Notes: generated by a model not told the origin, from the sequence alone. A DNA stretch of 64,000 nucleotides from Trichosphaerium sp. ATCC 40318 (GCA_038496445.1 JALMLS010000478.1:1-64000), one strand, 5' to 3'. Shown: positions 1 to 64,000, numbered from the stretch's first letter. Numbers and translations: made by a program.

Positions 1-148
1 GGTGGTTCTTTGCAAGTTGTTCGAACACTGCGTTCATTTGCTTGGATGGTTTGGACCATTCAGCCCAGAAATTGATGATAATTTGTCCATATCTAAATTC
101 AGATAGTTTTTCGAGTTGTGTGAGGGTCGTAATTTGAGTTGTGGCCAT
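1..148 (-). CDS. Monothiol glutaredoxin-3/PICOT-like protein, N-terminal thioredoxin-like domain (runs off the window edge)
   Basis: Frame not in the ORF track. ATG at 148 gives MATTQITTLTQLEKLSEFRYGQIIINFWAEWSKPSKQMNAVFEQLAKNH, matching the FWAxWxxxxxxMNxVFxxLA pattern of the Grx3/Grx4/PICOT Trx domain, which lacks CxxC. Confidence 0.7.
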   Translation of the reverse strand, partial: MATTQITTLTQLEKLSEFRYGQIIINFWAEWSKPSKQMNAVFEQLAKNH

Positions 149-252
149 TTGTGGTTAAAAGCGTGGAAATTGTTTTTTTCGTGGGTTTTTTTTTTGGTCC
201 GCACGAATATTCTTGCAAAGTCGACATTTGCACTCAATTTCACACAATAACC

Positions 253-678
253 ATGGCAGAACAATACGGTGCACCAAACACCATCTCTCGTGACGCTAAG
301 ATCCCATTGTCGTTTTTCAAGAAAGCGCCTATTAGGCCGTTCAACGCAACTAGCATGCTACAAATCAGACAAGCTCGCATGGTTTCGCCAGTTAGCTTTT
401 TCAAAATTGGTTGCGCCAACGCATACACCTTTTTCAAAGGCACTGTCCCACTATTATTCTATGGTGTATCAATTACTGTTTTCACTCTAATTTACACCAT
501 TGGTAAAGAACCAGCTACAGGATGGGAGAGTACGTTGTTATGTTATGCCTAAGGGATACTGACACTAGTTTTAGCGAGTGGCGCTTATGGACCTTCACGT
601 ACTGGTCATCGTATTACGTTGTTGAAACAGGGTAAAAACCCATTCGACCAAGCCAACTGGGCCGGACGTGGACATTAA
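253..678 (+). CDS. Small single-pass membrane protein, about 125 aa, function unknown
   Basis: ATG at 253; one GTACGT...TTTAG intron (about 530-574) restores the frame to ...GWETSGAYGPSRTGHRITLLKQGKNPFDQANWAGRGH*; hydrophobic stretch PLLFYGVSITVFTLIYTI. Divergent from the glutaredoxin gene across about 105 bp. Confidence 0.6.
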
Positions 679-1093
679 ACTCAACACAGGCGCTGATAAT
701 CGCGCTTCAAAGGCTAATTCAACACTTTGTACGCTGTTGGATTGCTGTAAATCTATATCATTGCGTCAAGGCATTTATTTTATTACAAACGACACTTCAA
801 CGCAAAAGCATCGAAAAGATTGTAGAACAACTCTAATAACAAGAAACTCAAACATCATGAAATGTTTTTGCCCTAATCAACGTCTTAACAGTTAACGAGT
901 TGGGGTTGGTTGTGCGAGCAGGAAAAAGCCATGGGACAGTTTTTTTTCACAGCGTGTGGGTTTATTATATTTACATACAGTTACATGATCCCCTTTTTCT
1001 TTTTGGGTTTTTTTTCCTTTTTTTTTTTTTGTTTTGAACGGAAGAAGAGGTGGTTTTCAGAAATTATTTTTGGTGAGGGTTTGTTGGTTGAAA

Positions 1094-4000
1094 TTAATAT
1101 GTTACACGATTAGAAAAGTCAAAATCCTCGGTCTGCCTACCGTACGTCCGAGAAGCACTCCTTTTCCTGGGGTTATTACGGCGGTTGGCGCCAAGTTTGG
1201 TTGCGCGTATTGAGTTTGGCCAAAAGCAGGATCTGCCAGATCCCATTGAATCTCGTCGCTCAGACTCTCGTCTATTCAGCGCTATATGATGCATCGCATT
1301 GCTCAACATAGCGCCATCGTCTGTGTAATAACCCTTGGCGCGTGCGCGTTGGGTTGGATAGCCATGTACGTCATAGAAGGCGTTAACACTGGCGCTCTGT
1401 GCAGCGCCCTCAAAAGACATGCTCCGTCTGTGCTGAGGTCTATGTATGTGTTTGTTTGGCACTAATACTGGTGCTACTTCTTGTGATCGCCGCTGTTGTC
1501 GCTCTTGCGGTCGCTGTTGTTGTTGAGGCTCTACTATTCGCGACATACGCCGACCACCTGTAGACATATTGGGTGACATTTGCACGGCAGAGGGCTGCAC
1601 GATCTTGGGTTGCTTTGCAAACTTCTTTTTCAAAAATGGATGATTCACTGCGTCCAGTGGAGTGATTCGATTTCGTGGTTCATACACCAGCATTTTAGAT
1701 ACTAGATCGTGGAATGCTTCAAGTTCTGACACATTAATATCCGGCGCCTTCTTCGACTCAATAATGTCCAGTAGCGATGTCCTCTCGCCATCCTAGTACC
1801 CAATGCGTTAGTGTGTACCAAAACAAGAGACAGTGTTATGAGTAGGCATTAACCAACCCAAAAATGTGCGTACCTGCCGCGGTAAAGTGTCCCTGCCAAC
1901 CTTGAATATGTGCCTGGCGTAATAACCGCGCATCATGGTAGAGCTGGGTGGACCCAGGACGTCTATTATTTTGTACAGTTGGTCCTTTGAGTCGTCTCCT
2001 CTGAAGAGAGGCTGTGCTGTGTAGAGCTCCACCAATACGCATCCCAAACTCCACATATCGATAGGATAGCTGTATTCAGTACCAAGTAATATCTCAGGTG
2101 CCCTGTAGTATCTACTTTGTACGTAGGGATACTTCTATTTTGTTCAAGAACGCCTTTAGTATTAAAAAAAAATAAAACTTGAAACACAAGCAAGTTGAGG
2201 CAGACATACCAGCTCGTCCTTGTTAGACGCCGATACTGAACTCCCAAAATCTATCAACTTGACATGAGCGGACGTGGGTGATATCAACACTATGTCTAAT
2301 ACAAAAACGATTAGGGATGGTGAGAATATTCAACAAACACTTTGTTGCGGTCGGCTTGTCCTTTTGCTTACTCTCTGGTTTTAAATCCCTGTGTATAATC
2401 TTCTTGTTGCGCAAAACAATCAAAGCGTAAAGGAGTTGATAACAAATCTTCTTAATGACGCGCAGGGATAGGCCAGGAGACGTTTTTTCAATCGTAAAGT
2501 TTAGGAGTTTGAGGAGGTTGTGTGAGAGAAGCTCAAACACTATGCACATGTGCCCATTATGCTCAAACACTGTCTTGTATTCCACTGTAATATCATTCTT
2601 AGCATTGGAACAGGTTATAGCAATAGTTTAATGGTACCTATGTGGGATGTGCCGTGCGGCGATGCATTCAAAAATTTGAGTATTTCAATCTCCTGGCGAG
2701 CACCACTTCCAAAAATAAATATTGTATTTCCGTAATAAGGTAATGACTAATACGCACGTTTTAAACGCTGGACTGTTCCGTACAATCTTTATGGCGAATT
2801 TTTCTATGAAGGCAGTAAGAAACCGTGACGTCAACATTATCATGATATCAGACAACAAAAAAGCAAAAAAACGAGTATTCACGTCAAATCCAATCGATTT
2901 TCTGCAATACGACGATACTGCAAACCCTTCCAGTTCTCATGAAGCTGTAGGATTCACCAAACGCACTTTCAAATTGTGCCTCTACTAAGAAAAGAATTCT
3001 ATTGCTCAACAAAGTGTACCCTCTGTTCGTGTGTCTACCGCAGCGACTGCCTGAGCGTGTGATCCTGCACCCAAAATCTCTGTGACTTGATAGAAATCTC
3101 CTAACATTTCACCCAATTGTACTTTGTAGTAGTTTCGCTCCTTGACTTGCTGCACTTGACTCAACTTATGGGCAAAAACCTGCAAAGCAAATAAGGTGAA
3201 ACGGTTTTATGAAAGTTTTGTTTGGGGCCTTCAAAAACCGGCTCTTGGTTGTTGTAGCGCGTAAAAATCACGAGGTTGGATGAATAAAGTACCTTGGTCA
3301 AGTTGCTGTACGTTTTGTCTAGAAAAGGGGTGAGAAGTGCAAGGCTAAATTTTTTTCAATTCAAAAAAAAAAAACGTTACGTACCCAAGTTTATTGTTAG
3401 TTTCACGACTGGTGCCTGTGACCTGGGTCGCATTGTGCTCTGCTGTGTTCTGTTCTGGTGTAGTGCATCCGTTGAATTGCCATGGGCAAATGCATCATAC
3501 GCGGACCTGCCTGACTCGTGGTTCCACATGCTGGTCGGTTCTGAGGACCTGTTCACGGACGGGCTGTTAGGAGTAACAAAGATAAATGAGGCAGGTTAGC
3601 GCTTTTTTCGCTTTACGGCAAACAGTGTGTAACAATCACAACGTAGGGCGTACACCATGTTCACTTCGCTCTGTGCGTGTGAGGCAACGTTATGTTTGGA
3701 AGTGGAATGAAGTGCTGAAGCGGAAGCCTGTGCAGTGATCGTAACATCGTTGCCAAACCCCTGTTCCGTTGTTGCAAGCCCAGTTTGTTCTATAGTCTCC
3801 GGTGTGAAAGGCGTCGGCAATTCTCTACTCTGGATCAATGTCGTGGATAGAGAAACGCGCCAAAAGAAAAAACAAGCCAAAAAAACCGAAAATCAAAAAA
3901 AAAGCAAAAAAAAAAAAAAAATACCCAATCTGCGCTTTACCTACGCACAACAAAACCAAAAGGTATTGGTTTGTACAACCGAAAAAAATTATCGTTTCAC

Positions 4001-4220
4001 GCACGTGGCGCAACCAGGAAAAAAAATAAACCAAAAAAAAAAAAGCAAAAAAAAAATTAGCGTGGCCGTTCTTTTTTACTGGGCATGTGTTAACGCACGT
4101 GCTACTATTAACGAATGATTTAAACGATCCATTAGACTCAGATTTTAGGCATCGTCTAGCTTTGGCTCTCTCGTGTAGTACTTCTGTACTTTCATCGTAG
4201 CTGGTGTCTCGTTTGCTCAT
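1094..4220 (-). CDS. DYRK-family dual-specificity kinase (DYRK1/Yak1-like), multi-exon
   Basis: Motifs [28 protein letters not shown], activation loop [14 protein letters not shown] (YxY), [25 protein letters not shown]; low-complexity N- and C-termini. First exon MSKRDTSY... at 4220 is inferred. Confidence 0.9.
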
Positions 4221-4609
4221 TGGCGCACTCCAAACACAAAAAAAGTGCGCTTTGCCGCCGTGCCTTGCGTTCTATGATCGAAAATGATGTTAAATCGACC
4301 TGAAATATTGTTCTTTGACTTATTTGCGCTCAGGTGATTTTTTTTATGAGGTAGTTCAGAAAATTATGTTAAGGCGAATGACACCCTTCCTTTTTGTCGT
4401 CAATATACGTTACACTGTATAGCGCCGCGGTACGCAGTATTACACCTAGGCGATGTACAGTAAGTTATCCCGTTTGGTATCAACCCTTTTTTTTTGGTAC
4501 AAACCAGTACTAGTAGGTACCTACAACCGTTTTTCATTTTCGTGTCATGACATAATAAAATTTCTTCCGTTGGCTTATTCGGTATTTTAATTGTGTGGTC
4601 TATCTAATT

Positions 4610-6290
4610 TTACAATGGGACTTGGTAGCTTTTTTTTACAACGTGTGGTACTCTTCCCGAAGAAATAAGCTCGCTGTGGTTGTCTTCTGGCGCTTCGGTA
4701 TGTCCTGTACAAGTTAGTCCCGGATGTGCACTAACGACATTTCTTTTGTTTTCAAAACCCAAAAAAAAAAAAGGTTGTTTTTCGCATTCATTCACGCACC
4801 TTGCTCTGTGTGTGGTCGGTGTTGGTGGCCGTGGTTTCCGTTGTGAGGGTGGTTACACGATCCTGATGAATGGCTGTGGTTGTGTCCCTCGCCGTGAGCG
4901 TGTTCAGCAGCGTTATGCGCATGTCCAGAACCTGCCACTTTAGGATATTGTCTTCGTTTGGTTTTACTCCTTTTCCTTGCCGCTGTTGTACCACTTGCTT
5001 CGATAGTATTAATAGGCGCGCCAGCAGCCATACGATCAGCTATATTAACTATCACAGTCTTTTGCACTTGTAAGTCATATTTCAGTTTTGTCGTCTCCTG
5101 CAGCAATCTTCCATTGCGTTCTATTTCAGTTTGCAACTGCTTCATAAACTTGTTCCTTTGGTTATGGAGTGTAACAATAGAGGCACTTGCTTCCCGCTCG
5201 GCGGCCTCATATCTCCCTCTAGCGGCTTGAAGTTTTACCAATTCTGCGTTATACACGCTGTCATTGCTGGGCAATCTCTTGGGACTGTCGCTTTGCTGTG
5301 GCGTTGCTGCTTCCAGTTTGTCAGCACGTGCTATGGCTTCATCGCGTTGGCGTTCAGCTAGGGGTATATGTTAGGTTATTGTATCGGTTTATTGGATTAT
5401 CAGACTTGTTTTAACGTACCAGCGGTAACCGCCGTAGTCAAGGCGGTAATATTATCCAAGAGGTGTTGGTGTTGTTGCGATTGCTCGACAGTGACATTGG
5501 CGCGTTGAGTCATGGCTGTCATCTCTTCAATTTGTTTGCGTAGCCTGTTGCTCTCCATTTGTGCGGCATTTGTAGCAGTACCTGTGATTGGGTGAGACAA
5601 GGCCGGTACATTGTAACAAACAAAAGGAACTAGTTGATTGAACGACTTACCGGCAGCTTCGAGCTGTGTTCGCAAACTGCCTATAGTTCTGTCTGATTCT
5701 GTCACAAGTTTCTGTCGTTGTGCTTCCAGCTCTTGTTTGTGATCATTTCTTACTTGCTCCAGGGTGGTCGATAAGTGTTCGTTCTCGCGCTGTAAATTGT
5801 CTAGGGTTGCAAGTTTTCCATCAACGCCTTGGAATTTTAACAAAGTGTCACTATTTGCGTCCTTTGCTTTCTGCGGTTGTATTAATACTTCCAGCGCGTT
5901 GTTTACGTTACGTACTTGTAATTGCTCTTGCAACGACACAATTTCCTCCTTTTGTGCCTGTATTGTCTTTTCGTGCTTCTGTATTGTTGCGCTATTGGTT
6001 AATTTTTCTTGTAGGAGTTGTTTGTTTGTTTGTTCCAACAGTTTGTAGCGTAATGGACTATCTGTAGTGTGTGGCACTGGATTAGAGGCAAGTGTCGACG
6101 TTGGCACTTGAATATTTGCTGTTTGGGTAGGGTTTTGCGTATGAACGCTACTTGTTGGTTGTGTAGCTGTTAGGGAGCTGTCTGACGCGTCAGCACTTAG
6201 CTACAATTGTTTAAAAATGGTTTAATAACCGTTACTGTACTGTACCATCTTGCCGAGTTCAATAAGGCGTTGGCGTTCGTCGTCCGCCAT
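4610..6290 (-). CDS. Coiled-coil protein, possibly golgin (GM130/AKAP9-like N-terminus), with a His-rich C-terminal segment
   Basis: Start MADDERQRLIELGKM; long heptad-rich ORFs 5400-6107 and 4792-5274; His-rich tail; last exon ends ...KKSYQVPL* at 4610. Confidence 0.55.
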
Positions 6291-6627
6291 TTTGTTTACT
6301 TGATGAAAAAATACACCTTGGAGTACAACACTGGACTGGTATAAAGTACTTTTGGTTATTCCACGTACAGTAACGCTTTACGTGGTTCGTGTCAGAGAGC
6401 AATGGTTTGTTTAAGTCTGTGTGACATTTAAGACCACTTGTTTCGAGTGGGGAGAGTAGCGACCTGATAAGTATTCGAAGGGGTGACATCACCCAACAGT
6501 CAAGATAGTGGATGAGAAGTTTTGACATTCAAAAAGCATGCGATAACGATTGGAGTAAATTCCAAAAAGTGAACACAAAGCGAACAAAAAAACGAGACCA
6601 AAAGTATGTTTGTAATTATTTGTACAT

Positions 6628-8829
6628 TTATTGTTTTTTAGCACGCTCAGCAAGTCTTGCATTCCTTTTATCTCTTTTATTTCGCTGCTTTTGGTGATGG
6701 CGTATGGCTTTCTTGACTTTATTTGGTTTAAACTCTAATGCCATATCCTTAACTTGTGCTTTCTCCTTGAGCGCCTTTTCTGTCTGGGCTCGTTTTCTCA
6801 TTTCAATAGTGACATCTGCTTCAACAGGGGCGTAGTTACCTTCCCGTTCAGCCTGCAGCTCGCGTGCATAATTATCCTCAACTTGTTCCTCATTAGGCTA
6901 TAACAGCAGATGGTTAACGACTTGAAAGTAAGACAAATAAAAAATTAAAAAAGAACACAAAACGTACCCCTTCGTCTTGCACCAGCTTTGGCTTTCTAAC
7001 GTATGGCTCATCGTGTCCAAGTAAAGCGGCTTTGTATTTCTCAGCCTTCTTTTTGTAGGCTGGTACATGGCTCTCCCTTCCGTAGTTGGTGTAAGGCGAC
7101 AAGTGAGGTGGTAGGACAGCGCCTGGGGCATAATCGGTCACAGGCATTGGCACCGCAAAGTTGAGCGAGTCGTACACCCACTGAGGTTGGACGTAGTCGC
7201 GGTCCAACATGCGGTGCTTCATGTCATGACGATCCCATACAACGTGTGTTATATTCTCATCATCTACATCCAGCGTCACCTCGCCACCGGCAGCCAATAT
7301 GATAAAGGCTAGCGACGTCATTGGTGTTTCACGACCAAGGTAGAATACCAAGTCGCTAAACACTGAAGCCACACGCCCTTTGCCTTTGTCGAGGAGGGCA
7401 TCTCGATCCTTCTCAAACTGCTCTGGAGGGACGTTTTCGTTCATATCGGCTTGGTCTTCTTCTTCCATTGGTGTCACCGTGTTGTGTTCGTCAGATTCTT
7501 GTTGTCTTGTGACAGCCTGCTCTAGTACATTGTTATCAATCTCAACGACTTCATCGTGCATCTCGGCGTCCTACATCACATCCGTGTCAGCAACTGAATA
7601 CGAATGCAAGAAATGGTGGCACGCTTGGTGGGGTGCTCAAAAAAAACAAAAAAATGATTCATTACCTCATCATCGTCGTCTGTGTGGTGCATTTTGTCGA
7701 CTGTTTCGGCGGACAGGTACTGAATGACAAGCTCATCATCCTTTGGAGGGTACGATAGCTCGGCCTGGTTGAACAGTCTGAACATTACAAATCCCATGTA
7801 TACCAAATAAAACTCAAGGAAAGAAATGACGATTAATTGCTGACCAACACTAGCGTTCACCTGCAATAAAAAAAATAAGGAAAAACAGTGATTTGTCTTA
7901 TCCCAAAATTGTCGCGATTTGGCTAATCGTATTACGTACAGCCATGTTAAAGTTGTGCGGCTCTAACCAGGTGATTCTGTGACCGTGAATATCAACTGAA
8001 TAATAGATACCCTTGATGGAGACAAAGGTTTTTCTCAAGGCATTCGTCTTGGATACGTAGAATTTAAAGTATTTCAAATATGCATTGGCTGTGTTGAGGT
8101 GCGCGTGTGGCAGTTGATCTGATATTTTTGGCATGTGTGCGAATAGAGCAAGGACGGATAAAGCATCGTCCAGCCCTTGAAGAGCTTTTTCAAACGTAGG
8201 GTAGCGCTCCTTGACCTGCGAAAAACAATTACAATCAGCTCAACCTTTTCATAAATGGTAAAAAAAAAAAAAAAAAGCATTGTTTGCCAAGTGTCAAAAA
8301 GAAATACGTACAACGTGGTCTAGGTTCATCTTCGGTTTTTCTGTAACTAATGTGCGAATTGCGTCAAAATCGCCAGCTTGCTCTGCTCGCTTTACTCTCT
8401 TGTGCCACGTCTTGAGCTTGAGCATCGTTTCAAGCATTGGGTCGTGTAACAGATGGCGTACATCCTTCGCTCTTTAAAAAATGTCATAACGTATACTACG
8501 AGCAAGAACAGCGGTCTTGGGCGTACCTGTATAGAATTGCATCAGGTTTGAACCCTTTCTTGTGTCTATTCCGTGGTTCACGCGGGTAAATACCCTTTAG
8601 AATACATAACCGCCTGTTTCAAGTCATTTCTCAAGTATTTTGTTTAGGTAATGTACCTAAAGTCGAATTGACTGACTTGTGCGTTCCTGCGCGCCTTGGA
8701 GCTTGACCAGTATTCCTTTTTAGCCCTCAACTACAAGAGTCAGTGGTTGGCCTGTGTAAAATAGCGTACAGCTGATTTCGGCTTGTACCGAACATGGTTC
8801 AGCATCTTGGTGTTAGTTTTACGACCCAT
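6628..8829 (-). CDS. PES1: Pescadillo/Nop7 (60S biogenesis, BRCT domain)
   Basis: RLCILKGIYPREP, LRKTFVSIKGIYY, FLEFYLVYMGFVMFRLF, BRCT segment FYLGRETP...ITHVVWDR...YVQPQWVYDSLN, YAPGAVLPPHLSPY. Confidence 0.95.
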
Positions 8830-9117
8830 GCTTTGTACTTTCTACAGAGTTGCGAAATGTTGAGTAAAAGAGTCAAGGCAGGTTTACTTAATCAAACAAC
8901 GTTTATACGCTCCGTTAAACTGTACTTTGCACAAAAAGGTGCACTGTGAAGGCAAACTTGAGGAAAAATTGCCCAACGCGGTTGAGCCCCAACTAGATTG
9001 CGCCAATGAAGGAGTAGCTCCTCGAGGAAGTAGTGGAATGGTACTGCGTGCAAAATGTAGTACTTTGTCAGAGTGACAGCAAACATAGCTCTCATGTACG
9101 TAATGAACTGTTGGATC

Positions 9118-9178
9118 TGTAATTGAAAGGTTTTTTTTTTTATTTTATTTTTTACAAGCTAGGATGTAATTGAAAGGT
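9118..9178 (-). mobile_element. Very short poly(A)-tailed retro-insertion (33 bp) with a 14-bp target-site duplication
   Basis: TGTAATTGAAAGGT at 9118-9131 and 9165-9178 flanks an insert that reads TCCTAGCTTGTAAAAAATAAAATAAAAAAAAAA on the minus strand. Confidence 0.7.
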
Positions 9179-9289
9179 AATAAGGACAAACGTTAATAAC
9201 ACAAAAACTTTCGTCCTAAGACAACCTCTAACGTTGCTGGGGGTAAAACACACGTGTGTAAGAATATATACGCTGTTCATGACCTGCAG

Positions 9290-10530
9290 TGATGTTTTTT
9301 ATTGAACCAATATCCATTGGATTTAAACAGTTAAAAACTCTCTTTTTGGTGTAGTTGCTATTGTGTCTGTTGTGCTGTAAGTTATTTAAATAAAGGCAAA
9401 TTGATAATTTGTAAATAAAAATGCTGATTTTGCAGATTTAGTAGTTGATTATTGAGTACCTTTATAAAGATCTTGTACTTGTTGTTAAAAAGCTTGATGG
9501 GTCTGTAGTAGCAATTGTTTAATAACAGCTTGGCTGTTAATGGTGCAGTTTATCAACTTTATTGAAAACAATCAATAAAAAACAACTTGAAACAGCAGCA
9601 ATAATTTTATTTGATACACATCCATGCCAAAGAACATTGGTTAAGAGCAAATGCTGGCATCTATAGTGTTTTATTTTTTCATATCTTACAACGCTATTAC
9701 CACAAACCAACAACCAAACAAAAAAATCCACAAAATCAACATACATCAGTGTCATCTATTTGGTCATCCACTACACTGTATAGTACAATGAATGAATATT
9801 TTTTCACACTTTTAAAAAATCTTTGGTGTAGAGTTAGTTTTGTACAATAAACATGATTGAAGCTGAGAGAGAATAGTTTGAAGGCATTTGATAGCTGTGT
9901 TAGATTTTTGGACTTAACAATAAAAACACAATATGTTGGTTCAAACTCTTGAAAACATGTAATGGACACTTTGAAGTTATACACACTGTAAAAGCATTTT
10001 TTAATTTGTCATTTTGTTTATTTGGGTGATTTGTGTGTCAGTTTTAGCTTAAGCTGTGGCCAATTCTTCCTCCAGTGTGTTGATTCTCTCGCTTTTGCTT
10101 TTCTCACTTCTTTTTAGGTGTTTGAGTTCCCTGAGATAACCTTTCAAGGAACATTGTTGTTGTGCCTTTCATAAGTGTGTATTTGAGCTTTTAGGTTGGA
10201 TAATGATCATCTTCTAACAGTTGGTTATGGCACATTTCACATTCACTGTTCACATTGCTTGGCTCAGCAACAATGTGCCTGATGTCAAAACCAGAGATAT
10301 AAAGTTTGTTGTGATACTTATGGCTAAGATCCACAGTTGATCTCAAAGCACCAAGTACCGATTTAAACTTGTCAGATTTGTTGTTTCTACAATAAATGCT
10401 AACTTTGTTTTTAGCCCACAACTTGAGGTGTGTGAGGCTTATGTGCTGATTTAATATCTTAATGTAGGCTTTGCCATGGCGAATGGTGTAATAGTACTGG
10501 TACTTGGCCTCCACTCTTCAAATTGCTGTA
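9290..10530 (-). mobile_element. Decayed, CpG-depleted repeat or TE remnant with broken reading frames
   Basis: Abrupt loss of CpG relative to flanking genes; fragmentary ORFs (10191-10514, 9736-9984) interrupted by stops; adjacent to recognisable TE pieces. No family identified. Confidence 0.45.
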
Positions 10531-10540
10531 GAAAACTATA

Positions 10541-10930
10541 GAATTGGACAAAATATGTGTGTCCAAAACATGCCCAAAATGTGCCATTTGCATGTTTTAA
10601 CCATGACCTGTCCTTAATAGAAATTTGACCAAAAAAGTGAAAAATAACAAAATGGCAAACTCAAAACTCAACCATCTCACCCCAAAGCTGATCACCTCTG
10701 ATCACTAACAATAAAACATGTATTTGCATCCAAGTGAGCAGTAATTAGGTTTGTATTGGCATGGCTTTAAAAGTATGCAAAAAAATCTAAAAATATCCAA
10801 AAACCAATAATTCCTTGATTTTTCTATTTTTTAAGCAAAAACAATAGATTAAAATCCAATAATCGTCTTTAAAAAGAGGTTTAATGAAGTTATTGAGCCA
10901 TAATATCCTTTATCTACCCTAAATACCTAT
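10541..10930 (+). mobile_element. Older, CpG-eroded partial copy of the hAT-like MITE at 11200-12233
   Basis: 10570-10833 aligns with 11271-11533 as a direct repeat; 10852-10930 is the reverse complement of 11661-11739. Confidence 0.85.
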
Positions 10931-11199
10931 CTGAAACTTGAAATATCTAAAACCACAAAGTTTCAGCTCCATAGAAGTCAGTTTTATTCATTTCTATCGT
11001 TACATCAATAGTAAAATTGGAAGTATGGATCCTGTAAGGGTTTTTTTGTACAGGTCAAAAGTACAAAACCTGTACAGGTTAGGTACAGGTCAAAATATGT
11101 GTCAGCAGTTATAATTGTGTACACAAAAAAGTAAAAACAATGGATTGGTTTATTGTTTTCTTAACTATTACAAGTACATTTACATTGCAACACATTATC

Positions 11200-12233
11200 C
11201 AGTGGTGGAATCGAACAAAATACACGTGCCTAAAACGTGCCATTTGTGTGGAAAATAAACGTGCCCAAAGCGTGCCCAAAACGTGCCATTTGCGCGTTTT
11301 AACCATGACCTGTCCTTAATAGAAATTTGGAGAAAAATTCAAAATAAAAAAATTGACAAACTCAAAACTCAACCATCTCACCCCAAAGCCGATCGCTTCC
11401 AATGGTCAACAATAAAACATGTATTTTCACCCAAGTAAGCAGTAGTTAGGTTTGTATCGGCATGGCTCTAAAAGTAGGCGAAAAAATCTAAAAATACCCA
11501 AAAACCAACAATTTCTTGATTTTTCTATTTTTTGTGAATAACTCAGGTCTACTAGTATGAATCCTTTAAAAAACAAAGTATGGCCCACTATTAGGTACAA
11601 TGCATGGTTTTGTGGTGGTTTGGGGTTCAGTGCCCCTTTTTAAGGCAAAAATGATAGAAAATAGGTATTTAGGGTAGTTTAAGGATATTATGGCTCAATA
11701 ACTCCATTAAACCCCTTTTTAAAGACAATTATTGGATTTGAGAATTTTTGCCTAATTAGGTAAGTTCTTGCTTAAGTATTTACGATAAGGCAGGATTGGC
11801 AAAAAAAGCAGGTAAAATGGCAAAAACATGAAGTTGGTTGATATAAACTGGGTATCGTTTATGTGGGGATAGTTTTATGTAAAGTTTGTAATAATTGTAC
11901 CAAACCTCTTTGTAATCGTTATGTGTTATGTATCGTAATAAATTGTTATTTTCTTTTCCTCTATAAAGTGGTGTTTTATGCGTGCCCAAAACGTGTGATA
12001 TGCGTGGCAAATATGCGTGCCCAAAACGTGCCCAAAACGTAGATAATAAACGTGCCCAAAACGTGTCCAAAACGTGTGATTTGCGTGGCCAGCATGTGGA
12101 AGAGAAACGTGCCTTTTGCGTGGAAAAAAAACGTGCCCAAAACGTGTCCAAAACGTGTCTTTTGCGTGGAAAATAAACGTGCCCAAAACGTGCCCAAAAC
12201 GTGCGATTCGCGTTCTGTCCGATTCCACCACTG
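11200..12233. mobile_element. Non-autonomous DNA transposon (MITE), probably hAT superfamily
   Basis: TIRs CAGTGGTGGAATCGAACAAAA at 11200 and TTCTGTCCGATTCCACCACTG ending at 12233; subterminal ACGTGCCCAAA arrays at both ends; no coding capacity. No 8-bp TSD visible. Confidence 0.8.
11980..12205 (+). repeat. Subterminal tandem array of 11-bp ACGTGCCCAAA-type units; smaller array at about 11223-11290
   Basis: Many imperfect copies of AAACGTG(C/T)CCAA just inside the right TIR; these generate the spurious repetitive ORFs at 11780-12358. Confidence 0.9.
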
Positions 12234-12943
12234 TTGATTTTGTTGCTTGTTGGTGAACAATACAAATGAGACCTCATAAAATTTAGCAACATTGCCAGAC
12301 TACTGGTGACAACTTTTAAACATGAACCAGTTGCAGATGTTATTTCTTCTGTTTTCAACCAAAATGGAGATAGTCAATGGCTTACACAAGTAAAAAACAC
12401 CAGATTGGGTATATTTGTGAAGTATAACTTAAGCTTTCAATGTGCAGGCACACAGCTTCCAAAAGACTTGACAATGTTGTTTAATGCTTAATGAAAATTG
12501 AAGATAAGAGTGTCAGGGACTACAAGCAAAGCCAATATACTTGGTGACAGGGATGGAGAAGAAAACCTGCTGGTTGTTACCACCAATGTTGATTTGAATG
12601 CCTTGGTCATATTGAAGTGATTGCCCTGCTAAGAGGCTCCAGCATAAGAGCAAAGAGAGTAAAAGTGTCTTGCTTCACTTTAAATGACTTGTTAGAAATT
12701 GTGCCATAAATGTGAATAAAAACATTGCAAATTGACAATGGCAGTTGTTATTACCATACAAATGCCAACATTGGGCAAGATTAATGACAAATACAGTATG
12801 AAAGCTACTAAACACCTTTTTGCTATATACTGGAATTGGGATTTTGACCTTAACCTGTACTATTGACTTTTATTTTGACTTGAATATCACCTACCCACTC
12901 ACTTTCAAACATTAAACAAAAACCTTTAAATCCCAAAATTGGT

Positions 12944-13812
12944 TTTTTTTTTTTTTTTAAAAAAGGTGGGTTTATTGTGCTGTGGACAACAATAACCATG
13001 TGTGCTGTTTATTACATTATATGTTTTCATAGTTCGAAATAAAGATCTTCATCCCATTTGTCTGAGCTGTCATCATCTGAATAATAATTGTGTCTTTGCC
13101 TACTTGACCTACATATGGGTGGGGTTAGTAATTTTAACTGGTTATTGATATAAGTGTTTTTGGAGTTGGTAGGTGGTAAAGGGGGTGGATCTGGAGGTGG
13201 AGGTAAACCAGCACCAATCCTCCCATGTATCTTTAAAATCAACCATCCAATTAGCAGGTTTCCAGTAGTGGCCAACTTGTATAAACTTGACTTCATCTGG
13301 TAATGATTCACATTGGGAATTGTCAAGGCTACAAGAATGTTTTGTTGATGCCAAAACATTACCTTGAGTGGTGGGAATTTCCTGATCATGTATGAATGAA
13401 TTGCAACATTTTCATATACAGTGCATAATGGAGCTTATATGAATTGCTTTTTCTGTATTTGTGGATACTTTGAGTGTATTTTCATTCCAACTATTGAGTC
13501 CATTAGAAATGTGCTCAATAAGCATGTTGCCTACAGCCACTGCATAATCCCATTCAAAGAAAAGACAATGACGCTGAAGTGGGTACTGTGAGTCTGAATG
13601 CTTGACAGGTAGTAGTTTTAGTAAAAAACGCCACAAAATATCACGTGGCCTATTAATTCCCCTAAGTGAGCTGACAGACTTCAACATCTTATGGACTTTC
13701 CATCCTTTATCCCTCATTGCCTGCAATGTGGGGGGCCATTTGACTTCAGAAGCTTTGGGTGTGTTGTGTTTGACAATGTCAGACACTTTAGCATACTTTT
13801 GAGTTTGGGGTA
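12944..13812 (-). mobile_element. 5'-truncated non-LTR retrotransposon (L1/Tx1-like ORF2 C-terminus, degenerate) with poly(A) tail and 18-bp TSD
   Basis: ORF 13412-13846 contains RDILWRFLLKLLP...HCLFFE (zf-RVT-like region of LINE ORF2); AATAAA then an A-tail at 12943-12958; TTAAATCCCAAAATTGGT at both 12926-12943 and 13813-13830. Confidence 0.8.
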
Positions 13813-13934
13813 TTAAATCCCAAAATTGGTAAAGGTATGGCAGCACTTGGGAATAGAATTAAGTAATAAGCATTTCCTAACAATTTTATTACATGAGTAG
13901 TAATTTACAGGTTGTTTCCAATGCTGTTGCAAAT

Positions 13935-15280
13935 TTACAAAAGCATACACCCTCTGCGACCTCCTCGGCCCTTTCTTGGCGGAATAAATACATCATCATC
14001 ATCGCCCTTGCCACTGGCAGTAGCTTCTCCAGTTCCTAGATTTGCATTGGCTTGCTTCCTGACTTTAAGGACGGTATCTACAGCCAATTTGAACACTGTT
14101 TGCAGATTTTGTCGAGTTTTGGCTGATACTTCAATGTACTTGACAGCTTGAATCTCGTCTTTAACACCTTCTCCTTCAGCTGTGGTGACAGGCTCATATT
14201 CGCCGGTACTAGGATCAGCAGCTTCTTCTTCACGGAGATCGACCTTAGTGCCAATCAAGAAGTATGGCACTTCTGGGACGTAGTGGTTTACCTCAGGGAA
14301 CCACTATTTTGAATAAAACAGTTAAAAAGTGCAAAAAAAACAGTAAAGATGAGTACTAAACGCATAAAAACAAGTTAAAAAATTACCTTTTCCTTGATAG
14401 AGGCAAATGAAGATTTGGTTACTGTAGAAAAACAGAGTAGAACAATATCGGCTCCCTAAAATAACATACATGAGACAATGCGTATAATTGGCTTTAGCGT
14501 AAAACACAAAAAAAAAAGCAGGCGTGACTAGAAATCAAAGGATATCTAACGAACGTACTGGGTAGCTGAGAGGGCGAAGACGATCGTAATCTTCCTATTT
14601 TTAATATATAAGTGGATTGTTGTGACTGTGTGAGGTTTCGAAAAGAACGTCACGTGCGCTTTTACCCACGTGGGGTTTGCCGCAATATATAAATAGCAAA
14701 TGTGTTTTGTTGCTTATTGCGCAAACAAAAAAAGCCAATTACTCCTTTTGTTGACGTACTTGACCAGCGGTATCCCACAAGTGTAGAAGTACTGTACTGC
14801 CATCATCCCGTTCTAGTTGCGCGGTGTAGTTCTATTATAGCGGGTGCCATTAGTAAATCATTTAAAAAAACCGGTTGATCTATGCGTACCTCGAAGACAG
14901 TAGGTACGTATTCTGTTGGGAATTTACCCTTGGCAAAAGAAATGAGTAGGGATCTAGACAACCCATTAGCTGTATTTTTTTTTCTGATTATGTAACGCCA
15001 AGTATTTATTTTTGGTGATTGTATTTGTCGTGTAGAACGGTCTTGTTAGGCGAAAACAAAATTTTATCGGTCGAGAATTGCGTAAAATTAAACAAAAGGC
15101 ATTAACCGCGCCACTTGTAGGGCACACGGCGCGCAAATGATATTTTTTTTCGATAACGCACGTTTTTCCTACAGCGCCATCACCGACTACGACCAGCTTT
15201 ACACGTTGTTGAGATGCACCTTCACCACCTACATTAGAATCTTAATAACTTTGTTCTGTTTACGTACCAGCTTTGCTCAT
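13935..15280 (-). CDS. racE: Rho-family GTPase, RacE type
   Basis: Seven exons give [94 protein letters not shown] and a CaaX end GCMLL; closely follows Dictyostelium RacE. Confidence 0.9.
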
Positions 15281-16133
15281 GACTTGTTCAAAAAGTTTAA
15301 AAAAATGCTGTTTTGACTTGAAAATAACTTGTTGATTTTTTTTGTAATAAATTGGTGGAAAAATGTGTACAGACTTTACAATTCAAAAAAAAAAAAAATC
15401 GCTCAATGCGCAATTACGTACCGCCACCATTTTCTAGGGTCTCTATTCTATCCTTTAATGTAGACAAAGCTGCTTGGACCTGTTTATCGTCTATATCTTG
15501 TTATTGTTAAGGTCTACAGTATTGATCTTGGTTTCTCTATTAAAAATGCTTGGTTTTGCAGTATTTTTATCTGAAAGGATACAGTCGGTCCATTTGGCTT
15601 CATTTGCCCACTCCAAGAGCTCGTCTTTCTGTAAGTAGTAAGCATCTACTGATCGACTTGAAAAGGGTGCAAAAGCGTCGTAAAATAGGTAAAACCCGTA
15701 GTGGGTTCGTTGTGTTTTTTTTTTAGTGCACAACGGACGAGTTTGGTTTTTTTGTGTTGTGCAACTAACGTACAGAACTCATTGTGATCTTCTAACACGC
15801 CAACAGAGCGGATGTGCTATGTTGCAACGAGCTTTGGTTTTAAGTACTCCGCGTAGTGGGCAATAAGCCAGCACTAGGATCCTTAAAAGGCAACCCCAAT
15901 GGCGCTATGTCCGCTTTGCCAGGAACGCGTAGCCCATTTTACAAGAGGGTTTGTTCTGTTTTTGTTGCAAATGACGATTTTACGATAATTTATTATTATT
16001 TCAGGTTAGCGCAATGACACGCGCATTTAAAAAAGAAGGTGCTTTGAATAACTAAATGCAGTTGAAGGGGGTAGGTAGTAGGCACTCTGTCAATCACAAA
16101 AAAAAAAAGGTTACGCTGCTAAAAATGGTGACA

Positions 16134-19032
16134 TCAGTCTTGTGGATACTTGCTGTCAATTAAATCTCGCAATTCCTTCTCTGTGTCCACCGCTGTGGCA
16201 ATAAGTTTGCCTATAACCTCTACTTTCTTTTCTTGTTCCTTTATAAAATCGGCAAAAGGCTGTAGCCTTCCATTCAGCAGCTTTACTTGATCATCCTAAA
16301 ACAACACCAAGTTAGTTCATTTTTCACGTGCTACTGGGACAAAGCTGTAAAAAAAAGAGTGTACCAATTCAATTTCGAATTTTGATAGCAACGAATCCTT
16401 TAGCCTGGAGCGCAAAGAATCTATTCGTGTGCACAGTTCACGCTAATAGTAGAAATGAGATGAGAAGAAATAAGCACATTGGGTTTTTTTGATCAAGAGA
16501 TAATAATAATGTTTACCTTCATTTGCATTCGTGTGTAAGGCAAAATCGCAAGTCCTAGTCCAGCGACAACCGTAGCGGGAACAATGCCGCTTAGGTCAAA
16601 GAATGAAGACGATAGCACTGTGCCAAGACCAACACCAGCGATTTCAAAAGCTGCAAATTGGTAGATGGAGCTTTTTACAATGGCGTTAACTTTGTCCGCC
16701 TCGTTTGTCCTGTCGTATGTCTCTAAGATGCGAGAACTACTTGCACCAATACCTAGAAACGCGTCAACAAGCATCGATCATAATAAGGAAAAGAAAGAGG
16801 GCGTACTGTGTAAAAGTGACTCCCGATCGTATTCAAAGGCTGTGCTCACTTGCAAATTTTTGTTCAAGCGCTTCACATTGTGGGCATTCAGGTATGTCAC
16901 GATATCTCGCATCTTCTTGCCGGTCTGTTTCAACAACCAATCTATAATGTCTGATACATCATCATCAATATCCTTTTCGCGATTAGCGTGTAAAACAACT
17001 ACAAAACGCAAGCATGCATACCTTAACTGTAGAGCCGACAACGTTGAGCTCAAAACTTGTTTTCACTTTATCACCTGACACCAAGTCAGCGACATTGGTC
17101 AACCTAACAGTCTTTTCTATAAAATCCAATCCCCTTTCCTGCATTCTGTGGTATCCTGTCAGTACACAAGGACCCTAATTATCGAGGATAGTAATACCTT
17201 TGGAATGCAAGATCAATCTTTGTGCATCTATGATGGAAATCTGCCATCATCTGCAAAACTGTCAACCAAACAACGTGCGGAGGGACTAGCAAAAAACCTG
17301 GCAATAAGGTACGGTACCTCTTCTCTGAATTCTGTTATTCTAATAGCCACTGTATCTAGAGCTCTTTTATCTTGTTCTAGTGTCTCTTTAACTTTTTGCA
17401 TCTCTACCGAATATTTGTCCAGTATGCGTGCCGCGACACCTGTGTTCGAATGACTGTTAGTTCAAAACGTCCACAAAGCGTGGGGAGTGTGTAAAATGTG
17501 TTTGATAATCACATTAGCATACCAAGAGGGTTCCTGACTTTCAAAGCGAAGCGCTTGGAGGAATCCAGCGTTTTTAGAATGTAATTTTCAAGTGCACCAA
17601 ATTTGGATTCCTCCCACACTGGATTCTTTGCCAATACTTTCTATGTTAATATTGTCAACGACCAGGTAACAGAAAGATAGTACAGATAGAGTCTATCATA
17701 TGTACCTGTGTTTCTGAAGCATCAGCTTTCTTATCAATAGTGCGCTTGGCAGCAATGGCGCGTTTAGAGCTGACAGGGAATACCAGAGGATCAAAGTGCA
17801 GATACTTGGACGCAGAATCTAACCAACAACGTATTAGTTACTTGGGTTTTCTTAGAGCGACAAAAACCAAAGCTAACAAACACGTGCCAACAACAAATGA
17901 TTGCACATTTTGAATCTCGTCAGGAGGATCCAGAATATCAATCTTCGACAACACGAACACAATCTTTTTCTTGTACGTCCGGATTAATTCAAGAAACTGA
18001 CGCTCAGACTGACTGAACGGTCTGTCAGAACTGGTAATGAACAAGATAAGATCTGATCTTGGGATGAAATGCTCAGTAATGGCTTGATGATTCTCAATCA
18101 CTAGAAACGTCGTTAGTTAGCGCTGCCTTGTTATTGTTACAATAAACAACAAACAAACGAACCTGCATTGGTTCCCGGTGTGTCAACAAGACTCATTTGT
18201 TTGAGCCAAGTGACAGGTAAGTACAATTCTCTGACACCTTCATCCTTAGCACTTGCTGTTTCGCGCACCTAACAACAACAAAGTGTCAATAATACCCCCT
18301 CAAATTTACTGATCAATTGTTATTGCACGCACCCTTTCACCGAAGCGCATGATGTCTACCTTTGAGGTTGTAGGTGTGGCACCGAATGCGAGGTACTTGT
18401 CTCCCAATAGCGCGTTTAAAAATGTACCTATTCAAAAAAGAACAAAGACATTAGCCACTCTTCATTTTTTTTAGAATAGCAGCCACCGTACTTTTGCCAC
18501 TGTTAAACTCGCCAACCACCACGAGCATGAAGAGTTCTTGTAAATGCTCTATGCTTCTCTGTACTTGGTATTTGTCCTCCCTTTTGTAGCATGTGTTTCA
18601 GTACAAACTCAATGAGTTCACGGAACGCACTCTTCGGCATCAATTGTTTCTAATGTATCACTTATGTGTTTCAAAAGTTCTATTTCTCTGTTAACCACTT
18701 CGTTTTGTTCGTCTGACAGCATGGTTTCTACACGTTGAATCGTTTTTGGGTCCTACAGCGCTGTCACTTACATTGCCTTCAAAAACAATATTTTTCAGTA
18801 CTTTAGATGTTGCGTAGTGGCGTAGCGTTGGTTTAAAGCTCCATCGGCGGTTGAAAGTGTCTAACCACCGGCAACTTGGGGAACCGGCGACGCTGCGCGT
18901 CGTTTTAGCTATAGTATGCCTACAGAGCGCGTGTGTGCTAACGGTTCTAATTTGTTTGTGCTGTGAAGCTCGTACTCTCACACTAGGCACATTGCGCATG
19001 CGTGTAGAGTAAGCGCAACTGTATCTCAGCAT
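16134..19032 (-). CDS. FZL/bacterial dynamin-like GTPase (mitofusin-like) with a putative mitochondrial presequence
   Basis: LVVVGEFNSGKSTFLNALLG, GATPTT, LVDTPGTNA, TEHFIPRSDLILFITSSDRPFSQSERQFL, FVLSKID, VFPVSSK; C-terminal hydrophobic hairpin IAGVGLGTVL...AGLGLAILPY; Arg/Ser-rich, acid-poor N-terminus. Confidence 0.85.
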
Positions 19033-19305
19033 GTTTTGTACAACGTAAAATATTCGAAAAAAAGTTACTAAACTGTTATGTTAAGTTGGGGCGCGGCCTC
19101 ACTAGGAATTCAACCAACCAAAACACGTGCAATGCAACTTACTGAACCCAGTAAATGCCTTGGATACATTGAAGGTGTGACACAGTGTAACCATTGCAGA
19201 GTCGATGCAACAACGTCTAGACAGTGAAGGAAGTACAAAAAAACAAGATTTAGCCTTAATTTAGCCACTAAAGATACACCACAATAAATACAACTAAAGT
19301 AGCCT

Positions 19306-20871
19306 TCAGCGCGTCAGATGATAGTGCAACAGGGTATTGGTAAAAGAAACTACTGGTGAGATGCGAGAAAACGCGGATTGGGATCTGAGGTATCTAGTGC
19401 TCTGTTTGCCTAGACACGCACGTCAATACACATAACGACATGACTCTTTTTCGTTGTACCTGAGGAGTACTTTGTGACAAATTCGTTCTCAAGTTAGGAG
19501 TTGTAGATTTGCTCTTTGCAACGCTGGCAAAGGTCTCATAAGCCTTTGGTGTCTTAATTTTGCCCTGGAAAATATTTAGCGTCTAGATGCTATGTGGCTA
19601 CTAAGTAATAATCGCGTACTTCAAGAATGCGCAAGTCTTCGTCTTTGATAGGCTTCAGTGTGTATTGGCGAGATGAATCGCGTTCGGACACTGACCTTAG
19701 TTCGAAATAACATTTAGCATACCTAACACCAATAAGACAACTGTTGATATACTTTGGTATTTACTCTGTTGCTGTTATTGTCACCTCAAAATTTAATTTT
19801 CCTATACAACGATGATTAGTTGTCTGCAAGTATACTTGGGTTTTTCAAGTGTACTGAGGAAGTGTCTTTCCAAGTTATTGAGGTCTTCCACCTTAACACT
19901 AGGAAACACAGCGAGAAAATCGGCATTCCATACAGCTGCTTCCTCCCACACTATTGCGGCATATTATTAGCATATATCACGTGGGTAAAATAATAATTTA
20001 AAAAAAAAGTGTTTGTTCATACCTTTAGAAGCAATCAACAGTGCACCAATCAAAACGCGACGCCAATTAATAGGTTGAAGTACTAAGCCAGTGCGGCTTG
20101 TCAACCGATCGACGTATGCCTGGAAGCTTAGGTGAGTACTAATAGTATCACAAAGTTTTTATTTGGTACCAACGCCATAACGCCCGCCTCTGGAGCAAGC
20201 TGTTCCACGCGAAAGATTACAGCCAAGAAATTTGTGATGGAGCGTATTGACGGTATTTTACTTGTGTCTGGTGTACCTGGTGTCTATGCTTGGCGTTAGC
20301 AAATCAAAGAGCAGAAAAAAAGAAAGCTACTCACTAGTGGGTGAAGCTTTTCGTCGTATATCTTGAGCGTCTTTGGCTTCTTTATCGAGGCGTTCTTACT
20401 TATAACCCAATGGAGCGTTGTAGCACAGCTTCATAAGAAAGTGTAAGTACGGCGTAAATTAACAAAGGAGCGAAAACGCGTTGGGTTACCAGTGTATCAC
20501 TTCCACAACGTCTGGGTTGCTTATTGTATCTTCAATAAACAATGATGAGGTTGAATGCGCCTTTAAGCCCTGAGAACGCAATTTGGCCAGCGCTGGGTTC
20601 TTTTTGATAGGTGGTCGCCCTAATCCAAAAATAAATAATCACGTGCCATGTAACGGCATCCTCAGCACCTTTTGAAATAATTTTAGGCAGCTTTACTTTA
20701 GGTGTAGCTGGAATTTCCTCGTCTATACCATTTATTAGCGTAACTAAATCCATTTGATGCGTTTGTACCGGCTACATCGAATTGGAGAGCAGGTGGGTCG
20801 ATTCTACCATTATTTGGTGTATCCTCTCCTGAGGAGTATCCAGACGAAGACTCGGACGAGGTGGTGGACAT
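19306..20871 (-). CDS. Cyclin Y-like cyclin
   Basis: AYVDRL, PINWRRVLIGALLIASKVWEEAAVWNADF, DLNNLERHFL, EYAKCYFELRS. Confidence 0.85.
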
Positions 20872-21068
20872 GCGCTATCACTCAAGGCAGGTTTTGTGAA
20901 TGGAAAAAAAAAACTGCAAAAATGTGTATTCATTCATCAATGAAATAACTTATAATTCTGCTTTACACAACGTGAGTACAGGAGTTAAATAGATTATGCG
21001 AAAGCTCTCATTATACGAAGGGAGGTAGCGTCATAAGCGCCAAGTCTTCGAGAATTCGTTTGTTTAAA

Positions 21069-24000
21069 TTAGTCTGCAAGCACTGTTTCCCGTTGTCTAT
21101 TGCGACTGTGTCGACCGATTGTTGTACGCGAACGCTTGCCCTTCGTAGGCTGTGGCGAGTCGCTACCCTCCTTTGGAAAGACGTCAATTATCTCAATAAT
21201 TCCAAAAAGGCGACTGAGCGCTTATATTGCTGGCCGTACCGTAGTCGCCGAGGAATCCGTGCGAGCAATACCTTCCTCATCGTCCGACAGGTCCGGATGG
21301 CGATAGCTCTTTCTTATGCGTGTTGATAAAGGTACACGTTGTTTAACCGGCGCCGTCTGTCTTGAACTGAACTTGCGGAGTAGTGGTACAGTCATACGCA
21401 TGTCGTACTACCAAAAACCACAATCAGTATGTTTATGAAAAAATTTTCAAAAAAATTTCAAGCAACTAAAACGCACGTGAGCAAATGTAGCGAAATAGAT
21501 GAGGCCATCCAGGATACGAGACTTTTTGCCTTCCTTAAAGTGATGCAAGGAGAACATCTTCTCGCGTTTGGCTTTATAATCGTCGATGCACACGGACAAG
21601 AATTTAGCAACGTTTCGATCTGGGGAGTCTGATTCTGGTATATTTGCGGCAGTAGCTGTGTTCAGTATCTTTATAAATACCTTTCCATCGCTCAGTATCT
21701 TCATAATATCATCGTCAGTTCTCAAATGGAGCATGTTAACGATCCATGTGCGGACACCTGCTTCCTTGTCCCACTAAGAAATCCACTTAGAACAAATAGG
21801 CACAATGCAACCACTGTGTACGTTGAGTCGCATATCTACAGCAAGGCGGCCACTACGCTCAGGCGTGTGGCTATCCTGAAATCTTCTGATGCCTACAACA
21901 TCGCGTACTTTCTTTGGTGAGATGCTTCGAGTTCGCGCTACGCACAAAATGAGTTAGCAATGTTTTTTATAAAGTGTCAACTCTTTTCTATTAATAACCC
22001 GTACAGCGTGACATGCGGACGCCTGTGCGATCTGGTTCTGATTTGTGCCTCTTGTTTGTACCTTTGCGAGACTCTTTTCTTTGTCGTGGTACCTTTGGTG
22101 TACCCCTGAGAGGACGAGGCGCCGCTCTAATGCCGCCTGTTGGGGCTCCTCTAGGCGATCCTCGTGGAGCACCTCTTACGGTACCCTGATACACTTTTGG
22201 TGATCTTCTGGCTCTGGAGCCCTTGTGAGCCCTGTTCCTAGGCCTGTGCACCGTATCCGCGCTCCTGATACCCTTCGACTTTGAGAAAGTCTGTTTCCTT
22301 TCCTTGATATGTGCTCTTTGTCGTCTTTCTGAATCAGCAGAGTTAGAACGCTTGTGAGTTTTAACAAGCATCATATGTCGCCGATGTTTTTTAAGCTTGC
22401 TTTCTGCACTGTATATGAATTGACGGAGACAGTGGCGTTCCAGCGTCCTTTCAACTTGCTTCTAAAACGTGACGGCATTTAGATAGATTCTTTGTTTGGC
22501 ATGCTCATTGCACACGTACCTGAGCGTCATCGAATAATTTTCTGTTGAGATAGCTGTCATTACCTAGAGCCTGGAGTATGTTTTGATCCATAGTATCGCT
22601 CAATTTCAAATTGCCAGTCTAAAAAAAAAGTACATTAACGCCTTAGAACGATCAAAGATAAAGCAACAAGTACCTTGACGTATTGTTGGTACATCTTTCT
22701 CGCTGTTTCCTTTCTTAGCTCTCGGTTCACCTGGCGCCACCTGCAACATACACATGTTAGCGATTCATATTCTACAGGCACAGGTGGGTTGGACCATACC
22801 GCTGCACATCCTTCCAAAACGACAATAGATTGAAGTAGCGTGCGTTGTAGTCGCGCAAATAGCATGAGAAGGAAGCGAGTGTCACGGGATCATCCAACAA
22901 CCTAAACAAGGCGCTGTCTTGGTGATTGCCAATCATTCTCAGTTTTTTCTCTTGGATAGGCCGTTACCACAGCAACAATACAAAAAATACTAGCAATGTA
23001 GCAGCACGCGTACTTTGTAAGTTGTACAGCCATCTAAGTTTTGCCTTGGTTGCTGTCCTTGTGGTGAGCTTGTCGAATGGGAACGCGAATGGGTTGTCAT
23101 TCACATCCAACACTTCAAGCGAGGATAAACGATACAGTTCAACAGGTACACGCCTATACCACAAATAGGTCAGCAAAAAGTTGCAGGACATTTTAAGATT
23201 GTCACAGACCTTAGTCGATTTCTGGCCAACTTGAGGTGTTTCAAAGCTGTGAGCCTAGCCACTTGCCCAGGCAGCACGATAATATTGTTGCCACTAAGCG
23301 TCAGTTTTTGTAGTTTGTCTAGCTTTGATATCTTGTCCGGTATGTCTGTGATCCTATACAATCGCGTGTTAGTAACAAGAGAAACTAAGAATGATACAAA
23401 TGTTTAAATCAAAAATATCAAATAATTTCTGTTGTGCCTATTTTCTCTAAGAGATAGCTCCACAAGGTTAACCAGCGACAACAAACATGATGGAAACTCT
23501 CGCAACAAGTTATTGGATAAAACAAGAACGCGAATAGATCTCAGATTAGCGTATTCGTGAGGGATGCTACTTATCCTATTGACCTAACCGGATGCTGTTT
23601 AGTTTCAAAAAGAATAAAAGATGGTAAAAAATGCTCACCCCGAGATTGAGTTGCGTCAATTCCATGCACTGGTGCACTGGTGGCGCTCTATTGAGTTTGT
23701 TTCGCGACACACTGAGTACACGCAATCGCAATAAACTTTGGAACTCCCTGCCAAGGCTGCTGAGCTTGTTGTTGTCCAGATCCAATGTAGACACATTCAC
23801 CCACTGTGAAACGCCTGTACCCAGAGATTGCAAATCATTGGACACTATAGCGTCATAAGTGTGTTACCGCTCAACGTGTTTGAAAGACAGTACTCAGTTT
23901 AACGTTTTGAAAACGGCCAATATCTGCATACAAGGCACGTGGGATCTCCTTACAATTCAAGCCTTGAGCGTCCAACTGCGCAAAAGTAATGAGAATGAAT

Positions 24001-25240
24001 AACATGGATAATGAATATCTTACTGTTCTTGCGTGCTCCGCTAAACTCTTTTTGATAACAGCTTCCAGTTTGGGATGCTTGGCACGATCTTTTCCTACGC
24101 TTTTACTACTGCTCTCACTCTTGGCCTTTGATCCCTTTTTGCGCCTAGGAAACGGAGAAGGAGCTCTAGAGTCTTCTGGTTGAAGTAACGCCACATGATC
24201 ACTCTTAATGTAACCCTCACGGCCTTATAGGATAGTTAGCATCAACCGTTAATCAAACAATTTTTTGCTGGTTTTGTTACACGTTTACCAGACCGGCAAA
24301 CACAATGCTGTACCTTTCAGCGAAGCCAACCACCAATCGCCAATACCTAAACCATATGGTAAGAAGGCATTTTTTAGAATTGAGTGGTAGAAAGGACGTT
24401 ACCATCGGACTTGGCGAGTATCGTCATAATATCGCCCTTATCAAAGTCTAGTTTACGCTGTTTATCACCCTTTACAGACATGAGTGCAACAGCGCGCACA
24501 CTCTCGCCACCAGGTAAAGGATCTAGATTAGGCTCTGTTGATGCAGTCAGCCAGATTAAAGGACTCATAACGGGAACGCACGTGCGCTTTGCCTGTTTTT
24601 GATAACTTCAAAAGAAATGTCTTCCCCACCGCCCGAAGTCACGGGTGATTCAGGCTTAAGGACGCGAGAAACACGTCTCTTGGATGCCTTTATGGTCGCG
24701 CGTACTAGCATCATGCATTGGTAAATAAAAAATGAATAAAAAAAATCGCCAACACAAGCACGTGATGCTGAGTTGCAAAATAAACGACCACGTACGTTCG
24801 GAATCTACGTGCTGATCACTAGGATCATCAAAACTGTCGAATGAAAGGTTGTCCGTATCAACACCATTAAAAACAGTGCGAAAGTGCTCTAATCATAAAC
24901 ACTCAGATAAAGCACGTGCATTTATAACAAAAAAAGTACTTACGTTCAGTCTGTCCATCCTTCTCGAGAAATTTGACGTACATGTACGGGAATATACCAA
25001 CTCGTGATGCGTCCTTGTATGTACCATTATTGAAATTACAAAAAGGAACGAAAAAAAACAAATCAAATTTAATATTGTGGTTTGTACCTGCAACGTATGT
25101 CCACGACTCCATCCGTCTTCTTTATCGGTTGCTAATATTTTAACATAATTTCCTTTAGTTAGACTAATTTCATCGTCTGTTCTGGCCACATAATCCGCTA
25201 TGGCCTTACCGAACCGCGCTGGCTCGCCTGAGCTTTCCAT
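21069..25240 (-). CDS. Multidomain signalling protein: SH3-SH3-LRR-RGS-CH
   Basis: SH3 AIADYVARTDDEISLTKG...GWSRG...GIFPYMYV; second SH3 KLDFDKGDIMTIL...DWWL...GYIKSDHV; LRRs LDLDNNKLSSL and LTLSGNNIIVLP; RGS-like YFNLLSFWKDVQRWRQ...ARKMYQQYVK...LFDDAQ; CH-like VRTWIVNML...LSDGKVFIKILN...NVAKFLSVC. All are linked by GT-AG introns on one strand. Confidence 0.75.
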
Positions 25241-25812
25241 ACACGTATGGCCGCTTCGCCAGGTTGTGAATAACTGCGATAAGCCTGCACATAAATAAGT
25301 TACGTATTTTTGTTGTGAATCAATGTCTGCAACCCTTTTGTAACCGCACGCCACTGTATCAAGTTGGTTGAGGTCACGTGATAAACGTTTAAATGGCACG
25401 TGACGCTATAACTTTTTTTACCTTTTTTACACGCCAGTATCTGAATATACGACTGTCGCTTGGATTGGTACATCAATAGCGACTACCATTCCATGCCAAC
25501 TGATAGTCACCTTTTAAAGGTTTATGTGACAGACAGCCACTTCTGCAGTACTACAAATTATCTTCAACGACATTTGGAATAGTCGCCAATACAGGCAATA
25601 TTCAGTGTTTCGGCGCATGCTCGCAAATGTAAACGCTTGTGGAGCTTATTTAGACGTCTTCTGATAGTGTCGTCACAGTCTCTGTGGTATAGCACGCTGG
25701 TTACCGTTTTCGCGAACTACAGTATTAGTTTGGTGCAGTGAAGCGCTGTAATTTTGTGTAGCACAAACTATTTTATTATTTTCTCCATTTCTCATCAAGC
25801 ACAACACCTATA

Positions 25813-26098
25813 ATGAAACTATTTGCTGTTTTCGCTCTATTGATTGTCGTTGTATGCTGTAAGGAACTTTTGTGCCCTGTAAACACTTGCCCACCTCAAG
25901 ATACATGCTGCCCACTCCCACAAGGTACAATACAACCTAACAGCGTTTGTTGATTATAATGTAGGCGGTTACGGCTGTTGTGGCAGGTCACATGGTGTCT
26001 GCTGCGCTGACGGTGTAAACTGTTGCCCTGCAGGCTTCCGATGCGATCACAATAGTTGTGTAGCTCTTAAACCAGCCTTGTTACCTCAGCATTATTAA
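25813..26098 (+). CDS. grn: Secreted single-module granulin
   Basis: Absent from the ORF track. Two exons encode MKLFAVFALLIVVVCC-KELLCPVNTCPPQDTCCPLPQGGYGCCGRSHGVCCADGVNCCPAGFRCDHNSCVALKPALLPQHY*: signal peptide plus the canonical C-C-CC-CC-CC-CC-C-C granulin spacing. Confidence 0.9.
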
Positions 26099-26315
26099 AA
26101 TAAACTGTATCTATCACCAAATCGTTCACTTCCACCTTTGTAGTCATACCTCTGCACAGTAGCGAATGTTCAACAGCTACGAAAATTCTACAAAATTACC
26201 AATTTGGCTTGTCTTGAAAAAACGAGCAACGCATGCGATGTGCAGTTTGGGTTAATTACAAGCAGTACAAATTTTACTGTTTTATGGGTTTTTTTTTCTT
26301 TTTTTTACCCGCTAT

Positions 26316-31101
<4,786 letters not shown>

Positions 31102-31658
31102 TGTAGGCCTATAAAACCAAAATAAGGTGTTACCGCGCTACCACAGAGTACTAACCTGAATTAGGTCACGCAATCATTCTTCAGCGCGCCAGGCACAACA
31201 ATACGATTATCCGTTGTGGTTAACCATTCGACACATCGCTAACTACGCTAAAATAAGTGTTGATGCCGTAAAATACGCTGTTTGTGTTATGACTTGTTTT
31301 TCAAAGCGTTTGGTAGGTATGTTGAGTTCGCCCAATAATTTCCAATTTTACATCGACACAAAAACAGATCGTGTATGTAATACAAACCGCGCCTCAAATA
31401 GTAGGCAGCACAGCCACCAAAAACAAAAAAAAACAAAAAAGACCTGTTAACAGGTTCATGAAGGAGCATACCACAAGCTCACAGGATTTAACGTGCGTAG
31501 TGACATCATTTGACAGTTTGCAACAATGTCATTTATTCGTACAAGGTCAATTTAACTAAAAGGCGTTTTTACCCTATAATACTTCGCAGACGACTTATTG
31601 ATCGTGGAACTTTAGACACAAGTTAACGAATGTGCCATTCGAAATAATGCATAAGTAA

Positions 31659-34600
31659 ATGGCATTGGATTCAACCGTACAGGTTGCAGATATATACGAC
31701 TGTCCCATAGAATTCAGCCTCACAATTTTTGACAATGATGAGGGCGTTTGCGCGCTCTACCACAAATTCTTTAGTCGCGATCGCTTGGTGCAGATAAAAA
31801 AAGCCAACATTAGGGCTGAGAAATCTATGGATTGCCTCGTAATTCCTTGCCCTACTAGCTATGGAATAGCAGCCCCTGGAACTCCAACTCACCGACTACT
31901 AAAGTATGTACTTCCACAACACCTACGTTTAGGCCTGTCGCGCAGCATCACGCTATTATTCGAAAATACTGCACCCAACTTCTAAAATAGTAGGGAAAAC
32001 CAAACTAACGCCAGCAAATGCAACAATTAGTACCAGTAACTAACGTGACGCTAGGTACATGGGTAACGAATTCCACGATAGAGTACAAAGGGTTATATTG
32101 CGTAAATATTACGGAGAACAACAACCTGGGACGTCTTTCGTAGTTAAAACTAAAGGCGTGGTGCCTTATAAATATGTTGCTTTCACGTCCGTTTTTCGTG
32201 CAGTGACATCTAAAGGTACGCTTGAATCTAACGTCAAGATAGTTTAAACAGCATTTGGCTACTCCACACGCAGTAATATTCTTTTTTGAAACTAATCAAA
32301 ATATTAATCACAAAAATCACAGATTACGATATGGCATGGCTAGATCCTGTGTATGCACCAGATGACGCTATATACGCTGCGTTCAGGTACGGTTATTTGT
32401 CGGTTGTGATTAAAATGATCGCACCTGACAATTTTTTTTGTCCGTTTTGTCACTCCTCGTTCTTTCTACTCCCTGTCTTTTTTATGTTAACGCGTAATAT
32501 AACAGGGCTACACTTTTGGCTATTGTAAATCATAACAAGAGTTCTAAAAAGCATAAGATAAAGTCTGTGGCGTGCCCTAATTTCTTCACGGTATGATTGG
32601 CCGACGCGTGCACTTGCATTCAAAAAACCTCTATGCTATTTATTTGCTTACCTAGTTCTTGTAGTTACGTTCTTGTGCCCCTGGTGGCGACAAGCTCCCA
32701 ATCTCTAATTTTCATGAATGCGTTCGGCAAATGTACTTGGCTTACAAGTCAGTGTTGAACCCTCCTTCAAGGTAATATTAGCAATATAAACCTAGCCAAT
32801 CCATTCTCGAATTAAAATCAACCAAAGGCCATACGACCTGACAGAGGGTGTCAAAGCATTGCGAGAGATATTGCATTTGGATAGCTCCAAAGATGTTGAC
32901 GCCAATGTGAATATGAAGGAGCAGTTGATGAATGACACCTTTAGTGGCATATACTCCCAAGGAGATTTGAGATTGTTGATCAAGTGGGCCAGGGATGACA
33001 GCAAACCAGAATTGCGTTTTGCAGCAGCACGTGCAATTGCTTCTGCTCTAAACAGACCAGAGTAAGTCATGACATACAAAATTTTTTTGTTAACACTGGT
33101 TTGTTTCAGTCCTTCACAATTTGAATTGCCCAAGAGAGATATATGCGTTGAAGTTACCAACAAGGATACGGGTTGTATAGCCTATCTGCTCGAACTGATC
33201 CAGCAGAACAAGCTTACTGTTCATACTGAAATTCCGTACGTGACATTTGTAACGCCTTTATCTCATCTTGACACTTTTTATTTATTCTTGTAACTAGTTA
33301 CGATGACATTGTTTGGTTTGAAGAAATAGGTTCTGGTACAGCTGGTAGCGTACATCGCTGTTCGTGGAGAGTAAGTAGCTTTTGGTAGTAGTTAATGATA
33401 CTGATACATTGTGGTAGGGCTTTCCAGTGGCTGTTAAGAAGTTTAGAGATCGTGATCGTAACCGCGAAGATTTTTTGAAGGAACTATCCATCATGAGGTA
33501 CACTCTTTACTGTTTTTATTGTGTCGTGCTTGTCGTGCTTGTCATACTCACATTACAACTTAAGTGTTGTACAACACAAGAATTTGGTACAGTGTTATGG
33601 TGGCACAACAAGAGACGGACACATGCTGATTGTGCAAGAACTGATGCAAACCAACCTGTCTGATGTACTACACGAAAAGATGGTATCAACACCTTTGACT
33701 ATAAAGTTGCAAATAGCTTTGGGTGTTGCACATGGCATGATGTTTCTGCACTCCCACTGCAACCTCATCCATCGCGATTTAAAATCTCTCAATTTACTAT
33801 TGAGCGTTAGTGAAAGGGGTGATTTGACAGTACGTGACAGAACGCTCTAAATCCAAAAGTAGTCAACGCCACATTTAGGTCAAGATTTGCGATTTTGGCG
33901 TGTCCAGGATGATAGAGAGGCGCAAAGCAATGACTGGTAATGTCGGGTACGTGAATACTTGCTAATGCATTCTCGTTGTGTCTAATACTGTTTACATAGG
34001 ACTGTATCGTGGATAGCACCAGAAATATTCGAGCAACGCAAATATACTGAGAAGGCAGATATCTACAGGTATTTTAGGCTCATTATTTAAAATGAACGTT
34101 GCTTATATGTGATATAGTTTTGGTATTGTGCTTTGGGAACTTGTAACGCGAAAGATTCCTTTCGCAGACATTAACTCGTTCTCCATTCCTGTTGCTGTGA
34201 TCAAGGGTGAAAGGTATACCTAAATTTTGTTTGTTATTGTAAGGCTCATCCTTTTTCTTTACTTAGACCAGCCATCCCAAAAGATTGTCCTAGCACCTTA
34301 AAGAAGCTTATTCGAGTATGCTGGCACGGTAAACAGGCCAAGAGGCCGACTTTCCAAAAAGTGATTGAGACACTATCCGCCCTCTTGCATAACATTAGCC
34401 CATCCAAACATCAATTCAATATTGACTTTGTACTGAACAAGCACGCCAAAAGGAAAAAGCGGTTTATGCGATCATACGAAAATCAACGTTTACGAGAGGT
34501 CAAGGTACGCCAACGATTCTCGGTTTTCCCCCATGCTTTCAAGACGCACCTTTTGCATGGCACTCATCTCACATACTTCAGGGTGATTCCGACAACACAC

Positions 34601-36907
34601 AAGGAAGCTCTTCTGGCACTGATGTCATCACATCACAGTCTAGTAAGGAGAACTTGACATCGCCTGGCACCACAACTGTGGATACAGCATCCGATGTTGG
34701 CGATGGCTTCGTTTCAGAAACTTCAGAATGTGCGTTCATTCGCGATCCTTATCGTGCTTACTTGCGCTAGCGGATGTTATAAAGCATACAAGAACTGTTA
34801 CGTGTAAAATTCCGGACAAGTGGGCACCGCCTATTGCAAAGCTTGAGGTTCAAGTTAACAAGTACTTTTCGCGGTTAAAGCAAGATCTCGAACTGGGCAC
34901 TATTACAGTTGGCAGTGAGCGTTACTTATTGTTCAGGTACTGCAACACTCGAACGTTGTTTGTTAAATGATCTCCTCGCCTAACTGTCACGTAGAGGGAA
35001 TAGCCTTGCTGTTGATTTCTTTGGCATGGTAGAACATGTATTTGACTTTGACGACACTGTCGAAGCCAGGGAATTTGCTTCTAATTTCTTATACGATCTC
35101 GGCTACGCTCTTGGTAAATCTGATGCTTTGAATTTTTTCAAAAAGGTACCGCTGCAATCTCTCAGGTAGTTATTCTAACACTACGATATTTAGCACAAAA
35201 TTGACGATGTGGTTCACCGTAATAACGCAGGGCTTGTTCATATAGCCTACACAGGCATGGCATACGTCAAATTGTTGCCAGAAACGGTTTACGCTTCTGA
35301 TGAAGAAGATGAGATTATGATTTATGAACACGTTCAGAGTTTTGGTACCTAGATAGACCATTATTTCTTTTTCTTCTGCTTTACGCTATTGAATGACTAA
35401 CTCGGTGCGTATCAGAAAGTGACTCGTGGATGAAAGAAAACAAAGAGACAAACGAGTGCGTTGATGTGATGAGCGCCGCATACTTGTCAGGATGGGGTGA
35501 GGGCGCAACAGGCTCTGCACGTGTATCTGCAGAGGTACAGTGTAGGGCGCGTGGTGATTCTGTTGATAGATTCATACGTACAGTGCCTGTTAGTATCGAC
35601 AAAGAGGTAATCCCCATCTTCTATGCGTTGAACAAAACCCTTAATTTGCTGTTATTTAGTTCCGTACCTATTGCGAGCGACACAACATTGAAGCGCAGTT
35701 GCCTCGATTCTTGCGAAACAGAAATGATACAAATCCTTCCTTCAAGCCGAACGTCTCAATTGACCCTGGTATGCAAATGCCTGCTTTGTTAAAATACGTT
35801 GTTCTTCAATCTTATATTGTGGTTATTAGATGAGGAGTTGGGATGGTTTCAGAGAACATTTAAAAAGCTAGTAAAACGATCCAAGTCAAATCGTGACGGT
35901 TTCGCTAACAATCGCTCTTTCTCGCCTGGGAAGTTCTCAGCCAAACGATTTGGTCAGCCTACACTTACAGAAGATGGCATCGACAAGCGCGCAGCCAACA
36001 AGTTCCAGAATTTTGTAATCGATCCGACTGAGGTGCGCACGCAAATTTGAAAATAAATAGTAACTAAACATCCTCAACAGGGCACCGTAGAGATGGCTGA
36101 TGCACGTTGTATCTTGATGCGCGGTGACGCCGTATCATATGGATTTTACAGCTTGGTGAAGGACCTATTCGGCCCTGCTCAAGAGGTACTACCTACTCCA
36201 ATAATTCCAAAAGGCTTTGAACACTTTGCTAATTGTTTGTTAGCATTTGAGCTTCAAGTTTGCCTCAAAGTTCTTGTACGAACTGGGTAGAACGATAGGA
36301 TTGTCCAATCAACGCTGGTTTGTAGAGAAAATCAGACTAGGCACAAACGCTATTGAATGCGCCTTGTCCTTGAGTGTAAATATGGCCTACTTTGGATGGA
36401 CTGATTTAATCTTTCGCGACGGTCTCAGCTACAAGGAGATATTGGTACGACAACGCCTTTTGTTCGCCTCAAATTATTACAATAAACTTTACAACAGTAC
36501 TCATAACTTACACCATCGTTTAGAAGCAACGGGAGAATTTCAGAGTGTTGTGCGAGGCACGCAACTCTTTTGAATGCGACTCTTGGACCAAACGAGCAAA
36601 AAAGAACAAGCCAGGACACATGCAAGGTCAATGCGTGTGCTACATGCATGCTGGGTACATTGCCGGTTGGTTTGAAGCCAGTTTCGGTATGCCTATCATT
36701 GCTGTGGAGACGTCTTGCAGGGCAGGCGGTAGGAGAAATTGTCAATTTTTAGTGTGCCACAGGGATAAATTAAAGAACCACCTCCCTATTCGTGCCACCT
36801 CTTCAGTTCAAAACGAAGATATCATGTCCTTGTTGGCCAAGTTCAAGAAACACAGAAAAGAAAACTCCCCACACCGAAGGCAATCCATGTCTAGGAACGT
36901 AATGTAA
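31659..36907 (+). CDS. Macro-like domain + helical segment + TKL Ser/Thr kinase + two XylR_N/V4R sensor domains
   Basis: Macro-like RVQRVILRKYYGEQQPGTSFVV...IYAAFRATLLAIVNHN...IKSVACP; kinase IGSGTAG, VAVKKF, HRDLKSLN, KICDFG, GTVSWIAPE, DIYSFGIVLWEL; V4R repeats ending AAYLSGWGEGATG...EVQCRARG and AGYIAGWFEASFGMPIIAVETSCRAGGRRNCQF. Start codon uncertain. Confidence 0.85.
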
Positions 36908-37032
36908 CACTAACTGTACAAAATAATATAAACTCTCAGGAGTAAAATACCAATAACCTAAAAATGCCGGTTGCAATTGTTTTTATCAATTCTAGAGAAT
37001 TCAAATAATGCGCCCATGGGCAGGTTGAAACT

Positions 37033-38576
37033 TTACACAACTTGTAAAGGGTCTCTATCAGTTTCTGCAATCGTTATTTTGGCGTTTGGGAGGCTTTAGA
37101 AAGAGATTAATAACAAACAAAAATATCAAGTTGAGAATACGGACCTATCAGATAATCTTGATTTGAGTACTTTCAAGAACCCTCTCTCAGTGTTGGAGTG
37201 CTCACATAGAACAACGTGACTGCCTTTTTTCAAAGCAGCTAATGGACCAACACAGTTAGCACTTAAGCCGCCAAATACCAGACAATCAACGCGTACCTAA
37301 TACATCGTGGTGTCTAGCTTCTCCAGTCCAGTAAAGATCTGCTTTTGTCTTGCCAATTACTGACCAACCAGCACCAGGACAAGTAGCAACACTCTTTACC
37401 ATAGCATCAGGCTCATTTGTTGCAAGGCGTACATGTTCAAGACCCAAATGCGCCTTGATACAGTCAACAGCTTTTGACAATGGCATTGGCTCATCCAGGG
37501 TAATAACGCGTCCTGCTCCTTCTCCTTTGATAGGTGCATCCTCTGACTTTACAATATCCCATGCAGGCTCCTAATAATCCCACGACACCCATTAGCAAAC
37601 TAGTAAAAAAACCGTAATATGGAGAAAGTACCTCATAAGGATGTGCGCTATACATTGCCTCCAAGATGGCTGGTGTACCTCTCTTGGAGCAAACCATTCT
37701 CAAAAGTTGTTCGTCGACGCGTTCTAGTTTTCCCTTCTCGCCAACAACTAAAACGCAGCGTCAGTATTTTATAAAGCAAATATCTCGTCGTGCACATACC
37801 AGGGTTAGAACCCTTCAAACCAACAAAAGTGCCTTGCCCATCAATGGCAAAGGAGCAATCCGAGTAGTTGCCGATGATGCCTGCGCCAGCACGTGCCATG
37901 CTATTGCGCACTTTTTCAGTGTGCTCCTTGGGTACGTGCACGCTGATAGTGTACTGGCGCTCTGGTTTCGACTCGTAGTGTGGTGAAATGATGCTGGATT
38001 TACCCTTGAATGCCGAGATTAGCCAGTCCGTCATGCCATCTGCAAGCCCCCATAAGCGATGCAGTTAAGTTTAATGCGTTGGCGTACTGTTGGCCTTATC
38101 GAGGCACGTATGTGGACAGTATATTGGGATTCCGTCGCTTATTGCTTCTACCAAAAGAGCTGTTGAGGATCTTCCTCCTCCCCAGGTAAGCTTCTTTAAA
38201 CCAGAGAATATGACAGGGTGATAGCAGATAACCATTGTTCGCCCCGTTTTTGACAGGTCTTTGGCTTCATCATAAATAGATCTGTAGAACTCTATGTACA
38301 GTAAAAACGGAGCGTTTGTAAGTTTTTGTACCGTTTGTCAATAGAATATTGTCAATATCGGCTACATTTGGTGGCTCTGCGTAGTATAGGTTAGTGAGAG
38401 AAGAATGCGACTATTTTACGAACCAACAAGCAAGCCAGTATTGTCCCAGCTTTCAGTTAAGCGTAAAGGCGCAATAGTCTAACGTATTACATTATTACTC
38501 GCAAAAAACTGTGCTGTACGTTTAATGTTTTTAATATTTGCTTTATTGGCGTGGATGATGTTTCTTTAGTGCTCAT
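37033..38576 (-). CDS. NIF3: NIF3/YbgI family protein with a YqfO-type PII-like insertion
   Basis: APLRLTESWDNTGLLV, CYHPVIFSGLKKL, YCPHT, VATCPGAG, YWTGEARHHDVL, CEHSNTERGFL, ETDRDPL; insert GAGIIGNYSDCSF...AHPYEEPAWD. Confidence 0.9.
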
Positions 38577-38865
38577 TCTACGTAAGGGCTTGATATATGA
38601 AGTTTTGGTGAGTCTGGTTTGCTTAAAGGCGCGCAATAACATACTAGCACTTCTTCATCCTTGACTCCCTCTGACTCGGCCATCTCACAGTCATTGTGCT
38701 TTAGCAAATCTATGTTTCGTAAGAAGTAGGTCTCGCCATTTTGATTGAAATGTCACCTTGATGTTGCCAGGTCTTCTCATTGTTCGGCCTAGCATTTGTC
38801 GCTGAGATTCTTGCTTGTGGTTGTGACAGGTAACTGCCATTCTTCCTGATGCTGGTTGTAGACTG

Positions 38866-41250
38866 CTAATGTGCAAGTGCCTGTGTGGCAACTAATCTCT
38901 TTGTACAGGTCTTTAACCACCTACACAACAGTCATTACGCTGCCATTGGTATGTGTTTACCTCTGTTGAGCATTTCGTCTGTACTGTAAAGGCGCAAACT
39001 GCTGCATGCTGTTTGGATACGCCATAGACAGGACGCTTGGCCAATATCTTTCTATGCCAGCACCTTGAAGCAATTAGAAGAGAAGAGGATGTGCAAAGTG
39101 TGCCATACCTCCCATTTTTCTGAGTTGTACAAAGGAGACTCGATGCCAATCTGCTTGGTTTACAATTTGTAGGGCAGATGCAACATTGTCCAAGAACGGT
39201 CTTACACTTTCCGGGGTCGTCCAAAATTTGTGATGTCTCCGATCTTACCCTCTTGTTAGCTTAATGTCTCAACAGTCTACCACTGTACCTTGTTTGTGTT
39301 TCAGACGGGTGCTGTCCCAGGTAGTATGAGGATATACTGCTTGTAATAAATTATATATAGACCCGAAATGCCTGATTGTATGTTAGCTGTTAAAACTCCT
39401 GATAAAAAGTTGCACAAAGATCGTACATGTACAAACCCTTCATGCCAGAATCATACAGTTGCTTAGTAGTTACATCATACCAAGAATCAAAATCTATAAT
39501 ATTGTGCATCCTCTCAAACTAGAAAGGAGGATATCAATACATATAAAAAAAAGATCAAGAGAAGATTGATCAATTTAACCTTGACAACACTATTCATTAT
39601 GTTGTCACCACCTTTCTTCCAAAAATATCTTGGTCGGCTCACAAATGAAGTAAGTTCAGTCTCAGCATGGTTGGGGAATAAGCAATGTAGCATGTCTTGT
39701 AATCCGCCTGGAAAAGCCCTGCAAAAGAAAGCATTAAAAAAAACCAGAAAAGTGACATCCGACATCACATACGCAATCAGCCCAGAGCCTCCAGCCCGTC
39801 TTATATTTACTGATGTAACTTTACGCCAATCATGTAATGTCTTTAAACCATGCTTAAAGGCAAACTAACGAACAAGTTATTGCAAAGTTTTGCATTTATT
39901 GCTTGACAAAAAAAACACGTGCCTCGTTTATAAATGTAAATTGATTCTGTTTACATTGCCAGTGTCGTGAAGGTACTTGTGCTGCACTACGATGAGGACC
40001 TATGAAAGAGCATGAAGCGTTGTACCTAATAGTCTGTATGCTGTTTTTCCGTTGGCACTTGGATAGTAATGATTTAGCATCCTTTGTTTGCTTGAAAACG
40101 CTCTATGGATACGTCAGCGCGCGTATGGGTACGTGATTAACCTTAATAGCCCTGTACCGCCATATTTGTGGATGGTTGTGACACTGACAGCGTACCAATC
40201 AGAAATACAGTCGATATTCAGCTTGCGCTCGAGCTACAGTCGAGTTGGTCGTATTTTACGATAGGAAACGTACATCTATAAACGTACTTAGCCGCTGTTC
40301 GCGTTTGATGGCTTTAGTTTGCTTGTAGCTCAGTTGGCGCGCAGCATTGGCTAGTTTTATCCTCATTTGCTACAAAATTACCGTACAGTGGTTTGGGTTG
40401 TGTAAAAGACGTGTGACGGCGCAATTGTCAACAATGTTCTCATTTGTTAACAGCTTTATTTCCATGATACCATTTGTGTTCCAAACTGTTCCAATTCTGT
40501 GCTTGGGCGCTGGAATGTAGGTTTTAGAACGTGTCAATGATTAATGCGTGTTAGATACGCTCATTTTGAACACCGCGGTCCTCTTTCATCAGTACATCGC
40601 GAACCAAACGAATTTGTTAATGTGCCACCTCAATTGATGAAACTACACGAGGATCCCACGTATTTCGACGTTTACTTCAAGCGTATACCTGTGTACGTAT
40701 CTAGAGAATTGTAAAAGCAAAGCCTCACCAAAAATAGTACAGTTAGTGGCAAAATATCAGCAAGGCAATGCACGTCTACAATTCAATAAAAGCGCACTAC
40801 TAACCCTTCACAGACGCGACACAGATGTCAGAGGCTATTCCAACAGTACCGTTTTTAGGATGGCAATTTCCAAATATATTTGTGAAGCAAGCACTTGCTG
40901 ACGGACTAGTGGATTCCCTTGACGTCACACCAAACGTTATAGTAGCTCACAGGCGCACACAAATACTTGACATGACGTACGGAAGCACGTGGTTCGTGTG
41001 TCAGCTAAACGGATGTAGGTTGTGGGTGGAACGAAGAAGGTATGGAAAAACTCATGCTATTCACTTGGGTACCGCCTATACAGTGCATTCGTGGCTAGGT
41101 CACGTTGCCCTGATGTGTGCATTTCCATTTCAAATCTTATTCTCCAAGTATGTCCTGTACAAAGCACTAAGCAATACATCAACAAAGGAAGAGTAAGCAA
41201 CATGCAACCAGCTCCGCTTTTTCCAGTTTTACCCACGTGCTACCATGATA
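38866..41250 (-). CDS. Helical repeat protein of the W..ENQ..F..DWY.V....GG type; 5' end uncertain
   Basis: Repeated spliced units such as HWQCKQNQFTFINEFAFKHGLKTLHDWRKVTSVNIRRAGGSGL, FDSWYDVTTKQLYDSG and FWTTPESVRPFLDNVASALQIVNQADWHRVSFVQLRKMGG. Confidence 0.55.
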
Positions 41251-41409
41251 AGTCGCAAGTAGTTACCTTTGCGTGTTGCTGAGTGAAAAGAACAACTCCA
41301 TCTGAGGTAGTGAGTCTAAATTGAAAAAAACTTAACCGAATTAAGTCCAAAGCGTTGCTACAGAATCGTTGAAGCTCGTTATTACCTTGTCAATACCATA
41401 TAGTTCACC

Positions 41410-44236
<2,827 letters not shown>

Positions 44237-44787
44237 TGAACAATTGGTAACTGGTAATTATGGCGCAAGTTGGATTTTTCTGTTGACATTTTCTCGCCTT
44301 GTTTTGGAATAAAAAACAGAGAAAAAAATAAAAACAGAAATTACAAAACTTATCAAATTGGTTTATTGTCCAACAAGAAGCACCTTGCACTGTGTATAGT
44401 TTTCCGGTGTAGTTGGCTTGAGTAGTATCCAAAAAAGGCGTTGGGAAATTTGATAAAATCAACTTGTCTGATTGCGTTTATTCTTAACCTTTAGATTTGC
44501 ATTGTTTCTACACGGAGGAATTTGGATAAAATCAAAATCGCCGACGTGGCTTTGCGATTTCGACAAACTTTTTTTTTAACTCCCAACCAGTACACTTTTT
44601 TTGCTAAATGACATATACACGGAGATAAAGTGATTCTTGAGAAATTTGGGAGTACGCTTGGGTCTTGGTAGTTCTTGTGAAATTTTCTTCAATCCAACTT
44701 AACAATTTCAACCAAATATCAATTACAACACCTCCCTGCTTTTTTTAAGCTTATTTAAATTATTATAACACAATAAAAACGCTGCAA

Positions 44788-45513
44788 ATGCACCGATACT
44801 ATAAAGGTAAAACATTTTTTTCCTTTAGTCGATTTCTATCCGAATAGCTCCCAAATTGCTTCAATCGAGTTTAAAAGCTATAAGACGTGTTGTTTGGTGA
44901 TCGATGTTTCCACCAATTCCTCACCCTATTCTTTTCGTTTGAATTCTCCGTTGCTCTGCAATGCACAGTGATACACCATATACTCATGTTTTGTATTAGA
45001 CGAAGCGAAAGAGCTCATAAAGAAACTAGAACGCACTTCTGCTGCAGCACAATACCCCCGACACCACAGGAAGCTTGCACAAAAGGCAATGAAATACTAT
45101 TATACTGGCAATGAACAAAAATTGGGGAAAATGTTTGCTTCTGAAAGCACAGAAAACGTACAAGCTGCAATGCAACTCGTTCGTGATGCAATGCAACAAA
45201 GAACAAGGTAATTAGTTGTTTATTATAACAGCTACAAAAAAGCCGCAAAATTGCGCGCACTTTGTAGTATTGCAAACAATAGCCATTCTTGCCAACCATT
45301 CAAATACTGATGTTCGCGTTTAGAGAAGAAAAAAAACAACTCATGAAATATAAACGAAGTTCGTCTAAGCTTGAGATAGGCACTTTAAATGAAGCCTTCG
45401 AAAAAGACGGTAGACGAACATCAACCTTTCACAGGCGAAAAACATTGTTGACACTACGCAAAGCAAAAAGTAGACCTCGTCTTTTGCTAAGACGACGAAC
45501 AATGAGCGTATGA
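44788..45513 (+). CDS. Hypothetical multi-exon protein
   Basis: ATG at about 44788 followed by a GT-AG intron and open exon-like segments, ending in the basic ORF ...RRRTMSV* at 45513. No motif recognised; internal junctions unresolved. Confidence 0.3.
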
Positions 45514-46102
45514 TAACGACGTGCAATTGTTTTTTTTTTTCCTCCCCATCTGTACAAAAAAACCCAACTTATTTATGCTGTCGCCTGATGGAAACTACGG
45601 CCACAGACAACCCCCCAATGTATTATTGTACAAACAACAAAATGAGTACTCCTACTATTAATATCGTAAATAATTATACCTATTAGCCTTCATTACACGT
45701 TGCCTACGTTTACTTCTCCGAGATAAAAGGCTCGTATGCTACATTTTGGCCGATATATTGCGCGACAGTTGCCTTTTTGGTAAGAGAAAGGTTAAAAGCC
45801 CGCAAGTGGTCGGGGCTACTTTTATACGCATTATGCCTCCCATCTTAGCGACAACTAGTGCAAATGTCGTCTGTGAACGATTTTTGAGAAGTGAGAATAA
45901 AAAAAAGCCACAAAACGATTCTCAGAGAACTATTCACCGTTTTAATTTCTCACTGTATTGCAACAATTTGACAGAAACAATCAAACAAGCTGATTTCCGC
46001 TTATTCTGTTTTTAAATATTTTCATCTCAACGTCGGTTTTTTATTACACAATGTACAGCAAGACGGGAAAAAAAAAAAAACTAGTGTGGCGGTAATCACC
46101 AC

Positions 46103-49100
46103 CTACGTGTCATCGTCTACCTCCATGGCATCATCACTGTCTCCACCTACAAGTACGGGTAAGCTATTAATATTAAAAAAAAGATGGTTGCCAGGCGTAC
46201 AGAGGCTATCCAAGAGAGAAAAGTTCTCCTGAAGTTTAAACCGATTCATAACGTGACGTAACGATTTTATCGTCTTTTCATGATTTCTAAGTCCTCGCGT
46301 GGCTTCCTTGTAGATTGTACACCAAATCGTTAATTGCCTAAGTACATGATTAGAAAAAAAAAGGAATATAAGAACTACTGTGTAACGCACTTGAGGGTCT
46401 CTTCGGCCGCCACACGCTTCTTATCGGCGTTACCTCGAGCCAAATTCGTCATGATAATGTATGTATGGTCCAAAACTGTATCAATAGCCCACTTTCCAAG
46501 CAACTACCTCATACACCCATCAGACAAAACGCATTGAAAAAAAAAAGTGTTCCGTACGCTTGAAACAAATTTGCCTAGTGAGACTGGTAAACAGAATAGA
46601 GATTCGACCAGCACTCTTGAGGGTGATTTATCCTGTAGCAACGCAGTAATACCGGTCAAGGCCTCATTGTGTTTGAGAGGATCCAACAAAGGCATAAACT
46701 CCAGTAATGGCCCTACAGCCTCGTCCACAGATGCGCCAAACTCAGCTTTGATAATATCCCACAGACAAAACTGTGAGAAGCTATCCCAATCCAAAGATTT
46801 TGGCAATATTCTACAAAACACATTATTAGATGAATCCAAAAAAAACGAACAAAAAAAGCATTGCTTTTTTGCTGTGAGTCAAAAAGGTTGCGTAAAAGAT
46901 GATGTATTGTGCGTACTTGTCCAACTGTGGTCCAATAACAGAGCAGTCTCCAAGTCTTACACAACAAGAGATATCTAGAAGCTAAGGAGAAAGTGAGCAA
47001 ACATCCAGGTGGGACATGAAACTTATTTTGTCCAATTGCAAAGTCGAGTTTGTTTGGCTTACCTTAGCTGGGTACGTCGTACTGACGAGGAGGTGTATCA
47101 TGTTCGTGTTGCCGACAGTATATACATGTAAGTGTCGCAACAGGTAGGGCGCAATTGACAGGAATAACGTTGGGTTATACTCTGCACAAGTACGACTATC
47201 CTGGAGGATGTACTGATGCCTCTCAGACTTTTTGTTGGCGCCACGGTTCTTCAAGTACTTGATATACGGCATGAATGTTCGTGCCTTATCTCCGCTGCTA
47301 AAAAATCCGTAAGCACGTCTTATGGATTCAAACTAAAGTCGTACGCGTCGCGAATTTCATTGTTGGCCTCCAAGGATGCCAAATACGTTCCAAATGTGTC
47401 ATTACTAGAACTCAACTCGGATTCAGGTTTGTAGTATCCATTCGCCTTTACTAAGAAGCAAATGAACCTAAATCCAATTGATTCTTCTTCGTCTTGCATC
47501 GCTTTAATCAATTGCAAAAGACTGGAGTTCTTAGGATTATCTAATTCAAAAAAGCCACATCAGAAAGAAAAAAACTGAACAAATACAAAAGCAATTAAAA
47601 AACCATCAACTTACCATTGAACAAGCTAAATATTTGTTCATATGTCTGTACTTGTGTGGTATCTTTGTCAAGTAGTACTGACGTCTCTGCTGTCTTTAAT
47701 TCAGGGTAGAGACAATCTACCAGTTGTACTCCAAGCTCACGTGTAATATTGTCTATATTATCATCTGAAGCGCTAACAAGACCAAGGTATGTGTCGAGAA
47801 TACGACGAAGTACTTTTACAGCACGTTCTTTATCATCTGCAACAAGCTTTCTCAAGTTAGTGAGCGCAGCATCAAATGCGAATAGCGATGTTCCTTGTCC
47901 TGATCCAGAAGTAACAGGGGCTGCTACTTTGATACCTTTAAACACTCGTTAAAACAAAATTATCATATGTAATTGTAATTAAAGAAAAACGCAGATACTT
48001 ACCTTTTTTTTTAGGTTGTGTTTTTTTGCCGGTTGAATTGCTCTCTTGTTGTTTCTGCATTGTCTTCCACTGTTCCATCACATCAACAGACGATTTATCT
48101 AGATATAAGCATGAGTTCAACTCACTGATAGTAGGGTATTGGATTGGGGGTAGGCAAAAGGGGTGTCGCGTACTCCTTTGTAGCTCAACTTTTCTAATCT
48201 TCTTGGGTGGTGTATCGCCTCCATTGGTAGGTTGGGTTCGCTTACGTTTCTTGACATCCTGAATGAGAGGAGGTGTAACCTTTCGCGTAAGAGGCTCTTT
48301 TTTAACTTCCTTAAGAGCAGCAGGAGGTGGCGGTTGTCTCTTCTTTTGAGGTTGTGGCTCAATTTGCATAGGCTCTGATGATCCATTACCACTTCGACTG
48401 TCCACTGGTTTTTGCTGCTCTATTGGCTCAATAATAGTAACGAACGGCGTTAAATGTTTCTAAACGATATCAGCATTATGATGACAGATAAAAACAAGTG
48501 ACAACTAGTTTTGTTGTTAAAGTCCAATAAAGGAGTATGTACCTCAATAGAGTCTCGTATCGTATCAGAGAGTAGCTTGCAGTTGTATATAGGATCAATA
48601 GATGCTACCACTTTCTTATCTAACAATATGCGGAATGCATTATGAACACCTGCTTTGATCTAAGAAAGAAATGAGTGCGTAAGTTTTCTCATTGTCTTCA
48701 ACATCAAATGGTGGAAAAAAAAAGCGTTACCTGTTCTTGATGTTGTGGACTGTAATTCTCGAGCAATAACAGTAAAAATTCGAGAAGTGTTGCTGTCATG
48801 TCTATATACTTTGGAATAGATCGCATCATGAGGAGGAGTGCTGGCTCAATGTTCATTATATTGTCTACTGCAGGAGCATAGAACAAGTAATCATAAAACA
48901 AAGCCAATTTACCATTAGCAATACCATGTGGCGTTTTTAAAAGTTTCAAAAGCCAGCCGATAATAGCCCATCGAGGACATATATCAGACGCTAAAATCTT
49001 ATTTGTAGGGTGGTATACACAGCATATATACCGAATCAACGATGGTATCAAATGATCTCCACATTTTGTAGACAGGAATGAAGTGGTAAACCACTGCTGG

Positions 49101-50498
49101 TATCGCGTCTGAGATCCAAATTTGACCTAGAAAAAAAAATTACAAAAAATCCCAAAATTTTGACACGTGACACATTGTGTTTTCTTCTCATTTGAAAATT
49201 TGAAAACGCAATTTCGTATAGTATTTTAGGGTGTTACGTACTTTTGTCATTATAAAGTACAGCTGATTTTCCATTTCTGGTGTGAGGCAACCAAGTAAGA
49301 ATATTCTATTTGTTTTTGTTTTCGTAATATCCATAATGCCATTAAAATGTGGATCAAAAGATTTTGGATCGTTATTGAGTCGCTGCCACGGTTCTACAAA
49401 CTCTGGAACACGTGCCACATTGTGAAAAGCCCTTAAGAAATCTCTTCCAATGCCTTGCACCAACCCAAACTAAAGTACTACAATTAGACAGATAAATCAA
49501 GACAAAGGCCTACAAAACTGTCTTGGCACAAAAAAAATAATAAACACCGTACCCGTTCTTTTATGAGGCGTAGGCATAGGTTCGCTTCTTTCTTTCTAAG
49601 CTCTTGCAAGTTATGTGCAAAGTGATCTGGGATAATATTCAGAAGCTTATATACCAGATGTGGGATCAATACTTGTTGTTCTAGCAACCACGTCCTTGTA
49701 TCAAAAAACTTTAGAAATACAGAAAATGACATTGAAAAAAAAATTCAAAAAAAAAAATGTACATGTTAGCACCCAAGAGCATGACAATGTTATCGATCAA
49801 CCATAGATTGATCTTTGATAGATTACCGATTATAACTTGTCTGAGTAATGCCAGTATCACCAAGTTGGTTTCTTTAGCGCGTACTTTAATCAATTCTTGT
49901 ATAAGCCAAAGCAACTAAACGTGCAACATTTGTCAACAAATGAATCAAAAAAAAAAAGAAAGAAATCAATCTACAAATAATTTTTTTTTTTACCTGAGGC
50001 CTGGCGCTGTCTACTATACTCGGATAGTTCTCTAGTACCAATACCTGAACCATTTGTATGCTGTATTTAAATTCATCGCGAGTTATGAACGTAAGGTACT
50101 GAAAGTACTACAGTGGTCGTTAGACAACTCAAAGTGGGCGCTTAGACGCGTAATGAGTGAAATGTTGTGCAAAGTTACCTTATCGTTACTTGATTTTTCG
50201 GTAAGTATGGCGAAGAGCAAACCTAGCGTTAGTTTTTGCTGTTTATCCGCGTTTGAAGCCTTGAGTACACGTGAGAAGACATAAACATAAAGTGACGCCT
50301 TACTTGGGAAACAAGCATGTTGTTAATCTCCTGTTCGCCTTTACCATGTATTTGTTCCATCAATTGGGTGAAGTTCTTATGCCATGCCTACTTTGGCTTA
50401 ACGTATGCGTAAACAACAATGCTTACGCTCTCTAGTGCCGATGGTGGCTCAATAGCCCTCCGCTTTAATAACCGAGACTTTTTATCGTTGTTTGCCAT
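46103..50498 (-). CDS. INTS3: Integrator complex subunit 3 (SOSS-A)
   Basis: IGRDFLRAFHNVARVPEF, RYQQWF, LIRYICCVYHPTNKILASDICPRWAIIGWLL, KLALFYDYLFY...IMNIEPALLLM, SLDWDSFSQFCLW. Confidence 0.93.
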
Positions 50499-50826
50499 GT
50501 GTGCAGTTGATCTTCAGTTGGTTGGGTTGTGTGTTGACAATTGACGCCAAATACAACGTTTGACAAGATTCATGACAGACGAGGTGTAACCCCTGTATGA
50601 TAGTGGCCGAAATAAATCCGTTGAAAATGAGGCAAATTTATCGCGCTTTAGGCTGCCAAATACCGCAAAAAATGTGTATCCAACAGAAAAGTCATAGCCA
50701 TTGTTTGCAGGTCGTGATTTTTTTTAACATGATTGGTTTATTTTTCAATCTGCTTTGTTTTTTTTAATTTACCTTTTAACGAATTTCTATGAGTTGTTTA
50801 TGATCACCAGCTTCGTAATGGAACGC

Positions 50827-51800
50827 TCAGACCTGTTTTTTGCGAAAATGAAAAATATTTACGTATGCCCTATCAAAGTCAGGGTGCATTGATTCTTTGT
50901 CCACCTCTGTGCGTGTAAAGTGTTTTAACATGCTTTCCATAAATTGCTTTGTTGCATCTGGCTCCCTAACGCGCACAGGGTTATTTTAATCTCAATGGTA
51001 ACCGCACCTATCCTCTAGGGCGATGATGACCACTGTCAGCGGACTGGCGAACGCAACAATTGATTTTACTAAGTTATCAACGTGGTTTATATCAAATACA
51101 ATGTCCGTTCTATTACAGCTCAGCGATGCGTAGTTAAAAAAAACCGACAACAAGAAAAGAGTTTGTACCCAACAATGACATCGTACACAGCGCGCAGGTC
51201 CTCGTCTTCAGTGCCCCTATGCATCATTCATTGGCGTGTAAGCCACACCACCAAAACCAGAATTACTGGCGTACATACCATTCGTGTACTTCCACATTAC
51301 AACTGCCTGTAATAATACTTCTGTGCGCCATCACATTGCGTTTCATTAAGGACACGAGTAGTGGTTGATCAGTTAGTGTTACATGTGCTCCTAAACCGCT
51401 TTAATACACGCATACATAGTGGCAAAGCGGAGAAAAAGTCCCAAATCGTTATAAACCTGCATACCAATACAACCCATAGCAATACCCGCTAAACCGCACC
51501 CAGAGCCTAATTCAAGGCAACGAGCGCCACTGAACAGCTCCATCACGGAAGTATTTCTCTCAACATACTTTACAAACGCTAGGCTCTCAAATCACCCGTC
51601 AGCGCTTTGTTAAATGTATTTACAACGTGTACCGACGACCATACAGTAGTTCCTGTGATGTCACAAGACTCATCGCCTTCGTTTATTTTAAACAGCTTCC
51701 CAAACGCTTGGATAGAAAGTGGAGTATTCAAGGCACATAACGGGTCGGCGCTGACGGGTACAGCTCCCGGAAGAAACGCGCTAGGCAGTGTAGTATTGCT
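50827..51800 (-). CDS. Seven-beta-strand lysine methyltransferase (METTL21/Methyltransf_16 family); start not resolved
   Basis: Mostly missed by the ORF track: TGTTVWS, RCLELGSGCGLAGI, VTLTDQ, EWG, YDVIVGTDIVF. Confidence 0.75.
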
Positions 51801-51929
51801 AATCTTGCTGGATTACGCGTGTATGCGTTGTTGCACTGTGTTGGGAAATGTTTAAGTTTGTTGTTTCCAGTACAAATTGCAGTTGAAGGCTAAATCAAGT
51901 ACAAGATTTTGACACATGTTCGTGTCATT

Positions 51930-52607
51930 TTATTTCTCGGTTTGCTTCTTTACAAAATACATATTGGACTCTCCAATAAAGTAGTCATTCCCGCGGTTAG
52001 TGCGGTTGTGCGATAACAAGGTATAACCTTGTTTTAGAAAAGTGTCAAGTAGCATTGCTTCTAGGTGCATGACCATGTTGTCTCCCTCGACTTGGAATGC
52101 CTCAAGCCTCCAACCAAGGTTTCCTGGACCTCTGCTCCATGAATCTTTTCCTGTTTTCTTTATGTGTACAACCTTTTGCTCTACTTCTGTTAGCAGCGCA
52201 TGCACTGGTTTCTAAGGTAGTATTAGCGTATAACGGTTTTTGTTTTCCTATTTCGTTTCTTTGTACCAGCATTAGACCTCCGTTTTCTGTTAGGTTGAGA
52301 ATAGTATTTACAGCGCCTTTTGAGTGGTAGTGGATGCTCAAACCTACTACTTGGCCTAAATTGCTAGTAAGCAATTTGACGTTGCAAAGAGCTGGCAGTT
52401 GCAAAGAAATGCACCAGACACCATAAAACTAGCATCTGTTCCGAAAAAAACGTACTCTCGGTGAGAATCGATGCTCTTGAGTTTATTCTAACGTCTCCTG
52501 CGTCCTCGTCCCATACAAAGTCTATATCGAAGGTTAGGTATGTCGCTAGTTATTGTTGCTTTATGCTTTACCTTTTTCTTTACCGGCACTACGTGCGCTG
52601 TTGCTCA
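51930..52607 (-). CDS. Hypothetical protein
   Basis: ATG at about 52607 with a GT donor, and linked ORFs 52102-52404 and 51930-52205. No family recognised. Confidence 0.4.
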
Positions 52608-52875
52608 TTCTTGAAGGTTTTGATTTCTACTTGCCAAATTAGATTTTGGGCGTAAAACAATAGCCAACTGACAGACTATTTTCAACAAAGTCCGTACTGA
52701 TTGAAACCATATTGATGCCTGCGTAGGTTTTAGTGTATTGTTATTTGCGTGACAACTAAGAACTAGTGGTTGAAAGTTAACGGCTCAGCTCTAAATGACT
52801 TTTCAAACAAAAACAACTCTATTTAACTGGCTAACCGGCTCCAAATTGTTACAATAAAACACGTGTTTGGAAATT

Positions 52876-53990
52876 TATTTGTAGTTTATGTAGTCTAAGT
52901 ACTTAGCATTAACTGCAGCACAAACTTGCAGTTCTAGAGATTTTGTACTCAGACTAGTACGTTTGCTTGTCATCACAATAGAACCACGAGAAAATACTCT
53001 CAACTGTTGCGGAACTTGCTGGCATTCCTAAGTACACTCTAGGCAAAGCTGAAAGGAGAAAGTAAGAACGGTTGCCACGCCACCATGTTAATGGACACTG
53101 GTTTAAGGCAAGTGCAGGCATCCGTCTGTATTGCTTCAGTTCTTTGGCAATCTAAGAAAAAAAGAAAATAAAAGTTCTCGAAAAAAAAAAAGAATCCGAG
53201 GATCAAGAGCGGAAGCAACATGTTACTTGCCATGGTTTTGATCTTCGTAGAACCCATCTCAGTAACAAATTGTCTAAGCGCACTTGATCTTCATGCAATA
53301 GCGTAGGGTTTGCTTTGAATCCCATTGAGGTAAGCGATAGTTGTTTCAGCTGGGCTTTTGTTCCATCGTTTAAGCACAATTTACAAACTTGTAAATGCTT
53401 GCGAAGTGTATCAGTGCTGGAGTTGCGACCCAAGAAAAAGAAGACAAGGAAAGTAGAACGAAATTCCAACAGGTATAGCATATCCGTAGGAATTGTTTGA
53501 GTTCTATGTCGACTCTTCATGGCTTCCATAGGAACTTGGTTCAACTATATACTATCCCTCTTTCTTTAAATATGATTACACATTGACTGGCAGCGAATAA
53601 ATGATTTGTTTGCAACAAACGCTCTGTTGCAATCACTAGTAAAAGAATGCTCTTTTTTAATTTGATGTAGTCTTCTTAGCATTACAAACTGCACAGTATT
53701 GACGTTATATGTTTACTAAGCTCCATAACATACAGTTGTGTAAGGCTCTTTATTTCACATAGTATCATACTATTAAATCTTGGCTAGTCTTCTATCTGCA
53801 TATTTGTAGTGTCAGACACAGATGTGTTGTTACTGATGTTATCCTCTAACACAACATTTTCATCTTTCTGTGTACTACTGTCTAAAACAGAGTCGATATT
53901 TTCTAGCTCTACAGCTTCGTCTGTTGCTATTGGCACATCCATACTTTCAACAGTTCTAAGCATAAAGGTAAGTACACATAATAAGGTCAC
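52876..53990 (-). pseudogene. hAT transposase relic: BED-finger region plus C-terminal dimerisation domain, catalytic core missing
   Basis: ICYTC...SSTDTLRKHLQVC (BED-like, frameshifted); LDNLLLRWVLRRSKPW; then ELKQY...PLTWWRG...LSALPRVYLGMPASSATVESIFS and, after a frameshift, KRTSLSTKSLE. Confidence 0.8.
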
Positions 53991-54326
53991 ATTCTTACTG
54001 TTTTCGTAAGCAAGTCTTTGCTATGCACGCAGACAGTTTCATACTAAAGTGAATGAGAATAAAAATTACTCAAGTTATGTTTGACAAATGCACGTGCCTT
54101 ATTGGTATACCGAAAACAACAACGATTATTAAGAATCCATAAATGTACGGAGACGCAATGTTGTTGGTCTATGTTGCATATCATTAAACAACATGTTGTT
54201 AACAACCTATACTTACCGTTATGTCATTAAATATATCCGCTGTAAATGGGTCTTTGTCTGATGAATACGCTGTAGCACATACTACAAAAGTTGATTAAAA
54301 CAATAGAACAAGTATAGATAGAGTAC

Positions 54327-54894
54327 CTAGTGCTTTGTGACAAAATATACCAACACCTAATATTCCATGAGGTATCAAGACGCCAAATACCATCTGTCCA
54401 ATTGCAAGGTATCCCACTCCACCCTATTCACGTGAGTTTTTTCCTTCATCACGTGTTATTTATGTATACCAATTGTGCAATGACAACACCAAAACCTAAG
54501 GCAATTTGCCCAATAGCCAATCCGAATAACCCAACAGATAGTATCCCTGTAACAAACTCAGGGATAATTGCAAAAAATATATTACTCTTTTCAGCAAACC
54601 CTATGGTATCAGCTTTCAAAAAGTGCATTATGGAGCGAGGTACTGATTATATTTTACTGCAGTTCTAAAACAGAGTTCGTTTTCAGTTTTTTTTTTCGAA
54701 CCGACACTTTCAGAGTGCAAAAACAGCCTGTACTCACCTATCCCAATGATAAATCCAAATGGAAACCCACCAATCGCTACGAATCCGATGGGCCTACCTC
54801 CAATAGCAACAATACCTTTGGGAGTGCTACCGAAACTAAATAGCGGCCAGGATACACCAAATATGTTAAAAACAGGTCCGTAATTTGCTGACAT
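54327..54894 (-). CDS. Small Gly-rich hydrophobic membrane protein with GxxAIG repeats
   Basis: KGIVAIGGRPIGFVAIGGFPFG...LAIGQIALG...YLAIGQMVFG across GT-AG introns. Confidence 0.65.
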
Positions 54895-55247
54895 TGTTGT
54901 GATGGAGGTTTATCGCTCTATTTGTCATTTATTAGCTTAATGATCGCGTCAATGAATAATCCGTTGTCTCATGAATTTTCTTAACGACATTTTTTTGGAA
55001 CTTCTTATTTCTGGCTAGTACCGAAGTCTCAATTCTGATTTTCTTCACCCTTTTTTCGCTTTCCGGACTTGCACCGCTCTACAGTTTGCATAGAGATGTG
55101 TAGGTCCTGGTACACCTCAATTGAATATAGCAAAAGGTTTATTCGAAAAACAAGACTTGAATATTTGACCAATTGAGAAGACAACTTGGTCACTTTCAAA
55201 AAACCTAAGACATGCTTTGGGGTAGTGTAGTTGTGTTTACTAATAAG

Positions 55248-58062
55248 CTACATTGTAAAATCTAGCGATTGGACAGAATATCCTCTGTTTGTCAATACCT
55301 TCAAACGCACTACATTTATGCCTTTATGGAGGTTCATCTTAATTGGTTGGCATGGAGCGAACCTGCAAACTATTAGATGTAGAAAAAAAAAAGTAAGGAA
55401 AGTACTTTTTATCTACTGTGTTAGGTACAGTAATAACTTGATACTCTCCATTATTTACAGCAACACCTAACTGAGCTGTGCTAATTTCACTGGCAGTGTA
55501 CACTATAAAACAAGTCAAACGTTTATAGCCAACCTACATGGTCGCCACTCGAGACAGTTTTAGTGAAACGTACGTGTGAGTGTTACTGAGCCATCGTCTA
55601 CCATTCGTACAACATAGTCCCACGTGCTGTTTAGTTGAAGGTATCTCAAGTATGGGTCTGTAATTGGAAAGCGATGAGACACCTATACAACCACTATTTA
55701 GTGTGTTTTGGAGGATATGCTGATGATACGTACATAGTGTGTTGCGTTTATAGTTGCAGGGAGAACTGTTCCAAAACTGGTAGAGGGCATGTTTCCATTC
55801 CTGATAGCATCTAAAAGATGGTGAGAATGGGACCAAACCAAAGCAAAATATAAAAAGATGTACATACCAATGCCTTGTATCTTGGGACTATTTTCGTCGT
55901 GCATGTTGTTCGTCAAACCTACAGATACGTGAGAGTTTAGAATTTACATTGAGGGATTGGTCAATGTGGTTACGTACCCCAAGTGCCATACTTGGTGTCG
56001 TAATTGGTGGCTCCAGCTACGAACCAATTCAATGGTTCTGTCCCGTATGCATACCTTTATGAGGCACATGAGAACGCATATTACACAACACAAAAGTACG
56101 TACCAGTTGGTTAGGTACTGTACAACTAACTTTGTCATCTGTGGATCTAAAGTTGCATCTTTTTTGGCTTGAATGCTAAGCGGTCCAAACTTTAATAAAA
56201 ACACGTTAGATAAAATGGATACATGACTTTATCGCACTGTATCGGGACCACCCTCATATCCTCGCATTTCTAAATTATACCATGCAGCATATGCCCTAAT
56301 TTCTAGGCATTAGAATCACGTGATTCAACTATTTTTGTCTTATTTGTTTACCTGTGAATACCAATAGGATTATTTTCACCAACGCCGTTGCTCGTGCTTT
56401 GGCTATTGATTGTAGTCTCCATTACTGATAACACTTCAGCTTTGGTTAGGTTCTTCTTGTTGGCCTCACCAAGACCAAAGTATGGTGCGCCAGCGATTGA
56501 TATAACGTATTTTGATGGAGGTCCCCATACGTTGTCTATGTAAGTCAAGGCTTGCTTTATTGGCATTGGAAATGCTATCTGCCCTGCAAGCACAGGTTTG
56601 AACCGTTTGTTAAAATTTTGAGAACCGAACACAGCTGAGAACTGATCGCTTATTTGTTTGATTCTAAGGCCAGTGCGCCTCCACATCCCTTTTGTGAAAG
56701 GTTAGCGTCGAGGGGTTGATATCATGTTAACGTACAATAACCAGTGTTGTTTACAGCGTCATAATTGAGATGATACTTATCACCCGCTTTAACTTCGGCT
56801 GCTGCTTGAGCGAGACTCCAGTGGGACTGGGGGAATTGCCAATTCCATACTGCGAATGAAAAATCAGCAAAAAAATTTTGAGAGGACGTTGCTTTGTTGT
56901 ACCTTCGTTGCTGTACTCCAAGTGAACTGCTAGACTAGGATCCAAATTTGTTTTGATTAGGTTTGCGAGATTATTGACATAGTCATCAGATGCCATGTGA
57001 GGAATATTAAACCACCTGAAAACAAGCAAGGTTAGTAGAACTTGGTCTTACAAAACCAAAAAGGAAACATACGGCTCAGCTTTGAGCTGATTGCATAGTT
57101 TGATACATGATTCCCAAGGAACTCCAGTTTGCCCTTTAGGTCCCCATGCATATGATGGCCAATCAGGAGGAGTTCTGTCCGCCCACTCAACGACAGGACT
57201 ACCATTCGTATTTGCCCAGTCCATGAACCTGCAATTGTTTTAAAAAATGCTGAAATAAAAAACGTGTTACCTCAACAGAGAAAATCGTTTTAACTGCCCA
57301 ATGAACAAATCCGAGAAATCATCTTTTCTATCCATTGTGTAGCCTTAACCAAATTTATAAATACCCACAGCATTTCAATAATAACATACCTGCTTGTAGA
57401 ACGTATACATCTGATACCTTTCCATCAGTATTTTCAAACGACAACATGAGCTGATCAGCTGAAGTATCAACTATAATGTCAGCGCTCTAGTATTGTGTCA
57501 ACAAAGTTGAGTTTCTTGTTGTAAATATTACCAACAATCCAGTTTGCTCGTCGAATACTAGATTAGATACCTTGGCATCGCTCGCTACTGCTTTCACTGT
57601 TGCGTTGCCTATGTTCGTACAAAGTAAGAAGCAATCAATGGTTTGGGGTTTGAGAGAGGTACCTTTACATTGGAACTTATAGGTACCACCCATTTCGACG
57701 TCTGAGGTGAAAACAACGACACCAAAATCTCCAGTTGGCCAACCTTACGTAAAAAATTATTTTTTACAAATCACGTGACAAAAATTCACGTTATTTGACG
57801 TTGTTCGCAAAATGACTGTACCTGTTTGGCCTAATTGAGCTGTGCCATCCCAGGGCTGTTGAGGGGAGCCAAACTTGCGTGATTGCTTCATTAGATTAAC
57901 CTAAAATACGCTCTTTTAGTTGTGCAGAGGTTGTTGGTTACGTACGAATGCTAGCGTTCTAGAGTAATCGTTTACTCCATCTATATTAGCTGATACAGGT
58001 ACAGTAGAAACAACGCATGCTGTAAAGCATACAAACAAAAGTAATAGTAGTAGTTGTGTCAT
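55248..58062 (-). CDS. Secreted putative glycoside hydrolase (TIM-barrel type) with a C-terminal CBM-like beta-sandwich
   Basis: Signal peptide MTQLLLLLLFVCFTAC; FVNLMKQSR, GWP, LRFMDWANTN, GVPWE, WFNIPHMASDDYV, LEYSNEVWNWQF, IAGAPYF, YEGGPD; tail NLHKGINVVRLKV. Confidence 0.8.
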
Positions 58063-58513
58063 TTGTTGACAACCGCTAAAACTGACAAGTGGAAAATGCA
58101 ATAACTTTTTCTTAAGGCACGGGAAAGTCGAAGACGTTTACTCTTTCCAAAACTTAAAAGATGTCATAATACGTACAACAAAGGTATCTAGAACATTTTA
58201 GGTTATTGTCCAATTATATAGTCAGCACGTGGTAGAAAATTGACAACATTCCAAATACAATTTTTTTGGTTATTTATTCTGGTGGTTTTGGAATGCTCTT
58301 GTTCTGTCATCACACCCTTTGTCTTCAACTATTTATCCAATCACGATCATTCCAGTATTGGTTAACATGAACGAAAGCCAACAGATTCTTTCATCACTGA
58401 GAACCCGCGGCGTGTAAGTCGTAATTGGCGAAAACATTGCAAATTTTATCCACATGTCAAATAAGTCGGTTTAAAAATCGACGTAGTCGCTAAAATTTGG
58501 CACTAAAACTGCC

Positions 58514-58865
58514 TCAATTATGCCTGAACGACTTTAAACCAAACCTAGGGGCATTATAAGCGAAAACAGAGTATTTTGAGGAGAAAACGTGTAAAAACGC
58601 ACCAACAAACAATTACGAATGCGTAGGATATAGGTAGCATCATGGGGATAAGCAAGCAATAGTATTCGTCGTCTTTTATCGCATCGAGTACAGGACTGCC
58701 CGTGTAAGGCATTAATTTAGATATAACGAGTGAATACGCCGTCATTGCAAAAAATAAAAACGTGGCAAAAAGTAAGCCGTATCCCCAGCGTGCTGTTTCT
58801 ATCTGATTCTTTCTTGTATTATGATACCGTTTGACGCGTAGTGCTTCTCGTGCGTATTGATGCAT
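58514..58865 (-). CDS. PIGY: GPI-GlcNAc transferase subunit PIG-Y family
   Basis: WGYGLL...YSLVISKLMPYTGSPVLDAIKDDEYYCLLIP...W, spliced to FGLKSFRHN*. Confidence 0.8.
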
Positions 58866-59112
58866 GGCGCTTTTTGTTTCAAAGTTCACCTTTTTTTTTT
58901 GTTTGAGAAGAAATTTAAAACAATTTACCTTTGTTGACTTTCTTGCAACGCCACGTGACTGAATCATAACGTGGACGTAAACTATTAATATCTCCTGAAC
59001 AGCATTTTCAAAAGATGAATTTATGGGGGTATCTGTACAACAATATAAAGAAAGACATTGGTTTTTTTTTTTGTGGTTTTGTTTTTTTTTTTTTGGATTT
59101 GATTTCGTTTGT

Positions 59113-62100
59113 TTATATTGGGTTTTGGTCGTGTCTGTTATTATAACCATCATTTACAGCTTTTCTAGCTTCTTTATAGTCTTTGTATGTGCCACTCTTC
59201 TTGTAGCGCAAGTATATACTATAGACTTTTCCTGCAGCCTCGTCCATTGCATAGTCTTTACGGGTAAAAAAAAACGTGTCAGCTAAAACAATTTCACGTG
59301 TTGGAGCGTACCAAACATATAAGGACTTTGCTGATTGTATCGAAGCCATATACCGATATCTTTATTTCTGTTTGATAACTTTAAACAAACATTAGATTGT
59401 TTGCGAAGAGCTCAAGAGAAGAAAAAAAACCTCAAAATGTGATTCTCCAAAAAAAATCAAAAATCAAAGACGCTATGTGCTAAGGCCACAGCTGAACCGT
59501 ATTAATGTAGACATACCGATAGCTTCTTCTGTTTTTTGTTAGAAGTGTCAAAGTATACTGAAAATATCTCGTTTGCTCTCTCCAATCGTTGTTCAGGTTG
59601 TTTTAATGTCTTGAAGTTTTTGACTGCAAGACAAAAATCAAGCAAGTTCACTTTGTTTAAAAACTTCGCTTTTTTGAAGTACTTTCGAAAGTAATGTATA
59701 CACAGGGTGTCTTCAAGAGTTGCCTTGATGAATCTATCTACCTAAAATAAAAAAAAAATCACGTGAGCAAGAAACACAATTATTTCAAAAAAATAAAAAA
59801 AAGAGATGTTTGGTTTTCTTCCAAAAAACAAGTCGTACAGGGTGTGCTGATAATGCGTTCATACCCGCGCCTGGCACGGGTTTCATGTGTGATTCGATAA
59901 ACTGAAAAAAATGTTGCCGGAGTGTTGATTGGCAGTGCTAGGGCAATGAAGTGAATAAAGTGACGTTCACAAACTGACTCTATTTTCATACATGATTCAA
60001 TGTTTCAAAAATTTCTTTTCCCGTCGGTTTACTGGTATCTTCAAGGCTGTGTGCTTAAATACGTTAAAAAGAACAAGCGACGAATTAGTAACCTACCTAT
60101 TTCTGTAAGTTGCCAAGGCAACCCCGATATTTGGAATCTCGCTGCTTCGGCGAGAAATCTAGAAAGATTTTTAGACGTCAGAACTCATAACACAACAGAA
60201 TTGCTTTTTTTTCATTTTTTGCATAAAAAACGTACTCATTGTATATTTTCTTTGCCGCTGTAAACTGCTCTTGTGTCGTCATTGTGTCGTAGTTATCATG
60301 GTATTCCATGGCTCGAGATACAAAGTATAAATCTTCTATACAATACTTATCTCGACAGTGCTTCTCGAAAGCCTTTTTGAAATAAGTCAAAATAAAAAAA
60401 TAATCCAAAAACCTCCACAAAAAACCAAAAATTGTTCAATAGGTACATAGTAAAGCCTTCTGTCCTCGAAAATATTCTGTAGTTTGACACTAGGCTTATC
60501 CATACTACCAATAGGCTCAGCGGATCTATGTTTCCTCTTTTGTATTTTTTGTCGGTTGATCTTGACCTCATCGCTTGACTTTCTGTAGTGACCGAACTTT
60601 TTCTTTTTACTAGATGAAGTTGCTGTTGATTGTGACGTTGTTGATGATTCTCCATTCTCGTCTATGCTTCCCAATGTGCCAGAAAGCCCTGGATGGAGTA
60701 AATCGTGTCTGTGTGAAGAAATAAATAATGCACTAATACTTCTCTCTAAAGTTGAACGAGTTGTTCTTTCAGGGCTCTCTGACCTATCCGATTGCTAAAA
60801 AAATAAAAATAAGCAATCTCATATTTAAAAAAATAACGTGGACACGTGCATCGTCTGACGAATACGCTCTCTTTGGGCTATCGGCTCCAGCTGACCTAGA
60901 TTTTTTCCTTTGTTTAAATTTTCTAGATTTCTTTCTTGCAATCTTCCTTGATACTTTAGCAGAGTGCGGCAGAGTGCTAGCAGGAGGTGTAGAACCAGCA
61001 ATAGGTGATTGTGCCAATATAATTTCAGGCTTTTTTTTAGAGTCTGTTTCTTCCTTCCTGGGAGGCATGATTGTGTTCAATACCACCAAAAACTCCTGAC
61101 GAGAGCACCTCTGTTGTATGAATGGACTCTATGACATAATTAATTTGATAAAAAAAAACGTGATAGCTAAACAAACCACGAACAAAAAAAAAACGCTGAA
61201 ACGACAAATAAAAATACTAAAATAGTAAAAACCACGTGCCACGAGTAATTCAGCTGCCTCTGGACGGGATGCTGCGTCTCGTAGTAGACATTGGCTTAAA
61301 AATTTCTTAAAGGCAAAAGACCACTTTCCATGAGGTTCTAACGGTGGAACGCCCTGAGAAACAATTTTATACAATGCGACGACCTAAAATAAGAAAAAAT
61401 AAGCAAAAGATCAGATTTTCTTATATTTTTGTGTACGTCTTGACACTCTTCATATGGCACTTTCCCTTCTCCTATTTCCTTTGCAGTAATACCTGTGCTC
61501 CAAATGTCTACTTTTTTTGTGTATCCGTGCCCTTCAAAGACCTACCGCGGGTTTGTAAAATTTCACATAAAAAATGATCCAGAAACATAGGTTTATGAAC
61601 TTTGAGCACCTACCTCCGGTGCCATCCAATAAGGAGTTCCAATTAGAGAATATAGTGTATTTGAAGAATTCGCCAGTTCAGCAGATCCACCAAAATCAGC
61701 TATAAATTCAACGATTGAGCACATAAACAAAACGGAATATATTTCGCACTTATTTTAGCTTCTCCTTTTGAATTCAACTTTTCATTTTGAGTTAGTCACG
61801 TGGGTTTTAAATATAATCACGTGTTCGTACCAAAACATTATCAGGTTTGATATCCCTGTGTATGAATCCTTGACTATGTAAATACGACAAAACGTTCAGA
61901 ATCTACAAAAAACACGTGTGAATAAAGTCGTTTTCTCGTGGAAAATGTAAAGTTTTTTTTTACCGTATGGCTGAGGTAACCAATGACCCTTTCTGTAGCT
62001 AGCAAGTCTCTTATACCTTTCTTCTTTGCCATTTTATGTACACTATTAAGAGACAGCTATATACACGTGAATTACAGACATGTAATTGCAGTATTCATAG

Positions 62101-62950
62101 AATATGAATCCTTTTTTGTGAAGCATCGCACAAAAGAAATAACAGAAATAGGCAAATTGTGCGTACCCTGTCCATCCATTCCATTACAATACACAAGTAA
62201 TCATCCCTTATATGGCTATCAACATAATTAATAATATTTGGATGCTCGGAGCACTGCTTCATAAGCGCTATTTCTGTGGCCATGTGCCTGTAGAAAGCAG
62301 TCAGAACAAGAAAATCAACAAAAAAAAAAATAAAAGAGGGAATAACTTCCAAAATCCACTTTGAAGCCCAAGCAACTTTAAAAAATCCGCGATTTTGATA
62401 GGTTTGGCTTTTTGAGTTTTGTCTTTTTTTGTTGTAATGTAATCTCCTTTAAAACGCACCGTTCATCTTGAATTAAACCACCCTCGCTCATTCGGATTGG
62501 TATGACTTTGATAGCAACCTTGTCACCCGTGTTTAGATCATTTGCGAGCTCGATTACATGTCCAGCGCTGCCAACAGCTATAATCCGATCTTTGACGTAT
62601 CGCCTTGGATCAGTACGACCAATTACATCCTAATAACATTGTTTCGTTATTTTTTTTTGTAGTTGTGGGTGTTTTTTTTGGTTTTGTCATTCAAGGTTTC
62701 GTATCGTTTTAAAGCACGTGGCAGGAACGTTGAATGTCGATTATAATATATATAGTTAAAATATGAGTTAATTACCTGTAATTTATGCTCAACTATTTTA
62801 GTAGCAGAGTTTCGCGGCCTGTGTGAACGGGGTTAGGATAAATTGTTGGAGTCTTGATAAAAATCACGTTTTTATTTTTCAAAAACGCATTAACCGCTTT
62901 GCGCACATTCTTCCAGTTCCATTAGATCCGTTTGCGGGGTGTTCTGCCAT
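59113..62950 (-). CDS. STE20/PAK-like kinase with two C-terminal RGS-like domains
   Basis: VAIKVI, EIALMK...HPNIINY, HRDIKPDN, ADFG, GTPYWMAPE, KVDIWSTGIT, WSFAFKKFLSQCL; RGS-like FEKHCRDKYCIEDLYFVSRAMEY...AKKIYNEFL and YFRKYF...NLLDFCLAVKNFK...ANEIFSVYF. Confidence 0.8.
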
Positions 62951-63506
62951 AAGACTACTACAATAACTCTACAATAGATTTAGGTGTATGGTGGCAGATC
63001 ATTTGCCTAAAGCCTCAAACTTGACTACTCACTGTGAAGGCAAGTCCAACACTTTCTTGTGAGGTTTATTCCAATGGTCAAAACTTGAACAAGAATCATC
63101 AAAAAAAAATGCTCGTTTCCTTCTCATTGTTTTGGTCTGTTTATCAATGGATCATGATATATTATCGCTTCATGTTGTCGTATGTGGTTCCGTTGATGAT
63201 TTGGTTTATACCGGGCTAGGTGTCACATTTCCTTTCAGCCGACAAGTGCGTTTAGCCACACAAATCTAGGCGTGTTGCATTACTTTACTTGCTTTTGTCT
63301 CCTTGCTTGTGTCCAGTAGGCAGTGTACTCACACAGTGAGATATTGTTGGCGCCTACATTGGAAGCGTCGGTCACCCAAAGGGAATTGTGGCTCCTAGAA
63401 AGTTCTCAAAAGTTTGAACGAAATCAACGACAATGAAAACCGAAAAAAGTCGTTTACAGTCACGTGCCTACGAAAATTGTTGTTTCAGAAAGATACAGAG
63501 AGCGGC

Positions 63507-64000
63507 ATGCTGCGGTTTACTTTCCTCCTGCTTGGTATTTGCTTTTATTCCACCTGTTATGCGCAACATTTACGAATAGTAAATGCCATACCTTCATCGT
63601 CGGCAATTGACGTTTACGGTCGTGGAGAGTTGGTACGTAAAATAAAAACCGCGTGGCAAAGTGTAGATCATTTTTAACTAATACTCAACTGAATAGCAAT
63701 TTAAAAGCGTGCCATATGGAGATGTGACCTTCTATGGCCGTGTACTAGAAGGAGAGTATGATTTTGAAATCAGGGATTCAGCAACAAACCAAAACCTCAC
63801 AACTGGAAAGTACGTATACAAAGGGAAACATTGTTACACGTGCTAATGGATTTGAAGGTTTATTATGGAAGATAACACCTATTATTCGCTTTATGCATAC
63901 AATACATACCCTTCTGCAGCTTTATCACTGATAAACGATCCTTACTTCGTACCCAATAGGGTTAGCCTTTTTATTTAGAAAAGTCGTTGTAACTTATTTT
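63507..64000 (+). CDS. Secreted DUF4397-like protein (runs off the window edge)
   Basis: Signal peptide, then HLRIVNAIPSSSAIDVY...FKSVPYGDVTFY...EGEYDFEI...YYSLYAY, matching the RxxHAxPxxxxVDVY...VxYxxxSxY...GxY pattern. Confidence 0.65.

Follow-up and report, generated by a model that had tools for sequence, protein, structure and literature searches.

In the sigma54 activators XylR, DmpR and MopR, an effector that binds the A domain lifts the repression of the ATPase. Bet3/TRAPPC3 proteins, which are related to V4R domains, carry buried palmitate, and among macro domains Toxoplasma MAF1B is a non-binding, macro-like representative. Podar et al. 2008 (PMC2253512) described V4R as a bacterial and archaeal domain and connected it with the Bet3 family of eukaryotes. 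The sensor domain of MopR is a dimer with zinc cysteines, in which phenol is anchored by H106 and W134; its zinc site is considered structural (PMC9556785). In the literature searched, V4R/XylR_N effector domains are described as prokaryotic input modules, and no description of a V4R domain in a signalling protein of an amoeba or another eukaryote was found there.

The window analyzed here is a stretch of 64,000 nucleotides from Trichosphaerium sp. ATCC 40318 (GCA_038496445.1 JALMLS010000478.1:1-64000). Positions 31659-36907 of its plus strand are one transcribed gene of 24 exons with a coding sequence of 3,705 nt for 1,234 amino acids; the ATG lies at 31659 and the stop codon ends at 36907, exactly as delimited in an earlier note on this DNA. 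The encoded protein contains, in this order, a degenerate macro-like domain, a HEAT-like helical spacer, a TKL/MLK-type kinase, a linker, and two XylR_N+V4R sensor domains (Table 1). As read in the earlier note, the macro-like part, the kinase and the V4R parts form a single gene; this gene is expressed. GT..AG borders are found at all introns, and a frame check of the joined model is free of internal stops across the 24 exons. Seven of the GT..AG introns were observed in spliced public contigs from runs of two studies, including 34214-34266 in the kinase region, 34937-34994 and 35146-35193 in V4R module 1, 35607-35659 and 35769-35829 in the inter-module linker, and 36445-36523 in V4R module 2, the last supported by two runs. 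Spliced contigs connect the kinase C-lobe via the linker, the first module, the inter-module linker and the second module up to the stop codon, beyond which contigs continue to 36919/36958, and a contig from a spliced run covers 32831-33060 in the region of the helical spacer. The orthologues are colinear with the gene (tblastn), and exon junctions were chosen from the spliced contigs together with this colinearity. In local blastp, the joined model and P0005, a transcript product of Rhizamoeba saxonica (EP01130_P011824), form one alignment (aa 19-1218 versus 5-1174, 39.8% identity). Remote searches were performed with single exons or database orthologues; the joined 1,234-aa model was used in local scripts only, which checked its frame, aligned it by blastp with three orthologues, ran hmmsearch with the module profile, and built the tree. 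A prokaryote-style ORF reading was rejected because it yields only fragments, and a scan for sigma70 promoters and terminators was set aside as irrelevant to a eukaryote. For the helical spacer, the Pfam HEAT_2 match stayed below the cut-off (E 0.0055), while tblastn matched the spacer in the orthologues P0001, P0004 and P0005. On the opposite strand, a NIF3-family gene is found from 37286, outside the gene described here.

Table 1. Features of the gene, in positions of the window; every string quoted in the earlier note was located in exons of the plus strand.
Feature	Position	Strand	Basis or status
Coding exons 1-6	31659-31903, 32055-32215, 32323-32405, 32540-32590 (acceptor uncertain), 32665-32771, 32828-33061	+	
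Coding exons 7-12	33110-33235, 33298-33370, 33418-33497, 33565-33829, 33879-33946, 34000-34068	+	
Coding exons 13-18	34118-34213, 34267-34504, 34582-34729, 34771-34936, 34995-35145, 35194-35344	+	
Coding exons 19-24	35416-35606, 35660-35768, 35830-36032, 36081-36185, 36244-36444, 36524-36907	+	
Degenerate macro-like domain (exons 1-5, about aa 20-215)	31659..32771	+	fold model of orthologue P0005:1-215
Helical spacer (exons 6-7), kept in orthologues, weak HEAT-like signal	32828..33235	+	Pfam HEAT_2, tblastn
TKL/MLK-type kinase domain (exons 8-14)	33298..34410	+	Pfam PK_Tyr_Ser-Thr, motifs
V4R sensor module 1 (aa 706-895; exons 16-19)	34842..35588	+	module HMM, fold match
Inter-module linker, motifs LPRFLRNR.DT and WFQ..FKKL.KR conserved	35589..35978	+	alignment A2
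V4R sensor module 2 (aa 988-1187; exons 21-24)	35979..36763	+	Pfam V4R, module HMM
C-terminal tail, conserved LLAKFK..R..SP, then stop	36764..36907	+	alignment A2
Quoted string GTITVGSERYLL	exon 34771-34936	+	present
Quoted string GTVEMADARCIL	exon 36081-36185	+	present
FLYDLG	exon 34995-35145	+	present
FLYELG	exon 36244-36444	+	present
SFE/SD	split by intron 35345-35415	+	present
SFECD and AGYIAGW...E..C.......C.F	exon 36524-36907	+	present

The last exon (36524-36904) matches the Pfam V4R profile (PF02830) with an E value of 1.2e-9 and 38.5 bits versus a cut-off of 31. Pfam searches with the exon pieces of the window gave no V4R match for module 1; orthologues show two V4R stretches, and a module HMM matches module 1 end to end (E 7.8e-62) and module 2 with an E value of 1e-68. 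Module 1 of an orthologue aligns to MopR residues 63-192, including the zinc ligands. Evidence on the fold comes from the cassette of orthologue P0001 (residues 480-1040), modelled with AF2 with the window exons as alignment rows, and not from the window protein itself. This model has a pLDDT of 80.9 and a pTM of 0.86 over both modules; the inter-module linker is mostly of low pLDDT and contains one helix. The top 18 Foldseek matches of the model are all MopR, PoxR or DmpR (TM by target 0.75-0.79, E 2e-7), and VIA gives Z 19.3-19.7 to PoxR, MopR and DmpR over 189-209 aligned residues with an rmsd of 2.5-3.4 Å. Model residues 330-512, corresponding to module 2, also match the V4R protein MJ1460 and Bet3 (Z 11-12). 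An H-NOX-like haem sensor was rejected at Z 6-7, compared to about 19.5 for the phenol sensors. The V4R assignment of the earlier note is thereby sustained by sequence profiles and by predicted structure, and the model argues strongly for two complete MopR/PoxR/DmpR-type XylR_N+V4R domains. With the A domains of MopR, PoxR, DmpR and XylR (PDB 5KBE, 5FRU, 6IY8), these modules share the predicted fold over a domain of roughly 200 residues, the XylR_N plus V4R composition, the role of input to a signalling output, which is probable for the window gene, and the positions of a Cys/Glu/Cys/Cys zinc motif that is complete in module 2 and partly kept in module 1. Unlike the sigma54 activators, which have one N-terminal copy on a dimerising AAA+ protein, the window gene has two tandem C-terminal copies on a eukaryotic kinase. 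Neither an AAA+ sigma54-interaction domain nor an HTH is found with the cassette, its partners being a protein kinase or a RasGEF; the cassette proteins, therefore, share only the input domain with XylR, DmpR and MopR.

In module 1 of the window gene, unlike in MopR, two zinc-ligand positions (the equivalents of C155 and C189) are occupied by Asp, while the equivalents of E178 and C181 are kept; module 2 keeps all four residues of the zinc motif (C..E..C..C). The loss of metal-binding Cys from the first V4R, and their retention in the second, had thus been read correctly. Orthologues keep all four zinc ligands in both modules (alignment A2), and by this alignment the Cys-to-Asp changes are specific to the lineage of the window gene. 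Since the orthologues keep all zinc ligands there, the Cys loss in module 1 is local and does not mark a split of tasks between the modules. The proposal of one structural and one ligand-binding V4R finds no backing either in the comparison of seven kinase-type orthologues, among which the conservation of module 1 equals or slightly exceeds that of module 2 (mean identity 50% versus 45%, invariant columns 35 versus 30). The equivalents of the MopR pair H106/W134 are, in the same register, Met/Asn in module 1 of P0005, Ile/His in the window gene, and Ile/Tyr in P0001. Because these pocket anchors are not conserved, and differ between orthologues, phenol would be an unlikely ligand, while the fold is not called into question; a specific ligand class such as phenols or aromatics is not indicated.

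All named relatives are Amoebozoa, comprising six species from three major groups; the output domain that precedes the cassette is a TKL kinase or a RasGEF. To the kinase type belong P0001, P0004, P0007 and P0005, of which P0005 matches the window gene in its entire domain order, macro-like domain included; the RasGEF type is represented by PRP89263.1 of Planoprotostelium fungivorum and KAL6069552.1 of Balamuthia. The relatives share with the window gene the two-module cassette with its conserved linker. They differ in being from other species, at 40-50% identity, and the RasGEF type has another output domain. Balamuthia P0010, which carries the NCBI name of a PPM-type phosphatase, was not counted as a phosphatase fusion, since Pfam (E<=0.001) finds V4R only. 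The module duplication predates the split of the three amoebozoan groups. A characterized orthologue of the same architecture was looked for and none was found in the literature searched, while orthologues exist in public data.

The Pfam profile PK_Tyr_Ser-Thr matches exon 10 with an E value of 6e-15 as well as further exon pieces, and the kinase domains of the orthologues are matched at 1e-51 to 1e-61. In the local model, the kinase motifs are intact: GSGTAGSV (347-354), VAVK (364-367), FLKELS with the alphaC Glu, HRDLKSLN (456-463), DFG (480-482) and APE (504-506). With its catalytic motifs complete, the kinase looks active, and the earlier description as an apparently active TKL kinase agrees with both the motifs and the nearest solved kinases. 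For residues 135-400 of orthologue P0001, the nearest PDB kinases are ZAK/MLT, DLK, TAK1, CTR1, MLK1, TNNI3K and Roco4, with one EGFR entry also ranking high; the MLK/TKL MAP3K-like kinases ZAK/MLT, DLK, TAK1, plant CTR1 and Dictyostelium Roco4 are the closest solved domains (E 1e-46 to 1e-38), and the window gene has a catalytic loop of the HRDLKSLN type. In contrast to the window gene, these five kinases contain neither V4R nor macro-like domains.

For the N-terminal domain, the likeliest assignment is a macro domain, at the fold level only. Exon 1 encodes PCPTSYG and exon 4 (32540-32590) encodes CPNFFT, the degenerate signatures recognized in the earlier note; PCPTSYGIA replaces the first Gly-rich loop and CPNFFT the second. 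The first loop takes the form P(C/M)PT(S/A)(Y/F)GIA with one Gly, the second CP(N/D)F(F/Y)(T/A)L with zero Gly; P0005, P0004 and L001 conserve both patterns. Pfam searches, covering Macro and Macro_2 (PF01661 and PF14519), returned no match for this part with the window exons (E<=1) or with P0005:1-330 and P0004:1-340 (E<=10); single-sequence and profile searches of the PDB gave no sequence match, and a word-index search with P0005 residues 1-205 returned P0005 itself alone. In the contigs of P0001 and P0004, only about 210-225 nt precede the start of the gene, which limits recovery to short upstream pieces. P0005:1-215, folded with the window exons in a very shallow alignment, gave a model with pLDDT 55.8 and pTM 0.55, the quality of which may have been lowered by alignment A1 (MAFFT), where part of exon 1 and exon 5 are misplaced. 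Nearly all of its Foldseek matches in the PDB belong to macro domains, with a best E value of 3e-3. VIA yields Z values of 5-7.1, among them 7.1 for Poa1p, 6.8 for DarG and 6.7 for PARP9 macro 2, none of them reaching 8, the stated limit for a safe match. Against the same low-confidence model, Macro clusters of the ESM Atlas reach TM 0.49-0.50, and macro domains dominate a language-model feature search. Of the macro claim, the fold-level resemblance may be retained, on a poor model but in three structure searches, while membership by sequence profile is not. Like Poa1p (6LFQ), DarG (5M3I), PARP9 macro 2, Af1521 and MAF1B of Toxoplasma (6BXR), the domain probably has a three-layer alpha/beta/alpha topology with the same order of strands and helices; it differs in having no family-level sequence match and in the replacement of its Gly-rich phosphate-binding loops, and the evidence for its fold is weak.

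From these data it appears reasonably probable that the window gene encodes a soluble kinase with a two-domain effector-sensor cassette, in which a ligand would control the kinase and the N-terminal macro fold would act as a docking or regulatory domain. Each XylR_N+V4R domain would contain a buried pocket adjoining the zinc site, and the two modules may pack together in one chain, replacing the homodimer of the bacterial sensor domains, an arrangement to which the high pTM points. A small ligand, probably hydrophobic, is predicted to bind in one of the pockets or in both and thereby to alter the cassette; by analogy with the de-repression in XylR, DmpR and MopR, the kinase would then be released from inhibition or placed under it. 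The N-terminal domain, having lost the canonical ADP-ribose loops of the macro fold, may now serve for docking or regulation. That the cassette recurs on RasGEFs and across six named Amoebozoa is what one would expect of a portable input module. Only tentatively, the Amoebozoa might possess a lineage-wide family of intracellular chemoreceptors, in which a bacterial-type effector domain was duplicated to a single-chain pseudo-dimer and plugged into kinase and Ras signalling, maybe sensing hydrophobic or aromatic metabolites of bacterial prey or of the environment without a membrane receptor. The window gene shows that eukaryotes make use of a canonical sensor domain of the MopR type with its zinc site, and the conserved tandem cassette occurs on MAP3K-like kinases and RasGEFs in three amoebozoan groups. 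It also offers a dated case in which a bacterial sensor domain first underwent duplication and was later combined, as one unit, with different eukaryotic outputs. If the cassette binds a ligand, it would provide a direct cytosolic small-molecule input to eukaryotic phosphorylation and Ras pathways, and such a portable two-domain cassette could serve to engineer ligand-controlled kinases.

A reading in which the gene model has created the architecture, and the macro-like, kinase and V4R parts belong to separate neighbouring genes, is extremely improbable. It could draw on the facts that no contig spans the whole gene, that the junctions of exons 1-8 are predicted and not observed, and that contig 33803-33953 is unspliced across one predicted intron; opposed to this are the uninterrupted frame, the spliced linkage from kinase C-lobe to stop, and the Rhizamoeba transcript, which keeps the same order of parts over its full length. 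In P0001, P0004 and P0007, furthermore, kinase and two V4R lie within one ORF, and the flanking NIF3-family gene falls outside. A working ADP-ribose reader or hydrolase at the N-terminus, coupling ADP-ribosylation signalling to the kinase, is unlikely. Despite the dominance of macro domains in the structure and feature searches, Pfam Macro and Macro_2 are missed even at E 10, the motifs replacing the Gly-rich loops are conserved in three relatives, and the model values are a pLDDT of 55.8, Z <8 and a Foldseek E no better than 3e-3.

For the cassette, a role as scaffold or as membrane or lipid anchor of the Bet3/TRAPPC3 type, placing kinases and RasGEFs at the membrane or in a complex, appears rather doubtful. 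In the structural comparison, Bet3/TRAPPC3 chains rank directly behind the phenol sensors (Z 10-12), but the MopR/PoxR/DmpR match is much stronger (about 19.5 versus about 12) and takes in the XylR_N part and the zinc motif, both of which are absent from Bet3. The unconserved phenol anchors, a conserved, basic, amphipathic-looking helix in the inter-module linker, and the action of RasGEF and kinase partners at membranes would suit an anchor; the bacterial relatives, in which histidine kinases and GGDEF proteins carry the domain as their N-terminal input, argue for a sensor. Very unlikely is the sensing of redox state or of a metal via the Cys/Glu zinc sites in place of an organic ligand. C..E..C..C is conserved in both orthologue modules and in module 2 of the window gene, and the V4R-domain regulator MsvR is reported to have redox-sensitive cysteines (PMC3729527). 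The MopR zinc site, however, is regarded as structural, and module 1 of the window gene has swapped two Cys for Asp without other decay, which fits a structural metal better than a thiol switch.

The nearest non-eukaryote sequence relatives of the sensor module are XylR_N-V4R-PAS histidine kinases and GGDEF proteins with 33-49% identity to the last exon, examples being P0015, P0022 and P0023 from Planctomycetota, Sericytochromatia and Elusimicrobiota MAGs. As proposed for the window gene, the domain is the input of a kinase in the histidine kinases; the bacterial relatives differ in carrying a single, N-terminal module and in having two-component outputs. Horizontal acquisition, as suggested in the earlier note, is possible for this bacterial-type sensor, albeit as an old event; the bacterial modules in the tree are the best matches of one exon only, and no donor is named. 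In this tree, the eukaryote modules all group together in a single clade, and the bacterial modules that were sampled make up another, separate from all 34 amoebozoan modules. This separation and the spread across three amoebozoan groups favour an old acquisition, would fit one old event, and argue against a recent transfer from bacteria.

The macro-like, kinase, and V4R parts encoded at 31659-36907 of the forward strand belong to one gene, as follows from the open reading frame, the colinearity with database orthologues, and the position of the flanking gene outside this region. The window has a G+C content of about 40% and is part of a eukaryote genome; within the region, stop-free stretches in three frames hold pieces of one protein with short gaps between them, which is the pattern of a gene rich in short introns. 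Transcript support was drawn from contigs of four public runs of two studies, which matched by shared words and were placed on 31600-37000; the runs carry the label "probable RNA" only, and contigs without introns were taken as transcript-derived. Seven short segments are skipped in these contigs, each conforming to GT..AG after allowing for equivalent cut positions. Together, the spliced contigs link the kinase C-lobe, the linker, V4R module 1, the inter-module linker, V4R module 2, and the stop codon, and further contigs cover exon 1 with a 26-nt leader (31633-31888) and exon 6 (32831-33060). The other junctions were chosen to preserve the frame, GT..AG ends, and the GTA...(T/C)AG pattern typical of local introns, and by residue-level colinearity with orthologues. 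The resulting model comprises 24 exons and a CDS of 3,705 nt (1,234 codons, no internal stop), with the exon 4 acceptor as the sole unfixed junction (candidates 32539, 32551, 32557, and 32563). In local blastp it aligns in a single block with P0005, a transcriptome protein of Rhizamoeba saxonica (aa 19-1218 versus 5-1174, 39.8% identity), and over aa 202-1223 with the kinase-type relative P0001 (49.9% identity). Database searches and folding were performed with single exons or database orthologues as queries, the joined 1,234-aa model being compared locally only.

Contig-supported introns of the kinase-V4R gene and the neighboring downstream gene
Feature	Position	Strand	Support
Intron	34214-34266	+	spliced contigs
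Intron	34730-34770	+	spliced contigs
Intron	~34937-34994	+	contig one base different from window there
Intron	35146-35193	+	spliced contigs
Intron	35607-35659	+	spliced contigs
Intron	35769-35829	+	spliced contigs
Intron	36445-36523	+	spliced contigs
DUF34/NIF3-family gene, convergent, downstream, short introns	37286-38034	-	Pfam 2.2e-10 on 37286-37486

Two contigs depart from the model. That of run X1 (33803-33953) is unspliced over the predicted intron 33830-33878, which could be explained by intron retention, by pre-mRNA, or by DNA present in that run. In that of run X3 (34010-34139), which matches the kinase exons, 34031-34118 is swapped for 39 other letters and both flanks run into unlike sequence; its likeliest source is the transcript of a paralogous TKL kinase, either from this organism or from a relative. 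Intron density of the gene family differs greatly among amoebae. Against the 24 exons of the window gene, kinase and V4R parts of two relatives lie in an uninterrupted ORF (3.2 and 4.8 kb, resp.), and the upstream macro-like part (L001:1-210 and L002:1-225) is intron-split.

On the exon pieces, Pfam recognized PK_Tyr_Ser-Thr (6e-15, exon 10) and Pkinase. From the window kinase, none of the Gly loop, VAVK, the αC Glu, HRDLKSLN, DFG, and APE is missing. The solved kinases nearest to the P0001 kinase are ZAK/MLT, DLK, TAK1, CTR1, MLK1, TNNI3K, and Roco4, that is, TKL-group, MAP3K-like enzymes. The apparently active TKL kinase of the earlier note is thus borne out, activity being predicted from the complete catalytic motifs.

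The last exon by itself exceeds the Pfam gathering score of V4R (38.5 bits, E 1.2e-9). An exhaustive HMMER search with this exon returned 463 proteins at E<=1e-3, headed by long proteins that match in two stretches, the others having one stretch near residue 135-250. Pfam finds PK_Tyr_Ser-Thr together with V4R in P0001, P0004, P0005, and P0007, reporting two V4R stretches in the latter two, and RasGEF together with V4R in P0011, P0013, P0014, P0016, P0017, P0018, and P0151, with two stretches in all except P0011. A profile made locally from the modules of orthologues detects both modules in all these kinase and RasGEF proteins except P0007, and it matches the window model end-to-end twice, at aa 706-895 (E 7.8e-62) and aa 988-1187 (E 1e-68); these two modules share 26% identity. 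Module 1 of P0005 aligns to MopR sensor residues 63-192 (E 0.008), an alignment in which the zinc ligands correspond. For fold prediction, P0001 residues 480-1040 were used as query, the alignment rows being 14 relatives and nine window exons. The cassette model obtained (mean pLDDT 80.9, pTM 0.86) matched sensor domains of MopR, PoxR, or DmpR in 18 of 18 Foldseek hits at E<=0.001 (TM by target 0.75-0.79), and these were aligned by VIA-align with Z 19.3-19.7 and rmsd 2.5-3.4 Å over 189-209 residues. H-NOX, considered as another candidate, reached only Z 6-7 in VIA-align versus 19.3-19.7 for the phenol sensors. By the sequence, profile, and fold matches, each module is therefore a complete effector-binding domain (XylR_N + V4R) like those of the phenol sensors. 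The proposed kinase with tandem XylR_N/V4R domains agrees with the Pfam, profile, and P0001 cassette fold matches, and the observation as a whole is confirmed.

In MopR, E178 is the fourth zinc ligand. The other three are C155, C181, and C189; H106 and W134 hold the hydroxyl group of phenol (PMC9556785). Module 2 of the window gene has C-x22-E-x2-C-x7-C intact (aa 1144-1180). Module 1 (aa 852-888) carries Asp at the positions of C155 and C189 and retains the Glu and the middle Cys, so that the loss of metal-binding Cys from the first V4R only, as noted earlier, is true of the window gene; in the database proteins P0001, P0002, P0004, P0005, and P0160, all module 1 cysteines are retained. The assignment of one structural and one ligand-binding V4R did not hold, since among seven kinase-type proteins it is module 1 that is slightly the better conserved (mean identity 50% versus 45% for module 2; 35 versus 30 invariant columns), unlike a decayed copy; of the former interpretation, the sensor-kinase architecture stands. 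Phenol as ligand is not indicated by the sequences, because in contrast to MopR the anchoring H106/W134 are replaced by Ile/His in the window, Met/Asn in P0005, and Ile/Tyr in P0001.

One transcript combines an intact kinase with two complete sensor domains, and the cassette formed by these two domains is conserved and reused. The sensor domain of MopR is a homodimer (PMC9556785); in the modeled cassette, the two modules would pair within one chain, and their mutual arrangement would be fixed, as suggested by the pTM of 0.86 for the 561-residue model. Binding of a small hydrophobic ligand to the cassette would then regulate the kinase, by analogy with the de-repression in XylR, DmpR, and MopR. 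V4R has been described as a bacterial and archaeal domain related to eukaryotic Bet3 (Podar et al. 2008; PMC2253512), and Bet3/TRAPPC3 and the archaeal V4R protein MJ1460 come next after the phenol sensors in VIA-align, at Z 10-12; a Bet3-like lipid or scaffold role of the cassette is accordingly conceivable, albeit rather unlikely. Still less probable would be a switching role of the zinc sites in response to redox state or metal, with the site of module 2 intact and that of module 1 altered in the window gene. Ligand-dependent control of the kinase is the favored reading.

The named relatives that were found all belong to Amoebozoa. Two-module proteins occur in Tubulinea (Rhizamoeba saxonica and Arcella intermedia), in Discosea (Balamuthia mandrillaris), and in Evosea (Protostelium nocturnum, Cavostelium apophysatum, and Planoprotostelium fungivorum), with further ones from metagenome and run assemblies. 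A quick maximum-likelihood tree was calculated from 88 modules: 17 copies each of module 1 and module 2, together with alternate members of a set of 108 single-module proteins. Fragments and near-duplicates were removed. All single-module proteins are gathered on the same side of one branch (SH-aLRT 97), module 2 sequences form one group (89), and each of the two kinase-type sets, that of module 1 and that of module 2, is monophyletic (99). This grouping places the module duplication before the split of kinase and RasGEF carriers and indicates that the cassette moved as one unit. Because the same cassette occurs on RasGEF proteins, it is a portable input module and not kinase-specific; RasGEF carriers were found in Protostelium, Cavostelium, Planoprotostelium, and Balamuthia. 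The tandem cassette is located C-terminally on the RasGEF proteins, to which P0061 is to be added. P0010 (Balamuthia KAL6043570.1, 1,966 aa) has two mid-protein V4R modules (~300-520, 786-992) and is named a PPM-type phosphatase domain protein at NCBI; no phosphatase domain was found by Pfam at E<=0.001, and it may provide a third type of output, or its gene model may be merged.

The single-module relatives checked are bacterial, from Planctomycetota, Elusimicrobiota, and Sericytochromatia MAGs. In contrast to the tandem cassette, theirs is a single N-terminal XylR_N-V4R module, after which come either PAS and HisKA/HATPase or GGDEF/EAL outputs. The data fit a single acquisition long ago or, alternatively, very ancient inheritance. 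The horizontal origin suggested earlier is possible; if horizontal, the event would be ancient, according to the tree and the spread over Amoebozoa. Since bacteria were sampled from the best matches of a single search, no donor is named by the tree. Across Amoebozoa, an effector domain of bacterial type has been duplicated and connected with eukaryotic outputs. Full-text searches (amoeba, Amoebozoa, Dictyostelium, Acanthamoeba, eukaryotes) retrieved no paper on V4R in amoebae or on its kinase or RasGEF fusions, and in public protein sets the orthologues are without name or named solely for RasGEF.

The N-terminal domain is conserved in P0005 (tblastn with exon 1: 38% identity over 87 residues, E 5e-12), and part of it recurs in P0004 and in a short stretch lying upstream on the P0001 contig. 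Pfam gave no match for this domain with window exons or orthologue N-termini, nor did PDB sequence searches; a language-model feature search led to Macro clusters (score 0.88, a lead only). The model of P0005 residues 1-215, obtained from a very shallow alignment, is weak (pLDDT 55.8, pTM 0.55) and has alternating strands and helices. With this model, Foldseek returned almost exclusively macro domains (best E 3e-3), including Ymx7/Poa1-like 1NJR, OiMacroD, YmdB, macroH2A, and DarG. VIA over 48,161 chains gave Poa1p (Z 7.1), DarG (6.8), PARP9 macro 2 (6.7), and Af1521 (5.7), besides macro-fold N-domains of leucine aminopeptidases, every match lying below the safe level of Z 8; the ESM Atlas gave Macro clusters with TM ~0.5 over ~141 residues. 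Because the three structure searches with this weak model agree, a macro fold is probable. The loop after the first strand reads P(C/M)PT(S/A)(Y/F)GIA and the place of the second glycine loop CP(N/D)F(F/Y), both kept in the same form across orthologues; in contrast to canonical macro domains, the loops holding ADP-ribose are thus substituted, and a functional ADP-ribose site appears unlikely. "Degenerate macro" was consequently a fair description.

Outside the folded modules, the inter-module linker (35660-35768, 35830-36032) contains a conserved LPRFL(K/R)NR.DT and a basic helix WF...FKKL.K, FxIDPT is conserved immediately ahead of module 2, and the tail (36764-36907) has a conserved C-terminal LLAKFK..R..SP. 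These motifs could be docking, membrane-binding, or phosphorylation sites.
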